Part shown: positions 1 to 64,000 of the stretch, piece after piece
Numbering within the stretch: position 1 is the stretch's first letter
How the letters are laid out: the number at the start of each line of letters is the position of its first letter
Assembly: GCF_003334815.1 (NCBI RefSeq)
Contig: NZ_QOWO01000020.1
Source: Escherichia coli
GTDB lineage: Bacteria > Pseudomonadota > Gammaproteobacteria > Enterobacterales > Enterobacteriaceae
Reading direction: 5' to 3' (one strand)
DNA length: 64,000 bases
The notes under the pieces: model-generated
What the model was told of the DNA's origin: nothing
The model's input: the letters and a program-made list of their open reading frames with translations, nothing else
The model's database searches: none
Position numbers and translations under genes: made by a program

Positions 1-98
1 CGCGAGGCATCGTCTTAACGAGGCACCGAGGCGTCGCATTCTTCAGATGGTTCAACCCTTAAGTTAGCGCTTATGGGGTTTACCCACGCCTTTCCGTT

Positions 99-323
99 AT
101 GCATGGGGCGGTCAAATATCTCGGCTACGCTGATGAACACAGTGCAGAGCCTGATCAGGTGATCCTTATCGAAGCGGGGCAGTTTGCGGTGTTCCCTCCA
201 GAAAAGTGGCACAACATTGAAGCCATGACTGACGATACTTATTTCAACATTGACTTCTTCGTGGCTCCTGAAGTCCTGATGGAAGGTGCGCAACAACGGA
301 AAGTCATTCATAACGGGAAATGA
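99..323 (+). CDS. yeaR: DUF1971 (TehB N-terminal-like) protein YeaR, 74-codon C-terminal portion only; in-frame TAA at 60-62 blocks upstream extension
   Basis: ORF track 99..323 (MHGAVKYLGYADEH...); frame traced upstream hits TAA at 60-62; remembered YeaR is about 119 aa. Confidence 0.55.
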   Translation: MHGAVKYLGYADEHSAEPDQVILIEAGQFAVFPPEKWHNIEAMTDDTYFNIDFFVAPEVLMEGAQQRKVIHNGK

Positions 324-326
324 ATC

Positions 327-509
327 ATGGGCAAAGCAACGTATACCGTGACCGTCACCAATAACAGCAATGGCGTTTCTGTCGATTATGAAACAGAGAC
401 GCCGATGACTTTGCTGGTGCCAGAAGTGGCGGCTGAAGTGATAAAAGATCTGGTGAATACCGTACGTTCTTATGACACGGAAAACGAACATGATGTTTGT
501 GGTTGGTAA
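327..509 (+). CDS. yoaG: small protein YoaG (DUF1869), 60 aa
   Basis: ORF track 327..509; starts 4 nt after yeaR stop, consistent with a yeaR-yoaG operon. Confidence 0.8.
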   Translation: MGKATYTVTVTNNSNGVSVDYETETPMTLLVPEVAAEVIKDLVNTVRSYDTENEHDVCGW

Positions 510-657
510 TTATCACTGATCGTTGATGGCGCAATTTCTGCGCCATCGCAAAAAAAAACCTCCGTGATGCTCGTCACAAATCTTGCCCTCCCGATGTTGT
601 GCTATGCTTTTTATCAGCGACTAACCCGCTAATGCAAAACAGATAAGTGAGGAAACA

Positions 658-906
658 ATGGGCATTCTGTCATGGATTATTTTTGGGCTTATTGCCGGTA
701 TTCTGGCGAAGTGGATCATGCCAGGTAAAGATGGAGGTGGATTCTTTATGACTATCCTGCTGGGGATAGTCGGTGCCGTAGTCGGCGGATGGATCAGCAC
801 GCTGTTTGGCTTTGGTAAAGTCGATGGCTTCAATTTTGGCAGCTTCGTGGTTGCCGTTATTGGTGCGATTGTCGTGCTATTTATCTACAGGAAGATTAAA
901 AGTTAA
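658..906 (+). CDS. yeaQ: GlsB/YeaQ/YmgE family small membrane protein
   Basis: ORF track 82 aa, glycine-rich hydrophobic segments. Confidence 0.85.
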   Translation: MGILSWIIFGLIAGILAKWIMPGKDGGGFFMTILLGIVGAVVGGWISTLFGFGKVDGFNFGSFVVAVIGAIVVLFIYRKIKS

Positions 907-919
907 CGCTTAAATTGCA

Positions 920-955
920 CAAAGGCTGCACACAGGCAGCCTTTGCTATTTTTTA
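920..955 (+). terminator. intrinsic terminator downstream of yeaQ
   Basis: stem caaaggctgc/gcagcctttg followed by ctatttttt. Confidence 0.6.
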
Positions 956-964
956 GAGGTGACG

Positions 965-1039
965 TTACCACCATCCCAGCTCAGTGCCGAGTACGACAAT
1001 AATCGCCACACCCATCATAATAATCGTTGTTTTTTTCAT
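965..1039 (-). CDS. yoaJ: small membrane protein YoaJ, 24 aa (MKKTTIIMMGVAIIVVLGTELGWW)
   Basis: manual translation of minus strand; below the ORF-track size cutoff; matches remembered K-12 small protein. Confidence 0.6.
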   Translation of the reverse strand: MKKTTIIMMGVAIIVVLGTELGWW

Positions 1040-1041
1040 CT

Positions 1042-1140
1042 TTATGCTCCCGGGGCAGCATAGCCGCCAATAAAAAACCATGCTAAAAATACGACCGCTG
1101 TAATGAAGATTACAACCGGAAAAATAATACCGATTCGCAT
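1042..1140 (-). CDS. yoaK: small membrane protein YoaK, 32 aa (MRIGIIFPVVIFITAVVFLAWFFIGGYAAPGA)
   Basis: manual translation of minus strand; lies between yeaP stop and yoaJ. Confidence 0.6.
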   Translation of the reverse strand: MRIGIIFPVVIFITAVVFLAWFFIGGYAAPGA

Positions 1141-1172
1141 GTTATCACCAATCAAAAGGATGTGAATACGCC

Positions 1173-2198
1173 TCAGGAATGTAGCGCTGGATGCGCGACA
1201 AAAGGTGTTTTCTGTTTGTGTTTTTTCTCCTGATACATCGCAATATCGGCAGCATGCAGGGCACTGTCTGCATCGGTTGTTTCAGGATCGACTTCTACTA
1301 TGCCAAGACTGGCACCGGGATAATACAAATCAACATCACCTAAGTGATATTCTCCACGTATTTGCTGCTGAATGCGTTCTCGCAGCGACGAAATATCCGC
1401 ATTCTCGTTGTTTAGTGAAACAACTAAAAACTCATCACCGCCGAGACGACCAATAACTTCGCCATTTTGCTGGAGCGTATTAAGGCGCTCGCCAACCTGA
1501 ATGAGAAACAGATCGCCACTATTATGACCAAAACGATCATTGATTAATTTGAAGTTATCCAGATCGATAAACGCGATCATTATCTTATGGTTAAGATGCC
1601 GGGCGAGGGAAAACAGTGTCGTCAGATTTTCAAAAATCGCCCGCCGATTCGGTAGCCCGGTTAACGAGTCGGTATACGATTGCGCAATCAGCGCAGCATT
1701 GGCTTCGCGCAGCTGTTCAACCAGTGCCTCTTTTTGAATATATTGTGCAATCAGTCCGGCGAATAACTGTAAAACCTGTTCCGCGCGTTCACTCCACTGG
1801 CGCTTCTCACTGCTGGCGGCGCAAAGCGTGCCATAGAATGATCCATCCGGTAAGTGAATTGGCGTGCTCAGAAATGTGGTGATGCCAAGATTGCGTGCCG
1901 CAATACAGTCACCCCAACGGTCGGGGACTTCATCGCTGAAAAAGCAGTTTTCATCAATGGCGCGTTTGCATAACGAGTAATCCCACGAGACGGTAAAATT
2001 CTCCGGGATGTACATTTTCTGGCTGTTACGGGCAAACATAATATGCTGCAGGCGCGCTTCGACATCCACTTTGGTCAGGTAGGTTGATTCCATATCAGTG
2101 ACCATTTCCAGCATCTCCAGAAGCTGTCGGACCAGACTTTCCAGTGACTGTTCTTTGGCAAGGGATTGCGAGACGCGGGCGATAATCTGATCTGACAC
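1173..2198 (-). CDS. yeaP: diguanylate cyclase, GAF-GGDEF (DgcP), 341 aa with GTG start
   Basis: ORF 1173..2327 contains RLGGDEF; start trimmed to GTG at 2196-2198 to match remembered 341 aa protein (MSDQIIARV...). Confidence 0.85.
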   Translation of the reverse strand: MSDQIIARVSQSLAKEQSLESLVRQLLEMLEMVTDMESTYLTKVDVEARLQHIMFARNSQKMYIPENFTVSWDYSLCKRAIDENCFFSDEVPDRWGDCIAARNLGITTFLSTPIHLPDGSFYGTLCAASSEKRQWSERAEQVLQLFAGLIAQYIQKEALVEQLREANAALIAQSYTDSLTGLPNRRAIFENLTTLFSLARHLNHKIMIAFIDLDNFKLINDRFGHNSGDLFLIQVGERLNTLQQNGEVIGRLGGDEFLVVSLNNENADISSLRERIQQQIRGEYHLGDVDLYYPGASLGIVEVDPETTDADSALHAADIAMYQEKKHKQKTPFVAHPALHS

Positions 2199-2380
2199 GG
2201 AACAACTCCAGGATACGGCGGGTAAATGCTGATTATTTAATCTTTGCAGGCATGATAAAACATCATCAACAAAGATGAAACAAGACGTAATATGTTTTGA
2301 GTGAATGTAATAAAAATAGTGCTGCAAAACAAAACGATACCGCGATACTCTAATCTTGGATAAATATGTGAGATCAATAA

Positions 2381-2635
2381 ATGAAAATTATCAGTTTTGT
2401 TCTGCCTTGCTTGCTGGTCCTGGCTGGTTGTTCAACCCCTTCTCAGCCAGAAGCACCTAAACCGCCGCAGATTGGTATGGCAAATCCGGCGTCGGTCTAT
2501 TGCCAGCAGAAGGGCGGGACGCTCATTCCAGTGCAGACAGCGCAAGGGGTCAGCAACAATTGCAAATTACCGGGCGGTGAAACGATTGATGAATGGGCAT
2601 TGTGGCGGCGTGACCATCCGGCTGGTGAAAAATAA
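2381..2635 (+). CDS. yoaF: DUF333 lipoprotein YoaF
   Basis: ORF track 84 aa; signal peptide with lipobox LAGC. Confidence 0.8.
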   Translation: MKIISFVLPCLLVLAGCSTPSQPEAPKPPQIGMANPASVYCQQKGGTLIPVQTAQGVSNNCKLPGGETIDEWALWRRDHPAGEK

Positions 2636-2656
2636 CCGCCGGATGCTGTACTAAAA

Positions 2657-3004
2657 TCACAAGCTACGTAGCCAGTCGGCCAGCACCAGCGCATGGTTCT
2701 GCGTGGTGTTTTTTGCTGAGTAGAGCAGGGTCAGCGGCTGTTTTTTGGCGATGTCCGCCAGCCGCTTTCCTTCTTGCTCGTGTTGCGCCAGTTCTGCAAG
2801 ATATTGCTCGCGAAAGGTTGCATAATCGACGACTTCGCCGTGAAAGGCTTTGCGCAGTTCCGTTGACGGCGTGATTTCTTTATCCCACTCATCAAGGGCT
2901 AAATCGGTTTTTTTGATACCGCGCGGCCAGAGGCGGTCGACCAGTATGCGATAACCATCGCTCTGTTCAGCCGGATCATAAACGCGTTTGCACTGAATAT
3001 TCAT
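2657..3004 (-). CDS. yeaO: DUF488 protein YeaO, 115 aa
   Basis: ORF 2657..3025; start set at internal Met (MNIQCKRVYD...). Confidence 0.8.
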   Translation of the reverse strand: MNIQCKRVYDPAEQSDGYRILVDRLWPRGIKKTDLALDEWDKEITPSTELRKAFHGEVVDYATFREQYLAELAQHEQEGKRLADIAKKQPLTLLYSAKNTTQNHALVLADWLRSL

Positions 3005-3058
3005 CGTGTTTGTTCTCCCTTTCACGCATGATTTGTTACGTCACTATAGCACCGGATA

Positions 3059-4240
3059 TTAGCGAATTTCTTTGTCTCTCCCGGCGCAAAGTCCGAAAAT
3101 CGCCATCAGTAGTGAAAGTATGGCAACACCCATAAGTGGTACAGACCAGTTACCGTTAGCATCGTGTATTTTACCCATCAGCGGCGGCCCACAGGCTGCC
3201 AACAAATACCCGACGGATTGTGCCATCCCCGAGAGTGCCGCCGCCTGATGCGCAGAACTAGCCCGCAGACCAATGAACGTCAACCCCAGTATCATTGTTG
3301 CGCCGGAACCAAAACCGAAAAGCAGAGTCCAGGTGATCGCGTGCGCTGGCATAAAGCAGAGCCCAACCGCGCCCACTGCGCACATCAAGGCAACGAACGC
3401 TGCAATACCACGCTGATCTTTCACATGATGTAAGAAAAGTGGGATCAGCAAACCGGGTGCTGCTGTGGCTAGTTGCAGCAAACCATGCAGTGAACCCGCC
3501 TGTGCTTCGCTATAGCCGTGACTGATGAGGATCGCCGGAAGCCAGCCAATAATCACGTAATAGACCAGTGAGTTGATCCCAAGAAACAATGTGACCTGCC
3601 AGGCAAGCGGCGAACGCCAGATACCCCGAGTATGTAAGGCGCGCGAGGTACTCAAATTTGCATGTTGTTGACTTCGCCACTGTGGCAGCCATAAAAAAAG
3701 AGCCAGCAGAGGAAAACACATCAGCATGAGCAACGCGCCTTGCCAGCCAAAACCGTTCAAAGCCAGCGGCACGACCATAGCCGATCCCAGTGCCGCTGCA
3801 GCTCCCATTGTCAGGGAATATGCGCCGGTAAGTCTGGCGACGGAATGAGGGAAATCGCGTTTAATTAATCCTGGCAGTAAGACATTGCCTAATGCAATCC
3901 CACCGCCAATGACCGCTGTACCGCCAAATAATAAGTAAGGCGAAGGGAGAGAGCGAATTGCGATACCAGCACAGATCAAAAGTAACGCGGCAAACAGGCT
4001 ACGTTCCATACCAAAACGTCGCGCTACCGGGGCAGCCAAAGGTGAGATTAGCGCAAAGGCCAATAATGGCAGGGTGGTCAATAAGCCGGTTTGCGCTGTC
4101 GTCAGCGAGTAAGCGGAACGAATCGTATCCAGTAACGGTGCTGCGCCGGTAAAGGTGACGCGTAATGTTGTGGCAATCATCAGAATGCCAGCGATAAGGA
4201 CAATCCTGTTTTTGCCGCTTAATGAAGTTGAACAGGTCAT
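3059..4240 (-). CDS. yeaN: MFS transporter (2-nitroimidazole exporter NimT)
   Basis: ORF track 393 aa, multiple hydrophobic spans. Confidence 0.85.
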   Translation of the reverse strand: MTCSTSLSGKNRIVLIAGILMIATTLRVTFTGAAPLLDTIRSAYSLTTAQTGLLTTLPLLAFALISPLAAPVARRFGMERSLFAALLLICAGIAIRSLPSPYLLFGGTAVIGGGIALGNVLLPGLIKRDFPHSVARLTGAYSLTMGAAAALGSAMVVPLALNGFGWQGALLMLMCFPLLALFLWLPQWRSQQHANLSTSRALHTRGIWRSPLAWQVTLFLGINSLVYYVIIGWLPAILISHGYSEAQAGSLHGLLQLATAAPGLLIPLFLHHVKDQRGIAAFVALMCAVGAVGLCFMPAHAITWTLLFGFGSGATMILGLTFIGLRASSAHQAAALSGMAQSVGYLLAACGPPLMGKIHDANGNWSVPLMGVAILSLLMAIFGLCAGRDKEIR

Positions 4241-4336
4241 ATGCTTCTCATTGTTACAAACGAGGCTGTACCTTACCGTTTTTATTGTTATGTTGAATCA
4301 AGCTAAAATGACAAATTATCGCTAAGTTCGGACAAA

Positions 4337-5158
4337 ATGATGCACAGGTTGAATCTCAATGGCTATGAACCCGACCGACACCATGAAGCCGCGGTCGCAT
4401 TTTGTATTCACGCCGGAACGGATGAGTTAACCAGTCCTGTACATCAGCACCGCAAAGGACAGCTGATACTGGCGCTACATGGTGCAATTACCTGTACGGT
4501 GGAAAATGCTTTGTGGATGGTGCCGCCACAATATGCGGTTTGGATACCGGGCGGGGTGGAACATAGCAATCAAGTAACAGCTAATGCTGAACTCTGTTTT
4601 CTGTTTATCGAACCCAGCGCAGTGACAATGCCGACAACATGTTGCACATTGAAAATATCGCCCTTATGCCGGGAATTAATTTTAACCCTGGCAAACAGGA
4701 CGACGACTCAGCGTGCTGAGCCAATGACCCGCAGATTAATTCAGGTCCTGTTTGATGAACTCCCTCAGCAGCCACAACAACAGCTGCACCTGCCCGTTTC
4801 TTCTCATCCTAAAATCCGCACGATGGTGGAGATGATGGCGAAAGGGCCTGTCGAGTGGGGGGCATTGGGGCAATGGGCTGGCTTTTTTGCGATGAGTGAA
4901 CGCAATCTTGCCCGACTGATAGTAAAAGAGACGGGGTTGAGTTTTCGCCAGTGGCGTCAGCAGTTACAGCTGATTATGGCGCTTCAGGGATTAGTGAAAG
5001 GCGATACTGTACAGAAAGTTGCTCATACGCTGGGGTATGATTCAACAACGGCCTTTATTACTATGTTTAAGAAAGGCCTGGGGCAAACGCCAGGCCGATA
5101 TATTGCGAGATTAACTACTGTTTCCCCACAATCAGCGAAACCAGACCCGCGGCAATAA
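4337..5158 (+). CDS. yeaM: AraC-family transcriptional regulator NimR
   Basis: ORF track 273 aa, divergent from yeaN; C-terminal AraC-type HTH region. Confidence 0.85.
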
Positions 5159-5561
5159 GCGGCCCAACCGGTACGCCGCGAAACAGCGCTACGCCTAAAA
5201 CAGTGCCTACCAGCAGCCCGGCGACCAGTTGCGGCTGGCTGCCCATTAACGTCACGCCGCGCCCACCCAGCCAGGAGACAATCACGCCTACTGCAATCGC
5301 CACCAGTGATTTCCAGTTCAGAAACGAGTGAATCAAGGTTGAGGGCGGTAGCGTCCCGCTGGCGATGGGGGCCATAACGCCAATCGTCAGAATGATTATC
5401 CCGATACTTAGCCCCTGTTTTTCAATCCACGGAAAAAAGGTGCTTAACGGTGTGACGCGGACAATGATTAACACCAGAATTGAAACGGCGACAGTGGTGT
5501 TATGACTGATAAAGCCCAGCGCAGCTAACCCGAGCAGGATCAGCAAAGTGACATCAAACAT
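5115..5561 (-). CDS. yeaL: DUF441 inner membrane protein YeaL
   Basis: ORF track 148 aa, highly hydrophobic; 3' end overlaps yeaM convergently by 44 nt. Confidence 0.8.
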
Positions 5562-5730
5562 CGTGGTTTCCTTGCCAAAAAATAATAAGCCTGCTTACTT
5601 TACGCTTGCTGCAGGAAGGAAGTAGAAAATCTTTACGTTTTTTGCATAAAAAATCAGGCGAACTGTCATCAAACTGCCATTTGTGCACGCTAACAATAAC
5701 GTGAAAACAGCTATCTCCCGGGGGCATGCT

Positions 5731-5835
5731 ATGAACGATCAAATGTTTGTCGAGACACTGATTATCACGTCATCGTTTTTTGCCATTGCTGTTGTACTGG
5801 TTTTGTCCGTTCTTCTTATCGAACGGACCGGCTAG
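5731..5835 (+). CDS. yoaI: small membrane protein YoaI, 34 aa ([34 protein letters not shown])
   Basis: manual translation; below ORF-track cutoff. Confidence 0.6.
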
Positions 5836-6339
5836 TTACGCAGTGCGGCGGAAATTGACCAGTTCTGGTTGCGCAATGCGCAAATAATCCGCGGTTTTCA
5901 AAATAACGGATTTATCCAGCATGCCTGCATTGAAGGCGATTTCATCAAATCGTTCGAAGAGTAGAGGGTCGGCAACCAGTTTGAGTTTTGGATGGAAGCT
6001 GAAAGGGGGGATCGCGCCGAAGACACAGCCTGTGAGTTCATCGACTTCCGCCGGGCTGGCCAACGAAGCGCGTAATCCGCCTATATGGCTGGCGAGTTGG
6101 CTCAGATCGGCCTGTTGATCGGCTGCGAGGATCGCCAGAACATGTTGATTTACGCCATTGCCTTTGACTTTACATACCAGTGCCTTAGCACCCTGGCCTA
6201 GAGCGGTGCCACGAATTTCTGACACCGCTTCACATTTACCTACCGCTTCATGGGTAACGACGCGGAAGTCAGCACCTTCTTGTGATAATAAAGCGATTAA
6301 CCGCTGATGCGTCACGCTTCCTTTAGCCATTTCAGTCAT
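5836..6339 (-). CDS. yeaK: YbaK/ProX-type aminoacyl-tRNA deacylase YeaK
   Basis: ORF track 167 aa. Confidence 0.85.
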   Translation of the reverse strand: MTEMAKGSVTHQRLIALLSQEGADFRVVTHEAVGKCEAVSEIRGTALGQGAKALVCKVKGNGVNQHVLAILAADQQADLSQLASHIGGLRASLASPAEVDELTGCVFGAIPPFSFHPKLKLVADPLLFERFDEIAFNAGMLDKSVILKTADYLRIAQPELVNFRRTA

Positions 6340-6381
6340 TTCACGCTCCTGAGATTACAAGCAAACAACCACAGAAGGTTA

Positions 6382-7872
6382 TCATGAACGGCTGTTTTTG
6401 TTCTGCTTATTGACATATAAACGCTCATCGGAAGCTTTATACGCATCATGTAACGTATCGTTTTCTTTCATCGCGTAAATACCGGAAGAGAAGCCGATCT
6501 CTTTCTGCGGCGCGATATGTTGCAGACGTTTTTCGATACGTTCAGGCAGTTGTGCTGCAATTTGCGGCGTCGAATCGACAAGAATGATGCAGAATTCATC
6601 GCCACCGAGTCGGATGGCATAATCACTTTTACGAATCGACTGTTTAATCGCCTGAGCTAATAACGTAATCGCTAAATCCCCCTCCTGATGACCGAGGGTG
6701 TCATTTATTTGCTTTAACTTGTCCATGTCAATAGCAATAAACATCACCGAAGAACCGGATTGCACCAGTTTCTGCAACCGCTGCTCCAGTTCAGGGGTTA
6801 AAATTTTGCGATTATACAGTCCAGTCATCGCATCACTAATATTTTCTCGCGACACATTTTGGTATAAACGGAAGTGCATCCGCACCATATTCAGCAAAAT
6901 TAACGCCGTCAAAATCCAGAACAGAACGCTTTTCCACGAAGACGTGATAAAGTAAAGAATATCAATGGATAACGAGACACGAATGCCGCCCGGTAAGTCA
7001 TGGACGTAACTGACATACTGGAACAGATTATCTTCGCTCTGGTTGATGATAATGTCGCGCCCCGAATCGGTATCGGTTAGCGTGACATTGAGAAAACGCC
7101 AGAGGAGAGGGCGGTCATGAGTATAAAAGATATTCCGCAGATTGTTTTTGTTAATATCCAGCAGCACAATCCCTTTTAGCTGCCCTGCGACATATACCGG
7201 CGTCAGCAAACTCATCACGTTCTGTTTAGTACGCTGATCCTGGTAAATGCTCGACAATACGGTACGCCCGGTAAATACCTTTTCAATATCTTTGCGATCG
7301 ATGCCAATACTTCCTGACTGCAGGAAGGACCAGTTATTCATCGCAAAGTATTCAACATTAACCGGCTCATAAAAATAGACATAGCGGTCATTGAGATCGA
7401 GATAATAGTGAAATTTCTCTTCGGCCATCCCAAGACCTGAACCGTAATCATCCTGGTGGCGGTTGCCTTCCACTGCCTGATCAAAAGCGGGTAATAGTGC
7501 TGCAGCTTCCACAATTGTGTCGCAGTCAGTGGATGCGGTTTGTAGTGTGCCGCGTAAGCCCGGGTATTTATGGGCAGTCAGGTTTAAGCCATGGGTGTTA
7601 TTGGCAGACTCAAAAGCCTCGCAGATGGCGCGCCGCTGTTCTGGCGACACTTCCGACTGCTCAGCAGCGAGAGCGCGCATCACATGCGCGGCAATACTCT
7701 GATTCTGATACTTATCATAAAGAAAGGAGGAGTCTGCTTTCTGCACGATATAGCGCAGATAGGCACTCATTGCTCTGTCGCTGGCGACAAGTTCAAAAAT
7801 AAGGAAGGAAGATGTCAGCACAATGACACTTGCGGCGATAAAATGCCGGAGCATTCTATGGTGCAATTTCAT
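6382..7872 (-). CDS. yeaJ: membrane diguanylate cyclase DgcJ, intact GGDEF, 496 aa
   Basis: ORF 6382..8052 contains RLGGDEF; start set at internal Met (MKLHHRMLRHF...). Confidence 0.85.
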   Translation of the reverse strand: MKLHHRMLRHFIAASVIVLTSSFLIFELVASDRAMSAYLRYIVQKADSSFLYDKYQNQSIAAHVMRALAAEQSEVSPEQRRAICEAFESANNTHGLNLTAHKYPGLRGTLQTASTDCDTIVEAAALLPAFDQAVEGNRHQDDYGSGLGMAEEKFHYYLDLNDRYVYFYEPVNVEYFAMNNWSFLQSGSIGIDRKDIEKVFTGRTVLSSIYQDQRTKQNVMSLLTPVYVAGQLKGIVLLDINKNNLRNIFYTHDRPLLWRFLNVTLTDTDSGRDIIINQSEDNLFQYVSYVHDLPGGIRVSLSIDILYFITSSWKSVLFWILTALILLNMVRMHFRLYQNVSRENISDAMTGLYNRKILTPELEQRLQKLVQSGSSVMFIAIDMDKLKQINDTLGHQEGDLAITLLAQAIKQSIRKSDYAIRLGGDEFCIILVDSTPQIAAQLPERIEKRLQHIAPQKEIGFSSGIYAMKENDTLHDAYKASDERLYVNKQNKNSRS

Positions 7873-8052
7873 GATAAATGGCACTCCTTCGGTTAGTGAA
7901 ACGAGAAAACCAGATAAAGTTCGATTGCGGCCTGGCACAGGGGCGCTAATTATACTCATCTCTGCGCCGCTGGGGAGGGGAAATTTAGGGGTAATAGTAA
8001 TAAATTGTATGCAAAAGCCACGCAAAAAGCATGGCTCTGAATATTTTTGCAC

Positions 8053-9528
8053 TTAAATATGATGAATAATCACTTTGTTGCCCCCCTCGCTTTTCGCTTC
8101 GCGTAAGGCTTTATCTGCTTCCGTCATGACAAGCGAGATATTACGCGTGTCACCCGTTGAAAAAACCGTGCCAATACTGATGGTCATTTGTTCAGGAACA
8201 TCATATCTGTTACTAAAGCCGGTCAGGAGTTCGACATTTTTACGCATACGTTCCGCAATGATTTTTGCCTGGGCACTATTGAGTTCGGTAAATAGCAAGC
8301 CAAACACCTCACCCTCCAGTCGCGCTAAAATATCATCGGGGCGGATGCTTTGCTGGATAATATCGACAATTGAAACCAGCACTTTATCACCCACACGATG
8401 TCCCCATTGGGCATTGATGCGTTTGAACTGATTAATATCAACCAGCATGACACAGAAGTCCTTAACAACAGGTCGCGACAATAATGACTCTACGCTGTTG
8501 AAAAAGTAGCGCCGATTATAAATATTGGTCAGCACATCATGAACTGCCAGTTTGCTGGAGAGTTGCAGCTCCTGAAAAATGTTATAAATCAGAAAAGACA
8601 CAACAAACAGTTTACTGGAAACTTCAATCCCGCGACTGATATACCAGATAGTATAATTATACTCATCCAGAGTCAGTAGAAGTAAGTTGCAGCATAGCGA
8701 TGCCAGACATAATAATGCTATTAACGGCCATAGTTCGCTGGCTAATCGTGTGCGCATGATAATAAAGAACAGTAAAAATGCCCACAGACAAACCAATATT
8801 TTTGTATAGTTGATTCCCCAGGTCGCAGTATGGTTGTCCGGACAGTAATCGACGACATACAAAGAATAGTCAGCGTTATAACTGCTCAGATTGTGTGCCA
8901 GAAGGGGAAAAACTAAAAAAGGGATCAGCGCCAGCAACAGGATTCCCGTTTTTTTCTTATTGTTGTCAAGGATGTTGTCTTTTCCATAACAAAAGAGCGC
9001 CAGCGAGGTTAAACAAATAAAACTGAGTTGGCGGAAAATATAGAAAATAGAAACATCATTCGACTTTGTCTGGATCAGTGTACTGCCGTTAATTGGTTTA
9101 TGGATAATTACAATGGTTTCAACTAAATAGATAAGGCCACTTAAAAATGCAAGGCTTAAAATGAGTGTTGGTAAAATTTGTTTGTTAGTGAAATATTTCA
9201 TTAACATGAAAAGAAAAATGACGGCGTTAAGGAAAAACAAAGCCACAACAACCATCAGGTAATTCATCTGTGGGATGAGTTTTACATTTGTGTTTTCGTT
9301 ATATAAGGTAGTAATGCAAAATAAAATTAACGTCAGCAATAAACTGAAAATAAAAAAGCTTTGAGCTTTTAATTTTTGTGTACCCATAGAAACCATAAAA
9401 AGGAGAGCAATGTGAGTGCTGGATTTTATTGATGGCAGAGATATATAGTTTTGACCAGGATCAATTTTCGTTAACGATAAAAAATATTTAAAGAATAACC
9501 CCATGGAAATACGTGTTGACTGAATCAT
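8053..9528 (-). CDS. yeaI: membrane GGDEF-domain protein with degenerate active site EGEVF
   Basis: ORF track 491 aa; motif ARLEGEVFGLLF sits where GGDEF is expected. Confidence 0.85.
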   Translation of the reverse strand: MIQSTRISMGLFFKYFLSLTKIDPGQNYISLPSIKSSTHIALLFMVSMGTQKLKAQSFFIFSLLLTLILFCITTLYNENTNVKLIPQMNYLMVVVALFFLNAVIFLFMLMKYFTNKQILPTLILSLAFLSGLIYLVETIVIIHKPINGSTLIQTKSNDVSIFYIFRQLSFICLTSLALFCYGKDNILDNNKKKTGILLLALIPFLVFPLLAHNLSSYNADYSLYVVDYCPDNHTATWGINYTKILVCLWAFLLFFIIMRTRLASELWPLIALLCLASLCCNLLLLTLDEYNYTIWYISRGIEVSSKLFVVSFLIYNIFQELQLSSKLAVHDVLTNIYNRRYFFNSVESLLSRPVVKDFCVMLVDINQFKRINAQWGHRVGDKVLVSIVDIIQQSIRPDDILARLEGEVFGLLFTELNSAQAKIIAERMRKNVELLTGFSNRYDVPEQMTISIGTVFSTGDTRNISLVMTEADKALREAKSEGGNKVIIHHI

Positions 9529-9674
9529 TTTTCCGAATGATTGTTTTCTGGAACTAAATTATGTAAAGGTTATGCTGTCATATTTAAAGCGATTGTAAGC
9601 TAATGTATGTAATAAATGAGATAATTTACAGTAAGCTAAAAATCAGCCAGGCGATAATGACCTGGCTGATAGTT

Positions 9675-10970
<1,296 letters not shown>

Positions 10971-11070
10971 CTACATTTGCCAACTGTATGCTACGCCTGT
11001 GTTGCCGCTTCTCAGGCCCACGGTTCGCTGTCGTTGTAGGCCCGGTAACATGTGTACCGGGCCAGGGTTG

Positions 11071-13005
11071 TTAAGACGATTTACGTACGCGCAAATACCA
11101 TTCGCACAGTAAACGCACCTGTTTACGGGTGTAGCCTTTTTCCATCATACGGTCGACAAAGTCGTCGTGTTTCTTCTGCTCGTCGGTTGACGTTTTGGCG
11201 TTAAACGAGATAACCGGCAACAGCTCCTCGGTATTGGAGAACATTTTCTTCTCGATGACCGTGCGCAGTTTTTCATAGCTGGTCCAGTTCGGATTGCGTC
11301 CGCTGTTATTCGCTCTGGCGCGCAGTACGAAGTTAACAATCTCGTTGCGGAAATCTTTTGGATTACTGATCCCCGCCGGTTTCTCGATTTTCTCCAGCTC
11401 GGCGTTAAGAGACTCGCGGTCAAACAGCTGCCCGGTATCCGGATCGCGATACTCCTGATCCTGAATCCAGAAATCCGCGTAGGTAACATAACGGTCGAAA
11501 ATGTTTTGCCCATATTCGGAATAGGATTCAAGGTAGGCCGTCTGGATCTCTTTGCCGATAAACTCGGCATATTTCGGGATCAGATAACCTTTCAGGAACT
11601 CCAGATAGCGTTCTGCCTGCTCTTGTGGGAACTGCTCGCGCTCAATCTGCTGTTCCAGGACGTAGAACAGATGGACCGGGTTTGCTGCCACTTCTACATG
11701 ATCGAAGTTGAACACGCGGGAGAGGATCTTAAACGCAAAACGCGTCGACAGACCGTTCATCCCTTCATCGACACCGGCGTAGTCACGATATTCCTGATAC
11801 GACTTGGCTTTGGGATCGGTGTCTTTCAGACTTTCGCCATCATAAACCCGCATCTTTGAATAAATGCTGGAGTTTTCTGGCTCTTTCAGGCGCGAAAGAA
11901 TGGAAAAACGTGACAGTGTTTCGAGCGTGCCAGGGGCGCATGGGGCGTGAGTCAATTCACTGTGATTAAGCAATTTCTCGTAGATTTTGATCTCTTCGGA
12001 AATGCGCAAGCAATACGGCACCTTCACGATGTAAACACGATCGAGGAAGGCTTCGTTGTTTTTGTTATTACGGAAAGTGACCCATTCGGACTCGTTCGAG
12101 TGTGCGAGAATAATCCCGTTGAACGGCAGGGCGGAGATACCTTCCGTCCCGTTGTAGTTACCTTCCTGAGTGGCGGTTAACAAGGGATGCAGCACTTTAA
12201 TCGGTGCTTTAAACATCTCAACGAATTCCATGATCCCCTGATTGGCGCGGCACAGCGCACCGGAATAGCCGTAGGCGTCCGGGTCATTCTGCGCGTAGTG
12301 TTCGAGTTTACGAATATCGACTTTCCCAACCAGCGCGGAGATGTCCTGGTTGTTCTCATCGCCGGGTTCCGTTTTGGCGATAGCAATTTGTTGCAGAATT
12401 GACGGCCAGACCTTCACTACCCGGAACTTAGTGATATCGCCACCAAATTCATGCAGGCGTTTTGCCGCCCACGGCGACATGATGGTGCCGAGATAACGGC
12501 GAGGAATGCCATACTCTTTTTCCAGAATCTGCGCATCTTCCTGCGGATTGAAAAGACAGAACGGATGATCGTTGACCGGGCTACGCTCACCGTTCGCGCT
12601 CAATACATAAATCGGTACGAGCTGCATTAATGATTTCAGTCGCTCAGCAAGCGATGATTTACCCCCACCCACAGGCCCCAGCAGATACAGGATTTGTTTC
12701 TTCTCTTCCAGCCCCTGAGCCGCGTGTTTCAGATAAGAGACAATCTGTTCAATCGCGTCTTCCATGCCGTAAAACTCTTCAAACGCCGGATAACGTGCAA
12801 TGACCCGGTTAGAAAAGAGTCGAGAAAGTCTGGGTTCCTGGGCTGTATCGACCATGACAGGCTCACCGATAGCCATCAATAGCCGCTCAGCCGCGTTGGC
12901 ATAAGCACTGCGATCTTGCCGACAAGTGGTAAGAAACTCCTGCAGTGTGAACTCTTCGTCCTTGGCAGCTTCATATCGCTGGCGATAGTGATCGAATATA
13001 TTCAT
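11071..13005 (-). CDS. yeaG: PrkA-family serine protein kinase YeaG
   Basis: ORF track 644 aa; Walker A-like LLGPVGGGKSS. Confidence 0.9.
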   Translation of the reverse strand: MNIFDHYRQRYEAAKDEEFTLQEFLTTCRQDRSAYANAAERLLMAIGEPVMVDTAQEPRLSRLFSNRVIARYPAFEEFYGMEDAIEQIVSYLKHAAQGLEEKKQILYLLGPVGGGKSSLAERLKSLMQLVPIYVLSANGERSPVNDHPFCLFNPQEDAQILEKEYGIPRRYLGTIMSPWAAKRLHEFGGDITKFRVVKVWPSILQQIAIAKTEPGDENNQDISALVGKVDIRKLEHYAQNDPDAYGYSGALCRANQGIMEFVEMFKAPIKVLHPLLTATQEGNYNGTEGISALPFNGIILAHSNESEWVTFRNNKNNEAFLDRVYIVKVPYCLRISEEIKIYEKLLNHSELTHAPCAPGTLETLSRFSILSRLKEPENSSIYSKMRVYDGESLKDTDPKAKSYQEYRDYAGVDEGMNGLSTRFAFKILSRVFNFDHVEVAANPVHLFYVLEQQIEREQFPQEQAERYLEFLKGYLIPKYAEFIGKEIQTAYLESYSEYGQNIFDRYVTYADFWIQDQEYRDPDTGQLFDRESLNAELEKIEKPAGISNPKDFRNEIVNFVLRARANNSGRNPNWTSYEKLRTVIEKKMFSNTEELLPVISFNAKTSTDEQKKHDDFVDRMMEKGYTRKQVRLLCEWYLRVRKSS

Positions 13006-13440
13006 GGTATGCCGTCCTTTCGTTTTTTAGCACAGGTTAAGAGCCGTTCATATGAATAGTAGAGGCTCCCGGAAGAGGTAAACTGAACGACGTCTCTTGC
13101 TAAAACACAGCAACTCTCATGCCATTTTATCGACGATGAGAACAACGTGCCCGGTGATACACCTTCAAAATTAAGCGTAGATGGCAAATGGAAAACTTGC
13201 CTGCACGGCTTTCTTAATTTCAATGGCATATCAACAACTCATCCATAAATTTTGCATAATTAATGTAAAGACCAGGCTCGCCAGTAACGCTAAATTCATT
13301 TGGCTGTAAGCGCGGTGTCATCCGCGTCAGGAAAATTAAACAGTTACTTTAAAAAATGAAAACGTAAAAAGGTTGGGTTTCGATGTATTGACGGGTAAAC
13401 TTTGTCGCCCGCTAAACATTTGTTTAAGGAATGATTAATT

Positions 13441-14187
13441 GTGACCAAACTCAAACTTCTGGCACTTGGAGTGCTTATCGCAACGTCTGCAGGCGTAGCG
13501 CACGCTGAAGGTAAATTTTCCCTGGGCGCAGGCGTAGGTGTCGTTGAACACCCATATAAAGATTACGATACCGATGTTTACCCAGTACCGGTAATCAACT
13601 ATGAAGGCGATAACTTCTGGTTCCGTGGCTTAGGTGGTGGTTACTACCTGTGGAATGACGCAACGGATAAACTTTCAATTACCGCTTACTGGTCGCCGCT
13701 TTACTTCAAAGCGAAAGACAGTGGCGATCACCAAATGCGTCACCTGGATGACCGTAAGAGCACCATGATGGCTGGTCTGTCTTATGCTCACTTTACCCAG
13801 TACGGTTACCTGCGTACCACCCTGGCTGGCGATACCCTGGATAACAGCAACGGCATCGTCTGGGATATGGCCTGGTTGTATCGTTACACCAACGGTGGCC
13901 TGACCGTGACTCCGGGTATTGGTGTGCAGTGGAACAGCGAAAACCAGAACGAATACTATTATGGCGTATCGCGCAAAGAGTCCGCTCGCAGCGGTCTGCG
14001 TGGCTATAACCCGAACGACAGCTGGAGCCCTTACCTGGAGCTGAGCGCCAGCTACAACTTCCTCGGCGACTGGAGTGTTTACGGTACCGCACGCTACACC
14101 CGTCTGTCTGATGAAGTTACTGACAGCCCGATGGTGGATAAATCCTGGACTGGCCTGATTTCTACCGGGATCACCTACAAATTCTGA
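13441..14187 (+). CDS. mipA: MltA-interacting outer membrane protein MipA (GTG start)
   Basis: ORF track 248 aa, signal peptide, C-terminal YKF. Confidence 0.9.
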   Translation: MTKLKLLALGVLIATSAGVAHAEGKFSLGAGVGVVEHPYKDYDTDVYPVPVINYEGDNFWFRGLGGGYYLWNDATDKLSITAYWSPLYFKAKDSGDHQMRHLDDRKSTMMAGLSYAHFTQYGYLRTTLAGDTLDNSNGIVWDMAWLYRYTNGGLTVTPGIGVQWNSENQNEYYYGVSRKESARSGLRGYNPNDSWSPYLELSASYNFLGDWSVYGTARYTRLSDEVTDSPMVDKSWTGLISTGITYKF

Positions 14188-14216
14188 TAATGCATCTTTC
14201 CAGGGCATTTTGTGCA

Positions 14217-14246
14217 TAAAAACAGGGCGTCACGCCCTGTTTTGCA
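14217..14246 (+). terminator. intrinsic terminator downstream of mipA
   Basis: stem cagggcg/cgccctg flanked by A-run and T-run. Confidence 0.55.
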
Positions 14247-14276
14247 TTACGGTGGTGCAATACCTGGGAGGAAACA

Positions 14277-15131
14277 ATGCAACAAAAAATGATTCAATTT
14301 AGTGGCGATGTCTCACTGCCAGCCGTAGGGCAGGGAACATGGTATATGGGCGAAGATGCCAGTCAGCGCAAAACAGAAGTTGCTGCACTACGCGCGGGCA
14401 TTGAACTCGGTTTAACCCTCATTGATACCGCCGAAATGTATGCCGATGGCGGTGCCGAAAAGGTGGTTGGGGAAGCATTAACCGGTCTGCGAGAGAAGGT
14501 CTTTCTCGTCTCTAAAGTCTATCCGTGGAATGCTGGCGGGCAAAAAGCGATAAATGCATGCGAAGCCAGTTTACGCCGTCTCAATACTGATTATCTCGAT
14601 CTTTACTTATTACACTGGTCTGGCAGTTTCGCTTTTGAAGAGACTGTCGCAGCGATGGAAAAATTGATCGCCCAGGGAAAAATCCGCCGCTGGGGCGTTT
14701 CTAACCTTGATTATGCTGATATGCAGGAACTCTGGCAGCTGCCGGGGGGAAATCAGTGTGCCACTAATCAGGTGCTTTACCATCTCGGTTCACGAGGAAT
14801 TGAGTACGATCTACTCCCCTGGTGCCAGCAACAGCAGATGCCGGTGATGGCTTACAGTCCGTTAGCCCAGGCCGGGCGGTTGCGCAATGGACTGTTAAAA
14901 AACGCGGTAGTCAACGAAATTGCACATGCTCACAATATCAGCGCGGCACAAGTATTGTTGGCGTGGGTGATCAGTCATCAGGGTGTGATGGCGATTCCAA
15001 AAGCGGCCACGATTGCCCATGTCCAACAAAATGCGGCTGTGCTTGAGGTCGAACTTTCTTCGGCGGAATTAGCTATGCTGGATAAGGCATATCCGGCACC
15101 AAAAGGAAAAACTGCGCTGGATATGGTGTGA
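14277..15131 (+). CDS. yeaE: aldo-keto reductase (methylglyoxal reductase YeaE)
   Basis: ORF track 284 aa. Confidence 0.9.
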   Translation: MQQKMIQFSGDVSLPAVGQGTWYMGEDASQRKTEVAALRAGIELGLTLIDTAEMYADGGAEKVVGEALTGLREKVFLVSKVYPWNAGGQKAINACEASLRRLNTDYLDLYLLHWSGSFAFEETVAAMEKLIAQGKIRRWGVSNLDYADMQELWQLPGGNQCATNQVLYHLGSRGIEYDLLPWCQQQQMPVMAYSPLAQAGRLRNGLLKNAVVNEIAHAHNISAAQVLLAWVISHQGVMAIPKAATIAHVQQNAAVLEVELSSAELAMLDKAYPAPKGKTALDMV

Positions 15132-15178
15132 TGTTGTGTGCCGGATGCATTGCACCCGGCACACAACATTAACGTAAA

Positions 15179-16063
15179 TTAACGTTTCGCAACGCGAATG
15201 GATTGCGCCAGATGTGCAGGTTTCTCTTTGGTCACTTTTTGCGTTTCTGAAGCGTAAGCCGTTTCTACACAAACAAATGTTTTGTAGCCATCATCCGGCA
15301 TATCGCCCATGCTAATTGAAAGCGCCGGTCCCGGGTTCCAGCCGACAACGTTCAGATGATGCTGGTGGCCTACGGCGATAATACGATTCAGCGCTTCATC
15401 ATTAATCACGCTGCAATCTTGTGGATTCAGATACACGCGATCGGTACGGTCAGGGAAGGTCTGAATACCATCGGTCAGTACATTTTCTTTCGCGTCATTC
15501 ACTTTATCAATGAAGCGATCGCCCAGCCCACTGACGCTTACCTTAGCGATATCACCCACGTTAAAGTAGGTATGCAGGGCAGAGGTGGTTTCAAATTCGC
15601 CATGTGATTCAAGATCGATTTCACAAGTTTTACCCACGCGGAAATGCGCTAACAGCGTAAAGTCGTGCGGCCAGAATTTTTTCGTCTCTTCGCTTTGCGT
15701 CAATTCAAAAGTCAGCGCTACGCCATCAGCATCTTCATGATGTGATTTCAGCGTCCACGGCAGGTTGCGGGCAAAACCGTGCGCAGGCAGACCTTGTTGT
15801 GCCGCCGGACCAAACCACGGCCAGCAAACCGGTACGCCACCGCGAATAGCGACGCCATTTTTGAACGGTGTGTTGTTGCTCAACCACAGAACTTCTTCTT
15901 CACCCGCAGGTTTCCACGAGAGAAGGTGTGCGCCCTGTAATGCAAAAGAGGCTTTTACCTGGGGATGATCGACCACAATGAGGTCCAGTTCATCCAGTTT
16001 ACGACGGGAGAGGACAGGGGAGATTTGTTCGATGACCGGAAGGGCAAAAATTTTCTTAATCAT
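15179..16063 (-). CDS. yeaD: glucose-6-phosphate 1-epimerase (aldose 1-epimerase family) YeaD, 294 aa
   Basis: ORF 15179..16084; start set at internal Met (MIKKIFALPV...). Confidence 0.9.
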   Translation of the reverse strand: MIKKIFALPVIEQISPVLSRRKLDELDLIVVDHPQVKASFALQGAHLLSWKPAGEEEVLWLSNNTPFKNGVAIRGGVPVCWPWFGPAAQQGLPAHGFARNLPWTLKSHHEDADGVALTFELTQSEETKKFWPHDFTLLAHFRVGKTCEIDLESHGEFETTSALHTYFNVGDIAKVSVSGLGDRFIDKVNDAKENVLTDGIQTFPDRTDRVYLNPQDCSVINDEALNRIIAVGHQHHLNVVGWNPGPALSISMGDMPDDGYKTFVCVETAYASETQKVTKEKPAHLAQSIRVAKR

Positions 16064-16093
16064 GACGCAGTCCTTTAACTTCATTTTATCAGG

Positions 16094-16126
16094 TAAAAAA
16101 AAGAGCGACCGAAGTCGCTCTTTTTA
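16094..16126 (-). terminator. intrinsic terminator downstream of gapA
   Basis: stem aagagcgac/gtcgctctt with T-runs on both strands. Confidence 0.65.
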
Positions 16127-16146
16127 GATCACAGTGTCATCTCAAC

Positions 16147-17154
<1,008 letters not shown>

Positions 17155-17483
17155 CTATTTGTTAGTGAATAAAAGGTTGCCTGTAAAATTACAAAAACCT
17201 TACGCAGCGTCAAGCGGAATCGTGTCAATCATTGCGACAAATCAATCCTGTGCCTAAGCATTACGCGACTGACTCGCCTCACTCTTCCTTTGGGCTTGAG
17301 ACCACATGGGGTCGGCGCCCCGAATTTTAAAGGGCAATTACGATAAAAATGTGATTTTCATCACGATTTAGGTGCAGCCATTTCGTCGAGATCAAGTTTA
17401 GGACAAAATTTTGCCAGTTGGTGTTAATGTTTTGTTAGAATCAGTCACGTAATGTGAGCACGATTAAAGTGAGATGTGAGCAA

Positions 17484-17897
17484 ATGGCTAATAAACCTTC
17501 GGCAGAAGAACTGAAAAAAAATTTGTCCGAGATGCAGTTTTACGTGACGCAGAATCATGGGACAGAGCCGCCATTTACGGGTCGTTTACTGCATAACAAG
17601 CGTGACGGCGTATATCACTGTTTGATCTGCGATGCCCCGCTGTTTCATTCCCAAACCAAGTATGATTCCGGCTGTGGCTGGCCCAGTTTCTACGAACCGG
17701 TAAGTGAAGAATCCATTCGTTATATCAAAGACTTGTCACATGGAATGCAGCGCATAGAAATTCGTTGCGGTAACTGTGATGCCCATCTGGGGCATGTCTT
17801 CCCCGACGGGCCGCAGCCAACGGGCGAACGTTATTGTGTTAACTCTGCCTCTTTACGCTTTACCGATGGCGAAAACGGCGAAGAAATCAACGGTTGA
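17484..17897 (+). CDS. msrB: peptide methionine-(R)-S-oxide reductase MsrB, 137 aa
   Basis: ORF 17454..17897; Zn-binding CxxC pairs; start at MANKPSAEE. Confidence 0.9.
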
Positions 17898-17938
17898 AAA
17901 AACGATTCAGCAACTTATTCCACAGGAGCGGAAAAATT

Positions 17939-18211
17939 ATGAATCTTGATGACATTATCAACAGCATGATGCCTGAGGTATACCAGCGTTTGTCGACCGC
18001 CGTTGAACTGGGGAAATGGCCTGATGGCGTTGCGTTGACCGAGGAACAAAAAGAGAACTGCCTGCAACTGGTGATGCTGTGGCAAGCCCGCCATAATATC
18101 GAAGCACAGCATATGACAATTGACACAAATGGTCAGATGGTCATGAAGAGCAAACAGCAGTTAAAAGAAGATTTTGGTATCTCAGCAAAGCCTATTGCCA
18201 TGTTTAAGTAA
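17939..18211 (+). CDS. yeaC: DUF1315 protein YeaC, 90 aa
   Basis: ORF 17894..18211 trimmed to internal Met (MNLDDIINSMM...). Confidence 0.8.
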   Translation: MNLDDIINSMMPEVYQRLSTAVELGKWPDGVALTEEQKENCLQLVMLWQARHNIEAQHMTIDTNGQMVMKSKQQLKEDFGISAKPIAMFK

Positions 18212-18469
18212 GTGGTTCATCCCCTTTTTGCCTCGGCTATGAAGGGGATAGCCAACAATGACCCCACGACTCATCTCAATTATCTCGCCATGACCTGGCT
18301 AAGTCCCAGTCCGATCTCTTGCCGTCCCGTTCACACCTGAATGACTTCTCCTGAACTTAAGTCTCAGACCTATTTGGCCGGTAATCCCTCTCGAATTTGC
18401 TCTTTTTGCGCCCCGCCTTCCATCAACCTGTAACAGACCCAGCCATTTTCTGCGTAATTGTGATCTGAG

Positions 18470-18503
18470 TTGTAAAACGCAGATTATTATCTGTGTTTTA
18501 CAG
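18470..18503. promoter_or_regulatory. 14-bp imperfect inverted repeat, candidate operator upstream of ydjL
   Basis: TTGTAAAACGCAGA-ttatta-TCTGTGTTTTACAG, about 80 bp upstream of the ydjL ATG. Confidence 0.3.
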
Positions 18504-18580
18504 ATTTAATGTTGACCTCAAAAATCATGTGGGTAAGTATGATGGCCATCTAAGCAAAACTAAACACAGAGGATGACGCA

Positions 18581-19657
18581 ATGAAAGCACTGGCTCGGTT
18601 TGGCAAGGCCTTTGGCGGCTACAAGATGATTGATGTCCCACAACCCATGTGTGGCCCGGAAGATGTAGTGATTGAAATTAAAGCCGCGGCAATCTGCGGC
18701 GCAGACATGAAGCACTACAATGTCGATAGCGGTTCTGATGAGTTTAACTCTATCCGCGGCCATGAGTTCGCAGGTTGTATTGCGCAGGTTGGTGAAAAAG
18801 TCAAAGACTGGAAAGTGGGGCAACGCGTCGTATCGGATAACAGCGGTCACGTTTGCGGTGTTTGTCCGGCCTGTGAACAAGGTGATTTTCTGTGTTGTAC
18901 AGAAAAAGTAAACCTTGGTCTGGATAATAATACCTGGGGCGGTGGTTTTTCCAAATATTGTCTGGTTCCTGGTGAAATTCTCAAAATTCATCGTCATGCG
19001 TTGTGGGAAATCCCTGATGGTGTTGATTATGAGGACGCAGCCGTACTTGACCCTATCTGTAATGCCTACAAATCCATCGCGCAGCAATCGAAATTCCTTC
19101 CTGGTCAGGATGTGGTCGTCATCGGCACTGGCCCACTCGGGCTGTTCTCCGTACAAATGGCGCGAATTATGGGGGCGGTAAATATCGTCGTCGTTGGTCT
19201 GCAAGAAGATGTGGCGGTCCGCTTCCCGGTTGCAAAAGAACTGGGTGCGACGGCAGTAGTAAATGGTTCTACCGAAGATGTGGTGGCGCGCTGCCAGCAA
19301 ATTTGTGGCAAAGACAATCTGGGACTGGTGATTGAATGCTCCGGTGCCAATATCGCACTGAAACAAGCCATCGAAATGCTCCGCCCGAACGGGGAAGTGG
19401 TACGCGTTGGAATGGGCTTCAAACCTCTTGATTTCTCGATTAATGACATTACCGCCTGGAACAAAAGCATCATTGGGCATATGGCCTATGACTCCACCTC
19501 ATGGCGTAACGCTATCAGGCTATTAGCCAGCGGCGCTATCAAAGTCAAACCGATGATCACGCATCGTATCGGCCTGTCGCAATGGCGCGAAGGGTTTGAT
19601 GCGATGGTCGATAAAACCGCAATCAAAGTGATCATGACTTACGACTTTGATGAATAA
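18581..19657 (+). CDS. ydjL: Zn-dependent medium-chain dehydrogenase YdjL
   Basis: ORF track 358 aa. Confidence 0.9.
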   Translation: MKALARFGKAFGGYKMIDVPQPMCGPEDVVIEIKAAAICGADMKHYNVDSGSDEFNSIRGHEFAGCIAQVGEKVKDWKVGQRVVSDNSGHVCGVCPACEQGDFLCCTEKVNLGLDNNTWGGGFSKYCLVPGEILKIHRHALWEIPDGVDYEDAAVLDPICNAYKSIAQQSKFLPGQDVVVIGTGPLGLFSVQMARIMGAVNIVVVGLQEDVAVRFPVAKELGATAVVNGSTEDVVARCQQICGKDNLGLVIECSGANIALKQAIEMLRPNGEVVRVGMGFKPLDFSINDITAWNKSIIGHMAYDSTSWRNAIRLLASGAIKVKPMITHRIGLSQWREGFDAMVDKTAIKVIMTYDFDE

Positions 19658-19683
19658 CCACTCTCCTGAAGGAACGTTATCGC

Positions 19684-21063
19684 ATGGAACAGATAACAAA
19701 ACCGCATTGTGGTGCACGGCTGGATCGCTTACCGGATTGCCGCTGGCATTCATCAATGTTTGCCATCGTCGCGTTTGGCTTGCTTGTCTGCTGGAGTAAT
19801 GCCGTTGGTGGCTTGATCCTCGCGCAGCTGAAAGCGTTGGGCTGGACAGATAATTCCACCACAGCCACATTCTCAGCAATCACGACCGCCGGAATGTTTC
19901 TCGGTGCGCTGGTGGGCGGCATCATTGGCGACAAAACCGGTCGCAGAAATGCGTTCATCCTCTATGAGGCCATTCATATTGCCTCGATGGTTGTCGGTGC
20001 TTTCTCACCGAATATGGATTTCCTTATTGCCTGCCGTTTTGTGATGGGAGTTGGGCTGGGAGCTTTACTGGTTACGCTGTTTGCTGGTTTCACCGAATAT
20101 ATGCCCGGTAGAAATCGTGGAACGTGGTCAAGTCGGGTTTCCTTTATTGGCAACTGGTCATATCCGCTCTGTTCATTGATAGCGATGGGACTCACGCCGC
20201 TGATTAGTGCAGAGTGGAACTGGCGGGTACAACTGCTTATCCCTGCAATATTGTCGCTTATCGCTACGGCGCTGGCCTGGCGCTACTTTCCTGAATCCCC
20301 GCGCTGGCTGGAATCGCGCGGACGGTATCAGGAAGCCGAGAAAGTCATGCGGAGTATAGAAGAAGGCGTCATACGCCAGACGGGTAAACCTTTGCCGCCT
20401 GTGGTTATTGCTGATGACGGTAAAGCGCCACAAGCGGTGCCGTATTCAGCCTTACTGACAGGAGTATTACTGAAACGCGTGATATTAGGCTCTTGTGTGC
20501 TGATTGCCATGAACGTTGTGCAGTACACACTAATTAACTGGTTGCCAACAATATTCATGACCCAGGGGATTAATTTAAAAGACTCGATTGTTTTAAATAC
20601 CATGAGTATGTTTGGCGCACCATTTGGTATTTTTATTGCCATGCTGGTGATGGATAAAATTCCGCGTAAAACAATGGGTGTGGGGCTATTAATCCTGATT
20701 GCGGTGCTCGGATATATCTATTCACTGCAAACCAGTATGTTGCTCATAACGTTGATTGGTTTCTTCCTGATTACTTTCGTCTATATGTACGTTTGCTATG
20801 CCTCGGCAGTGTATGTCCCTGAAATCTGGCCGACAGAGGCCAAACTCCGTGGCTCCGGTCTGGCGAATGCGGTAGGGCGAATCAGTGGTATTGCCGCACC
20901 TTATGCCGTTGCAGTGCTGCTCAGTAGTTATGGCGTTACGGGAGTCTTTATTCTTCTGGGGGCGGTTTCAATTATTGTCGCAATTGCTATCGCCACCATT
21001 GGAATCGAAACCAAAGGTGTCTCCGTTGAAAGTTTAAGTATTGATGCAGTAGCCAATAAATAA
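19684..21063 (+). CDS. ydjK: MFS sugar-type transporter YdjK
   Basis: ORF track 459 aa. Confidence 0.9.
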   Translation: MEQITKPHCGARLDRLPDCRWHSSMFAIVAFGLLVCWSNAVGGLILAQLKALGWTDNSTTATFSAITTAGMFLGALVGGIIGDKTGRRNAFILYEAIHIASMVVGAFSPNMDFLIACRFVMGVGLGALLVTLFAGFTEYMPGRNRGTWSSRVSFIGNWSYPLCSLIAMGLTPLISAEWNWRVQLLIPAILSLIATALAWRYFPESPRWLESRGRYQEAEKVMRSIEEGVIRQTGKPLPPVVIADDGKAPQAVPYSALLTGVLLKRVILGSCVLIAMNVVQYTLINWLPTIFMTQGINLKDSIVLNTMSMFGAPFGIFIAMLVMDKIPRKTMGVGLLILIAVLGYIYSLQTSMLLITLIGFFLITFVYMYVCYASAVYVPEIWPTEAKLRGSGLANAVGRISGIAAPYAVAVLLSSYGVTGVFILLGAVSIIVAIAIATIGIETKGVSVESLSIDAVANK

Positions 21064-21079
21064 TACGGGTGGATTCAAA

Positions 21080-22123
21080 ATGAAAAATTCAAAAGCAATA
21101 TTGCAGGTGCCGGGCACAATGAAAATTATTTCAGCAGAAATACCAGTGCCTAAAGAAGATGAAGTTTTGATTAAAGTAGAATATGTCGGTATTTGTGGTT
21201 CAGATGTACATGGTTTTGAATCAGGCCCGTTTATTCCGCCTAAAGACCCAAATCAAGAAATTGGCCTGGGTCATGAATGCGCCGGGACGGTTGTGGCTGT
21301 GGGAAGCCGCGTGCGCAAATTTAAACCGGGGGATCGGGTAAATATCGAACCTGGCGTTCCTTGCGGTCACTGTCGTTACTGTCTGGAAGGCAAATATAAC
21401 ATCTGCCCGGACGTTGATTTTATGGCGACACAACCCAACTACCGCGGCGCATTAACGCACTATCTGTGTCATCCGGAGAGCTTTACTTACAAACTGCCCG
21501 ACAATATGGACACGATGGAAGGGGCGCTGGTGGAGCCTGCCGCAGTCGGGATGCATGCCGCGATGCTGGCAGATGTTAAACCGGGTAAGAAGATAATTAT
21601 TCTGGGAGCAGGTTGTATTGGTTTGATGACGTTGCAAGCGTGCAAATGCCTGGGAGCAACGGAAATTGCCGTCGTTGATGTGCTGGAAAAACGTCTGGCA
21701 ATGGCGGAACAGCTTGGTGCGACAGTGGTTATTAACGGCGCAAAAGAAGACACTATTGCACGCTGTCAGCAATTTACCGAAGACATGGGCGCAGATATTG
21801 TTTTCGAAACAGCGGGTTCTGCGGTCACCGTTAAACAGGCACCTTATCTGGTAATGCGCGGCGGTAAAATTATGATTGTTGGTACTGTACCCGGCGATTC
21901 GGCAATCAATTTCCTCAAAATCAATCGCGAAGTCACTATCCAGACGGTATTCCGCTATGCCAATCGTTATCCGGTCACGATTGAAGCTATTTCTTCAGGG
22001 CGATTCGATGTGAAATCGATGGTGACGCATATTTACGATTATCGGGATGTACAACAGGCATTTGAAGAGTCAGTTAACAACAAACGCGACATTATTAAAG
22101 GCGTTATTAAAATTAGCGATTAA
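21080..22123 (+). CDS. ydjJ: Zn-dependent polyol/alcohol dehydrogenase YdjJ
   Basis: ORF track 347 aa. Confidence 0.9.
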   Translation: MKNSKAILQVPGTMKIISAEIPVPKEDEVLIKVEYVGICGSDVHGFESGPFIPPKDPNQEIGLGHECAGTVVAVGSRVRKFKPGDRVNIEPGVPCGHCRYCLEGKYNICPDVDFMATQPNYRGALTHYLCHPESFTYKLPDNMDTMEGALVEPAAVGMHAAMLADVKPGKKIIILGAGCIGLMTLQACKCLGATEIAVVDVLEKRLAMAEQLGATVVINGAKEDTIARCQQFTEDMGADIVFETAGSAVTVKQAPYLVMRGGKIMIVGTVPGDSAINFLKINREVTIQTVFRYANRYPVTIEAISSGRFDVKSMVTHIYDYRDVQQAFEESVNNKRDIIKGVIKISD

Positions 22124-22143
22124 TTAATACGGGAGAACAGAAC

Positions 22144-44398: not shown

Positions 44399-45105
44399 CA
44401 GGCATTCCTCTTCTGGCGTTCAAGCCATATTTTCTTCGCCATAAAAATCACCACGGTCAGGGCAAACAGAATAAACAGTCCGGTGACAAACCAGAAAGTA
44501 CCGCCTGTTAACATGCTGCCCGCCCAGGAATAAACAATAGTTGCCGGTAACTGACCAAGCCCGGTGGCGATAAAAAACGAGCGAAAACGTATTGAAGTCA
44601 AACCGGCAGCATAGCTGATTGGATCGAAAGGGACAAAAGGCAATAACCGACAGACCAGAATGGTGTGTTTGCCGTAGCGAGTGAAAAAGCCGTCCATACT
44701 GTCAAGCACGGTTTTGCCGGTTAATTTTTCCACCACTTCGCGGCCCATCACTCTGGCGATAAAAAAGCACAGCGCCGCGCCGGCCATCGAACTGGTCCAC
44801 GACAGCAAGCCGCCCCAGAACGCGCCAAACAGCGACGCATTGGCAAAGGTGATCAAAAACGCAGGTAGCGGTGCAGCAATGGCCTGCAAAATCATCAACA
44901 AGAACGAGACAACTGCCGCCAGTGCGCCGTAAGACTGAATAAAGCGTTCTATACCCTGTTGGTCCACGGCGGCAAACGCCGCAACGCTGCGATTGATAAA
45001 CTCATGGACGCCGGGAAGCAGCGCCCATGCCAGCAGCATAGCGAACAACAGGATGATGAGGGTTATACGGTAGTACCAGATTTTTCGCGATTGCATCATC
45101 ATCAT
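44398..45105 (-). CDS. ydjZ: DedA/TVP38 family inner membrane protein YdjZ
   Basis: ORF track 235 aa. Confidence 0.85.
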   Translation of the reverse strand: MMMMQSRKIWYYRITLIILLFAMLLAWALLPGVHEFINRSVAAFAAVDQQGIERFIQSYGALAAVVSFLLMILQAIAAPLPAFLITFANASLFGAFWGGLLSWTSSMAGAALCFFIARVMGREVVEKLTGKTVLDSMDGFFTRYGKHTILVCRLLPFVPFDPISYAAGLTSIRFRSFFIATGLGQLPATIVYSWAGSMLTGGTFWFVTGLFILFALTVVIFMAKKIWLERQKRNA

Positions 45106-45119
45106 CCTTTATCCTGGCT

Positions 45120-45797
45120 TTATTCGGCGATTTTAAAGGTAACCGTTGCCAGCGTGTTATCCGCCGGGAGAACTGAGGCATTGCCTTTGAATTTAACTTC
45201 ACCACGTTTTTCAACCGCACCATAAGTGTATGTTGCATTGCTGACGATGCCGACCGGGCAGCTATCCAGACACACCAGGCAACCCGTTTTCTTCTCTTCT
45301 GCTGCCGTTAAATTACCGCCAAAGCGCATGTCCAGTTTCTTGCCATTACTGTCAACAATCACTTCATCGAAGGAATACGCTTTTGCCGCCCCTTGCCAGT
45401 TGACCGAAATATCCAGTTTGCTGCCTGTGACATGAGTCGTTTCTTTATTATCCATCGTCATGTTTTCGCCCGGCGTACCACCTGCCTCTTTCAGGGCTTC
45501 ATAAAATGCTTTCGGGGTCGCATAACCCATAAACAGCGATTTATGTCCGTTGGAGCCATCTTTAAACACAATACCGTGACGAGTGTCGTCGGTGAGGAAA
45601 CGACCATTAATTTGCACCAGCATGGTTACCGTATGGTTATTGGCATCGACACGCAGCGGTTGGCTGTTCGAAAGTCCGTCGTATTCCACTTTTGCCGCCG
45701 CATTCTCTTGTTGATCGCAGCCGCTAAGCCCAGCAACAGCCAGTAAACAGAGTGCAGCCAGTCCTTTTTTCCATGACACTGAATAATGTTGCAACAT
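45120..45797 (-). CDS. ydjY: lipoprotein YdjY with Cys-rich ferredoxin-like motif, 225 aa
   Basis: ORF 45120..45959; lipobox LSGC; CLVCLDSCP motif; start at MLQHYSVSWKK. Confidence 0.8.
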   Translation of the reverse strand: MLQHYSVSWKKGLAALCLLAVAGLSGCDQQENAAAKVEYDGLSNSQPLRVDANNHTVTMLVQINGRFLTDDTRHGIVFKDGSNGHKSLFMGYATPKAFYEALKEAGGTPGENMTMDNKETTHVTGSKLDISVNWQGAAKAYSFDEVIVDSNGKKLDMRFGGNLTAAEEKKTGCLVCLDSCPVGIVSNATYTYGAVEKRGEVKFKGNASVLPADNTLATVTFKIAE

Positions 45798-45801
45798 CGT
45801 T

Positions 45802-46512
45802 CTATCCTTCATTTTTTGGGTGAGTAAGTGGGCTGCGGCGCGAAGCAGACAGATCCACATGTTTGTGTCGGGCGTAGAGTTTTGCGAGCTGGACGAGAAT
45901 AAACAGCGCCAGGCCCGCCAGACAGAGTTGTAAAATAAAGCGCAGCGTAATGCCTTCATTGGCGAGATCGCTTGCCATCACGGTATAAATAACAATACCG
46001 GGTAGGGTCGTGAGTGCCGAAATAAGGGTATAAGGCCAGAAGGCGATTGTGGTTAATCCGTAAGCGTAATTTTGAATATTGTAAGGAAACAACGGGATTA
46101 AGCGGGTCAGAATAAGAAAATCAATACCGTTACGCGCAATGCCTTTTTCAATGGCCTGGAAGGTATTGCTATGGCCAACGTATTTCAGCAGTAAATCACG
46201 TCCCAGCCAGCGCGCCAGCAGGAATGAGCACGAGGAGGCCAGCGTGGCGGCAATTAATGAGAGTAGTGTCCCTAAGAGCGGGCCAAAAACTATTCCTCCC
46301 GCGATCACCAGTATGCTTCCTGGTAACAGCAAGAGGGTGGCAATGATGAATAACAGAATATAGAGGCTATAGCCGAAAAATCCGCTCTGGCGGATGAGTG
46401 TCTGTAAGTGGGGTAAATCGGTGAGCAGATCGAATAAACCGAAAGCGTGGATAGCGTAAATGACCAGCGCAAAAATAAGACAGGCAAAAAGAAATTTACG
46501 CTCAGCGTTCAT
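45802..46512 (-). CDS. ydjX: DedA/TVP38 family inner membrane protein YdjX, 236 aa
   Basis: ORF 45802..46560; start at MNAERKFLFAC. Confidence 0.85.
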   Translation of the reverse strand: MNAERKFLFACLIFALVIYAIHAFGLFDLLTDLPHLQTLIRQSGFFGYSLYILLFIIATLLLLPGSILVIAGGIVFGPLLGTLLSLIAATLASSCSFLLARWLGRDLLLKYVGHSNTFQAIEKGIARNGIDFLILTRLIPLFPYNIQNYAYGLTTIAFWPYTLISALTTLPGIVIYTVMASDLANEGITLRFILQLCLAGLALFILVQLAKLYARHKHVDLSASRRSPLTHPKNEG

Positions 46513-46678
46513 CGTGGAGTTTCCTATATCAAACTTGATAATAGAGAAGTGGTCAGACAACTAAAAACGCAGAGACGGTATAACAAAGGACGGCAGGCAA
46601 CAAATCATTACTGACAGTTTGTTGATTTTTCTCAAGGTTAATTCTCCTGACCCAGTTTGAGCCAGGAGAGCTGCTAAA

Positions 46679-47485
46679 TTAGCGGCGGAAGGTCGCCCAG
46701 ACGGGGGCGTGATCGGACGGTTTTTCCATGCTGCGGATTTCATAGTCGATGCCGGTTTCTACGCAACATTCTGCCAGCGGTTGGCTGGCGAGCAGCAGGT
46801 CGATGCGCAGACCACGGTTATCGTCAAAACCTTTTGAGCGGTAATCAAACCATGAGAAACGATCTGCTGTTTGCGGATTCGCATGGCGGAAGGTATCGAC
46901 CAACCCCCAGCTCATCAGCCTGTCCATCCATTCGCGCTCTTCCGGCAGGAAAGAGCATTTACCGGTACGCAGCCAGCGCTTACGGTTTTCTTCGCCAATG
47001 CCGATATCCAGATCTGTAGGGCTGATATTCATATCGCCCATAATCAGTACCGGATTATCACGTTTGAGTTCGGTTTCCAGGTAGTTTTGCAGATTCTGAT
47101 AAAACTGCGCTTTTGCCGGGAATTTTATCGGATGGTCGCGGCTTTCACCCTGCGGGAAGTAACCGTTGATCACGGTGACATTACCCAGCAGTGAGGGGAT
47201 TTCCGCCATAATAATCCGCCGCTGCGCCTCTTCGTCGTCACCGGGAAAGCCGCGACGCACGGCAATCGGCGTCTCTTTGGTCAGCAGCGCCACGCCATAA
47301 TGGCCTTTCTGCCCGTGATAAAACACGTTGTAGCCGAGCTTCGCCACCTCTTCGAGCGGAAACATATCGTCATGAACTTTTGTCTCCTGCAGGCCAATCA
47401 CATCCGGTTGGTGCTTTTCGACGATGGCTTCAAGCTGGTGAGGTCTGGCGCGCAGGCCGTTGATATTAAAAGAGACAAATTTCAT
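46679..47485 (-). CDS. xthA: exodeoxyribonuclease III, 268 aa
   Basis: ORF 46679..47497; start at [14 protein letters not shown]. Confidence 0.95.
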
Positions 47486-47842
47486 AGTCGCTGCCATTTA
47501 TTCAGATAAAGAGTGCGTGGATGGTAGCAGAATTTCGCGTTGCTTACCGCCTGTTGTTAAGTGATTTGATCGATGGTTGTTAATGATGTCAACGATGGCG
47601 CAAAAAATGCCCGCTTTTGGTGCGCGCTGCGTCAGAATGGCGCAGTAATTTCCAGTAAATTTCGTCAATGATCACAATTCCAGAATTATATTTTACTTCT
47701 GCATAACATTGCGTTTTTTATTCTTTTTATTCACCCACATCGCAAACGTATTCACTTTATATGCACTTTAAATGCATATGGTTTGGTTATAACTCCTTGA
47801 TTTCCAGTTAGCCTCCGCCGTTTATGCACTTTTATCACTGGC

Positions 47843-47858
47843 TGGCACGAACCCTGCA
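47843..47858 (+). promoter_or_regulatory. sigma-54 (-24/-12) promoter of the ast operon
   Basis: TGGCACgaaccCTGCA; GG and GC 12 nt apart; about 73 nt upstream of the astC ATG. Confidence 0.6.
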
Positions 47859-47894
47859 ATCTACATTTACAGCGCAAACATTACTTATTATTAA

Positions 47895-53958
<6,064 letters not shown>

Positions 53959-54131
53959 TACTTACCCGCAGAAATCATTCTGCGGGTATTAAGTTGCTTT
54001 CTTATAAATTAATACAGATTAATCCTGGTTATTTGCTTTATTTATCACCAGTCATCCGGTATAGTTCTTCATAATCTCTGCAAAATCATCGTGTTGTAAT
54101 ATTCTCTCATCACTCTCCATCAAATTTTCTT

Positions 54132-54149
54132 TTTTTCTCCATAATTGGC
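54132..54149 (+). promoter_or_regulatory. candidate BaeR box in the spy promoter
   Basis: TTTTTCTCCATAATTGGC about 140 bp upstream of spy; matches remembered BaeR consensus. Confidence 0.4.
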
Positions 54150-54202
54150 GCAAAAGTGTTTTTTACACTTTCATTGTTTTACCGTTGCTCTGATTAATTG
54201 AC

Positions 54203-54217
54203 GCTAAAGTCAGTAAA
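54203..54217 (+). promoter_or_regulatory. candidate CpxR tandem site in the spy promoter
   Basis: GCTAAAgtcaGTAAAG, resembling GTAAA-N5-GTAAA. Confidence 0.35.
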
Positions 54218-54287
54218 GTTAATCTCGTCAACACGGCACGCTACTTAAGAAAGCCGTAATAAATAACTGAAAGGAAGGATATAGAAT

Positions 54288-54773
54288 ATGCGTAAATTAA
54301 CTGCACTGTTTGTTGCCTCTACCCTGGCTCTTGGCGCGGCTAACCTGGCCCATGCCGCAGACACCACTACCGCAGCACCGGCTGACGCGAAGCCGATGAT
54401 GCACCACAAAGGCAAGTTCGGTCCGCATCAGGACATGATGTTCAAAGACCTGAACCTGACCGACGCGCAGAAACAGCAGATCCGCGAAATCATGAAAGGC
54501 CAGCGTGACCAGATGAAACGTCCGCCGCTGGAAGAACGCCGCGCAATGCATGACATCATTGCCAGCGATACCTTCGATAAAGTAAAAGCTGAAGCGCAGA
54601 TCGCAAAAATGGAAGAACAGCGCAAAGCTAACATGCTGGCGCACATGGAAACCCAGAACAAAATTTACAACATCCTGACGCCGGAACAGAAAAAGCAATT
54701 TAATGCTAATTTTGAGAAGCGTCTGACAGAACGTCCAGCGGCAAAAGGTAAAATGCCTGCAACTGCTGAATAA
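54288..54773 (+). CDS. spy: periplasmic ATP-independent chaperone Spy
   Basis: ORF track 161 aa; signal peptide; LTDAQKQQIREIMK motif. Confidence 0.95.
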   Translation: MRKLTALFVASTLALGAANLAHAADTTTAAPADAKPMMHHKGKFGPHQDMMFKDLNLTDAQKQQIREIMKGQRDQMKRPPLEERRAMHDIIASDTFDKVKAEAQIAKMEEQRKANMLAHMETQNKIYNILTPEQKKQFNANFEKRLTERPAAKGKMPATAE

Positions 54774-54794
54774 TCTTTCAGCCAAAAAACTTAA

Positions 54795-54858
54795 GACCGC
54801 CGGTCTTGTCCACTACCTTGCAGTAATGCGGTGGACAGGATCGGCGGTTTTCTTTTCT
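54795..54858 (+). terminator. intrinsic terminator downstream of spy
   Basis: 18-bp stem accgccggtcttgtccac/gtggacaggatcggcggt followed by tttcttttctc. Confidence 0.6.
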
Positions 54859-54897
54859 CTTCTCAAACAGTTGTAAAAAAAGCCTGATCACCACTAA

Positions 54898-56398
<1,501 letters not shown>

Positions 56399-56494
56399 TG
56401 TTGACTCCGAATGCTGGTTATCTATCCAGTGTAACAGGCGGGAAGCGATTAAAAAAGAGGCGGGTCGATGACAAAGGTTACACCGTCTGACGTG

Positions 56495-56590
56495 CTACGC
56501 CTGTCAGGCCTATTCGACTCCTGCAATGTATTGAATTTGCATAGTTTTATAGGTCGAATAAGGCGTTCACGCCGCATCCGGCGTGAACAA
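56495..56590. repeat. RIP-type BIME (REP, IHF-site core, REP) between cho and nadE
   Basis: gcctgtcaggcctat ... tgcaatgtattgaatttgcatag ... ggcgttcacgccgcatccggcgtgaac. Confidence 0.6.
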
Positions 56591-56627
56591 ATTACTCTTT
56601 TTCGCACAATCCAATATGTGCAAATTA

Positions 56628-57455
56628 TTACTTTTTCCAGAAATCATCGAAAACGGTAATTGGCGGACGGCGTTTATGTTCGGTTTTCAGATACCAGTTC
56701 TCTATTGTTCTGGCGACCTGTTGAGGTACGTTTTTCCCTTCCAGATAGTCGTCGATATTGTCATAGGTCACGCCGAGTGCCACTTCATCTGGCAGAGAAG
56801 GGCGATCATCTTCCAGATCGGCCGTTGGCGCTTTCTTATAAAGGTGTTCCGGGCAAGCTAATGCCGCCAGTAACTGTTTACCCTGACGTTTGTTGAGACG
56901 ATACAGCGGATTAATGTCCGTACCGCCGTCACCATATTTAGTGAAGAATCCGGTAATGGCTTCTGCTGCATGATCGGTGCCCACCACGACACCGCTGGTC
57001 ATACCCGCAATGCTATATTGTGCTTTCATCCGCTCACGCGCTTTTTCATTGCCACGGACAAAATCGCTCAGTTCAATGCCTGCTTCCCGCAATGCCTGTT
57101 CGCTGGCCAATACCGCGCCCTTGATATTAACGGTTAATACGCGATCCGGTTGAATAAAGGCAATGGCATCCTGGCAATCTTGTTCGTCGGCCTGAACACC
57201 ATAGGGCAGGCGTACGGCAATAAATTGCAGTGATTCGTTGCCGGTTTCCAGGCGCAGCTCATTAATCGCCATCTGGCACAGCTTTCCGGCAAGCGTGGAG
57301 TCCTGACCGCCGCTGATCCCGAGCACCAGTGATTTAATGAACGGATAAGTTTGCAGGTAGCTTTTCAGAAAATCGACACTACGACGAATTTCCTCTTCAG
57401 CATTAATCTGCGGTTTTGCGCCCAGCGCCTTTATTATTTGTTGTTGCAATGTCAT
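56628..57455 (-). CDS. nadE: NH3-dependent NAD+ synthetase
   Basis: ORF track 275 aa; SGGQDS motif. Confidence 0.95.
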
Positions 57456-57656
57456 TGAACCCCTCCAGACAGAAAAGACAAAACTTCCTTAAAGCTAACC
57501 CGTTGCTACTGAAACGACAAGCGACAGCGGGCTGAATGGTGGTTAAAACGTCATACAGGAATCCTCTGAAAGCGGAGCCGTTTCGTTCACGGGCTTGAAA
57601 AAGCGCCCAATGTATTCCAGGCTTATCTAACACGCTGATAAACAAGAGGACGGAAT

Positions 57657-57995
57657 ATGAACAAGAATATGGCAGGAATTCTGAGTGCAGCGGCGGTATT
57701 AACCATGCTGGCGGGTTGTACGGCTTATGATCGTACCAAAGACCAGTTTGTACAGCCTGTGGTGAAAGACGTCAAAAAAGGCATGAGCCGGGCGCAGGTT
57801 GCACAAATTGCGGGTAAACCTTCGTCTGAAGTGAGCATGATCCATGCTCGCGGTACTTGCCAGACCTACATCCTGGGTCAACGTGATGGTAAAGCAGAAA
57901 CCTACTTTGTCGCGTTAGATGATACCGGACATGTCATCAACTCCGGTTATCAGACCTGTGCTGAATACGACACTGATCCACAGGCTGCGAAGTAA
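57657..57995 (+). CDS. osmE: osmotically inducible lipoprotein E
   Basis: ORF track 112 aa; lipobox LAGC. Confidence 0.9.
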
Positions 57996-58026
57996 TCAAT
58001 TCGTCTGAAAGCTTGAGTAACAACGG

Positions 58027-58053
58027 AAACCGGCCATTGCGCCGGTTTTTTTT
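58027..58053 (+). terminator. intrinsic terminator downstream of osmE
   Basis: aaaccggccattgcgccggtttttttt. Confidence 0.65.
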
Positions 58054-58293
58054 GGCCTGAGTTCTTAATTATCTTCGCGAATTATTTGCCCGAAATGTGA
58101 AGAGGGTCATAACCACAGGTCAAGGAGAAACAATTTATAAGGTCAAAGAAATACTATTGCTCAGGTCTATACCGTATACTCCTTTCAGCCACAAAAAAAG
58201 TCATGTTGGTTTCGCAAGTTACCCAGAGCATGGAAGCAGGTTAAGGCTTGCGGAGTGTCTGGCTGACAGATAATCGTCGATGAGGGCAGTTTT

Positions 58294-58614
58294 ATGGAAA
58301 AGAAACACATTTATCTGTTTTGTTCTGCGGGCATGTCTACCTCTTTACTGGTATCAAAAATGCGCGCACAGGCAGAAAAATATGAAGTTCCGGTCATTAT
58401 TGAAGCATTTCCGGAAACACTGGCTGGTGAAAAAGGTCAGAATGCCGATGTCGTGTTATTAGGGCCGCAGATTGCTTATATGTTGCCCGAAATCCAGCGT
58501 TTGTTACCCAACAAACCGGTTGAAGTAATTGACTCGCTGCTTTATGGCAAAGTCGATGGTTTAGGCGTGCTTAAGGCTGCGGTTGCAGCGATTAAAAAAG
58601 CCGCAGCAAATTAA
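58294..58614 (+). CDS. chbB: PTS chitobiose-specific EIIB
   Basis: ORF track 106 aa; CSAGMSTS phosphorylation-site motif. Confidence 0.95.
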
Positions 58615-58629
58615 TTTATTTTAAATTTT

Positions 58630-58641
58630 CCCGTCAAAGAG
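58630..58641 (+). promoter_or_regulatory. ChiX sRNA pairing (decoy) site in the chbB-chbC spacer
   Basis: CCCGTCAAAGAG is complementary to the remembered ChiX seed CUCUUUGACGGG; a hairpin plus T-run follows at about 58660-58685. Confidence 0.55.
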
Positions 58642-58698
58642 TTATTTCATAAATCAATACCGCAATATTTAAATTGCGGTTTTTAAGGGTATTTTTCT

Positions 58699-60057
58699 AT
58701 GAGTAATGTTATTGCATCGCTTGAAAAGGTACTCCTCCCTTTTGCAGTTAAAATAGGAAAGCAGCCACACGTTAATGCAATCAAAAATGGCTTTATTCGC
58801 TTAATGCCGTTAACCCTTGCGGGGGCCATGTTTGTATTAATTAACAACGTTTTTCTAAGCTTTGGGGAGGGGTCGTTTTTTTATTCCTTAGGTATTCGCC
58901 TCGACGCCTCAACCATTGAAACACTTAATGGTCTGAAAGGTATTGGCGGCAACGTATATAACGGAACATTAGGAATAATGTCTTTAATGGCACCGTTCTT
59001 TATTGGCATGGCGCTGGCAGAAGAGCGTAAAGTCGATGCGCTGGCGGCTGGGTTGTTATCCGTTGCAGCATTTATGACCGTCACCCCATATAGTGTCGGT
59101 GAGGCCTATGCGGTTGGTGCAAACTGGTTAGGTGGGGCGAATATCATCTCCGGGATTATTATTGGCCTGGTGGTGGCAGAAATGTTTACCTTTATTGTCC
59201 GCCGCAATTGGGTCATTAAACTGCCCGACAGCGTACCTGCTTCAGTATCGCGTTCCTTCTCGGCATTAATTCCCGGCTTTATTATTCTTTCCGTGATGGG
59301 GATTATTGCCTGGGCGTTGAATACCTGGGGCACCAACTTCCATCAGATCATTATGGATACCATCTCAACCCCACTGGCATCGTTGGGTAGCGTGGTGGGC
59401 TGGGCCTATGTGATCTTTGTTCCACTGCTCTGGTTCTTCGGTATTCATGGCGCGCTGGCGCTGACCGCACTGGACAACGGCATTATGACGCCGTGGGCAC
59501 TGGAAAATATCGCGACCTATCAGCAATATGGTTCCGTCGAAGCGGCGCTGGCAGCCGGTAAGACCTTCCATATCTGGGCCAAGCCGATGCTGGACTCCTT
59601 TATTTTCCTTGGGGGCAGTGGTGCGACTTTAGGCCTGATCCTGGCTATCTTTATCGCCTCTCGCCGTGCTGATTATCGTCAGGTGGCAAAACTGGCGCTG
59701 CCGTCCGGCATCTTCCAGATTAACGAACCGATTCTGTTTGGTCTGCCAATTATCATGAACCCGGTGATGTTTATCCCGTTTGTACTGGTACAACCGATTC
59801 TGGCGGCAATCACCCTCGCAGCGTACTACATGGGCATTATTCCTCCGGTGACCAATATTGCACCGTGGACCATGCCAACCGGTCTGGGAGCCTTCTTTAA
59901 CACCAACGGTAGCGTCGCCGCATTGCTGGTCGCACTCTTCAACCTTGGCATCGCAACGTTAATTTATCTGCCCTTTGTTGTGGTGGCTAACAAAGCACAA
60001 AATGCGATTGATAAAGAAGAGAGCGAAGAAGATATCGCTAACGCCCTGAAATTTTAA
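58699..60057 (+). CDS. chbC: PTS chitobiose-specific EIIC
   Basis: ORF track 452 aa. Confidence 0.95.
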
Positions 60058-60107
60058 TCGATGCCGGTACGGGTAATCGTGCCGGTAAGAAAAGAGAGGA
60101 ACGATGT

Positions 60108-60458
60108 ATGATGGATCTCGATAACATTCCCGATACGCAAACGGAAGCTGAAGAGCTGGAAGAAGTGGTGATGGGGCTGATCATCAACTCCGGACAAGCG
60201 CGCAGCCTGGCGTATGCGGCACTGAAACAGGCGAAGCAGGGCGATTTTGCCGCAGCAAAAGCCATGATGGATCAGTCACGGATGGCATTGAATGAAGCGC
60301 ATCTGGTACAGACGAAACTGATTGAAGGCGATGCGGGCGAAGGTAAGATGAAAGTGAGTCTGGTGCTGGTCCACGCTCAGGATCATTTAATGACGTCCAT
60401 GCTTGCGCGTGAACTGATTACTGAATTAATTGAGCTTCATGAAAAACTGAAGGCATAA
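60108..60458 (+). CDS. chbA: PTS chitobiose-specific EIIA
   Basis: ORF track 116 aa. Confidence 0.95.
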
Positions 60459-60465
60459 GGAGTCG

Positions 60466-61308
60466 ATGATGCAGCCAGTGATTAACGCGCCGGAAATTGC
60501 CACTGCCCGAGAACAGCAGTTGTTTAATGGCAAAAACTTCCATGTGTTTATCTATAACAAAACTGAGAGTATCAGCGGACTGCATCAGCACGACTATTAT
60601 GAATTTACTCTGGTATTAACCGGGCGTTATTTCCAGGAGATTAACGGTAAGCGCGTGTTACTGGAACGGGGCGATTTTGTTTTTATTCCGTTAGGTTCGC
60701 ACCATCAAAGTTTTTATGAGTTTGGTGCCACGCGCATATTGAACGTTGGGATCAGTAAACGCTTTTTTGAGCAGCATTACCTGCCATTGTTGCCTTATTG
60801 CTTTGTCGCTTCGCAGGTATACCGGACCAATAACGCTTTTCTCACCTATGTGGAAACAGTGATTTCTTCATTGAATTTCCGCGAAACAGGGCTGGAAGAG
60901 TTTGTTGAGATGGTTACTTTTTATGTCATTAACCGTTTACGTCATTACCGCGAAGAACAGGTGATTGATGATGTACCGCAGTGGCTGAAAAGTACGGTAG
61001 AAAAGATGCATGATAAAGAGCAGTTTAGTGAATCGGCGCTGGAGAATATGGTGGCGTTGTCAGCCAAATTACAGGAATATTTGACGCGAGCGACTCAACG
61101 ATATTATGGCAAAACGCCAATGCAGATTATTAATGAAATCCGTATTAATTTTGCCAAAAAACAACTGGAAATGACCAACTATTCAGTGACGGATATTGCG
61201 TTTGAGGCCGGTTATAGTAGCCCGAGTTTGTTTATTAAAACGTTTAAGAAATTAACGTCCTTTACGCCTAAGAGCTATCGTAAGAAATTGACTGAATTTA
61301 ATCAGTAA
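60466..61308 (+). CDS. chbR: AraC-family dual regulator of the chb operon
   Basis: ORF track 280 aa. Confidence 0.9.
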
Positions 61309-61412
61309 GTCGTTATACCTGACAATTCACATATCTGTCCTGTTGCTGGATTATTTATGTCCGGGGGGGCAGATATGCCAGATATCAGTATTCTGTACTG
61401 AAGGGAGAAATT

Positions 61413-62765
61413 ATGAGCCAGAAATTAAAAGTCGTCACTATTGGTGGCGGGAGCAGCTATACCCCGGAGTTACTGGAAGGATTTATTAAGCGTTATCACG
61501 AATTGCCGGTCAGCGAATTATGGCTGGTGGATGTCGAAGGTGGTAAAGCGAAACTGGATATTATTTTCGATCTCTGCCAACGGATGATTGATAACGCTGG
61601 CGTCCCGATGAAGCTTTATAAAACGCTGGATCGCCGCGAAGCATTGAAAGATGCTGATTTCGTTACTACCCAACTGCGCGTTGGCCAATTACCGGCGCGT
61701 GAACTGGATGAACGTATTCCATTAAGTCATGGTTATCTTGGTCAGGAAACCAACGGCGCGGGCGGTTTGTTTAAAGGTCTGCGTACCATTCCGGTGATTT
61801 TTGACATCGTAAAAGATGTCGAAGAACTTTGTCCGAATGCATGGGTGATTAACTTCACTAACCCGGCGGGAATGGTCACTGAAGCCGTTTATCGTCATAC
61901 CGGATTTAAACGCTTTATCGGCGTGTGTAATATTCCGATCGGCATGAAGATGTTTATTCGCGATGTTCTGATGCTGAAAGACAGCGATGATTTATCTATC
62001 GATTTGTTCGGCCTCAACCATATGGTGTTCATTAAGGATGTGCTGGTAAATGGCAAGTCGCGCTTTGCCGAATTGCTTGATGGTGTGGCGTCAGGGCAGT
62101 TAAAAGCGTCCTCTGTAAAAAATATTTTCGATCTGCCATTTAGTGAGGGCTTAATTCGTTCGTTGAATCTGCTGCCATGTTCTTATCTGCTGTATTACTT
62201 CAAGCAGAAAGAGATGCTGGCTATTGAAATGGGCGAATACTACAAAGGCGGCGCACGAGCGCAGGTAGTACAGAAAGTCGAGAAACAACTTTTTGAGCTG
62301 TATAAAAATCCTGAGCTGAAAGTTAAGCCGAAAGAACTGGAACAGCGCGGTGGGGCTTATTACTCTGATGCAGCATGCGAAGTGATCAACGCTATCTACA
62401 ACGACAAGCAAGCAGAACATTACGTTAATATCCCGCATCATGGGCAGATTGATAATATTCCGGCAGACTGGGCAGTAGAAATGACCTGTAAGCTGGGGCG
62501 CGATGGCGCGACGCCACATCCGCGCATTACGCATTTCGATGATAAAGTAATGGGGCTGATTCACACCATTAAAGGCTTCGAGATTGCTGCCAGTAACGCC
62601 GCACTTAGCGGAGAATTTAACGATGTGTTACTGGCGCTAAACCTTAGTCCGTTGGTGCATTCCGATCGCGATGCTGAGCTGCTGGCACGCGAGATGATTC
62701 TGGCGCACGAGAAATGGCTGCCAAACTTTGCCGACTGCATCGCAGAGCTTAAAAAAGCACATTAA
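61413..62765 (+). CDS. chbF: family GH4 NAD/Mn-dependent 6-phospho-beta-glucosidase
   Basis: ORF track 450 aa; N-terminal GGGSSYTPE Rossmann motif. Confidence 0.95.
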   Translation: MSQKLKVVTIGGGSSYTPELLEGFIKRYHELPVSELWLVDVEGGKAKLDIIFDLCQRMIDNAGVPMKLYKTLDRREALKDADFVTTQLRVGQLPARELDERIPLSHGYLGQETNGAGGLFKGLRTIPVIFDIVKDVEELCPNAWVINFTNPAGMVTEAVYRHTGFKRFIGVCNIPIGMKMFIRDVLMLKDSDDLSIDLFGLNHMVFIKDVLVNGKSRFAELLDGVASGQLKASSVKNIFDLPFSEGLIRSLNLLPCSYLLYYFKQKEMLAIEMGEYYKGGARAQVVQKVEKQLFELYKNPELKVKPKELEQRGGAYYSDAACEVINAIYNDKQAEHYVNIPHHGQIDNIPADWAVEMTCKLGRDGATPHPRITHFDDKVMGLIHTIKGFEIAASNAALSGEFNDVLLALNLSPLVHSDRDAELLAREMILAHEKWLPNFADCIAELKKAH

Positions 62766-63527
<762 letters not shown>

Positions 63528-63534
63528 GTGAGGA

Positions 63535-64000: not shown

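Follow-up and report, generated by a model that had tools for sequence, protein, structure and literature searches.

The 64,000-nt stretch of Escherichia coli DNA analysed here (contig NZ_QOWO01000020.1 of assembly GCF_003334815.1; hereafter the window) opens with a yeaR gene that appears to lack its beginning. A preliminary description of the same DNA had recognised an open reading frame (ORF) of 74 codons at 99-323 as the C-terminal part of a DUF1971 protein and had put the length of YeaR at about 119 aa. It proposed either that yeaR is truncated here or that nt 1 to about 75 are non-homologous sequence, such as an insertion or an assembly junction. The locus therefore raises two questions: what is the DNA to the left of the yeaR fragment, and what has become of the gene? 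Our answer, to which we assign a probability of about 0.96, is that the window opens within a copy of IS186 that entered yeaR by transposition, between codons 41 and 42, and duplicated its target, GGGGTTTACCC, and that this target is a recurrent hot spot at which the element is found in both orientations.

The yeaR gene of MG1655 (b1797) has 360 nt and encodes 119 aa, in agreement with the length given earlier. The 74 aa encoded by the ORF at 99-323 on the plus strand are identical to YeaR residues 46-119, which identifies this ORF as the C-terminal part of the DUF1971 protein and its start as the internal Met46 of YeaR. The preliminary description also read correctly a TAA at 60-62 in the frame of the ATG at 99, which can be seen directly in the sequence, and the translation of codons 63-77 as VSAYG. 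It had noted that this ATG has no clear Shine-Dalgarno sequence; the 20 nt that precede it, TTTACCCACGCCTTTCCGTT, indeed hold no purine-rich motif. Alignment to the K-12 yeaR locus, where the gene has 119 codons, showed that the identity between MG1655 and the window does not extend over nt 1-98 but is confined to the DNA that starts with the target. The homology to yeaR begins at nt 75/76, not at about 99: the frame-3 translation from nt 75 reads GVYPRLSVMHGAV and continues as YeaR from residue 38, with residues 38-41 supplied by the duplicated target. Nt 1-75 are unrelated to yeaR, and the final two-thirds of the gene are left in the window. Both the truncation and the non-homologous nature of the first 75 or so nucleotides hold, as the end of an IS186 element occupies nt 1-74 or 1-75 and sits after yeaR codon 41. 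The earlier suggestion of an insertion was right in kind, but it named no element and did not recognise that the target is struck repeatedly; the element is identified here as IS186 and the site as one of its hot spots.

A search with the first 75 nt found IS186 ends of approximately 100% identity at 8,421 places, spread over 2,144 E. coli genomes, which excludes a feature that arose by chance. Since these places are multiple and lie on chromosomes and plasmids alike, the segment behaves as a mobile element. The median number of places per IS186-bearing genome was 3. The complete genome that best matches the window is that of strain 52F4 (NZ_CM147848.1; calf, Switzerland), which is identical to it over nt 1-5000 and shows 6 differences over the first 50 kb. 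In 52F4 the IS186 copy at yeaR is 1338 bp long, and its transposase is annotated by PGAP as 'IS4-like element IS421 family transposase'. The PGAP gene order of this strain is leuE, a DUF1971 pseudogene 'missing C-terminus' (41 codons), the transposase, yeaR 'missing N-terminus', yoaG and yeaQ. The right-hand end of IS186 in the window (1-74, plus strand) is 100% identical to 52F4 L001 4001-4074. The element is bounded by terminal inverted repeats of 23 bp. The right one in the window, CAACCCTTAAGTTAGCGCTTATG (53-75, plus strand), pairs perfectly as reverse complement with the left one in 52F4 L001, CATAAGCGCTAACTTAAGGGTTG, with 23/23 positions complementary, and the in-frame TAA at 60-62 falls within this right repeat. 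It is followed on the plus strand by the right copy of the target-site duplication at 75-85, equivalent to nt 112-122 of yeaR (codons 38-41). The same 11-bp direct repeat flanks the 52F4 element at L001 2726-2736 and 4075-4085 and is present in one copy in MG1655. Window position 75 is a G that can be counted with either the inverted repeat or the duplication; the element accordingly measures 1338 or 1339 bp, and the duplicated target 11 or 10 bp. The IS186 copies of 52F4, CV601 and 720632 are all 1338 bp long, carry an annotated IS4-type transposase and are 100% identical to one another. In 52F4 the transposase gene lies upstream of the part that corresponds to the window and is read in the same sense as yeaR. 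Of its own copy the window holds the last 75 nt; the left junction and the transposase gene of that copy are taken from near-identical genomes and are presumably the same. A search of the 64-kb window for a second IS186 end found none.

The comparison with other genomes yielded several further observations. The differences between the window and 52F4 in the first 50 kb are single-base differences at 10049, 13446, 20619, 23516, 25240 and 37730. Among the complete E. coli genomes, none was identical to the window over nt 1-25000. Five genomes (NZ_CP151548.1, NZ_CP154596.1, NZ_CP195330.1, NZ_CM136148.1 and NZ_CM192142.1) matched this interval in two pieces over a span of about 25,775 bp. The roughly 775 extra bp have the size of an IS1-type insertion, and in three of the five genomes cdgI was absent from the five displayed gene names. 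The spacer between yoaG and yeaQ contains a run of nine A at window 550-558, where MG1655 has eight; this difference accounts for the 999/1000-nt matches to O16:H48 strains. On the minus strand, the ORF list gives dgcP as 1173-2327 (384 codons, TTG start) and the annotation as 1173-2198 (341 codons), an ordinary ambiguity of the start codon.

When the element was deleted in silico from the 52F4 sequence together with a single copy of the repeat, a 360-nt ORF with 0 differences from MG1655 yeaR (119 aa) was restored. The 175 nt upstream of yeaR, which hold the promoter region of the operon, are also identical in 52F4 and MG1655. The reconstructed YeaR matches PDB entry 3bb6, 'Uncharacterized protein yeaR', over residues 1-119, and the Pfam domain DUF1971 (PF09313) was located at residues 12-96 (E = 7.6e-23). 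The insertion cuts this domain after 30 of its 85 residues. In 52F4, reading of the 5' fragment would run 13 codons into the IS and then meet a stop codon. The 3' fragment, which comprises codons 42-119 and the stop codon (window 86-323, plus strand), is blocked upstream by the TAA in the inverted repeat, and its sole start is the internal ATG without a ribosome-binding site. The residual 74-codon ORF that begins at this ATG lacks the first 34 of the 85 DUF1971 residues and is most likely not a functional gene. PGAP likewise annotates window 75-323 as a pseudogene 'missing N-terminus'. An intact translatable yeaR coding sequence is thus absent: the gene is split after codon 41, the TAA stands at 60-62 and the ATG at 99 has no Shine-Dalgarno sequence. 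Because the 3' fragment has no usable start, yeaR would be a pseudogene in this strain, and the function of YeaR would be lost.

The second gene of the yeaR-yoaG operon, yoaG (DUF1869; 327-509, plus strand), is intact according to both the ORF list and the 52F4 annotation. In the split locus it lies about 1.35 kb farther from the operon promoter, with IS186 in between. This promoter responds to nitrate, nitrite and NO, according to references cited in PMC6307192. Since the element cuts yoaG off from the promoter, the regulated expression of yoaG is probably reduced or lost through a polar effect. A simple consensus scan of IS186 and both junctions found no promoter-like site, a result that says little either way on whether an outward promoter drives yoaG, and two weak terminator-like sites, both inside the IS.

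To determine how frequent the insertion is, 5,426 complete E. coli genomes were searched with junction queries of 200 nt and an empty-site query of 400 nt. The site is intact in 4,965 of them. IS186 occupies exactly the same position in the orientation of the window in 197 genomes and in the inverted orientation in 251, and the resulting 448 carriers are consistent with the 455 genomes that have a split site. Shorter junction queries of 80-90 nt had returned 296 and 473 genomes. These counts could not be reconciled with 455 split sites and were discarded; the opposite orientation matches 63 nt of the short queries, that is, 79% of an 80-nt and 70% of a 90-nt query. The junction nucleotide and the duplication are common to both orientations, and the presence of both at the same nucleotide requires at least two events. 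The inverted insertions lie on at least three yeaR haplotypes, whose flanking 123 nt show identities of 100%, 98.4% and 97.6%; the 98.4% haplotype is that of BLR(DE3), a derivative of E. coli B. MG1655 has an empty site, and CV601 and its O16:H48 relatives have an occupied one. In CV601 (O16:H48), which we take to be a K-12 derivative, the junction and the orientation are identical to those of the window. As the insertion is repeated and found in both orientations, the distribution among genomes identifies the yeaR site as an IS186 hot spot rather than a single inherited scar.

The target itself, GGGGTTTACCC, has a short AT-rich core between a G run and a C run. IS186 is reported to insert at 5'-GGGG(N6/N7)CCCC-3', and its transposase recognises the GC-rich flanks, not the duplicated core; the flanks are palindromic, and the element therefore inserts in either orientation (PMC5009759). 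In the same study, 7 of 59 sites had one or two mismatches in the flanks, cores of 4 or 5 bp were rare, and individual sites were struck many times independently, one of them 16 times. The MG1655 genome contains only 19 GGGG(N6)CCCC sites (PMC5009759). Compared with this consensus, the yeaR site CCCGGGGGTTTACCCACG reads G5-TTTA-C3 or, with one flank mismatch, GGGG-GTTTAC-CCAC. To our reading the yeaR target is near-consensus and not canonical. An earlier paper on the lon hot spot reportedly gave the consensus as (G)>=4 (N)3-6 (C)>=4. Elsewhere in the 64 kb, the sole canonical motif of the form GGGG(N6)CCCC is GGGGTCGGCGCCCC at 17308-17321, which is unoccupied and lies between gapA and msrB. 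A further sequence, GGGGTTAACCC at 62999-63009, has a G4-N4-C3 layout like that of the yeaR target; it lies within chbG and is unoccupied here.

Insertion of IS186 into yeaR has been described before. Lee et al. (2016, PMC5009759) reported it in PFM2, a derivative of MG1655, and Hoeksema et al. (2018, PMC6307192) found that the element had transposed into yeaR in laboratory-evolved MG1655 and suggested an association with enrofloxacin; PCR primers for yeaR are listed in the methods of the latter paper. The yeaR::IS186 allele is thus an ordinary polymorphism that has already been published.

These findings have to be weighed against four other accounts of the locus. According to one, the junction at nt 75 is an artefact of assembly or scaffolding at a repeated IS copy, and yeaR is intact in the organism. 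IS186 is indeed a multi-copy element (median 3), repeats break assemblies, and the window starts inside the element. However, 197 complete genomes, produced by unrelated projects, have exactly this junction, accompanied by the matching target-site duplication on the other side. In 52F4, CV601 and 720632 the 11-bp yeaR direct repeat is found at both junctions, which is the signature of a real transposition, and the insertion has been published independently (PMC5009759; PMC6307192). The artefact is hardly credible on this evidence, the assembly junction offered in the preliminary description is set aside, and the feature is genuine. Equally implausible is the view that yeaR is a true gene of 74 codons in this lineage, preceded by ordinary intergenic DNA. 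An ATG-initiated ORF of this length is present, but it has no ribosome-binding site and is missing the first 34 DUF1971 residues; the DNA upstream of it is IS186, and PGAP calls the fragment a pseudogene. Together with the cut domain and the restoration of the gene in silico, the 4,965 genomes that carry a gene of 119 codons refute the short gene.

The other two accounts accept the insertion and concern its history. A single ancient insertion could have been inherited and spread by recombination without the site being a recurrent hot spot. In favour of this, many carriers of the same orientation are nearly identical in their flanks over 25 kb, so part of the 197 genomes are certainly clonal, and the three IS copies compared are 100% identical. 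Such a history is nevertheless very improbable, because both orientations at the same nucleotide need at least two events and the inverted copies are spread over three or more yeaR haplotypes. Moreover, the site is empty in MG1655 itself but occupied in PFM2, which derives from it, and in lines evolved from MG1655 (PMC5009759; PMC6307192). It is also possible, but unlikely, that target preference alone is insufficient and that selection has favoured loss of YeaR and YoaG or altered expression of neighbouring genes, for example under fluoroquinolone. In its strongest form, which we consider just as doubtful, yeaR::IS186 would be a recurrent adaptive switch rather than neutral noise at a hot spot: selection would favour strains in which the yeaR-yoaG operon, induced by NO and nitrate, is lost or rewired, for instance in lineages exposed to antibiotics or adapted to the gut. 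In favour of selection, IS186 occupies the site in about 8% of complete genomes, in both orientations, despite the non-canonical motif. On the other hand, PFM2, the founder of mutation-accumulation lines, already had the insertion, and its description does not mention antibiotic selection (PMC5009759). IS186 strikes a few specific sites repeatedly under minimal selection, as in the case of the 16 insertions at one site (PMC5009759). The strains with secondary resistance in the enrofloxacin study were derived from those with primary resistance (PMC6307192), and in our reading this shared ancestry inflates the apparent number of repeats. In addition, no known mechanism ties YeaR to quinolones (PMC6307192). 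The high occupancy of the yeaR site probably reflects target preference in the main, rather than selection.

Taken together, a recurrent insertion at a preferred target explains the locus as follows. IS186, a 1338-bp element of the IS4 family with a DDE transposase, inserted itself into yeaR between codons 41 and 42 and duplicated a target made of a G run, an AT-rich core and a C run, the kind of site that its transposase prefers. The insertion splits the DUF1971 domain and would leave yeaR as a pseudogene. The element at the same time separates yoaG from the nitrate/nitrite/NO-responsive promoter of the operon, and the regulated expression of this gene is probably lowered or lost. The same event has recurred, in either orientation, at the yeaR hot spot.

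The insertion in this strain matters little beyond correct annotation: the entry for yeaR should describe a pseudogene into which IS186 has inserted, no gene should be annotated at the 74-codon ORF, and the entry for yoaG should note the separation of this gene from its promoter. The 197 insertions in one orientation and the 251 in the other, at one nucleotide among 5,426 genomes, may provide a small datum on the target choice of IS186, as they show that a non-canonical site of the form G5-TTTA-C3 can serve as a strong hot spot in nature. The same counts caution against taking the repeated appearance of yeaR::IS186 in evolution experiments as evidence of selection.

Compared with the IS186 of E. 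coli K-12 and B, the element described here has the same perfect inverted repeats of 23 bp, the same length of 1338 bp, the same single transposase ORF (WP_001300563.1), a target duplication of 10-11 bp and a target with a G run and a C run. No difference was found within the element, of which the window holds the last 75 nt only. The published alleles of PFM2 and evolved MG1655 involve the same element and the same gene as in the window (PMC5009759; PMC6307192); these papers give neither the nucleotide position nor the orientation in their text, and the likeness established is that of element and gene. The window comes from another strain, which differs from MG1655 by A9 instead of A8 at 550-558. 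Further hot spots of IS186 are the lon promoter, fimA and menC (PMC5009759; lon is cited in PMC6307192). The yeaR hot spot differs from these in that its target is G5-TTTA-C3, not the canonical GGGG(N6/7)CCCC, and in that it lies inside a coding sequence of unknown function, without an established phenotype. It resembles them in that insertion is repeated, site-specific and independent of orientation, and occurs at a target built of a G run, a core and a C run.

Follow-up and report, generated by a model that had tools for sequence, protein, structure and literature searches.

Three small membrane protein genes in the dgcP region

The DNA analysed here is a 64-kb stretch of the Escherichia coli chromosome (64,000 nucleotides; hereafter the window), in which the gene order reads yeaR, yoaG, yeaQ, yoaJ, yoaK, dgcP (yeaP), yoaF, yeaO, nimT, nimR, yeaL, yoaI, yeaK and dgcJ. 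Three of these genes, yoaJ, yoaK and yoaI, correspond to tiny hydrophobic open reading frames (ORFs) that a preliminary description had picked out from the letters of the sequence, placing the third of them between yeaL and yeaK, where the annotated gene order indeed has it. The ORFs are genuine and lie at the coordinates claimed for them (Table 1), as judged from their translations, from RefSeq (which names them 'protein YoaJ', 'YoaK family small membrane protein' and 'small membrane protein YoaI' in genomes 100% identical over the segment) and from NCBIfam equivalog profiles, the cut-offs of which are all passed. YoaJ matches NF011343 with 60.4 bits (cut-off 54, E = 1.1e-16) over profile positions 1-24 of 24, YoaK matches NF033821 with 69.1 bits (cut-off 32, E = 1.8e-19) over positions 1-32 of 32, and YoaI matches NF041475 with 79.8 bits (cut-off 45, E = 1.1e-22) over its full length; in addition, Pfam PF28021 ('YoaK') is recorded for YoaK relatives. 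The window ORF at 1042-1140 is the type member of the YoaK family (NF033821/PF28021) and follows its model from end to end with no difference, and the YoaJ ORF likewise matches its family (NF011343) over the full length with no difference. The three ORFs are thus almost certainly the E. coli small inner-membrane-protein genes yoaJ, yoaK and yoaI, which are already annotated and experimentally confirmed, so that finding them here is a rediscovery and not a report of new genes.

Table 1 Positions of the small genes, their putative signals and their phage relatives
Feature	Position	Strand	Description
Hairpin between convergent yoaJ and yeaQ	920-945		Terminator-like on the plus strand; stem conserved across genera
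yoaJ	965-1039	minus	24 aa, MKKTTIIMMGVAIIVVLGTELGWW followed by a stop; from translation, RefSeq and NF011343
yoaK	1042-1140	minus	32 aa, MRIGIIFPVVIFITAVVFLAWFFIGGYAAPGA followed by a stop; from translation, RefSeq and NF033821
Shine-Dalgarno-like GGGAG for yoaJ	1047-1051	minus	Built into the final Pro-Gly-Ala codons of yoaK; 7 nt separate it from the yoaJ ATG
Shine-Dalgarno-like GGTGA for yoaK	1145-1149	minus	In the 32-nt dgcP-yoaK spacer; GG invariant in a 13-locus alignment
dgcP (yeaP)	1173-2198	minus	GAF-GGDEF diguanylate cyclase; RefSeq; Pfam GAF_2 17-155, GGDEF 175-330
Predicted Pho box CTGTCATCAAACTGCCAT	5663-5680	plus	50 nt upstream of the yoaI start codon
Shine-Dalgarno-like GGGGG for yoaI	5720-5724	plus	6 nt before the yoaI ATG; from sequence
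yoaI	5731-5835	plus	34 aa, small membrane protein; from translation, RefSeq and NF041475
HK106 YoaK-family ORF	JQ086369 30461-30559 (L033 3001-3099)	minus	104 nt after cI, before hicAB
Phage-type YoaK ORFs	L030 3001-3105, L031 3001-3099, L034 2501-2599, L036 2546-2650, L041-L095

Two other elements of the window deserve mention. Its left edge (1-98) falls within an IS186/IS421-type element, which interrupts yeaR and has a terminal repeat (...caacccttaagttagcgcttatg) that reaches to about position 75. This junction recurs in 452 complete E. coli genomes out of 5426, and strain 720632 carries an IS421 transposase at the yeaR site with a different sequence just inside the repeat. Towards the other end, a pair of minus-strand matches to the ES036 (CssrF) sRNA family RF02751 (gathering score 37.6), at 56506-56548 (42.9 bits) and 63652-63694 (55.5 bits), are the sole Rfam matches in the window.

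Hydropathy and conservation of the peptides

ORF length alone is no evidence of coding at this scale, because the first 7 kb of the window already overlap with 127 ORFs of 20 aa or more. A ranking of the window's ATG-initiated ORFs of 20-50 aa, 358 in number, by best 19-residue Kyte-Doolittle segment puts YoaK first (2.79), YoaI second and the YoaJ-containing ORF fifth. The third rank is taken by a 38-codon ORF (MIVLVIIVAICFSFRL...) that lies in another frame inside dgcP (1424-1540, minus strand) and is probably a chance reading frame. The preliminary description's reading of yoaJ, yoaK and yoaI as genes for membrane peptides of one helix each, easy to overlook, is supported.

Of 5426 complete E. 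coli genomes, 5419 contain the segment, and the yoaK and yoaJ reading frames are both intact in the 23-24 loci that were collected through DgcP orthologs from other Escherichia species, Citrobacter, Enterobacter, Lelliottia and Pseudenterobacter. Over this set, yoaK has a dN/dS of 0-0.08 where the synonymous distance can be estimated, with dN at or below 0.12 in every comparison, and yoaJ one of about 0-0.32; the synonymous sites, meanwhile, are near saturation. The variable alignment columns fall mostly on third codon positions (positions 1/2/3: 11/8/30 of 31 codons in yoaK and 13/9/21 of 23 codons in yoaJ), and 28 of the 56 residues never vary in the alignment of YoaK+YoaJ concatenations, among them charged residues as well as Gly, Pro and Trp. 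In YoaJ these comprise K3, T4, T5, A12, G18, G22 and W24 (K35, T36, T37, A44, G50, G54 and W56 of the concatenation), within a layout consisting of an N-terminal basic Lys-Lys pair, one hydrophobic helix and a C-terminal G-x3-G-W-W. YoaK carries the family-invariant M1, G4, F7, P8, A15, W21, F22, G26 and Y27 and has the family's length (~32 aa), single hydrophobic helix and core, M-[RK]-x-G-x2-F-P ... W-F-x3-G-Y-A. By these comparisons, yoaK and yoaJ are under strong purifying selection across the five genera.

The abundance of short ORFs, together with the place of YoaK among the more weakly expressed small proteins of the initial identification (10.1101/511675), could be taken to mean that yoaJ, yoaK and yoaI arose by chance, or that only the act of translating them matters, in a leader-like or coupling role, with the peptides themselves being functionless. 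Such a reading is contradicted by the conservation of amino acids where synonymous sites are near saturation and by the 28 invariant residues, and the retention of yoaK-yoaJ in Salmonella without the upstream gene (see below) and the detection of tagged, membrane-associated proteins also speak against it; it is extremely improbable; by the same slim residual probability, we regard chance ORFs as excluded.

Organization of the probable dgcP-yoaK-yoaJ unit

The preliminary description had placed yoaK and yoaJ back to back and 3 nt apart, downstream of and in the same orientation as yeaP at a distance of 33 nt. Adjacency and orientation both stand, whereas the two spacings are coordinate differences and have to be corrected by one nucleotide each: 2 nt (AG, 1040-1041) separate the yoaK stop codon (TAA, 1042-1044) from the yoaJ ATG (1037-1039), and a 32-nt spacer lies between the dgcP stop codon (TGA, 1173-1175) and the yoaK ATG (1138-1140). 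Stop and start of the two small genes are 2 nt apart (+2) in Escherichia, Citrobacter and Salmonella, abut (0 nt) in Enterobacter, Lelliottia and Pseudenterobacter, and overlap by 4 nt (-4) in Raoultella/Klebsiella-type loci. Moreover, the CCN-GGR-GC context of the yoaJ Shine-Dalgarno-like site is conserved over 13 aligned loci. Because the yoaJ ribosome-binding site would fall within the terminal codons of yoaK, and just 2 nt separate the end of one frame from the beginning of the next, translation of yoaJ may well be coupled to that of yoaK.

[quoted passage not shown] This unit converges with yeaQ on a hairpin that folds with -18.9 kcal/mol as minus-strand RNA (z = -2.7) and whose stem has changed on both arms between genera (GGCTGCC/GGCAGCC versus GGCCACC/GGTGGCC); it is a probable bidirectional terminator for yoaJ and yeaQ. 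Scanning for promoters revealed no convincing one of yoaK's own inside the unit: the one minus-strand match, at 1166-1139, ends at the yoaK start codon, and the total number of matches was below the shuffle expectation. None was seen upstream of Salmonella yoaK either. Given the Salmonella arrangement described below, yoaK-yoaJ would be co-transcribed with dgcP in E. coli, yet may have, or be able to acquire, a promoter of their own.

Association with diguanylate cyclase genes across genera

Linkage of the small genes to dgcP is frequent without being required. The gene in front of yoaK is an ortholog of dgcP in Escherichia, Citrobacter, Enterobacter, Lelliottia, Pseudenterobacter and Raoultella/Klebsiella-type loci. 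In Salmonella, dgcP is absent and an intact yoaK-yoaJ pair lies between yoaF and yeaQ (L028 3891-4176, L029 3987-4272); the yoaF-yoaK spacer measures 195 nt there, and a stretch of ~60 nt immediately before yoaK remains alignable to the 3' end of Citrobacter dgcP, which suggests that the cyclase gene was deleted. Other loci have only one of the two small genes or neither. In Kosakonia cowanii (L023 4129-4206) and Enterobacter sp. EA-1 (L027 4124-4198), the dgcP ortholog has yoaJ but no yoaK behind it; the Candidatus Symbiopectobacterium locus has neither yoaK nor yoaJ; and in Buttiauxella brennerae (region 1383-2635), a YoaK-like gene unaccompanied by yoaJ (L037 2537-2635) lies 11 nt 3' of a MASE5-GGDEF gene, the product of which is a diguanylate cyclase of a different architecture from the GAF-GGDEF protein DgcP. 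Since YoaK and YoaJ are not always paired, as the yoaJ-only and yoaK-only loci attest, an obligate heterodimer of the two is unlikely.

These neighbourhoods bear on the possibility that diguanylate cyclases have a dedicated accessory in YoaK, alone or together with YoaJ, which as a membrane peptide would tether or regulate soluble DgcP and localise its c-di-GMP output. The recurrence of yoaK behind dgcP orthologs in several genera, the Buttiauxella gene behind a cyclase of another build and the lack of a membrane segment or domain among the Pfam matches of DgcP are all consistent with such a role. However, the linkage could be no more than synteny inherited by closely related genera, at least 50 phage or prophage copies of the family lie behind a repressor gene and not a GGDEF gene (see below), and no report of a two-hybrid experiment with YoaK or YoaJ against YeaP/DgcP was found in the literature. 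Furthermore, Salmonella keeps yoaK-yoaJ though dgcP has been lost, and since the pair is under purifying selection there, its role is not merely to serve DgcP. YoaK and YoaJ are therefore not strictly dependent on DgcP, and a dedicated cyclase accessory is an unlikely description of YoaK.

YoaK relatives in phages and prophages

Homologues were sought with an artificial YoaK+YoaJ concatenation, followed by a profile of paired concatenations that was run against 1.84 billion representative proteins and retrieved 55 representatives at E <= 0.001; the YoaK/YoaJ family is small. Some divergent members of the YoaK family are found in prophages, directly 3' of a gene for a CI-type repressor and in the same orientation. 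In lambdoid phages, and in prophages from E. coli, Klebsiella, Serratia and Citrobacter hosts, the ORF after such a gene encodes a YoaK-family peptide of 31-34 aa (Table 1); the distance from the CI-type repressor gene is 12-190 nt in HK106, mEp234, mEp506, a Klebsiella phage, Serratia and E. coli prophages and dozens of IMG/VR contigs. E. coli YoaK is 61% identical over 31 residues to the ORFs of HK106, mEp234 and mEp506 (tblastn E = 2e-5) and 71% identical to that of the Klebsiella phage (tblastn E = 2e-6); 19 of 32 residues are identical between YoaK and the phage ORF, a number to be compared with 200,000 composition-preserving shuffles, none of which exceeded 14. The HK106 and mEp234 phage records have no feature annotated under the YoaK match, and among the 5426 E. 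coli genomes PGAP labels the phage-type ORF 'YoaK family' in 6.

A scan of IMG/VR yielded 105 viral contigs with a YoaK relative, 80 loci of which were kept; 28 of these have an S24-type CI repressor upstream and about 20 have a 131-aa HTH_3/Phage_CI_repr repressor in that position. A further 25 are host-type dgcP-yoaK loci at the edges of provirus calls and do not count as phage genes. In one group of Klebsiella-type provirus contigs (L097 623-3102 and 22 similar loci, L098-L119), the contig ends exactly at the yoaK stop codon and dgcP is preceded, at a distance of 266 nt, by a gene for a tyrosine integrase; here a prophage has probably integrated beside dgcP, leaving dgcP-yoaK as host flank inside the called provirus boundary.

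The phage copies vary mostly at third codon positions (mean pN/pS 0.28) and pass the NF033821 cut-off. None has yoaJ beside it, none of the peptides matched a PHROG family, no PADLOC-DB 2.0 family was hit at E <= 1 by two phage YoaK homologs, and no mention of phage-borne homologs was found in the literature. The spread of the family into phage immunity regions and beside a second type of GGDEF gene thus appears to be undescribed in searchable papers.

In phage lambda, the slot directly after cI is occupied by rexAB. The phage YoaK homologs share with rexA-rexB their position and orientation directly after the repressor gene but differ from RexA and RexB in being 31-34-aa single-helix peptides, with no similarity to them and no PADLOC match. 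This placement behind CI-type repressors in phages, prophages and dozens of IMG/VR contigs raises the question of whether YoaK is at root a peptide of phage-host conflict, expressed by the lysogen for superinfection exclusion, abortive infection or a toxin-like purpose, with the chromosomal yoaK being a domesticated or ancestral copy of related membrane activity. No terminator-like site was found between cI and the ORF in HK106, and the phage copies evolve as coding sequence within the bounds of the family model, as such a function would have it. On the other hand, a position after the repressor gene is suggestive only, no PADLOC defence model or PHROG family was matched, no toxicity is mentioned for YoaK over-expression in PMC10470546, and chromosomal yoaK is a core gene (the 5419 genomes above) in a non-phage neighbourhood. 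An origin in phage-host conflict is, in our assessment, improbable, somewhat more so than a dedicated cyclase accessory.

A predicted Pho box upstream of yoaI

The third gene lies apart from the other two and has been characterized in more depth. A search with the Pho box pattern CTGTCAT-N4-CTGTCAT, allowing at most 1 mismatch, returned the site upstream of yoaI as the sole match in the 64-kb window, against 0.02 expected by chance, and this predicted box (Table 1) fits the reported PhoB dependence of yoaI transcription (PMC11429745). YoaI would thus be made from a PhoB-activated promoter marked by the box, and the protein has been found to rise post-transcriptionally at low Mg2+ (PMC11429745; review PMC12648545). 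The translation contains S26, V27 and E31, the residues given as invariant in PMC11429745; with these residues, the upstream Pho box and a full-length match to NF041475, the window ORF shows no difference from YoaI as described.

Ribosome profiling, another of the suggested checks, has in effect been carried out for this gene: YoaI was detected by translation-initiation profiling as well as by western blot and membrane fractionation, and a two-hybrid assay with EnvZ was positive (PMC11429745). According to the published work, YoaI binds EnvZ and stimulates EnvZ-OmpR signalling, for which Glu31 is required (PMC11429745; review PMC12648545), and it has been described as linking PhoR-PhoB to EnvZ-OmpR (PMC11429745). 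In the mechanism put together here, YoaI from this locus would likewise bind and stimulate the osmosensor kinase EnvZ through its cytoplasmic Glu31.

YoaJ and YoaK as membrane peptides

The remaining checks put forward in the preliminary description, epitope tagging and membrane localisation, find their counterparts in published experiments: chromosomally tagged YoaK is detected on immunoblots, where it has served as the reference for a weakly expressed small protein (bioRxiv 10.1101/511675), HA-MBP-YoaJ is integrally membrane-associated and co-immunoprecipitates with RseP (PMC4597795), and YoaI was localised by the fractionation mentioned above. From this analysis or from the literature, YoaJ and YoaK are translated, membrane-inserted single-helix peptides. 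YoaJ has an N-in/C-out (type II) topology, experimentally confirmed according to a passage of PMC4597795 that cites Fontaine 2011; for YoaK, an N-in/C-out orientation is predicted, as its N-terminal end carries an Arg and its C-terminal end no charge.

The concatenation search also returned rare apparent fusions of YoaK and YoaJ (52-70 aa), most of them singletons from one contig, which were rejected as evidence of a functional fusion. Those of the E. coli type (P0001, P0003, P0013 and others) require two compensating frameshifts within homopolymers and have the look of errors in sequencing or assembly, and in four Enterobacter-type fusions of 57 aa (P0005, P0007, P0011 and P0014) a sense codon (K, Y, Q or E) replaces the yoaK stop. 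A fusion would, moreover, invert YoaJ relative to its reported topology.

Purified RseP cleaves both YoaJ and YoaK, both of which are assigned to 'class II' (PMC10470546), and the literature describes the cleavage of YoaJ as inefficient; in vivo, cleavage is inconsistent between tags and was not seen at chromosomal RseP levels (PMC10470546). In diamide-treated cells YoaJ is up-regulated, as stated in a passage of PMC12542507 citing Hemm 2010, and PMC9769844 lists the functions of yoaK and yoaJ as unknown. At the levels of the window and of its peptides, no Rfam match at the gathering threshold to a type I toxin-like element (of the Hok or TisB kind) or to an RNA family occurs near 900-1200 or 5600-5900, and no PADLOC-DB 2.0 defence family is hit at E <= 1 by E. 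coli YoaK, YoaJ or YoaI.

Small membrane proteins such as MgrB and AcrZ regulate larger membrane proteins, namely PhoQ and AcrB, respectively. YoaK and YoaJ share with MgrB-PhoQ, AcrZ-AcrB and YoaI-EnvZ regulators their size, single transmembrane helix and stress-regulated transcripts, but have no sequence similarity to MgrB, AcrZ or YoaI, so that the resemblance is one of kind and not of family. By this analogy, YoaK and YoaJ might be small binding partners or modulators that act inside the membrane through helix-helix contacts with a larger membrane protein, and the intramembrane protease RseP would be able to remove them; that they modulate such a protein is a tentative proposal, which we consider less than evenly probable, if better placed than either a cyclase accessory or a phage-conflict peptide.

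Significance of the locus and of the YoaK family

In summary, the account that combines three known genes, a dgcP-yoaK-yoaJ transcription unit, translational coupling of its last two genes, a guess at membrane modulation and a PhoB-driven yoaI is, as a whole, very probably the best explanation of the locus, and the recovery of yoaJ, yoaK and yoaI indicates that reading sequence alone can find genuine genes of 24-34 codons. Beyond E. coli, YoaK could represent a small Enterobacterales family of ~32-aa membrane peptides found in three settings, namely as a core chromosomal gene behind dgcP, usually with YoaJ, behind the GGDEF gene of Buttiauxella, and as lysogen-expressed cargo behind lambdoid CI, a proposal that we make with low confidence. 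What the family's phage and GGDEF neighbourhoods offer is a modest lead and not a discovery; they present YoaK homologs as recurrent cargo of prophage immunity regions. If the phage copies carry out superinfection exclusion or manipulate a host membrane sensor, chromosomal YoaK probably targets the same host component, and this, if true, would provide the first functional handle on an orphan small protein of E. coli.

Follow-up and report, generated by a model that had tools for sequence, protein, structure and literature searches.

The locus analysed here, in which a gene for an AraC-family regulator and a gene for an MFS transporter diverge from a short common control region, raises the question of where the regulator acts, whether it represses or activates the transporter gene, and which signal and which cargo the pair serves. 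In the window, i.e., the whole stretch of 64,000 nucleotides of Escherichia coli DNA that was analysed, the transporter gene nimT (yeaN, b1791) occupies positions 3059..4240 on the minus strand and the regulator gene nimR (yeaM, b1790) positions 4337..5158 on the plus strand. The 96-bp spacer between them (4241..4336) is AT-rich, with 34% GC compared to 49.6% across the whole window. Taken jointly, the observations are very probably best explained by the nimR-nimT locus in which a NimR dimer would bind a conserved block of this spacer, repress its own gene and control nimT from there.

Identity and Genomic Context of the Locus

The ORF listing reproduces exactly the gene limits and the 96-bp gap of the original prediction, which had also equated yeaM/yeaN with NimR/NimT. 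This assignment stands: NimR, NimT, and the spacer are 100% identical to those of E. coli K-12 MG1655 (b1790/b1791), and RefSeq annotation of MG1655 agrees, naming the products "DNA-binding transcriptional repressor NimR" and "2-nitroimidazole exporter." The identity of NimR to b1790 extends over 273 of 273 residues, and the flanking genes match as well, so orthology is backed by synteny. When window positions 913–10000 were compared with MG1655, one base was found to differ: window 3611 has C where the same strand of MG1655 has T. The change is synonymous in nimT and is the only difference within the pair itself. Judged by this comparison, the source of the window is a very close relative of K-12, MG1655 itself being excluded by base 3611. 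The MFS and AraC family assignments and the identity to MG1655 are far beyond chance. The region is thus the already described, named, and experimentally studied nimR-nimT pair of E. coli K-12, and there is nothing new in its identity.

The locus is a nearly constant part of the species. A megablast search with window positions 2600–5700 as the query detected it in 5415 of 5426 complete E. coli genomes, annotated as nimT and nimR. The neighbours are those of MG1655, with yeaO, yoaF, and dgcP on one side and yeaL, yoaI, yeaK, and dgcJ on the other. Diguanylate cyclase genes bracket the locus (window 1173–2327 and 6382–8052), dgcP on one side and dgcJ on the other, with cdgI farther out. An Rfam scan with E-values up to 1 gave nothing relevant, its single JUMPstart match lying inside yeaL and far under threshold. 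Scanning of 2950–5700 for terminators produced three terminator-like matches, a number not above that in shuffled sequences. On the minus strand, window 5075–5096 holds a terminator-like hairpin (GGCCTGG...CCAGGCC) with a T-rich tail, just downstream of the yeaL stop codon; it falls within the stretch of nimR coding for the second helix-turn-helix, which is conserved.

Insertion sequences are found within the nimR-nimT locus in at least 9 of the 5415 matching genomes. In natural E. coli isolates, nimR is interrupted by IS1 in WCHEC050613 and by IS4 in 675SK2 (L009 2112–2867 and L010 2274–3693, respectively), and nimT is split by IS1 in other top matches. Selection for derepression was considered as a cause of these insertions and rejected: the elements strike both nimR and nimT, in different isolates, and hence give no sign of selection.

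The NimT Transporter

The 393-aa product of nimT, translated from an ATG codon, matches Pfam MFS_1 (6.6e-24) and is assigned to the CynX/NimT subfamily by the NCBIfam model TIGR00896, which it matches over all profile positions (1–355 of 355) with 501.2 bits against a curated cut-off of 406. CynX belongs to the same subfamily, but NimT scores 135.2 bits against the cyanate-transporter model PRK09705, well under the cut-off of 312, and hence is not assigned to CynX by this model; moreover, in contrast to CynX, it is encoded outside any cyn operon and is paired with an AraC-type regulator. Its hydropathy profile has 12 separate peaks, six on either side of a central loop near residues 187–215, as expected for a twelve-helix transporter, this helix count being taken from a crude Kyte-Doolittle scan and not from a dedicated predictor. 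A sequence search of the PDB with NimT returned no match.

The NimR Regulator and its Sensor Domain

The 273-aa NimR, whose ORF also opens with ATG, combines an N-terminal cupin sensor domain with a C-terminal double helix-turn-helix. Its Pfam matches comprise HTH_18 (1.8e-18, residues 180–257), HTH_AraC, AraC_binding (6.8e-5), and Cupin_2 (2.5e-4). The C-terminal domain of approximately 100 aa with two helix-turn-helix motifs places the protein in the AraC/XylS family, and the N-terminal cupin ligand-binding and dimerisation domain places it in the AraC-like subgroup. NCBIfam has no NimR-specific model, and all 17 matches of NimR to its models are far under their cut-offs; in a sequence search of the PDB, NimR retrieved generic HTH domains only.

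The AlphaFold model of NimR (mean pLDDT 93.5, pTM 0.87) contains a beta-barrel at residues 19–106 and seven helices between residues 158 and 260. Its best fold matches are full-length ToxT, Rns, and CsvR and the N-terminal domain of AraC; the sensor domain of RhaR is matched as well. The N-terminal fold matches the AraC N-terminal structures 2arc and 1xja, with about 13% identity in the fold alignment, and the DNA-binding part matches the DNA-binding domains of GadX and AraT. The barrel also matches metal cupins, e.g., quercetin dioxygenase and oxalate decarboxylase.

Among 1.84 billion cluster representatives searched, 395 relatives of NimR were recovered at E < 1e-30, and 85 of 110 family members match AraC_binding. 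Among 100 full-length members with about 30–58% identity, four residues are near-invariant, namely, H36 (95%), H38 (97%), Q42 (93%), and H76 (99%). At the sequence level, they make up the patterns HxH(x)3Q(x)6G and PxG(x)2H, both motifs of the cupin metal site, except that Gln replaces the Glu usually found there. This His/Gln motif may mark the effector site of NimR, which is a testable idea and nothing more. A cysteine-based redox sensor was rejected as a lead in favour of the His/Gln site, because the cysteines are only partly kept family-wide: C53, C87, C102, and C103 are invariant in Enterobacteriaceae but are partly lost in the wider family, where C102 is retained by 74% of members and each of the other three by 15–42%.

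In E. coli, nimR opens with two ATG codons (MM..., window 4337–4342). The second, at 4340, aligns with the start in five of six other genera, and for this reason the true start codon could be at 4340; Klebsiella also has two ATG codons.

Conservation of the Divergent Arrangement

Homologues of NimR with 68–77% identity were identified in Salmonella, Citrobacter, Klebsiella, Kluyvera, Enterobacter, Raoultella, Pluralibacter, and other genera. For comparison we used six loci from six of these (Salmonella, Citrobacter, Klebsiella, Kluyvera, Enterobacter, and Pluralibacter), making seven genera with E. coli. The divergent layout of regulator and transporter genes that had been described for this DNA is kept in all six: the regulator diverges from an MFS gene of 391–396 aa across a spacer of 98–107 bp. 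Identity to the E. coli proteins is 69–75% for NimR orthologues and 75–81% for NimT orthologues, and the Salmonella and Klebsiella MFS partners, the two that were tested, both score above the CynX/NimT cut-off.

More distant members of the NimR family are also divergent from transporter genes, which extends the pairing of regulator and transporter past Enterobacteriaceae. For a member with 50% identity the divergent partner is an AaeAB-like efflux operon, for a member with 45% identity a CynX/NimT-like MFS gene, and for a paralogue situated beside a member with about 40% identity again a CynX/NimT-like MFS gene. A distant regulator of the family (about 40% identity) is divergent from a Pyridox_oxase_2 gene, which is pyridoxamine-phosphate-oxidase-like (L013 2247–2828). 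Bacteroides Nim proteins, which confer nitroimidazole resistance, have this fold. Only one such case was seen, and it may be a coincidence.

Two further features of the locus vary between genera. The tail-to-tail overlap of nimR (plus strand) and yeaL (minus strand) is 44 bp long in E. coli (window 5115–5158) and only 17–21 bp in Salmonella, Klebsiella, Kluyvera, and Pluralibacter, since NimR in these four genera does not have the last ~10 residues present in E. coli and Citrobacter. Directly downstream of nimT, Citrobacter, Klebsiella, Kluyvera, Enterobacter, and Pluralibacter (L004 1471–2178, L005 1494–2186, L006 1453–2160, L007 1500–2207, and L008 1483–2190) carry a glutamine amidotransferase-like gene (PF00117), which E. 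coli and Salmonella do not have in this place.

Promoters and the Candidate NimR Operator

A consensus promoter scan of 2950–5700 gave zero sites, compared to 3.2 expected by chance, and a looser hexamer scan was then used. For nimR, a start site with a 22-nt 5'UTR has been mapped (Kim et al., 2012, supplementary file 2; PMC3415461); the upstream string given there ends with ...AAAATGACAAA, which places the start at window 4315 on the plus strand. The hexamer scan agrees with this position, predicting a candidate −35 box TTTATT (4281..4286) and, 17 bp further, a candidate −10 box TAAAAT (4304..4309), 6–11 nt upstream of the mapped start. The first three T of the −35 box (4281–4283) are invariant in seven genera.

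On the opposite strand, the prediction for nimT consists of a candidate −10 box TAAGGT (4270..4275), in which positions 1, 2, and 6 (TAnnnT) do not vary among the seven genera, with no good −35 box. A candidate nimT ribosome-binding site GAGAA (4245..4249) is likewise invariant in seven genera; apart from it, the only minus-strand invariant positions in the variable half of the spacer are 4275, 4274, and 4270. In the start-site table of PMC3415461, the b1790 row is followed by the b1793 row, with no row for b1791 (nimT) between them.

Conservation of the spacer is strongly uneven. In the alignment of seven spacers, mean column identity is 94% in a 39-bp near-invariant block (4296..4334), which overlaps the nimR promoter and leader, and 69% in the 55 bp proximal to nimT (4241–4295). 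The block has the sequence AATCAAGCTAaAaTGACA...ATCGCTAA....GGACA and includes, on the plus strand, a pair of 17-bp units that follow the pattern ATC-N10-GACA, ATCAAGCTAAAATGACA at 4297..4313 and ATCGCTAAGTTCGGACA at 4318..4334, which stand in a 21-bp register. Across the 64 kb of the window, the two units in combination turn up a single time, and 100 shuffles yielded none; the combination has the corresponding position in each of the seven genera and is absent from three distant loci. We infer that the units are the half-sites of NimR and that the block is a candidate NimR operator. At that, the block also holds the nimR −10 box, the leader, and the probable ribosome-binding site, and part of its conservation needs no operator; the GGA of the second candidate half-site may double as the nimR ribosome-binding site. 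A search of the spacer for inverted repeats was negative, and the ungapped direct repeats TTCTCATTGTTA and TTTTTATTGTTA, 34 bp apart, were rejected as an operator, since they fall in its less conserved half. In the genomic SELEX papers of the Ishihama group, the yeaM/yeaN spacer is listed as the only target of YeaM, renamed NimR, and nimT is described as the divergently transcribed transporter gene (PMC5934670; PMC4797297).

The candidate sites resemble the araI1-araI2 sites of araBAD in consisting of two 17-bp direct-repeat units in a 21-bp register beside a promoter with a weak −35 box. The likeness to the AraC system extends to the regulator, as AraC also combines a cupin sensor and dimerisation domain with a double helix-turn-helix and its gene, too, is divergent and overlaid by its own sites (for NimR, by the candidate sites). 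Unlike AraC, NimR is named a repressor by databases and keeps the cupin HxH..Q..H motif.

Proposed Regulation of nimR and nimT

In the mechanism we propose, a NimR dimer would bind both ATC-N10-GACA units in 4296–4334. Relative to the nimR start at 4315, the units cover positions −18 to −2 and +4 to +20, and because of this span bound NimR is expected to block its own promoter, i.e., to be autorepressing. The UniProt entry for NimR gives negative regulation of both nimT and nimR itself. On the nimT side, the same units would adjoin the −35 region of the candidate promoter or reach into it, and nimT would be controlled from there: if the TAAGGT promoter is real, nimT transcription starts near 4263 and the units are situated at about −34 to −50 and −55 to −71. 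Following the product name in RefSeq and EcoCyc, ligand-free NimR would repress nimT, and binding of a ligand in the cupin domain would relieve the repression.

The sign of the control of nimT is stated inconsistently, as RefSeq has "repressor," whereas NimR is an activator of nimT according to two secondary papers (PMC7355843; PMC11619374). The positions of the units at nimT fit both occlusion of the −35 region and AraC-like activation, and the sequence does not decide between them. It is conceivable, though doubtful, that NimR is mainly an activator of nimT in the manner of AraC at pBAD, with a liganded dimer contacting RNA polymerase at a promoter that has no usable −35 box; NimR would then repress only its own gene, and repression of nimT by ligand-free protein would reflect a dual regulator that has not been induced. 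The distances of the units from the candidate nimT start speak for such activation. A placement of this kind is the standard layout of AraC/XylS-family activators, as at araI1-araI2. Further points on this side are the poor −35 box and the two papers that use the word activator, and the lack of a nimT start listed beside that of nimR in PMC3415461 suggests that nimT may be silent when uninduced. However, RefSeq names the MG1655 protein a repressor, both statements of activation cite the same primary paper second-hand and may be errors, and the nimT start is only predicted; a site overlapping the −35 region fits occlusion equally well. A dual, ligand-switched role of NimR is possible.

Physiological Role of the Pair

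Loss of nimT has been reported to sensitise cells to 2-nitroimidazole. In EcoCyc curation, nimT encodes a drug efflux transporter and nimR controls 2-nitroimidazole resistance (PMC5210515). The description of NimT as an exporter in the original prediction holds at the level of RefSeq and EcoCyc annotation; as a statement of function it is less secure, since it rests on a drug-sensitivity phenotype and is set against a rival proposal of L-cysteine uptake and a modest effect on ornidazole sensitivity. NimT is treated here as a putative 2-nitroimidazole efflux pump, annotated as such and described as such in secondary literature.

The rival proposal comes from Yamazaki et al. (2020; PMID 32217026), who are cited in the review PMC10821248 for the participation of YeaN in L-cysteine import and for a 50% increase of L-cysteine production upon yeaN deletion. 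On this basis it may tentatively be suggested, with low confidence, that the physiological task of NimT is transport of a natural small molecule, possibly import of L-cysteine or a related compound, and that the 2-nitroimidazole phenotype is a side effect. Apart from the results quoted in that review, this suggestion is consistent with three observations: in a transporter-knockout screen, disruption of nimT changed ornidazole sensitivity only modestly (PMC9405208); the nearest characterised relative in the subfamily, CynX, is a small-metabolite carrier (135 bits to PRK09705); and the pair belongs to the conserved core of Enterobacteriaceae and is not a mobile resistance gene. On the other hand, RefSeq and EcoCyc annotate NimT as a 2-nitroimidazole exporter (PMC5210515), and a study of cysteine import in E. 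coli does not mention yeaN or nimT (PMC7373191).

The effector entry for NimR is blank in Table 1 of the 2021 list of single-target regulators (PMC8249747), in agreement with the earlier remark that the natural inducer is unclear. A scheme that joins the two alternatives above appears rather unlikely: NimR would be a ligand-switched AraC-type dual regulator that senses a natural signal through its cupin HxH..Q..H site, possibly with a bound metal, and activates nimT from about −42/−63, and the substrate of NimT would be a physiological metabolite, not 2-nitroimidazole. The signal in such a scheme could be a nitro-aromatic, thiol or cysteine-related compound. Finally, that nimR and nimT are mere neighbours with no regulatory connection is most improbable and close to refuted, for the arrangement and the spacer block are kept in seven genera, genomic SELEX gave this spacer as the sole NimR target, and distant family members (45% and about 40% identity) also diverge from CynX/NimT-like MFS genes.

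A control region from which NimR would repress its own gene and act on nimT agrees with the organisation of local regulators and efflux genes in E. coli, where a regulator gene adjoining the transporter gene it controls is classified as type A (PMC8249747). Within this group, NimR differs from other local efflux regulators in being neither a TetR- nor a MarR-type repressor, and, unlike the small global activators of the MarA/SoxS/Rob type, it is a single-target AraC protein of full length that carries a cupin domain. As a named single-target regulon of E. coli K-12, the locus matters little beyond housekeeping. The operator candidate, the position of the nimR start, the ambiguous geometry at nimT, and the cupin His/Gln motif are none of them surprising, and they make the questions of the NimR signal and the NimT cargo easy to test.

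Follow-up and report, generated by a model that had tools for sequence, protein, structure and literature searches.

CdgI of Escherichia coli as a probable MASE4 pseudo-cyclase encoded next to, and not duplicated from, the diguanylate cyclase DgcJ, with a possible FNR-type promoter inside the annotated cdgI reading frame

The use of an inactive GGDEF fold in an effector role, with c-di-GMP bound at an RxxD motif, is known from PopA of Caulobacter and PelD of Pseudomonas. For CdgI (YeaI) of Escherichia coli, a degenerate A-site together with an intact I-site has been reported, and the purified GGDEF domain was found to bind c-di-GMP (Sarenko et al. 2017, mBio, Fig. S4B; PMC5635695). The same study described strong heteromeric GGDEF contacts made by this domain, toxicity upon overproduction, and CdgI protein levels below detection in standard cultures. 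Deletion phenotypes of cdgI have been reported, older genetic papers handle YeaI as an active cyclase, and a later description is that of a catalytically non-functional protein (PMC10459773). The product of the neighboring gene, DgcJ (YeaJ), is an active diguanylate cyclase, studied also as a GGAAF mutant, that interacts with the glycosyltransferase NfrB, supplies it locally with c-di-GMP and is required for infection by phage N4 (PMC8669469, PMC8669472); the sensor domain of Salmonella YeaJ binds AI-2 (PMC9637222).

The DNA analyzed here was a 64,000-nucleotide stretch of an E. coli contig (NZ_QOWO01000020.1), hereafter the window. The region of interest corresponds to a locus of E. coli K-12 that has been studied extensively, that of cdgI (yeaI) and dgcJ (yeaJ); the 5 kb compared (5413-10413) were 100% identical to strain MG1655, and of 5426 complete E. 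coli genomes 5420 carried the locus. An earlier note on this DNA had pointed to EGEVF in YeaI at the site where GGDEF is expected, which both the translation and an alignment to PleD bore out, and had proposed a non-catalytic role for YeaI, either as a receptor for c-di-GMP or as a regulator, in agreement with the published experiments (PMC5635695) and with the residue mapping and comparative data given below. That YeaI is related to diguanylate cyclases but inactive, and that it binds c-di-GMP, is already known: the degeneration of its motif, the preserved I-site and the binding of c-di-GMP were published in 2017, and the reference annotation includes them. The cyclases DgcJ and DgcP have been characterized as well; the observation was correct but ordinary, and matters little. 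Being a matter of gene content, it calls for no test against chance. Coordinates of all features are collected in Table 1.

Table 1. Features of the cdgI–dgcJ region and of dgcP, in window coordinates.
Feature	Position	Strand	Basis or remark
dgcP (yeaP), GAF + GGDEF	1173..2198	-	profile matches, translation; 341 aa
A-site GGDEF of DgcP	1428-1442	-	translation
dgcJ (yeaJ, b1786)	6382..7872	-	ORF list, NF040885; 496 aa from MKLHHR + stop
GGDEF domain of DgcJ, residues 346-494	6391..6837	-	Pfam E 6e-40; PleD alignment
I-site RKSD of DgcJ	6622-6633	-	translation, PleD alignment
Periplasmic GAPES1 (dCache-like) sensor of DgcJ, residues 31-304	6961..7782	-	Pfam PF17155, E 7.8e-151
GATGAGTATAATTA with perfect TATAAT, candidate dgcJ -10 region	7947..7960	-	75-88 nt upstream of dgcJ ATG
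Hairpin directly 3' of cdgI stop codon, likely cdgI terminator	8009..8052	-	dG -19.1 kcal/mol, z -4.5
cdgI (yeaI, b1785), K-12 annotation	8053..9528	-	ORF list; 491 aa + stop
cdgI as probably translated	8053..9396	-	ortholog starts; M45 or M48
Degenerate GGDEF domain of CdgI, residues 328-485	8074..8547	-	Pfam PF00990, E 1.3e-44
Degenerate A-site EGEVF of CdgI, residues 405-409 (RLEGEVF)	8302..8316	-	translation; aligns to PleD G368-F372
Intact I-site RPDD of CdgI (R396xxD399)	8332..8343	-	translation; aligns to PleD R359/D362
MASE4 multi-pass membrane domain of CdgI, residues 88-319	8572..9267	-	Pfam PF17158, E 1.4e-48
Candidate -10 hexamer TAAAAT	9423..9428	-	conserved; 22 nt after FNR box
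FNR-type box TTGATCCTGGTCAA, inside annotated cdgI N-terminus	9451..9464	-	motif match + conservation
Terminator-like hairpin after yeaH, upstream of cdgI	9642..9670	-	11-bp stem then T run

DgcJ scored 747.7 bits against the NCBIfam equivalog NF040885 (cut-off 500) and is thereby a member of that family. Its A-site reads RLGGDEF in the translation, as previously noted, with GGDEF at residues 423-427 (window positions 6592-6606). The catalytic glutamate is present as E426 but N493 occupies the position of PleD R446; the enzyme is nonetheless active according to the literature. The ligand residues Y168, Y210, D212 and D239 are present in its GAPES1 domain, which is flanked by the only two hydrophobic segments of the protein as judged by hydropathy (about residues 8-29 and 309-334). 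The hydropathy profile of the CdgI MASE4 region gave about 7-8 such segments, so that the multi-pass N-terminal membrane domain earlier ascribed to both proteins holds for CdgI and has to be replaced, for DgcJ, by two helices around GAPES1. The third cyclase, yeaP (dgcP), does encode an intact GAF-GGDEF protein (GGDEF domain Pfam E 6e-41), separated from the end of dgcJ by 4.2 kb rather than 5 kb; it has QNGE in place of an RxxD I-site.

The two adjacent genes had also been regarded as tandem paralogs, a view that we could not sustain. Pairwise identity of the GGDEF domains was 28% for CdgI and DgcJ, 27% for CdgI and DgcP and 28% for DgcJ and DgcP, and CdgI is accordingly no closer to its neighbor than to DgcP. 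Profile matches placed the N-terminal domains of CdgI and DgcJ in unrelated families (CdgI being a member of the MASE4 family PF17158, to which DgcJ gave no match), leaving the GGDEF superfamily domain as their sole shared part, and against NF040885 CdgI reached 66.4 bits and DgcP 84 bits, neither being a member. The nearest relatives of CdgI are MASE4-GGDEF proteins. The GGDEF identities together with the NF040885 score rule out a tandem duplication, and that cdgI and dgcJ are not duplicates is one of the modest additions made here.

Residues of CdgI were mapped by alignment to PleD, the sequence of which was verified against PDB. The GGDEF fold is intact, because CdgI matched PF00990 over its full length (model positions 1-161 of 161), and TIGR00254 gave 123 bits (cut-off 37.4). 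The active-cyclase signature GG(D/E)EF, found at the A-sites of DgcJ and DgcP, is absent from CdgI, in which five catalytic positions are lost in the alignment (PleD numbering: G368E, E371V, R446G, D329N and D336A, corresponding to E405, V408, G483, N366 and A373). The I-site positions R396, D399 and R427, equivalent to PleD R359, D362 and R390, are kept, with the RxxD located five residues upstream of the A-site, and the metal- and guanine-binding positions D364, K369, N372, H377, D381, E407 and K479 are retained. With its A-site residues lost and RxxD kept, CdgI is expected to be unable to synthesize c-di-GMP and to bind it through the I-site, the binding as such being published; it would be a pseudo-cyclase on a structurally intact GGDEF fold.

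The account that we consider highly probable is thus one of two independently transcribed membrane GGDEF genes, with DgcJ being an active cyclase and CdgI a MASE4 pseudo-cyclase that did not arise as a duplicate of dgcJ. In DgcJ, the periplasmic GAPES1/dCache sensor between two membrane helices would control the cytoplasmic GGDEF domain. In CdgI, MASE4 is fused to a GGDEF fold devoid of the first glycine, the catalytic glutamate and a phosphate-binding arginine, and signaling may proceed through c-di-GMP-dependent heteromeric GGDEF–GGDEF contacts with other GGDEF proteins, an output mechanism derived from two-hybrid data with isolated domains.

Comparison with orthologs indicated how this state came about. 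Positional orthologs in Citrobacter, located between yeaH and a GAPES1-GGDEF gene, carry GGEEF, DIDHFKRIND and GRN, and sequence comparison indicates that the ancestor of CdgI was an active MASE4-GGEEF cyclase, which some Citrobacter still have at this chromosomal position. As the Citrobacter ortholog at this position is intact, the inactivation probably arose in the clade that contains Escherichia. Within this degenerate clade the A-site appears as EGEVF, EGEEF, EGNVF, EGDVF, DGEVF or EGKRF, while the RxxD is kept in all sequences except that of one Escherichia species representative (L010), having HPDD for RPDD; it was invariant in 15 MASE4-GGDEF homologs. Two degenerate orthologs with 77% and 64% identity (P0012 and P0018, respectively) are known from metagenomes only. 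Intact E. coli cdgI alleles had dN/dS values of 0.07-0.12. Truncated alleles without a GGDEF domain are frequent among database proteins, and truncated alleles of 281, 295 and 345 aa represent hundreds of sequences; IS1 insertions and deletions also occur in the locus. A faster evolution specific to cdgI turned out to be only partly true, with E. coli–Citrobacter amino acid identities of 57-62% for cdgI and 63% for the likewise fast dgcJ, compared to 98% for yeaG, 94% for yeaH and 86% for yeaK, although the GGDEF domain of CdgI is somewhat faster (dN 0.33-0.36) than that of DgcJ (0.23-0.25). The GC content of cdgI is low (38.5% for the gene and 35.7% for its MASE4 part, versus 49.6% for the window), but a recent horizontal acquisition was rejected because syntenic orthologs, from Citrobacter and from metagenomes, have an equally low GC content (36-39%) and share the yeaH-X-yeaJ context. 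The Citrobacter and E. coli orthologs make a natural active/inactive pair for back-mutation experiments.

Signals for separate transcription were found on both sides of cdgI. The hairpin after yeaH had a folding energy of -25.9 kcal/mol (z -7.5), and the stem of the hairpin following cdgI is kept through compensatory changes in a diverged locus (L005), in the otherwise diverged intergenic region of which TGAGTATAATTA is also conserved. With hairpins flanking cdgI and a conserved -10 element upstream of dgcJ, the two genes appear to be separate transcription units. An exact second copy of GATGAGTATAATTA is found inside cdgI, at 8654-8667. An anaerobic sigma-70/AppY site near 8640-8690 is likewise intragenic.

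The start of cdgI itself is probably annotated wrongly, with the first 44 annotated codons being non-coding. Orthologs begin at M45 (ATG at 9396, giving 447 aa) or at M48 (ATG at 9387, 444 aa), of which M48 is conserved more widely; in other Escherichia the upstream 44 codons have ATT or TTG replacing ATG, or in-frame stops, and in three E. coli comparisons they showed 7 nonsynonymous and 0 synonymous differences. The translation-initiation context of cdgI is weak. This upstream segment contains an FNR-type box, matching the consensus at 9/10 positions in Escherichia and 10/10 in Citrobacter, that is conserved in 14 orthologous loci, with a perfect TTGAT-N4-ATCAA in the four from Citrobacter. 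The motif CATCAATA(A/G)AATCC is near-invariant across cdgI orthologs, and the candidate TAAAAT would predict a transcription start near 9416, or about 1870497 in MG1655, which would center the FNR box at -41.5. The window contained 6 matches at 9/10 positions, compared to an expectation of 2.9, and the box taken alone was dropped as evidence, since such a match frequency is not significant by itself; for this reason the argument for an FNR promoter rests on cross-genus conservation and on the published FNR ChIP-seq/ChIP-chip peak with a predicted site 'Within yeaI' (Myers 2013, Tables S5 and S6). In glucose minimal medium no FNR-dependent change in cdgI expression was seen, yeaI was not among the genes listed in a Shigella anaerobiosis/FNR RNA-seq supplement, and our literature search found no paper linking cdgI to anaerobic induction.

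Based on these elements we tentatively suggest, giving it somewhat less than even credence, that cdgI has a class II FNR promoter inside the annotated open reading frame, a start at M45 or M48 and an expression requiring anoxia together with a co-factor, for instance AppY, so that CdgI would be a c-di-GMP sensor specific to oxygen limitation that was derived from an active MASE4 cyclase in the Escherichia-containing clade. If this is so, past work on cdgI may have relied on an incorrect start and on unsuitable conditions. A conserved, FNR-bound promoter within the first 44 codons could explain why expression went undetected with reporter fusions and in aerobic cultures, and makes anoxia and AppY candidate conditions for examining CdgI function.

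Three other explanations for CdgI were weighed. One of them is that what remains of the A-site pocket senses GTP, in the way of other degenerate GGDEF domains to which GTP binds allosterically; this could complement the binding of c-di-GMP at the I-site or take its place. The equivalents of the guanine- and metal-binding PleD residues D327, K332, N335, H340, D344 and K442 are indeed unchanged in all five sequences of the degenerate clade that were aligned to PleD (apart from an arginine for K332 in one), down to 64% overall identity. These residues may, however, be conserved for fold stability, two lineages have N or K at E370, the R446 equivalent is missing, the published activity is binding of c-di-GMP (PMC5635695) and no report of GTP binding by CdgI was found in the literature searched; we think GTP sensing unlikely. 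A diguanylate cyclase activity that is weak or conditional, persisting in spite of EGEVF and letting CdgI act by raising c-di-GMP, would agree with the retained metal- and guanine-binding positions, with the natural variant EGEEF that keeps both glutamates, and with genetic work in which the yeaI biofilm defect of CFT073 was complemented by the heterologous cyclase WspR in no-salt LB and YeaI was listed among cyclases with "verified" activity (Spurbeck 2012). A paper on RstA also cites YeaI as raising c-di-GMP, and Sanchez-Torres 2011 is cited as having shown this. Against such activity speaks the replacement of the first glycine, the catalytic glutamate and the R446 equivalent alike. Moreover, motif positions 3 (E/N/D/K) and 4 (V/E/R) vary freely in orthologs, which would be unexpected in a working active site, WspR failed to complement in glycerol minimal medium, and later specialist papers class CdgI as inactive (PMC5635695, PMC10459773). 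An in vitro cyclase assay of CdgI was not found in the accessible papers searched, and a full-text literature search for 'EGEVF' gave no match. Taken together, we find residual cyclase activity quite improbable. That cdgI is instead a decaying gene without function, the silent remnant of a former cyclase, would suit the undetectable protein (PMC5635695), the truncated alleles, the IS1 insertions and deletions and the weak initiation context, but we hold it to be very improbable indeed given the low dN/dS of intact alleles, the full-length GGDEF match, an I-site that stays nearly invariant while the A-site drifts, promoter elements conserved across genera, the near-universal presence of the locus in complete genomes and the reported deletion phenotypes.

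Considered as a pseudo-cyclase with an intact I-site, the CdgI of this window is the same gene as cdgI/yeaI of K-12 (b1785 in the Hengge nomenclature; Sarenko 2017), identical in sequence and with A-site, I-site and MASE4 as published; the protein is the same, except that we argue that the 44 annotated N-terminal residues are probably untranslated. The second gene encodes DgcJ itself, the GAPES1/dCache and GGDEF protein of E. coli and Salmonella defined by NF040885, with A- and I-sites intact. CdgI shares its two-domain architecture with the MASE4-GGDEF cyclases DgcT (YcdT) and DgcX and with the syntenic Citrobacter ortholog, of which the latter occupies the same yeaH-X-yeaJ position at 57-63% identity, but whereas these proteins keep GGEEF, DxD, IND and GRN, CdgI has EGEVF, DIN, INA and GGN. 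With regards to PopA and PelD, finally, CdgI may be seen as the same type of degenerate GGDEF receptor making use of its I-site, although the N-terminal domains and outputs differ.

The genes around the pair of GGDEF-protein genes cdgI (yeaI, b1785) and dgcJ (yeaJ, b1786) were, in order, gapA, yeaD, yeaE, mipA, yeaG, yeaH, the pair itself, yeaK, yoaI, yeaL, nimR, nimT, yeaO, yoaF and the third such gene, dgcP (yeaP), whose annotated ORF begins with GTG. Over the 5 kb compared (window 5413-10413) the sequence was identical to NC_000913.3, with window position x converted as MG1655 position 1870385 + (9528 - x), and of 5426 complete E. coli genomes 5420 contained the cdgI-dgcJ locus. The mechanical ORF list runs the dgcJ frame further, to a GTG at 8052, and the 496-aa model used here begins MKLHHR.

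Features of the cdgI-dgcJ locus, in window coordinates.
Feature	Position	Strand	Remark
Strong hairpin 3' of yeaH	9670..9642	minus	dG -25.9, z -7.5
cdgI	8053..9528	minus	ORF list, 491 aa
FNR-type box	9464..9451	minus	conserved from Citrobacter to Escherichia
Candidate -10 hexamer of cdgI	9423-9428	minus	conserved, 22 nt after FNR-type box
Hairpin 3' of cdgI stop	within 8052..8009	minus	dG -19.1, z -4.5
dgcJ	6382..7872	minus	ORF list, 496 aa counted from MKLHHR

The core observation of the earlier note on the active-site motifs was correct, with EGEVF at the GGDEF position of CdgI (residues 405-409, window 8302-8316), an intact motif in DgcJ (residues 423-427, window 6592-6606) and an intact GAF-GGDEF architecture in DgcP (1173..2198; GGDEF at residues 253-257, with the GAF domain ahead), the Pfam GGDEF domain being full-length in all three proteins. 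Its details on membrane domains and paralogy were wrong. The multi-pass membrane domain that it had ascribed to both neighbours is present in CdgI (MASE4, residues 88-319, with 7-8 hydrophobic segments) and absent from DgcJ, in which two hydrophobic segments enclose a periplasmic GAPES1 domain of 274 residues (E 8e-151). Nor are the two genes tandem paralogs, as their products align over the GGDEF domain only, at 28% identity; the corresponding values were 27% for CdgI/DgcP and 28% for DgcJ/DgcP, and a homolog search gave 34-40% between CdgI and GGDEF domains from unrelated bacteria. With the NCBIfam DgcJ equivalog (cut-off 500 bits) DgcJ passed at 748 bits and CdgI scored 66 bits.

That YeaI is a non-catalytic c-di-GMP receptor or regulator, as the note had proposed, is right and already known, having been published in 2017 and being present in the reference annotation. 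According to Sarenko et al. (2017, PMC5635695), K-12 has a single stand-alone GGDEF protein that is degenerate, namely CdgI, whose active site (A-site) is degenerate and whose RxxD c-di-GMP-binding site (I-site) is intact. They reported c-di-GMP binding by its purified GGDEF domain, which also forms strong heteromeric contacts with those of other proteins, and noted an N-terminal domain shared with DgcT and DgcX; CdgI could not be detected in standard cultures, and its overproduction was toxic. Cimdins-Ahne et al. (2023, PMC10459773) termed it catalytically non-functional. Older data conflict with this. In the table of Spurbeck et al. (2012) the motif reads KNAHDREGEVF, yet YeaI is counted among verified cyclases, and they observed WspR complementation in one medium and not in another; the cyclase assignment was repeated in the RstA paper. 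As for DgcJ, its catalytic activity is needed for NfrB-dependent infection by phage N4 and it binds NfrB directly; its dCache-like sensor domain has the ligand residues Y168, Y210, D212 and D239 (PMC8669469, PMC8669472), all confirmed in the window sequence, and the sensor domain of the Salmonella ortholog binds AI-2 (PMC9637222).

The PleD GGDEF sequence, checked against the PDB, was aligned with CdgI, its orthologs, DgcJ and DgcP. In K-12 CdgI five PleD residues are lost, namely G368 (E405), the catalytic E371 (V408), R446 (G483), D329 (N366) and D336 (A373). Kept are D327, K332, N335, H340, D344, E370 and K442 (CdgI D364, K369, N372, H377, D381, E407 and K479), together with the I-site residues R359, D362 and R390 (R396, D399 and R427). 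DgcJ has every A-site and I-site residue except at the PleD R446 position, where its C-terminus (window 6391-6400 region) reads NKQNKNSRS, with N493, in E. coli and has R in the Citrobacter-type ortholog; despite N493, E. coli DgcJ is an active cyclase (PMC8669469, PMC8669472). DgcP, unlike CdgI and DgcJ, combines an intact A-site with the absence of the RxxD I-site (QNGE there).

The homolog search further yielded a graded series of MASE4-GGDEF proteins, represented in a 15-sequence alignment. The degenerate clade comprises E. coli, E. albertii, E. whittamii, representatives of other Escherichia species and two metagenomic lineages (77% and 64% identity); throughout it the first glycine is replaced by E or D, the A-site reads EGEVF, EGEEF, EGNVF, EGDVF, DGEVF or EGKRF, and GGN stands where others have GRN. 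The closest intact relatives, at 57-63% identity, are those of Citrobacter sp. Awk 4, NCU1 and R56 and of one metagenomic contig, which carry GGEEF, DIDHFKRIND and GRN. In the three Citrobacter-type loci examined the gene lies between yeaH and the GAPES1-GGDEF gene with neighbours as in E. coli, and the degenerate ortholog at 77% identity is placed likewise. By this shared synteny CdgI is positionally orthologous to a cyclase that looks active, and its adjacency to dgcJ predates the inactivation. Between E. coli and two of these loci (L002, L003) the CdgI and DgcJ proteins are 57-63% identical, and the flanking YeaG, YeaH and YeaK 86-98% (window 5836-13005). cdgI is AT-rich in every ortholog (36-39% GC).

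The first 44 codons of annotated K-12 cdgI (window 9397-9528, minus) do not behave as coding. Three E. coli comparisons gave 7 nonsynonymous and 0 synonymous differences there, against 9 and 48, respectively, in the remainder of the gene. The annotated ATG is replaced by ATT in E. coli PA8 and by TTG in E. whittamii, in-frame stops lie upstream of M45 (ATG at 9396) in E. coli E69, SCPM-O-B-8794 and E. albertii, and neither L005, a diverged locus, nor the Citrobacter loci have the upstream frame open. The annotated start of many orthologs falls at M45, that of the Citrobacter proteins at the equivalent of M48 (ATG at 9387). For K-12 we infer a mis-annotated start.

When 14 orthologous upstream regions were aligned, the DNA of this segment proved conserved, with an FNR-type box of constant half-sites and variable spacer, TTGAT-N4-GTCAA in all Escherichia and L005 and a perfect TTGAT-N4-ATCAA in all four Citrobacter loci. 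It is followed by a near-invariant CATCAATA(A/G)AATCC containing the candidate -10 hexamer, TAAAAT or TAGAAT; a transcription start predicted 7 nt past the hexamer (window about 9416) places the box centre at -41.5, where class II FNR promoters have it. As 9-of-10 FNR matches are not rare by chance (6 found in the window, 2.9 expected), conservation carries the evidence. Myers et al. (2013) reported an FNR ChIP-seq/ChIP-chip peak at yeaI that coincides with this box, giving TTGATCCTGGTCAA as the predicted site and labelling it "Within yeaI" (Tables S5, S6), and higher anaerobic sigma-70 occupancy there (Table S2). In glucose minimal medium they saw no change in yeaI expression that depended on FNR, and they listed no transcription start for it (Table S9). 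We likewise infer that the cdgI promoter is internal to the annotated ORF and that expression would require oxygen limitation together with a further factor. About 70 nt upstream of the box, and upstream of the annotated ATG, ATCATTCGGAAAAA (window about 9531-9545, minus) is kept in every upstream region of Escherichia and Citrobacter, in Citrobacter without a start codon after it; it may be another regulator site, and its GGA could be a CsrA target.

Among other regulators, AppY overproduction raised cdgI RNA 34-fold (log2 5.1), and SrsR and RstA are reported to act on cdgI too. The published AppY ChIP summit (MG1655 1871229, window 8684) and a sigma-70 peak that climbs strongly without oxygen, from 15.6 to 408, map within cdgI at about 8639-8684. 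Adjoining both is GATGAGTATAATTA (8654-8667, minus; perfect TATAAT, codons LDEYNY), a 14-mer of which an exact second copy lies upstream of dgcJ at 7947-7960, also minus (0.04 copies expected by chance). Because of the hairpins after yeaH and cdgI, the stem of the latter being kept by compensatory changes in L005, and of TGAGTATAATTA, located 75-88 nt upstream of the dgcJ ATG and also conserved in L005, cdgI and dgcJ look like separate transcription units, in agreement with the published pattern of a silent cdgI and an expressed dgcJ.

Alleles lacking the GGDEF domain (P0013, P0019 and P0023, of 345, 295 and 281 aa) represent hundreds of database sequences. IS1 insertions and deletions were also seen in the locus, the complete genome of strain p10A having two IS1 copies within cdgI, and the literature records a cdgI-dgcJ' deletion as well as IS1 within dgcJ in certain stocks of MG1655; cdgI therefore appears dispensable in some lineages. 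Among intact E. coli alleles dN/dS was 0.07-0.12 for cdgI and 0.05-0.07 for dgcJ. The I-site RxxD was invariant across the 15-sequence alignment, and the sole I-site change seen was HPDD for RPDD in the 98% identical ortholog of Escherichia sp. MOD1-EC7003. Purifying selection over the full protein, together with a drifting A-site and a stable I-site, is what a c-di-GMP-binding pseudo-enzyme would be expected to show.

Follow-up and report, generated by a model that had tools for sequence, protein, structure and literature searches.

Characterised members of the DeoR/GlpR family of transcriptional regulators are mostly repressors, with at least one member, FucR, known as an activator. GlpR, the regulator of the glp regulon, recognises operators of the TGTTCGATAACGAACA type. 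These are quasi-palindromes of ~20 bp that lie in tandem over the promoter, about two helical turns apart, and the regulator acts on a catabolic operon together with CRP. Work from the Larson laboratory on glpD and glpTQ-glpACB is said to have located extra operators of glpD inside the structural gene. DeoR, which shares control of deoCABD with CRP (and CytR), works from several palindromes hundreds of base pairs apart (deoO1, deoO2 and deoOE, i.e. one 16-bp palindrome at each of two promoters and an additional site upstream) that cooperate via DNA looping. CytR itself belongs to the LacI family; it binds cooperatively with CRP and provides a model for anti-activation.

The locus described here, the control region of the ydjLKJIHG cluster of Escherichia coli, compares closely with these systems. 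In the stretch of genomic DNA analysed (64,000 nucleotides, hereafter the window), an inverted repeat upstream of ydjL consists of two adjacent ~21-bp quasi-palindromic boxes in opposite orientation (core TCTGTG-AAA-CACAGA, half-site AATCTGYG), and the functional unit is the ~21-bp box rather than the 34-bp palindrome. Judging from sequence comparison, the boxes are most likely recognised by YdjF, and we consider it likely that an array of YdjF operators represses a weak, CRP-dependent ydjL promoter. Like the glp operators, the boxes are quasi-palindromes of ~20 bp in tandem, about two helical turns apart, over the promoter of a catabolic operon in which CRP also takes part. They differ from them in sequence (AATCTGTG...CACAGATT as against the GlpR type), and in that the two strongest boxes of E. 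coli ydjL lie upstream of the -35 element, not over the -10 element and +1. Unlike the deo operators, they form a phased triple array, and looping is suggested by a further box 399 bp away within the gene. The likeness to CytR is one of mechanism only: the site of the specific regulator adjoins the CRP site and extends over it and over the stretch from there to the -35 element, and its occupancy would block CRP-dependent activation. The element is of an ordinary type, namely probable operators for a DeoR-family regulator of the same cluster next to a CRP site, and is previously undescribed for this poorly characterised cluster. Its footprint across phyla, the constrained intragenic box and the concerted evolution of the arms add to its interest.

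The window runs opposite to MG1655 numbering (window position = 1879913 minus MG1655 coordinate). A 1-kb comparison of the two revealed a single difference, at 18485 in the loop of the repeat (T here, C in MG1655). The gene order is gapA (minus strand), msrB, yeaC (17939–18211), ydjL (18581–19657, with its ATG at 18581), ydjK, ydjJ, ydjI, ydjH, ydjG, ydjF (25059–25817) and ydjE. The spacer between yeaC and ydjL, given as 370 bp in the initial annotation, measures 369 bp (18212–18580) and is present in 4334 of 5426 E. coli genomes; the ydjLKJIHG/ydjF cluster occurs variably across the species. The enzymes of the cluster work on long-chain sugar acids, the natural source of which is not known (PMC9602453), and YdjF was still among the uncharacterised regulators in Ishihama's 2016 list. 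Both YdjF and ydjLKJIHG count among the E. coli genes that are poorly characterised.

The inverted repeat was found where it had been placed, at 18470–18503, with the arms TTGTAAAACGCAGA (18470–18483) and TCTGTGTTTTACAG (18490–18503) matching at 12 of 14 positions. In the best register, TGTAAAACGCAGAT (18471–18484) and ATCTGTGTTTTACA (18489–18502) are complementary at 13 of 14 positions across a 4-nt gap (loop 18485–18488), the sole mismatch being a G:T (18479/18494). The end of the right arm is 77 nt from the ATG, in line with the ~80 bp claimed, and the centre of the repeat lies 94 nt upstream of it. Inverted repeats with 14-nt arms, at most one mismatch and a loop of 3–8 nt occur at two loci in the window, this one and a terminator at 15133–15167, and none was generated in 20 first-order Markov simulations of the window. 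The repeat has exactly one place per genome in 3973–4331 E. coli genomes, as counted by megablast with 75 bp, which misses divergent alleles, and also by a distant-mode search. A dispersed repeat (REP/BIME, MITE) is therefore ruled out. In Citrobacter and Klebsiella the arms form only 10 of 14 Watson-Crick pairs; the near-perfect palindrome is a feature of Escherichia only.

YdjL orthologues were gathered from 58 loci, and the upstream alignment covers 25 enteric taxa. These align only over ~125 bp, from an abrupt start at 18456 down to the ATG (18456–18580). The spacer upstream of 18456 is Escherichia-specific, and even within Escherichia it shows no similarity except for two short blocks; a search of the rest of the spacer against the GH18-HNH region of Citrobacter and Klebsiella found no homology. 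Invariant or near-invariant columns of the block are TGTGA-C (18459–18465), the repeat region, TTGAC (18512–18516) and A-A-n-T-A-T (18535–18540). Where ydjL is preceded by a divergent gene (a GH18 gene or malic enzyme), as it is in Citrobacter, Klebsiella and Enterobacillus, the block is retained all the same; the element is therefore part of the ydjL promoter and not of the 3' region of yeaC.

The conserved columns downstream of the repeat suggest a weak sigma-70 core promoter on the plus strand. Thus, a predicted -35 element, TTGACC (18512–18517; TTGA invariant and C nearly invariant in the 25 taxa), is followed after a 17-nt spacer by a predicted weak -10 element, AAGTAT (18535–18540; A-A-n-T-A-T columns invariant or nearly so), and transcription would start at about 18547–18548. 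The -10 hexamer matches the consensus at 3 of 6 positions and the promoter hexamers fall below the threshold of the consensus scan, as would be expected of an activator-dependent promoter. The scan itself predicted a promoter, TTTACA-17 nt-AAAAAT, over the right arm. This was rejected because TTGACC and AAGTAT are conserved in other genera and neither of its own hexamers is. A promoter-like match on the minus strand, TCAACA-18 nt-GATAAT, relies on the non-conserved loop and was also set aside. In a published memory-circuit screen, a ydjL promoter fragment was silent in culture and turned on in the mouse gut, being among the most consistent gut-switched triggers (PMC6561318).

The same box is found in other phyla. 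In a GC-rich Atopobiaceae genome, TCTTGCAAACACAGA, TCTGTGAAACACAGA and TCTTGTAAACAGAAA lie upstream of the ydjL orthologue at 20/21-bp spacing, and the third of them sits on the -35 element of a TTGTAA...TATAGT promoter. The Eubacteriaceae locus has an equivalent arrangement, its third box also over the -35 element. Unsupervised Gibbs sampling of 21 diverse upstream regions recovered the motif independently, with the three best runs converging on the right-hand box of the E. coli repeat (box 2). Circularity was avoided by using reciprocal matrices, one made from non-enteric (Gram-positive and actinobacterial) sites only and the other from enteric sites only. With the non-enteric matrix, box 2 is the top match of the 64-kb window at 27.8 bits, the next being the intragenic box at 17.3 bits, and phased matches occur at 18466, 18487 and 18507. 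Reciprocally, the three highest-scoring matches of the enteric matrix in the 21-kb Atopobiaceae locus are its three boxes. For 7 of the 15 non-enteric loci, the best match of this matrix in the whole locus falls in the 300 bp preceding ydjL (binomial P = 2e-6), a figure to be read with the caveat that AT-rich intergenic DNA, as in Firmicutes, favours and inflates the matches of an AT-rich matrix.

In E. coli, box 2 (AAATCTGTAAAACACAGATAA, 18487–18507, minus strand; 15-bp core 18490–18504) comprises the right arm and its flanks, which form the best-conserved element of the block across the 25 enteric taxa, and is centred at about -50 from the predicted start. Serratia and Enterobacillus carry it as a perfect palindrome in its own right, TCTGTGTTTCACAGA (AAATCTGTGTTTCACAGATTT), and do not conserve the left arm. 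Box 1 (TGAGTTGTAAAACGCAGATTA, 18466–18486, plus strand; core 18469–18483), which takes in the left arm, is a weaker copy centred 21 bp upstream of box 2, at about -71. Its good half-site is the inner half only, CGCAGATTA (TAATCTGCG on the minus strand). It scores 7.8 bits (p = 2e-4) with the non-enteric matrix and 12.0 bits with the enteric matrix, the fifth-best match in the 128 kb made up by both strands of the window, and is kept as TTGTGAAATGCAGAT in most enterics, the exceptions being Serratia and Enterobacillus. The palindrome arises because these two boxes face each other, head to head. Box 3 (18507–18527, plus strand) follows box 2 at a distance of 20 bp and overlaps the -35 element and the promoter spacer; it is either a weak box or a half-site, and scores 6.6 bits (p = 4e-4) in E. 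coli with the non-enteric matrix. In Klebsiella it is stronger (9.9 bits). Since the three follow one another at steps of 21 and 20 bp, they lie on one face of the helix, and the array spans about -81 to -21 of the promoter predicted from conservation: boxes 1 and 2 stop 5 bp short of the conserved TTGACC, which box 3 overlaps. The palindrome, described in the initial annotation as a plausible operator, is most likely an operator-type element, the unit being a ~21-bp box within a larger array. A position upstream of the -35 element, as occupied by boxes 1 and 2, is also typical of activators.

Further copies are concentrated in the two control regions of the cluster. The string TCTGYGWWW occurs nine times in the 128 kb of strand, and six of the nine occurrences are in the ydjL or ydjF control regions (three upstream of ydjL, one in the ydjL leader and two upstream of ydjF). 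The copy in the leader, TCTGTGTTT (18562–18570, minus strand), is an exact 9-mer of the box 2 half-site and abuts the Shine-Dalgarno sequence; its conservation may reflect the ribosome-binding site. Upstream of ydjF, a box-like element, AAATCTGTGATTCAAACAGGT (24967–24987, plus strand; 13.8 bits, fifth in 128 kb with the non-enteric matrix), follows TCTGTGA and CTGTGA repeats (24948–24965) and ends 5 nt before the -35 element of the ydjF promoter. This promoter is constitutive and consists of TTGAAA (24992–24997), a 17-nt spacer and GATAAT (25015–25020) (PMC3946193). The element is conserved in Citrobacter and Klebsiella, and its half-sites are 2 bp wider apart than those of box 2.

The intragenic box, TTTTCTGTGTTGTACAGAAAA as read on the plus strand (18886–18906, minus strand; codons 102–109 of ydjL), is the second-best match in the 128 kb with the non-enteric matrix. 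Its codons, GAT TTT CTG TGT TGT ACA GAA AAA, are nearly frozen synonymously in the 25 enteric taxa, whereas the flanking codons vary freely. Indeed, the 8-codon window starting at 18884 has a codon entropy of 0.21, against a mean of 1.03, which is the lowest of the 349 ydjL windows. The distance to box 2 is 399 bp in E. coli, Klebsiella and Enterobacillus alike. The box is absent from Gram-positive ydjL genes. By analogy with glpD and with DeoR, it fits a candidate auxiliary operator for looping.

YdjF scores as a member of the DeoR/GlpR family. Its nearest models are GlpR, AgaR, FucR and SrlR, all below their cut-offs, with the GlpR model giving the best NCBIfam similarity. Both full non-enteric clusters contain, in order, ydjL, an extra ribulose-phosphate-epimerase-like gene, ydjK, ydjJ, ydjI, ydjH, ydjG and a 252-aa DeoR-family gene, and a 252-aa DeoR gene occupies this place in the Klebsiella, Citrobacter, Enterobacillus, Atopobiaceae and Eubacteriaceae clusters. 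E. coli YdjF and the two non-enteric orthologues, which represent three phyla, share the HTH segment VTEETIRRDLEKLE without a difference. No published YdjF binding site was found in the literature searched. The suggestion in the initial annotation that the repeat is an operator for YdjF is supported by comparison: the repeat lies in the sole part of the spacer that is conserved among enteric genera, directly upstream of the invariant TTGAC, its right arm is the best-preserved element there, and the same box precedes ydjL orthologues in other phyla that have a YdjF orthologue with the identical HTH. Since box and HTH are common to Enterobacteriaceae, Coriobacteriia and Clostridia, the cluster appears to spread as a self-contained regulated unit among gut bacteria. 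A defined YdjF box opens the way to a direct binding test, a search for the inducer, delimitation of the regulon and the engineering of gut-responsive promoters.

A CRP-like site (18456–18477) overlaps box 1. Its left half, TGTGATCT (18459–18466), is invariant, its right half, TTGTA, is poor, and it is centred at 18466.5, which corresponds to a class I position (about -81 relative to the predicted start). The core (18459–18474) matches at 7 of 10 positions, which is not significant alone, and TGTGA-C is invariant in the 25 taxa. Across the whole window the CRP pattern is not enriched (215 matches, 221 expected), and the case for this half-site therefore comes from its invariance and from a published EMSA, not from statistics. 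In that report, Crp shifted the ydjLKJIHG promoter and activated it, and expression was Crp-dependent in vivo (PMC8085971). The repeat itself was considered as a CRP site (TGTGA-N6-TCACA) and rejected: only 3 bp separate TGTG from CACA in the box, in place of the 6-bp spacing, and a 22-mer centred on the repeat matches CRP poorly. Given this misfit and the perfect, invariant left half next to it, CRP probably binds beside the repeat, not at it. Resemblances to Fur and GalR sites, seen by eye, were dropped because the loop and the left arm vary, and the CTGT-N8-ACAG spacing of LexA does not fit.

In the mechanism that we propose, a YdjF oligomer would fill the array when inducer is absent and keep ydjLKJIHG off, and the filled array would hide both the -35 element and the surface needed by CRP and the RNA polymerase alpha subunit. 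The intragenic box 399 bp downstream would possibly be bridged to it by looping. A pathway intermediate would free the DNA of YdjF, upon which cAMP-CRP could activate the promoter. The related box abutting the ydjF promoter suggests that YdjF may also regulate its own gene.

Within Escherichia, the two arms have changed in concert. In the Escherichia ancestor, the left-arm substitutions 18474 G>A and 18478 T>C each replaced a non-Watson-Crick pair by a Watson-Crick one with the invariant right arm. E. coli strain 2012C-4431 carries 18500 A>G alone, whereas strain CT02 combines this change with its partner 18473 T>C and with 18479 G>A, which yields a perfect 14/14 palindrome; 18479 G>A is found in strain WL297 too. 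With six arm substitutions in all, two events that make a pair are far above chance. The perfect allele is found in only 2 genomes, and pair-breaking alleles exist as well (18478 C>A and 18501 C>A). Copying of a left arm from the right one is the pattern of hairpin-templated (quasi-palindrome) mutation, and we regard the homogenisation of the arms as mutational in origin and superimposed on sites that are functional; selection for the hairpin could also be its cause. E. coli variation falls in the box centres and leaves the half-site cores ATCTG and CAGAT invariant, a pattern that would fit protein recognition. Concerted or compensatory changes of the arms (18474, 18478, 18479 and 18473/18500) are not predicted by a model of two independent sites.

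A more far-reaching interpretation, which we offer tentatively and with some doubt, is that of a switch made up of several operators and spread horizontally along with its regulator. The three phased boxes at the promoter and a synonymously constrained box in the gene (399 bp, or 38 helical turns, away) would allow looped repression combined with CRP anti-activation, and the head-to-head boxes 1 and 2, homogenised by hairpin-templated mutation, would evolve in concert within Escherichia.

The boxes could also serve YdjF as an activator or as a co-activator of CRP, not as a repressor. The centres of boxes 1 and 2, near -71 and -50, fall upstream of the -35 element, the weak -10 element makes for a promoter in need of help, and YdjF resembles the fucose activator model as well as the repressor models. 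Nevertheless, a third box covers the -35 element in three phyla, the intragenic auxiliary box fits looping repression, and the promoter is off in culture though that of ydjF is constitutive, and we consider activation unlikely. That the boxes are operators for a protein other than YdjF, such as CRP or another global regulator, is highly improbable. CRP does bind the promoter fragment, TGTGA-like strings occur within the boxes, and a CRP SELEX signal and a weak LexA ChIP signal have been reported at ydjF. However, the 3-bp spacing between TGTG and CACA is not the 6 bp of CRP, the loop, which is like half a Fur box, is not conserved, and the box also occurs in clusters of Gram-positive bacteria and actinobacteria, with which the enterics have YdjF in common but not their global regulators.

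Two further alternatives dispense with a binding protein. The repeat might act as a plus-strand RNA hairpin, either as a terminator or insulator against read-through from msrB-yeaC or from a start within yeaC, or as part of a long, structured ydjL leader. The likeness to intrinsic terminators consists of a stable hairpin (the repeat region folds at -19.3 kcal/mol, z = -5.1 versus shuffles) with some T residues, and the consensus scan calls it terminator-like. Adams et al. cloned a ydjL '5' UTR' from a start inside yeaC (primer GCACAGCATATGACAATTGAC matches window position 18104), which puts the ydjL start at ~18104 and the repeat in a ~477-nt leader; the conserved proximal promoter, read from the sequence, argues that this would not be the regulated start. 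Furthermore, the palindrome comes closest to perfection in Escherichia, the genus in which yeaC is oriented towards ydjL, pairing has been restored or kept by the changes in Escherichia and strain CT02, and mismatches in other genera are mostly G-U on the plus strand. Yet the stem is AU-rich (4 G-C pairs of 15), and the T-run (AUUUA) is absorbed into the minimum-energy stem and followed by AAUGUUGA, a poor tail. In the Term-seq tables of Adams et al. for MG1655, no 3' end appears at 18614xx (window ~18414–18513) under the conditions of that study, but one appears at 18258 for yeaC, and Rho-dependent termination is given at 18725, inside ydjL, so that RNA crosses the repeat. An Rfam covariance-model search of 17900–18700 on both strands gave no match to a family at E values up to 1. 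Covariation in the 25 taxa is no better than in shuffles (1 compensatory cell, score 0.115 vs 0.116) and therefore lends no support to a selected RNA structure. In addition, Serratia and Enterobacillus lose the left arm and keep box 2, the block persists next to divergent upstream genes, from which nothing is transcribed into it, and E. coli has the pair-breaking alleles at 18478 and 18501. A role as RNA hairpin or terminator is thus not supported, and we judge it to be distinctly improbable. The other alternative, that the palindrome has no function of its own and is kept symmetrical by template-switch (hairpin-templated) mutation, accounts for a left arm that changed repeatedly to complement the invariant right arm (18474, 18478, 18479 and 18473), for the order of events in CT02, where 18473 changed after 18500 and the intermediate allele survives in 2012C-4431, and for the rarity of the perfect allele. 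It explains the symmetry, but not why box 2 has been conserved in different orders and phyla, and leaves the fixed position by the -35 element and the phased third box unexplained. As a full account it is scarcely credible, and it is best viewed as a mutational process acting on functional sites, to which it is no alternative.

A second structure in the same spacer is of a different kind. The short hairpin noted right after the yeaC stop is present, with ATCCCCTT (18219–18226) and AAGGGGAT (18242–18249) complementary at 8 of 8 positions across 15 nt, and it forms part of an extended stem-loop (18213–18254, plus strand; -22.2 kcal/mol, z = -3.4). The primary yeaC 3' end, which appears in more than one Term-seq data set of Adams et al., maps to MG1655 1861655, i.e. 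window position 18258, 4 nt past the extended stem. The stem-loop thus marks the 3' end of the yeaC mRNA. In other Escherichia species its arms are conserved and its loop is entirely different, the pattern that would be expected of a structural element.

In E. coli alleles of the inverted repeat upstream of ydjL (arms 18471-18484 and 18489-18502, loop 18485-18488), a T:A pair is exchanged for C:G by compensatory changes (18473 and 18500; loci with these alleles are L075, L081 and L085). The single G:T of the repeat (18479) is also mended among such alleles, strain CT02 carrying a perfect palindrome, and an intermediate allele is found in strain 2012C-4431. These variants look like products of hairpin-templated quasi-palindrome correction in natural populations. 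The window itself differs from MG1655 at one position in 1 kb, namely 18485 in the loop of the repeat, where the window has T and MG1655 has C. This T allele, which is carried by only 164 of ~4331 genomes, brings the inner half-site of box 1 (18466-18486, one of the ~21-bp elements proposed as YdjF sites) nearer to AATCTG.

Regarding transcription that arrives from upstream, published data put a start within yeaC at window position 18104, as given by a primer, and a strong region of Rho-dependent termination ~145 nt into ydjL, at 18725. Because of this termination, RNA coming into ydjL from upstream is stopped by Rho under laboratory conditions. Further into the gene, the coding sequence holds a strong copy of the box, at 18886-18906 (codons 102-109). 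Across 25 enteric taxa, this is the exact place of the lowest synonymous variation in the entire ydjL; the Gram-positive orthologues of ydjL are without this copy.

The primary 3' end of yeaC was mapped by published Term-seq to MG1655 1861655, and a hairpin 3' of the yeaC stop codon (18213-18258 region) sits 4 nt upstream of it. This hairpin is without a U tract, and other Escherichia species keep its arms with a wholly different loop. Within the window, the sole other repeat of a quality comparable to that upstream of ydjL lies between yeaD and yeaE (15133-15167, GTTGTGTGCCGGATGCATTGCACCCGGCACACAAC), where it corresponds to a 3' end that Term-seq data list under yeaE/yeaD. At the far end of the cluster, a hairpin downstream of ydjF (25868-25915, GCGGCAA...TTGCCGC) is followed by TTTTT and agrees with a published Term-seq 3' end, MG1655 1854008. 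Therefore, ydjE is probably a transcription unit of its own; no box was seen upstream of it. In the ydjG-ydjF spacer (24944-24985; 25031-25050), CTGTGA occurs three times at intervals of 9-13 bp. This spacer was reported as a CRP SELEX target (PMC3105977), and a degenerate LexA site, CCCTGTATCTTTTTACATCA, has been proposed in it from ChIP-chip (PMC3542263).

In the yeaC-ydjL spacer, a block at 18405-18434 (TTTTGCGyyCCGCCTTCCATCAAyCTGTAAC) is common to E. coli, Escherichia sp. E1V33 and E. whittamii, among which the rest of the spacer around it has diverged; no counterpart was found in Citrobacter or Klebsiella. Klebsiella (L071) and Citrobacter (L073) carry two minus-strand genes between yeaC and ydjL (7979-9704 in these loci), one HNH endonuclease-like and the other GH18 chitinase-like. 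Both are absent from Escherichia, with no detectable remnant in the 369-bp spacer.

The YdjL protein of E. coli shares 76-85% identity with those of Clostridia, Coriobacteriia, Enterococcus, Anaerococcus and Megamonas (loci L023-L046, L063 and L068), and the entire ydj cluster is syntenic between E. coli and these loci. In several Gram-positive versions, including both that were examined in full, ydjL and ydjK are separated by an additional gene resembling ribulose-phosphate 3-epimerase, and in the two full versions an SDF-family transporter replaces ydjE. The overall picture points to horizontal spread among gut bacteria. Within E. coli, the yeaC-ydjL spacer is present in 4334 of 5426 complete genomes and missing in ~20%. 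Strain KTa005 (L062) has an IS1 element 131 bp downstream of yeaC and has lost the ydj cluster down to a truncated MFS gene.

Follow-up and report, generated by a model that had tools for sequence, protein, structure and literature searches.

Through which sequences do the envelope-stress regulators BaeR and CpxR act on spy, and from which promoter is the gene transcribed? That both regulators control spy is established (PMC2731931, PMC12503329, PMC7657598): under ethanol, knocking out baeR lowered spy expression (log2 -5.8), as did knocking out cpxR (log2 -3.0; PMC7657598), induction of the gene by chlorite requires baeR (PMC12503329), and overproduction of BaeR or CpxR raised spy 40- to 75-fold as measured by qRT-PCR (PMC2731931). 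As a reporter of the Bae and Cpx envelope-stress responses the gene is textbook material, and its promoter, BaeR box and CpxR site are already known. Nothing here is new in that respect; the analysis carries little weight as discovery and is useful mainly as a correction.

The locus was analyzed within a 64,000-nucleotide stretch of Escherichia coli DNA (the window), in which positions 53900-54900 are identical (100% of bases) to the astE-spy-ves region of E. coli K-12 MG1655 in reverse orientation, with MG1655 position 1825625 corresponding to window position 54288. All 5426 complete E. coli genomes contain the region at an identity of at least 95%, with the annotations astE and spy. The spy coding sequence (54288-54773, plus strand), annotated as spy in every one of these genomes, encodes a periplasmic chaperone of 161 aa; astE ends at 53958, and ves is the next gene after spy on the same strand. 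The comparative set consisted of 71 non-Escherichia spy loci from more than 20 genera, and 79 loci in total were used for the hairpin searches. Five nucleotides past the astE stop codon lies a perfect 11-bp inverted repeat (TACCCGCAGAA / TTCTGCGGGTA, 53963-53988), presumably the terminator of the ast operon. An Rfam scan of 53900-55000 returned no known RNA family, its sole match being a meaningless miRNA on the spy terminator (E = 0.46), and of the small ORFs examined within the spy leader none appeared to be meaningful. A full-text literature search with the spy promoter sequences found no paper.

The BaeR box and additional BaeR-type units

A preliminary description of this DNA, made from the sequence alone, had pointed to a BaeR-like and a CpxR-like sequence within 160 bp of the spy start, and the two indeed begin 156 nt and 85 nt before the ATG (54288), respectively. 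The BaeR-like sequence, TTTTTCTCCATAATTGGC (54132-54149, plus strand), agrees at 18 of 18 positions with the published BaeR consensus 5'-TTTTTCTCCATDATTGGC-3' (Nishino 2005, as quoted in PMC11644481, PMC3799227 and PMC3915751), and includes a core, TCTCCATAA, at 54136-54144, where the BaeR core motif TCTNCANAA (Yamamoto 2008, as quoted in PMC3799227) is matched. It is the sole match with two or fewer mismatches in the 64 kb, where 0.21 matches would be expected by chance even at up to three mismatches. One-mismatch copies of the 18-mer are also present in MG1655 upstream of mdtA (TTTTTCTCCCTTATTGGC) and acrD (TTTTTCTCCACGATTGGC), for which the chance expectation is at most 0.01. Moreover, the box is retained across the 71 non-Escherichia loci at a comparable distance to the start codon, with a mean identity of 0.81 over the whole box and 0.85 over the core, and with CTNCA present in 66 of the 71. 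The BaeR assignment is thus borne out as an exact consensus match shared with the mdtA and acrD promoters; it is also textbook knowledge that published papers and curated site lists already contain.

The arrangement around the box resembles that of the other two promoters in part. As in spy, the box of the mdtABCD-baeSR and acrD promoters is preceded by extra CTCC-type units at a spacing of 10-11 nt. However, the box of mdtA and acrD lies 54-88 nt from the ATG and adjoins the core promoter, whereas that of spy lies 139-156 nt from the ATG with the CpxR site between the box and the -35 element. Furthermore, the CpxR site listed for acrD, GTATAAAAGGGCATG, is upstream of the BaeR box, while in spy the order is reversed.

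Upstream of the spy box are two tandem BaeR-type units, TCTTCATAA and TCTGCAAAA (54066-54085, plus strand), both perfect matches to TCTNCANAA and arranged as TCTTCATAA-TC-TCTGCAAAA, so that they stand 11 nt apart from start to start, the spacing typical of sites of the OmpR/PhoB family. The three TCTNCANAA matches at 54066, 54077 and 54136 are among just 11 in the whole window. A weaker unit, TCTCCATCA (54114-54122, plus strand), has one mismatch to the motif and is 22 nt upstream of the main core; its CTCTCC is conserved in most genera. The tandem site is joined to the main box by a 21-nt direct repeat with 76% identity, the copies of which are 70 nt apart (54065-54085, TTCTTCATAATCTCTGCAAAA; 54135-54155, TTCTCCATAATTGGCGCAAAA). 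In the upstream tandem unit CTNCA is found in 50 of 71 loci, and its conservation is 0.72.

Are these matches regulatory at all, and if so, through which of them does BaeR act in vivo? Intergenic DNA has many short AT-rich motifs, and the consensus for CpxR is a degenerate one, so that resemblances arising by chance and devoid of any regulatory role might be supposed. However, the 18-mer agrees with its consensus at every position, the elements have stayed conserved from genus to genus while the leader next to them (54239-54262) has drifted, and published genetic and ChIP data contradict the supposition, which has virtually no probability left and is already refuted. As for BaeR occupancy, published ChIP-exo data (PMC7657598) contain two peaks upstream of spy. 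On conversion of coordinates, the stronger one, peak_2 (MG1655 1825823-1825843, S/N 9.25), falls at 54070-54090 on the tandem BaeR-type site, and peak_1 (MG1655 1825677-1825711) at 54202-54236 on the inferred core promoter; the two flank the 18-mer box and neither overlaps it. The position of the stronger peak, the lack of a peak at 54132-54149 and the retention of the upstream unit in most genera would suit a model in which BaeR works in vivo mainly via the tandem site, with the 18-mer box secondary or cooperative. On the other hand, the core of the box is better conserved (0.85 vs 0.72), the box is the element common to mdtA and acrD, and ChIP-exo peak borders may be the two ends of a single long protected stretch, which here would include the box. 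A leading role of the tandem site is thus held to be unlikely, and the 18-mer box is kept below as the main BaeR site.

Placement of the CpxR site

The second sequence named in the preliminary description was a tandem TAAAG repeat, GCTAAAgtcaGTAAAG (54203-54218, plus strand), which lies inside the spacer of the inferred core promoter and had been likened to a CpxR site. The CpxR site listed for spy is another sequence, GTAAAACAATGAAAG (Table S1 of PMC9600279, a list of 41 known CpxR sites, citing De Wulf 2002). The window has a single, exact copy of it, on the minus strand at 54168-54182, which lies 35 nt upstream of the TAAAG repeat and ends 16 nt before the -35 element. When 127,972 window positions were scored with a CpxR weight matrix built from the 40 other listed sites (i.e., with the spy site left out), this site scored 14.6 bits and took rank 1. 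Its conservation is 97%, and none of the 71 non-Escherichia loci lacks the motif; in 61 of 69 upstream regions from other species, its orthologue is the best-scoring 15-mer of the region. The adjoining conserved TTTTTTACAC (54158-54167) is probably part of the same footprint. In layout, the listed site has two pentamers (GTAAA-N5-GTAAA) like those of cpxP, ppiA and yccA, but differs from that type in that its second pentamer is GAAAG rather than GTAAA and in that spy is encoded on the other strand. The CpxR ChIP-exo data gave no peak at spy, and spy is absent from the direct CpxR targets of that study (PMC7657598).

The TAAAG repeat fared differently under the same measures. With two mismatches to GTAAA-N5-GTAAA, it is one of 76 such matches in the window, compared with 57 +/- 7 in shuffled sequences, and taken alone it is not above chance. 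Divided into pentamers it reads GCTAA-AGTCA-GTAAA, with both mismatches in the first; if CTAAA is taken as the first pentamer instead, the spacer is just 4 nt, where CpxR sites have 5 (or 6). It scored 6.5 bits, which put it at rank 160 of the window, and the median over its orthologues in 69 regions was 3.3 bits. Conservation is uneven, being 58% in the first half and 94% in the second half, GTAAAG.

Could the repeat nevertheless be the functional CpxR site, be it the main one or a second, proximal one? The 94% conservation of GTAAAG is unusual in a spacer, seven of the 71 orthologues have just one mismatch to GTAAA-N5-GTAAA at the same position, and the top orthologue reached 11.3 bits. Against this stand a two-mismatch match no commoner than chance, the low rank and low orthologue median, a first half that is different in most genera, and a literature that lists another site. 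Moreover, a dimer bound between the -35 and -10 elements would be expected to obstruct RNA polymerase instead of helping it, and the promoter spacer is an unlikely location for an activator. Taken together, we consider a functional CpxR site at the repeat improbable. Of the CpxR half of the earlier call, the regulation of spy by CpxR stands on the literature and the placement does not: the listed site is elsewhere in the promoter, at 54168-54182 and on the opposite strand, while the repeat is a chance-level match at rank 160 with just its second half conserved. This half of the call is refuted as stated, by the very condition that the description had set; a weak second CpxR site may exist at 54203-54218. 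The value of the correction lies here: TAAAG repeats, taken as the motif, had pointed to a chance-level match in the promoter spacer and passed over the top-scoring, invariant site, which is 35 nt away and on the opposite strand.

Core promoter, 5' leader and terminator

The sigma-70 core promoter of spy is probably TTGACG-N16-TAATCT (54198-54225, plus strand), i.e., a -35 element TTGACG at 54198-54203 and a -10 element TAATCT at 54220-54225 separated by a 16-nt spacer, with the main transcription start site (TSS) predicted near 54230-54232. Three features point to this promoter: i) a block at 54186-54238 that is almost invariant across genera (54213-54238 nearly so) and is followed by a stretch, 54239-54262, where identity falls to 27%; ii) the position of BaeR ChIP-exo peak_1; and iii) a 5' stem at a fixed offset. 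The TTGAC of the -35 element is present in 71 of 71 loci. A sigma-70 consensus scan of 53900-55000 called no promoter, because the inferred -10 element is weak, with three of six positions matching. Within the spacer, just before the -10 element, GTAAAGT (54213-54219) is 94% conserved while the preceding 9 nt vary, an unusual constraint for a spacer. A BaeR-specific promoter directly after the box, with a -10 element TACACT at 54163-54168 by analogy with acrD, was considered and set aside, as the ChIP-exo peak, the invariant TTGACG and the conserved block are all further downstream.

The third of the features above is a stem-loop at 54233-54257 (plus strand), in which ACGGC (54233-54237) pairs with GCCGT (54253-54257) around a hypervariable loop. 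When stems were sought at a fixed offset, with shuffled and with shifted sequences as controls, one of 4-5 bp was found at the same offset in 79 of 79 loci, with a loop ranging from 3 to more than 30 nt. The full 5-bp stem was present in 70% of loci, compared with 4% when the downstream sequence was shuffled, and the variants CGAC/GTCG and GCGAC/GTCGC preserve pairing. Being situated at the start of the inferred spy transcript, the stem-loop is probably a stabilising hairpin. In Cedecea colo and Buttiauxella izardii the spy 5' leader also carries an insertion of ~120 nt (about positions 1050-1180 of each locus) that folds into a long imperfect hairpin of about -56 kcal/mol and resembles an ERIC/IRU-type enterobacterial repeat.

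At the other end of the gene, the preliminary description had noted an unusually long terminator with an 18-bp stem core (ACCGCCGGTCTTGTCCAC / GTGGACAGGATCGGCGGT). That core is contained in a still longer stem of 22 bp, including G-U pairs (54793-54814 with 54830-54851; the intrinsic terminator as a whole spans 54793-54860, plus strand), which begins 20 nt past the stop codon and is followed at once by UUCUUUUCUCUUCUC, with a U-rich UUUUCUUUUCUCUUCUC tail. Like intrinsic (Rho-independent) terminators in general, it consists of a G+C-rich hairpin that passes directly into a U-rich tract. The stems of typical E. coli terminators are about 5-14 bp long; that of spy measures 21-22 bp. As folded by RNAfold, the terminator has an energy of -40.8 kcal/mol (z = -6.9), and none of 200 shuffled sequences folded as well. 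An anchor search located the hairpin after spy in 72 of 79 loci. Across 40 species, RNAalifold gave 21 consensus pairs, eight of them with compensatory changes; the outer ten pairs (AAGACCGCCG / CGGCGGUUUU) are invariant in these species, while the inner pairs covary. The unusual length noted earlier is therefore confirmed, together with conservation and covariation of the stem. Selection acts on the long stem, whose simplest role would be that of a strong terminator and 3' stabiliser of a very highly induced mRNA. The base of the terminator (54793-54807) is also a near-palindrome, GACCGCCGGTC, after an A-run, so that the minus strand has a small hairpin followed by a T-run and was scanned as terminator-like; there is no convergent gene end at this place. 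A 3'-end mapping supplement (PMC7815308) had no entry for spy in the text that was searched.

Altogether, the spy region is very probably a sigma-70 promoter that is switched on by two envelope-stress regulators of the OmpR/PhoB family, BaeR and CpxR, and that is combined with a conserved terminator. In the proposed course of events, phosphorylated BaeR would bind direct-repeat units of the type TCTNCANAA, namely the main box at 54132-54149 (centred ~91 nt upstream of the inferred start) and the tandem site at 54066-54085. Phosphorylated CpxR would bind the tandem pentamers of GTAAAACAATGAAAG at 54168-54182 on the minus strand, centred ~57 nt ahead of the same start, with the BaeR box on one side and the -35 element on the other. 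The distances of 91 and 57 nt are themselves predictions, because the main TSS from which they are counted is one; they would suggest that both regulators activate from upstream, class I-like positions. BaeR and CpxR would then bring RNA polymerase to a core promoter whose -35 (TTGACG) is good and whose -10 (TAATCT) is poor. The resulting transcript would start at ~54231 with the small 5' stem-loop and end with the very stable 22-bp intrinsic terminator, which may also insulate ves.

Upstream promoter and conserved palindrome

Does spy possess a second start? The Kim 2012 supplement (PMC3415461) lists a TSS for b1743/spy, the one TSS found for this gene, and it is not at the inferred core promoter: it corresponds to A54073, which precedes the spy ATG by 215 nt. 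An upstream promoter can be placed accordingly at 54060-54073 (plus strand), with TATAGT at 54060-54065 as its -10 element; a TAYANT hexamer is present at this position in 60 of 71 loci. Transcripts started at A54073 would have every BaeR and CpxR site within their leader. In the searched part of that supplement (PMC3415461), a TSS for the K. pneumoniae orthologue of spy was not found.

Further upstream, a near-palindrome, ACAGATTAATCCTG (54014-54027, strand not assigned), with the core RGA-N4-TCY (54016-54025) forms a candidate factor-binding site. Of the 71 non-Escherichia loci, 67 share the core at the aligned position, with variation in the central four nucleotides, and conserved half-sites around a variable centre are what a candidate site of a dimeric factor would be expected to have. 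The RcsB box has been given as TN(G/A)GAN4TC(T/C)NA (PMC7913699); the spy palindrome matches its core and six of its eight specified positions, but the outer T and A are unmatched in E. coli and in most genera. Overproduction of RcsB raised spy 3.9-fold (PMC2731931). That the palindrome is an RcsB site is put forward as a lead. A sigma-54 promoter at CCTGG-N-TGC (54024-54035) was considered for the same stretch and rejected, the GG-to-GC spacing being 8 nt and not 12.

These elements would allow the control region of spy to be drawn longer, with a second conserved promoter ~215 nt before the ATG, a possible RcsB palindrome upstream of it, and the tandem BaeR site overlapping its start. We offer this extension tentatively and rate it as unlikely. 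If it were true, a third envelope-stress pathway would feed into spy, and BaeR might switch transcription from the upstream to the main promoter. The comparative data also amount to a clean map of conserved promoter blocks, some of them upstream of the region that is usually drawn. The block at 54014-54046, conserved across Enterobacteriaceae, consists of the near-palindrome (perfect in Siccibacter, CAGGAATATTCCTG) followed by TGCTTTATT, and lies upstream of every element named in the preliminary description.

Follow-up and report, generated by a model that had tools for sequence, protein, structure and literature searches.

The chbB-chbC spacer of an Escherichia coli chb operon matches the known ChiX decoy and carries a covarying stem-loop

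The 84-nt spacer between chbB and chbC in the stretch of Escherichia coli DNA analysed here (64,000 nucleotides, hereafter the window) is assigned, with a probability of about 0.96, as the chbBC decoy of ChiX, an Hfq-dependent small RNA; the decoy has also been termed an anti-sRNA, trap or sponge. The first-pass annotation had proposed this mechanism, in which chb mRNA titrates ChiX, and both direct alignment with ChiX and the published descriptions of the spacer support it. Because the published accounts describe exactly this spacer, the feature is already known: it is the textbook ChiX decoy, and nothing in the sequence of the spacer contradicts that reading. The window spacer and the described chbBC decoy share operon position, sequence and pairing partner, and no difference between them was found. 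In this E. coli window the decoy is nothing new, and its value is that of a positive control for the recognition, from sequence only, of a proven RNA-RNA site. The additions to the known decoy are confined to covariation in the hairpin, loss of the site in particular lineages and variability of the T-run; modest leads for specialists are the hairpin covariation, the site loss in Kosakonia, a possible matched change in Proteus and extra sites at chbA. Position, pairing geometry, statistical strength, conservation and identity with the K-12 spacer were computed here. Operon induction, ChiX decay (attributed to PNPase after terminator remodelling) and chiP derepression are taken from the literature.

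The window belongs to the E. coli chromosome, since 5425 of the 5426 complete E. coli genomes contain a match to a 1.2-kb query around the spacer, in most cases at 99% or above. RefSeq annotations on those matches identify the flanking genes as chbB and chbC, and the spacer sits between these two cistrons of the chbBCARFG operon, at exactly the coordinates and length that had been claimed for it (Table 1). Downstream of chbC, open reading frames follow that fit chbA, chbR, chbF and chbG in position and size; chbR, chbF and chbG are named by position and size alone, and chbB, chbC and chbA by RefSeq annotation. In the list of open reading frames of the window, osmE, nadE and cho are the upstream neighbours of the chb genes. 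The MG1655 counterpart lies on the complementary strand at 1819856-1821619, where the 84-nt gap between chbB and chbC is free of annotation, and no feature covers the spacer in the RefSeq records that were checked. The spacer itself is present in 5403 of the 5426 complete genomes (4568 of these at 99% or above), and the window copy is 100% identical to that of the K-12 derivative RP437, and thus to the spacer that has been characterised. Several complete E. coli genomes carry IS1, IS5 or IS903 inside the 1.2-kb chbB-chbC stretch (equivalent to 58000-59200), and in some genomes with matches to 58000-59200 chbC is annotated as two pieces.

Table 1 Features of the chbB-chbC spacer and its flanking genes, in window coordinates.
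Feature	Position	Strand	Basis and remarks
chbB (PTS chitobiose enzyme IIB)	58294-58614	+	106-aa ORF; RefSeq annotation, MG1655 b1738; cistron 5' of the decoy
chbB-chbC spacer	58615-58698	+	84 nt
Tract of only A and U, UUUAUUUUAAAUUUU	58615-58629	+	Read directly; immediately 5' of the pairing site
ChiX-pairing helix 1, CCCGUCAAAGAG	58630-58641	+	12/12 Watson-Crick pairs with ChiX 47-58
ChiX-pairing helix 2, AUUUCAU	58644-58650	+	Pairs with ChiX 38-44 (RNAduplex, cofold)
Stem-loop, ACCGCAAT-ATTTAA-ATTGCGGT	58659-58680	+	-10.5 kcal/mol, z = -3.7, 0/200 shuffles as stable
T-run, UUUU (five U including U58680)	58681-58684	+	Read directly; after the stem
chbC Shine-Dalgarno, AAGGG	58685-58689	+	Read directly; 9 nt before the ATG
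chbC (PTS chitobiose enzyme IIC)	58699-60057	+	452-aa ORF; RefSeq annotation; cistron 3' of the decoy

To define the pairing, the annotated MG1655 chiX gene (L001 1205-1288; Rfam sroB match of 82 bits) was used as the ChiX reference, with CUCUUUGACGGG as the seed sequence. A single copy of CCCGTCAAAGAG was found in the window, on the plus strand, and it forms a perfect Watson-Crick complement of ChiX nucleotides 47-58. The claimed seed complementarity is thereby borne out at all 12 positions of a direct alignment, and the pairing is longer than had been stated: a 2x2 internal loop (58642-58643) separates the first helix from a second, and the two helices together comprise 19 bp with a duplex energy of -28.5 kcal/mol by RNAduplex, whose energies leave out intramolecular structure and Hfq. 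Helix 1 takes in G57 and G58 of ChiX; in the Rfam sroB consensus structure, these two nucleotides account for the two lowest Watson-Crick pairs of the terminator stem. When the spacer and ChiX are cofolded, the net gain is -20.7 kcal/mol and the spacer hairpin stays intact. When both strands of the window were cut into 6396 tiles, no tile gave a better duplex with ChiX (tile mean of -12.2, sd of 3.0), and in 2000 shuffles of the spacer that preserved its dinucleotides, the energy of the site was reached only twice (z = -5.0). By analogy with the general features of class II small RNA targets, the tract of only A and U that precedes the site would be a candidate Hfq contact. The earlier remark that ChiX itself is encoded elsewhere also holds, as no sroB match at the gathering score was found in the 64 kb of the window.

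The possibility that an inverted (antisense) chiX copy left the spacer as its remnant, with the spacer hairpin corresponding to the ChiX 5' hairpin, was considered and is very improbable. A weak full-length sroB match on the minus strand of the spacer (22.2 bits, relative to a gathering score of 44) points in this direction, as does an unconstrained RNAduplex pairing that runs on through both hairpin regions. Against such an origin, the local similarity score outside the seed is 6, a value equalled or exceeded by 99% of shuffles (mean of 7.8), and the sequence of the ChiX 5' hairpin is not conserved within its own family. An antisense chiX copy was therefore rejected, since similarity outside the seed does not exceed that of shuffled sequence. 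More generally, no match at gathering level was found with Rfam 15 over 58550-58760, the sub-threshold matches being the minus-strand sroB match and a match to FnrS that is considered below with the hairpin.

To assess conservation, 80 Enterobacterales loci were collected by a ChbC-based scan and their spacers extracted, 70 of which were aligned. Most of the 80 loci carry an identical 12-mer, among them those of Escherichia, Citrobacter, Salmonella, Enterobacter, Klebsiella, Raoultella, Lelliottia, Leclercia and Pluralibacter, and the sites of these genera are predicted to form duplexes of -27 to -31 kcal/mol with E. coli ChiX. The ATTTCA of helix 2 is kept in Escherichia, Citrobacter, Salmonella, Enterobacter and Klebsiella, and a shortened site (UCCGUCAAAGAG or UCCGUCAAAGAA) is present in Cedecea and Buttiauxella. 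This pattern bears on whether an A/T-rich spacer could have come to match ChiX by chance. Complements of ChiX that are 10 nt long do occur elsewhere in the window, as would be expected by chance (for example at 49911 on the minus strand, antisense to a 344-aa ORF). However, 58630-58641 is the one place in the 64 kb where 12 nt in a row are complementary to ChiX, whichever part of ChiX is considered, the energies of the tiles and shuffles set it apart, and the site is kept from genus to genus amid variable flanks. Together with the experimental characterisation of the site in the literature, this conservation refutes a chance match, which can be given almost no weight.

Departures from the common site follow particular lineages. 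In Proteus (L049, L072, L074, L079, L081) the site reads CCAGUCAAAGAG. The Rfam sroB consensus has GACuGGCC where E. coli ChiX has GACGGGCC, with U in place of the E. coli G56, and the Proteus spacer is predicted to pair at -26.0 kcal/mol with this U variant, to which it is a perfect match, versus -21.6 kcal/mol with E. coli ChiX. These values suggest a matched base change in ChiX and its decoy, the U variant used for the comparison being the Rfam consensus rather than a Proteus chiX. Six Kosakonia-type spacers (L021, L022, L023, L025, L026 and L050, from Kosakonia and a soil MAG) and the divergent L080, each just upstream of position 2501 of its locus, have no complementarity to ChiX, with predicted duplexes of -9 to -13 kcal/mol. 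At these loci ChbC is 84-93% identical to that of E. coli and the Shine-Dalgarno region is kept, and the A/U tract is absent; an A/T-rich tract lies 5' of the site in every site-bearing spacer, whereas Kosakonia, which lacks the site, has mixed sequence instead. The stem-loop is retained in the Kosakonia-type spacers but not in L080.

Comparison with the chitoporin leader indicates how the spacer could act as a decoy. In the chiP leader, the site CGTCAAAGAGGA forms a duplex of -21.8 kcal/mol with ChiX 45-56 that spans the Shine-Dalgarno sequence of chiP. The chbBC site and the chiP leader share a 10-nt core, CGTCAAAGAG, so that the spacer holds a contiguous complement to the same ChiX seed that pairs with chiP, and this common core identifies the chb site as a target mimic. 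The two sites also differ in several respects. The chbBC site is shifted by 2 nt relative to the chiP site, into the base of the ChiX terminator stem, which brings about the pairing with G57 and G58. Unlike the chiP site, it has a second helix, and its duplex with ChiX is predicted to be stronger by approximately 7 kcal/mol. Finally, the chiP site lies over a Shine-Dalgarno sequence, whereas the chbBC site lies away from that of chbC: the 12-mer is 58-69 nt upstream of the chbC ATG, and at this distance the chbC ribosome-binding site is not masked.

An intergenic decoy for ChiX in chbBC was reportedly described as an anti-sRNA or "trap-mRNA" by Overgaard et al. 2009 in E. coli, and is said to have been found likewise by Figueroa-Bossi et al. 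2009 in Salmonella. In the published work surveyed here, the chbB-chbC spacer element is called a ChiX decoy, trap or sponge, and ChiX is described as being depleted by chbBC, which derives from this spacer. In a genomic-library screen, the chbBC intergenic region was present in 25 of 25 clones that strongly derepressed a chiP reporter, and the chbBC-ChiX interaction has been recovered by RIL-seq. Later papers describe derepression of chiP and decay of ChiX upon induction of chb by chitobiose, as well as an alteration of the ChiX 3' terminator region by chbBC pairing that exposes ChiX to PNPase. Reviews name chbBC as the first sponge to be characterised; chbBC-ChiX was the first bacterial mRNA decoy for a small RNA, and it is the reference case for RNA sponges. 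The chbBC sponge now also serves synthetic biology as a part: in a 2026 preprint, synthetic sponges are constructed on a "ChbBC" scaffold (Syn-ChbBC), the flanks of which are letter for letter those of window positions 58615-58632 and 58642-58698. The same preprint places a portion of chbBC's interaction with ChiX outside the reprogrammable mRNA-binding seed of ChiX, which matches helix 2.

Taken with the computed pairing, these accounts outline a sequence of events for the window. Chitobiose would induce chbBCARFG and thereby yield an abundant polycistronic mRNA that carries the spacer. ChiX, which normally silences the chitoporin mRNA chiP across its ribosome-binding site, would then pair with the two helices of the spacer instead, in a duplex that is predicted to be stronger than that with chiP and to extend by two more bases into the foot of the terminator hairpin of ChiX. 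ChiX would be titrated and destabilised, and chiP would be derepressed; as a consequence, the porin and the transporter would rise together.

A second way of reading the site is that it is chiefly cis-regulatory, with ChiX lowering chbC and the distal chb genes when induction is poor and with the decoy effect being secondary. Pairing necessarily acts on both partners, and such an effect is compatible with a decoy. Nonetheless, 48 nt lie between the end of the pairing site and the ATG, and a stable hairpin separates this site from the Shine-Dalgarno sequence; this distance and the intervening hairpin make direct occlusion of the ribosome unlikely. In addition, the library screen and the reviews give loss of ChiX activity as the dominant phenotype. 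A chiefly cis-acting role thus remains a minority reading, considerably less probable than its converse, and titration of ChiX by the decoy is preferred.

As a decoy that lowers the activity of an Hfq-dependent small RNA, the chbBC segment resembles other sponges that are parts of transcripts, such as SroC (from gltIJKL, acting on GcvB) and 3'ETS-leuZ (acting on RyhB and RybB). SroC and 3'ETS-leuZ are processed, discrete fragments, whereas one paper regards the intact mRNA as the sequestering species for chbBC. The route of decay differs as well: GcvB is degraded via RNase E in the case of SroC, and the decay of ChiX is ascribed to terminator remodelling followed by PNPase. ChiX is also sponged by ChiZ, which derives from the chiP (ybfM) 5' leader.

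Downstream of the ChiX site and ahead of the ribosome-binding site of chbC, the spacer forms a stem-loop of 8 bp (ACCGCAAU / AUUGCGGU) with a 6-nt loop. The first-pass annotation had noted a weak hairpin and a T-run; both are present, and the hairpin, although described as weak, is the better conserved structural feature. In each of three sequence contexts, its base pairs have probabilities of 0.84 or more. Across the 70 aligned spacers, 95% of the cells for the stem are paired and changes on both sides are found in five of the eight pairs (57 cells), while slid controls reach at most 55% paired. A hairpin that is conserved with compensatory changes in this manner is not incidental. In contrast, the T-run in the form UUUU(U) is confined to Escherichia and a few Citrobacter, and is replaced elsewhere by AUUU, CUUU, CUUA or AAUA. 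Termination is consequently unlikely as the conserved function of the hairpin: a G+C-rich stem-loop and a U-tract are not conserved here as a unit, and a conserved terminator was rejected on account of the variable T-run.

A narrower proposal, which is restricted to E. coli, is that the hairpin and U-run act as a leaky intrinsic terminator and that a short RNA of chbB and the spacer, rather than the full-length mRNA, is the active sponge. An RNA released in this way would end in a hairpin with a U-tail, which is an Hfq-binding 3' end, and in Escherichia the stem-loop of -10.5 kcal/mol is indeed followed directly by UUUU(U). The sub-threshold Rfam match to FnrS, a small RNA that ends in a terminator, spans 58571-58684 (25.9 bits, relative to a gathering score of 60) and is consistent with the same idea. 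Several observations run counter to it. Most of the genera with both the site and the hairpin have an interrupted U-run, one paper treats the intact mRNA as the species that sequesters ChiX, and transcription of chbC to chbG must pass through the region of 58684. No 3' end at chbB/chbC is listed in the supplementary Term-seq tables that were consulted, which come from conditions that were not designed to induce chb. A consensus terminator scan made no plus-strand call at the spacer, but this is weak evidence, as the scan apparently also missed an obvious terminator downstream of osmE (58020-58052, plus strand), where a clear hairpin followed by eight T, AAACCGGCCATTGCGCCGGTTTTTTTT, is recognised by eye. 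Overall, a leaky terminator that yields the active sponge is improbable, and the intact chb mRNA is retained as the decoy.

The survival of the hairpin in Kosakonia, where both the ChiX site and the A/U tract are missing, points to a role that is separable from ChiX pairing, and the stem-loop is inferred to be an RNA structural element with such a role. Its covariation raises the tentative suggestion, with the odds currently against it, that the stem-loop may be a conserved RNA element with a function of its own; the 2026 preprint terms it "likely important" and names no role. Candidate roles include a nuclease barrier or processing signal that would set the ratio of ChbB to ChbC, an insulator that would keep the ChiX duplex off the chbC ribosome-binding site and, in Escherichia only, a leaky terminator that would free a discrete sponge RNA. 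The AAGG of the chbC Shine-Dalgarno sequence is invariant or nearly so in the spacer alignment. In the minimum-energy fold, the GGG at 58687-58689 in this sequence pairs with the CCC at 58630-58632, where the ChiX site starts. One of these pairs covaries, being C-G in 53 sequences and U-A in 12, and the predicted pairing probability is 0.9 in short contexts versus 0.04 in a 201-nt context. The modelled pairing raises the possibility that ChiX binding may be coupled to chbC translation.

Several further observations were made at related loci. A perfect complement of 11-14 nt to the ChiX seed lies in the ribosome-binding site of chbA in Citrobacter sedlakii, C. amalonaticus and Proteus (L007 3893-3906, L014, L072 3904-3915, L074 and L081). 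One example, CGTCAAAGAGGAAT, gives a duplex of -29.9 kcal/mol and resembles the chiP site; the chbA ribosome-binding site of E. coli (window 60091-60099) contains just AGAGGAA. By complementarity, a second, lineage-specific ChiX site may thus exist inside the chb operon. In Klebsiella and Raoultella the spacers are 147-169 nt long (L033, L034, L043-L045, L053-L056 and L058), with approximately 65-85 extra nucleotides that follow the chbB stop codon and precede the ChiX site; the extra segment appears, as judged by eye, to hold inverted repeats, and no Rfam family was matched in L033, L034, L043 or L053. The spacer of Kosakonia oryziphila (L025) is 220 nt long, owing to an insertion of approximately 147 nt between the hairpin and the chbC Shine-Dalgarno sequence. 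This insertion has no Rfam match, and its flanks (GGGCCTGGCCC ... GGGCCAGGC) give it the look of a small mobile or repetitive element.

An Rfam scan of ten related loci for known families in the spacer insertions placed none in the spacers. In Buttiauxella sp. B2 (L041 1631-1824, minus strand), the region upstream of chb holds a match of 176 bits to the Rfam family Ysr251 (Yersinia sRNA 251, antisense class). Another locus, from a record titled Chryseobacterium sp. 18061 (L038), is 87% identical to E. coli over ChbC and has a typical Enterobacteriaceae spacer, identical to the one that the same study reports for Citrobacter sp. 18056 (L040); mislabelling or contamination of the Chryseobacterium record is probable. 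Within the window, matches to Rfam ES036 (CssrF) above the gathering score are found on the minus strand at 56506-56548 and 63652-63694. The former is close to a palindromic sequence between cho and nadE that is similar to the repeated GCCGGATAAGGCGTTCACGCCGCATCCGGC-type palindromes downstream of chbG, among which the latter sits. Rather than dedicated small-RNA genes, both matches appear to be REP elements.
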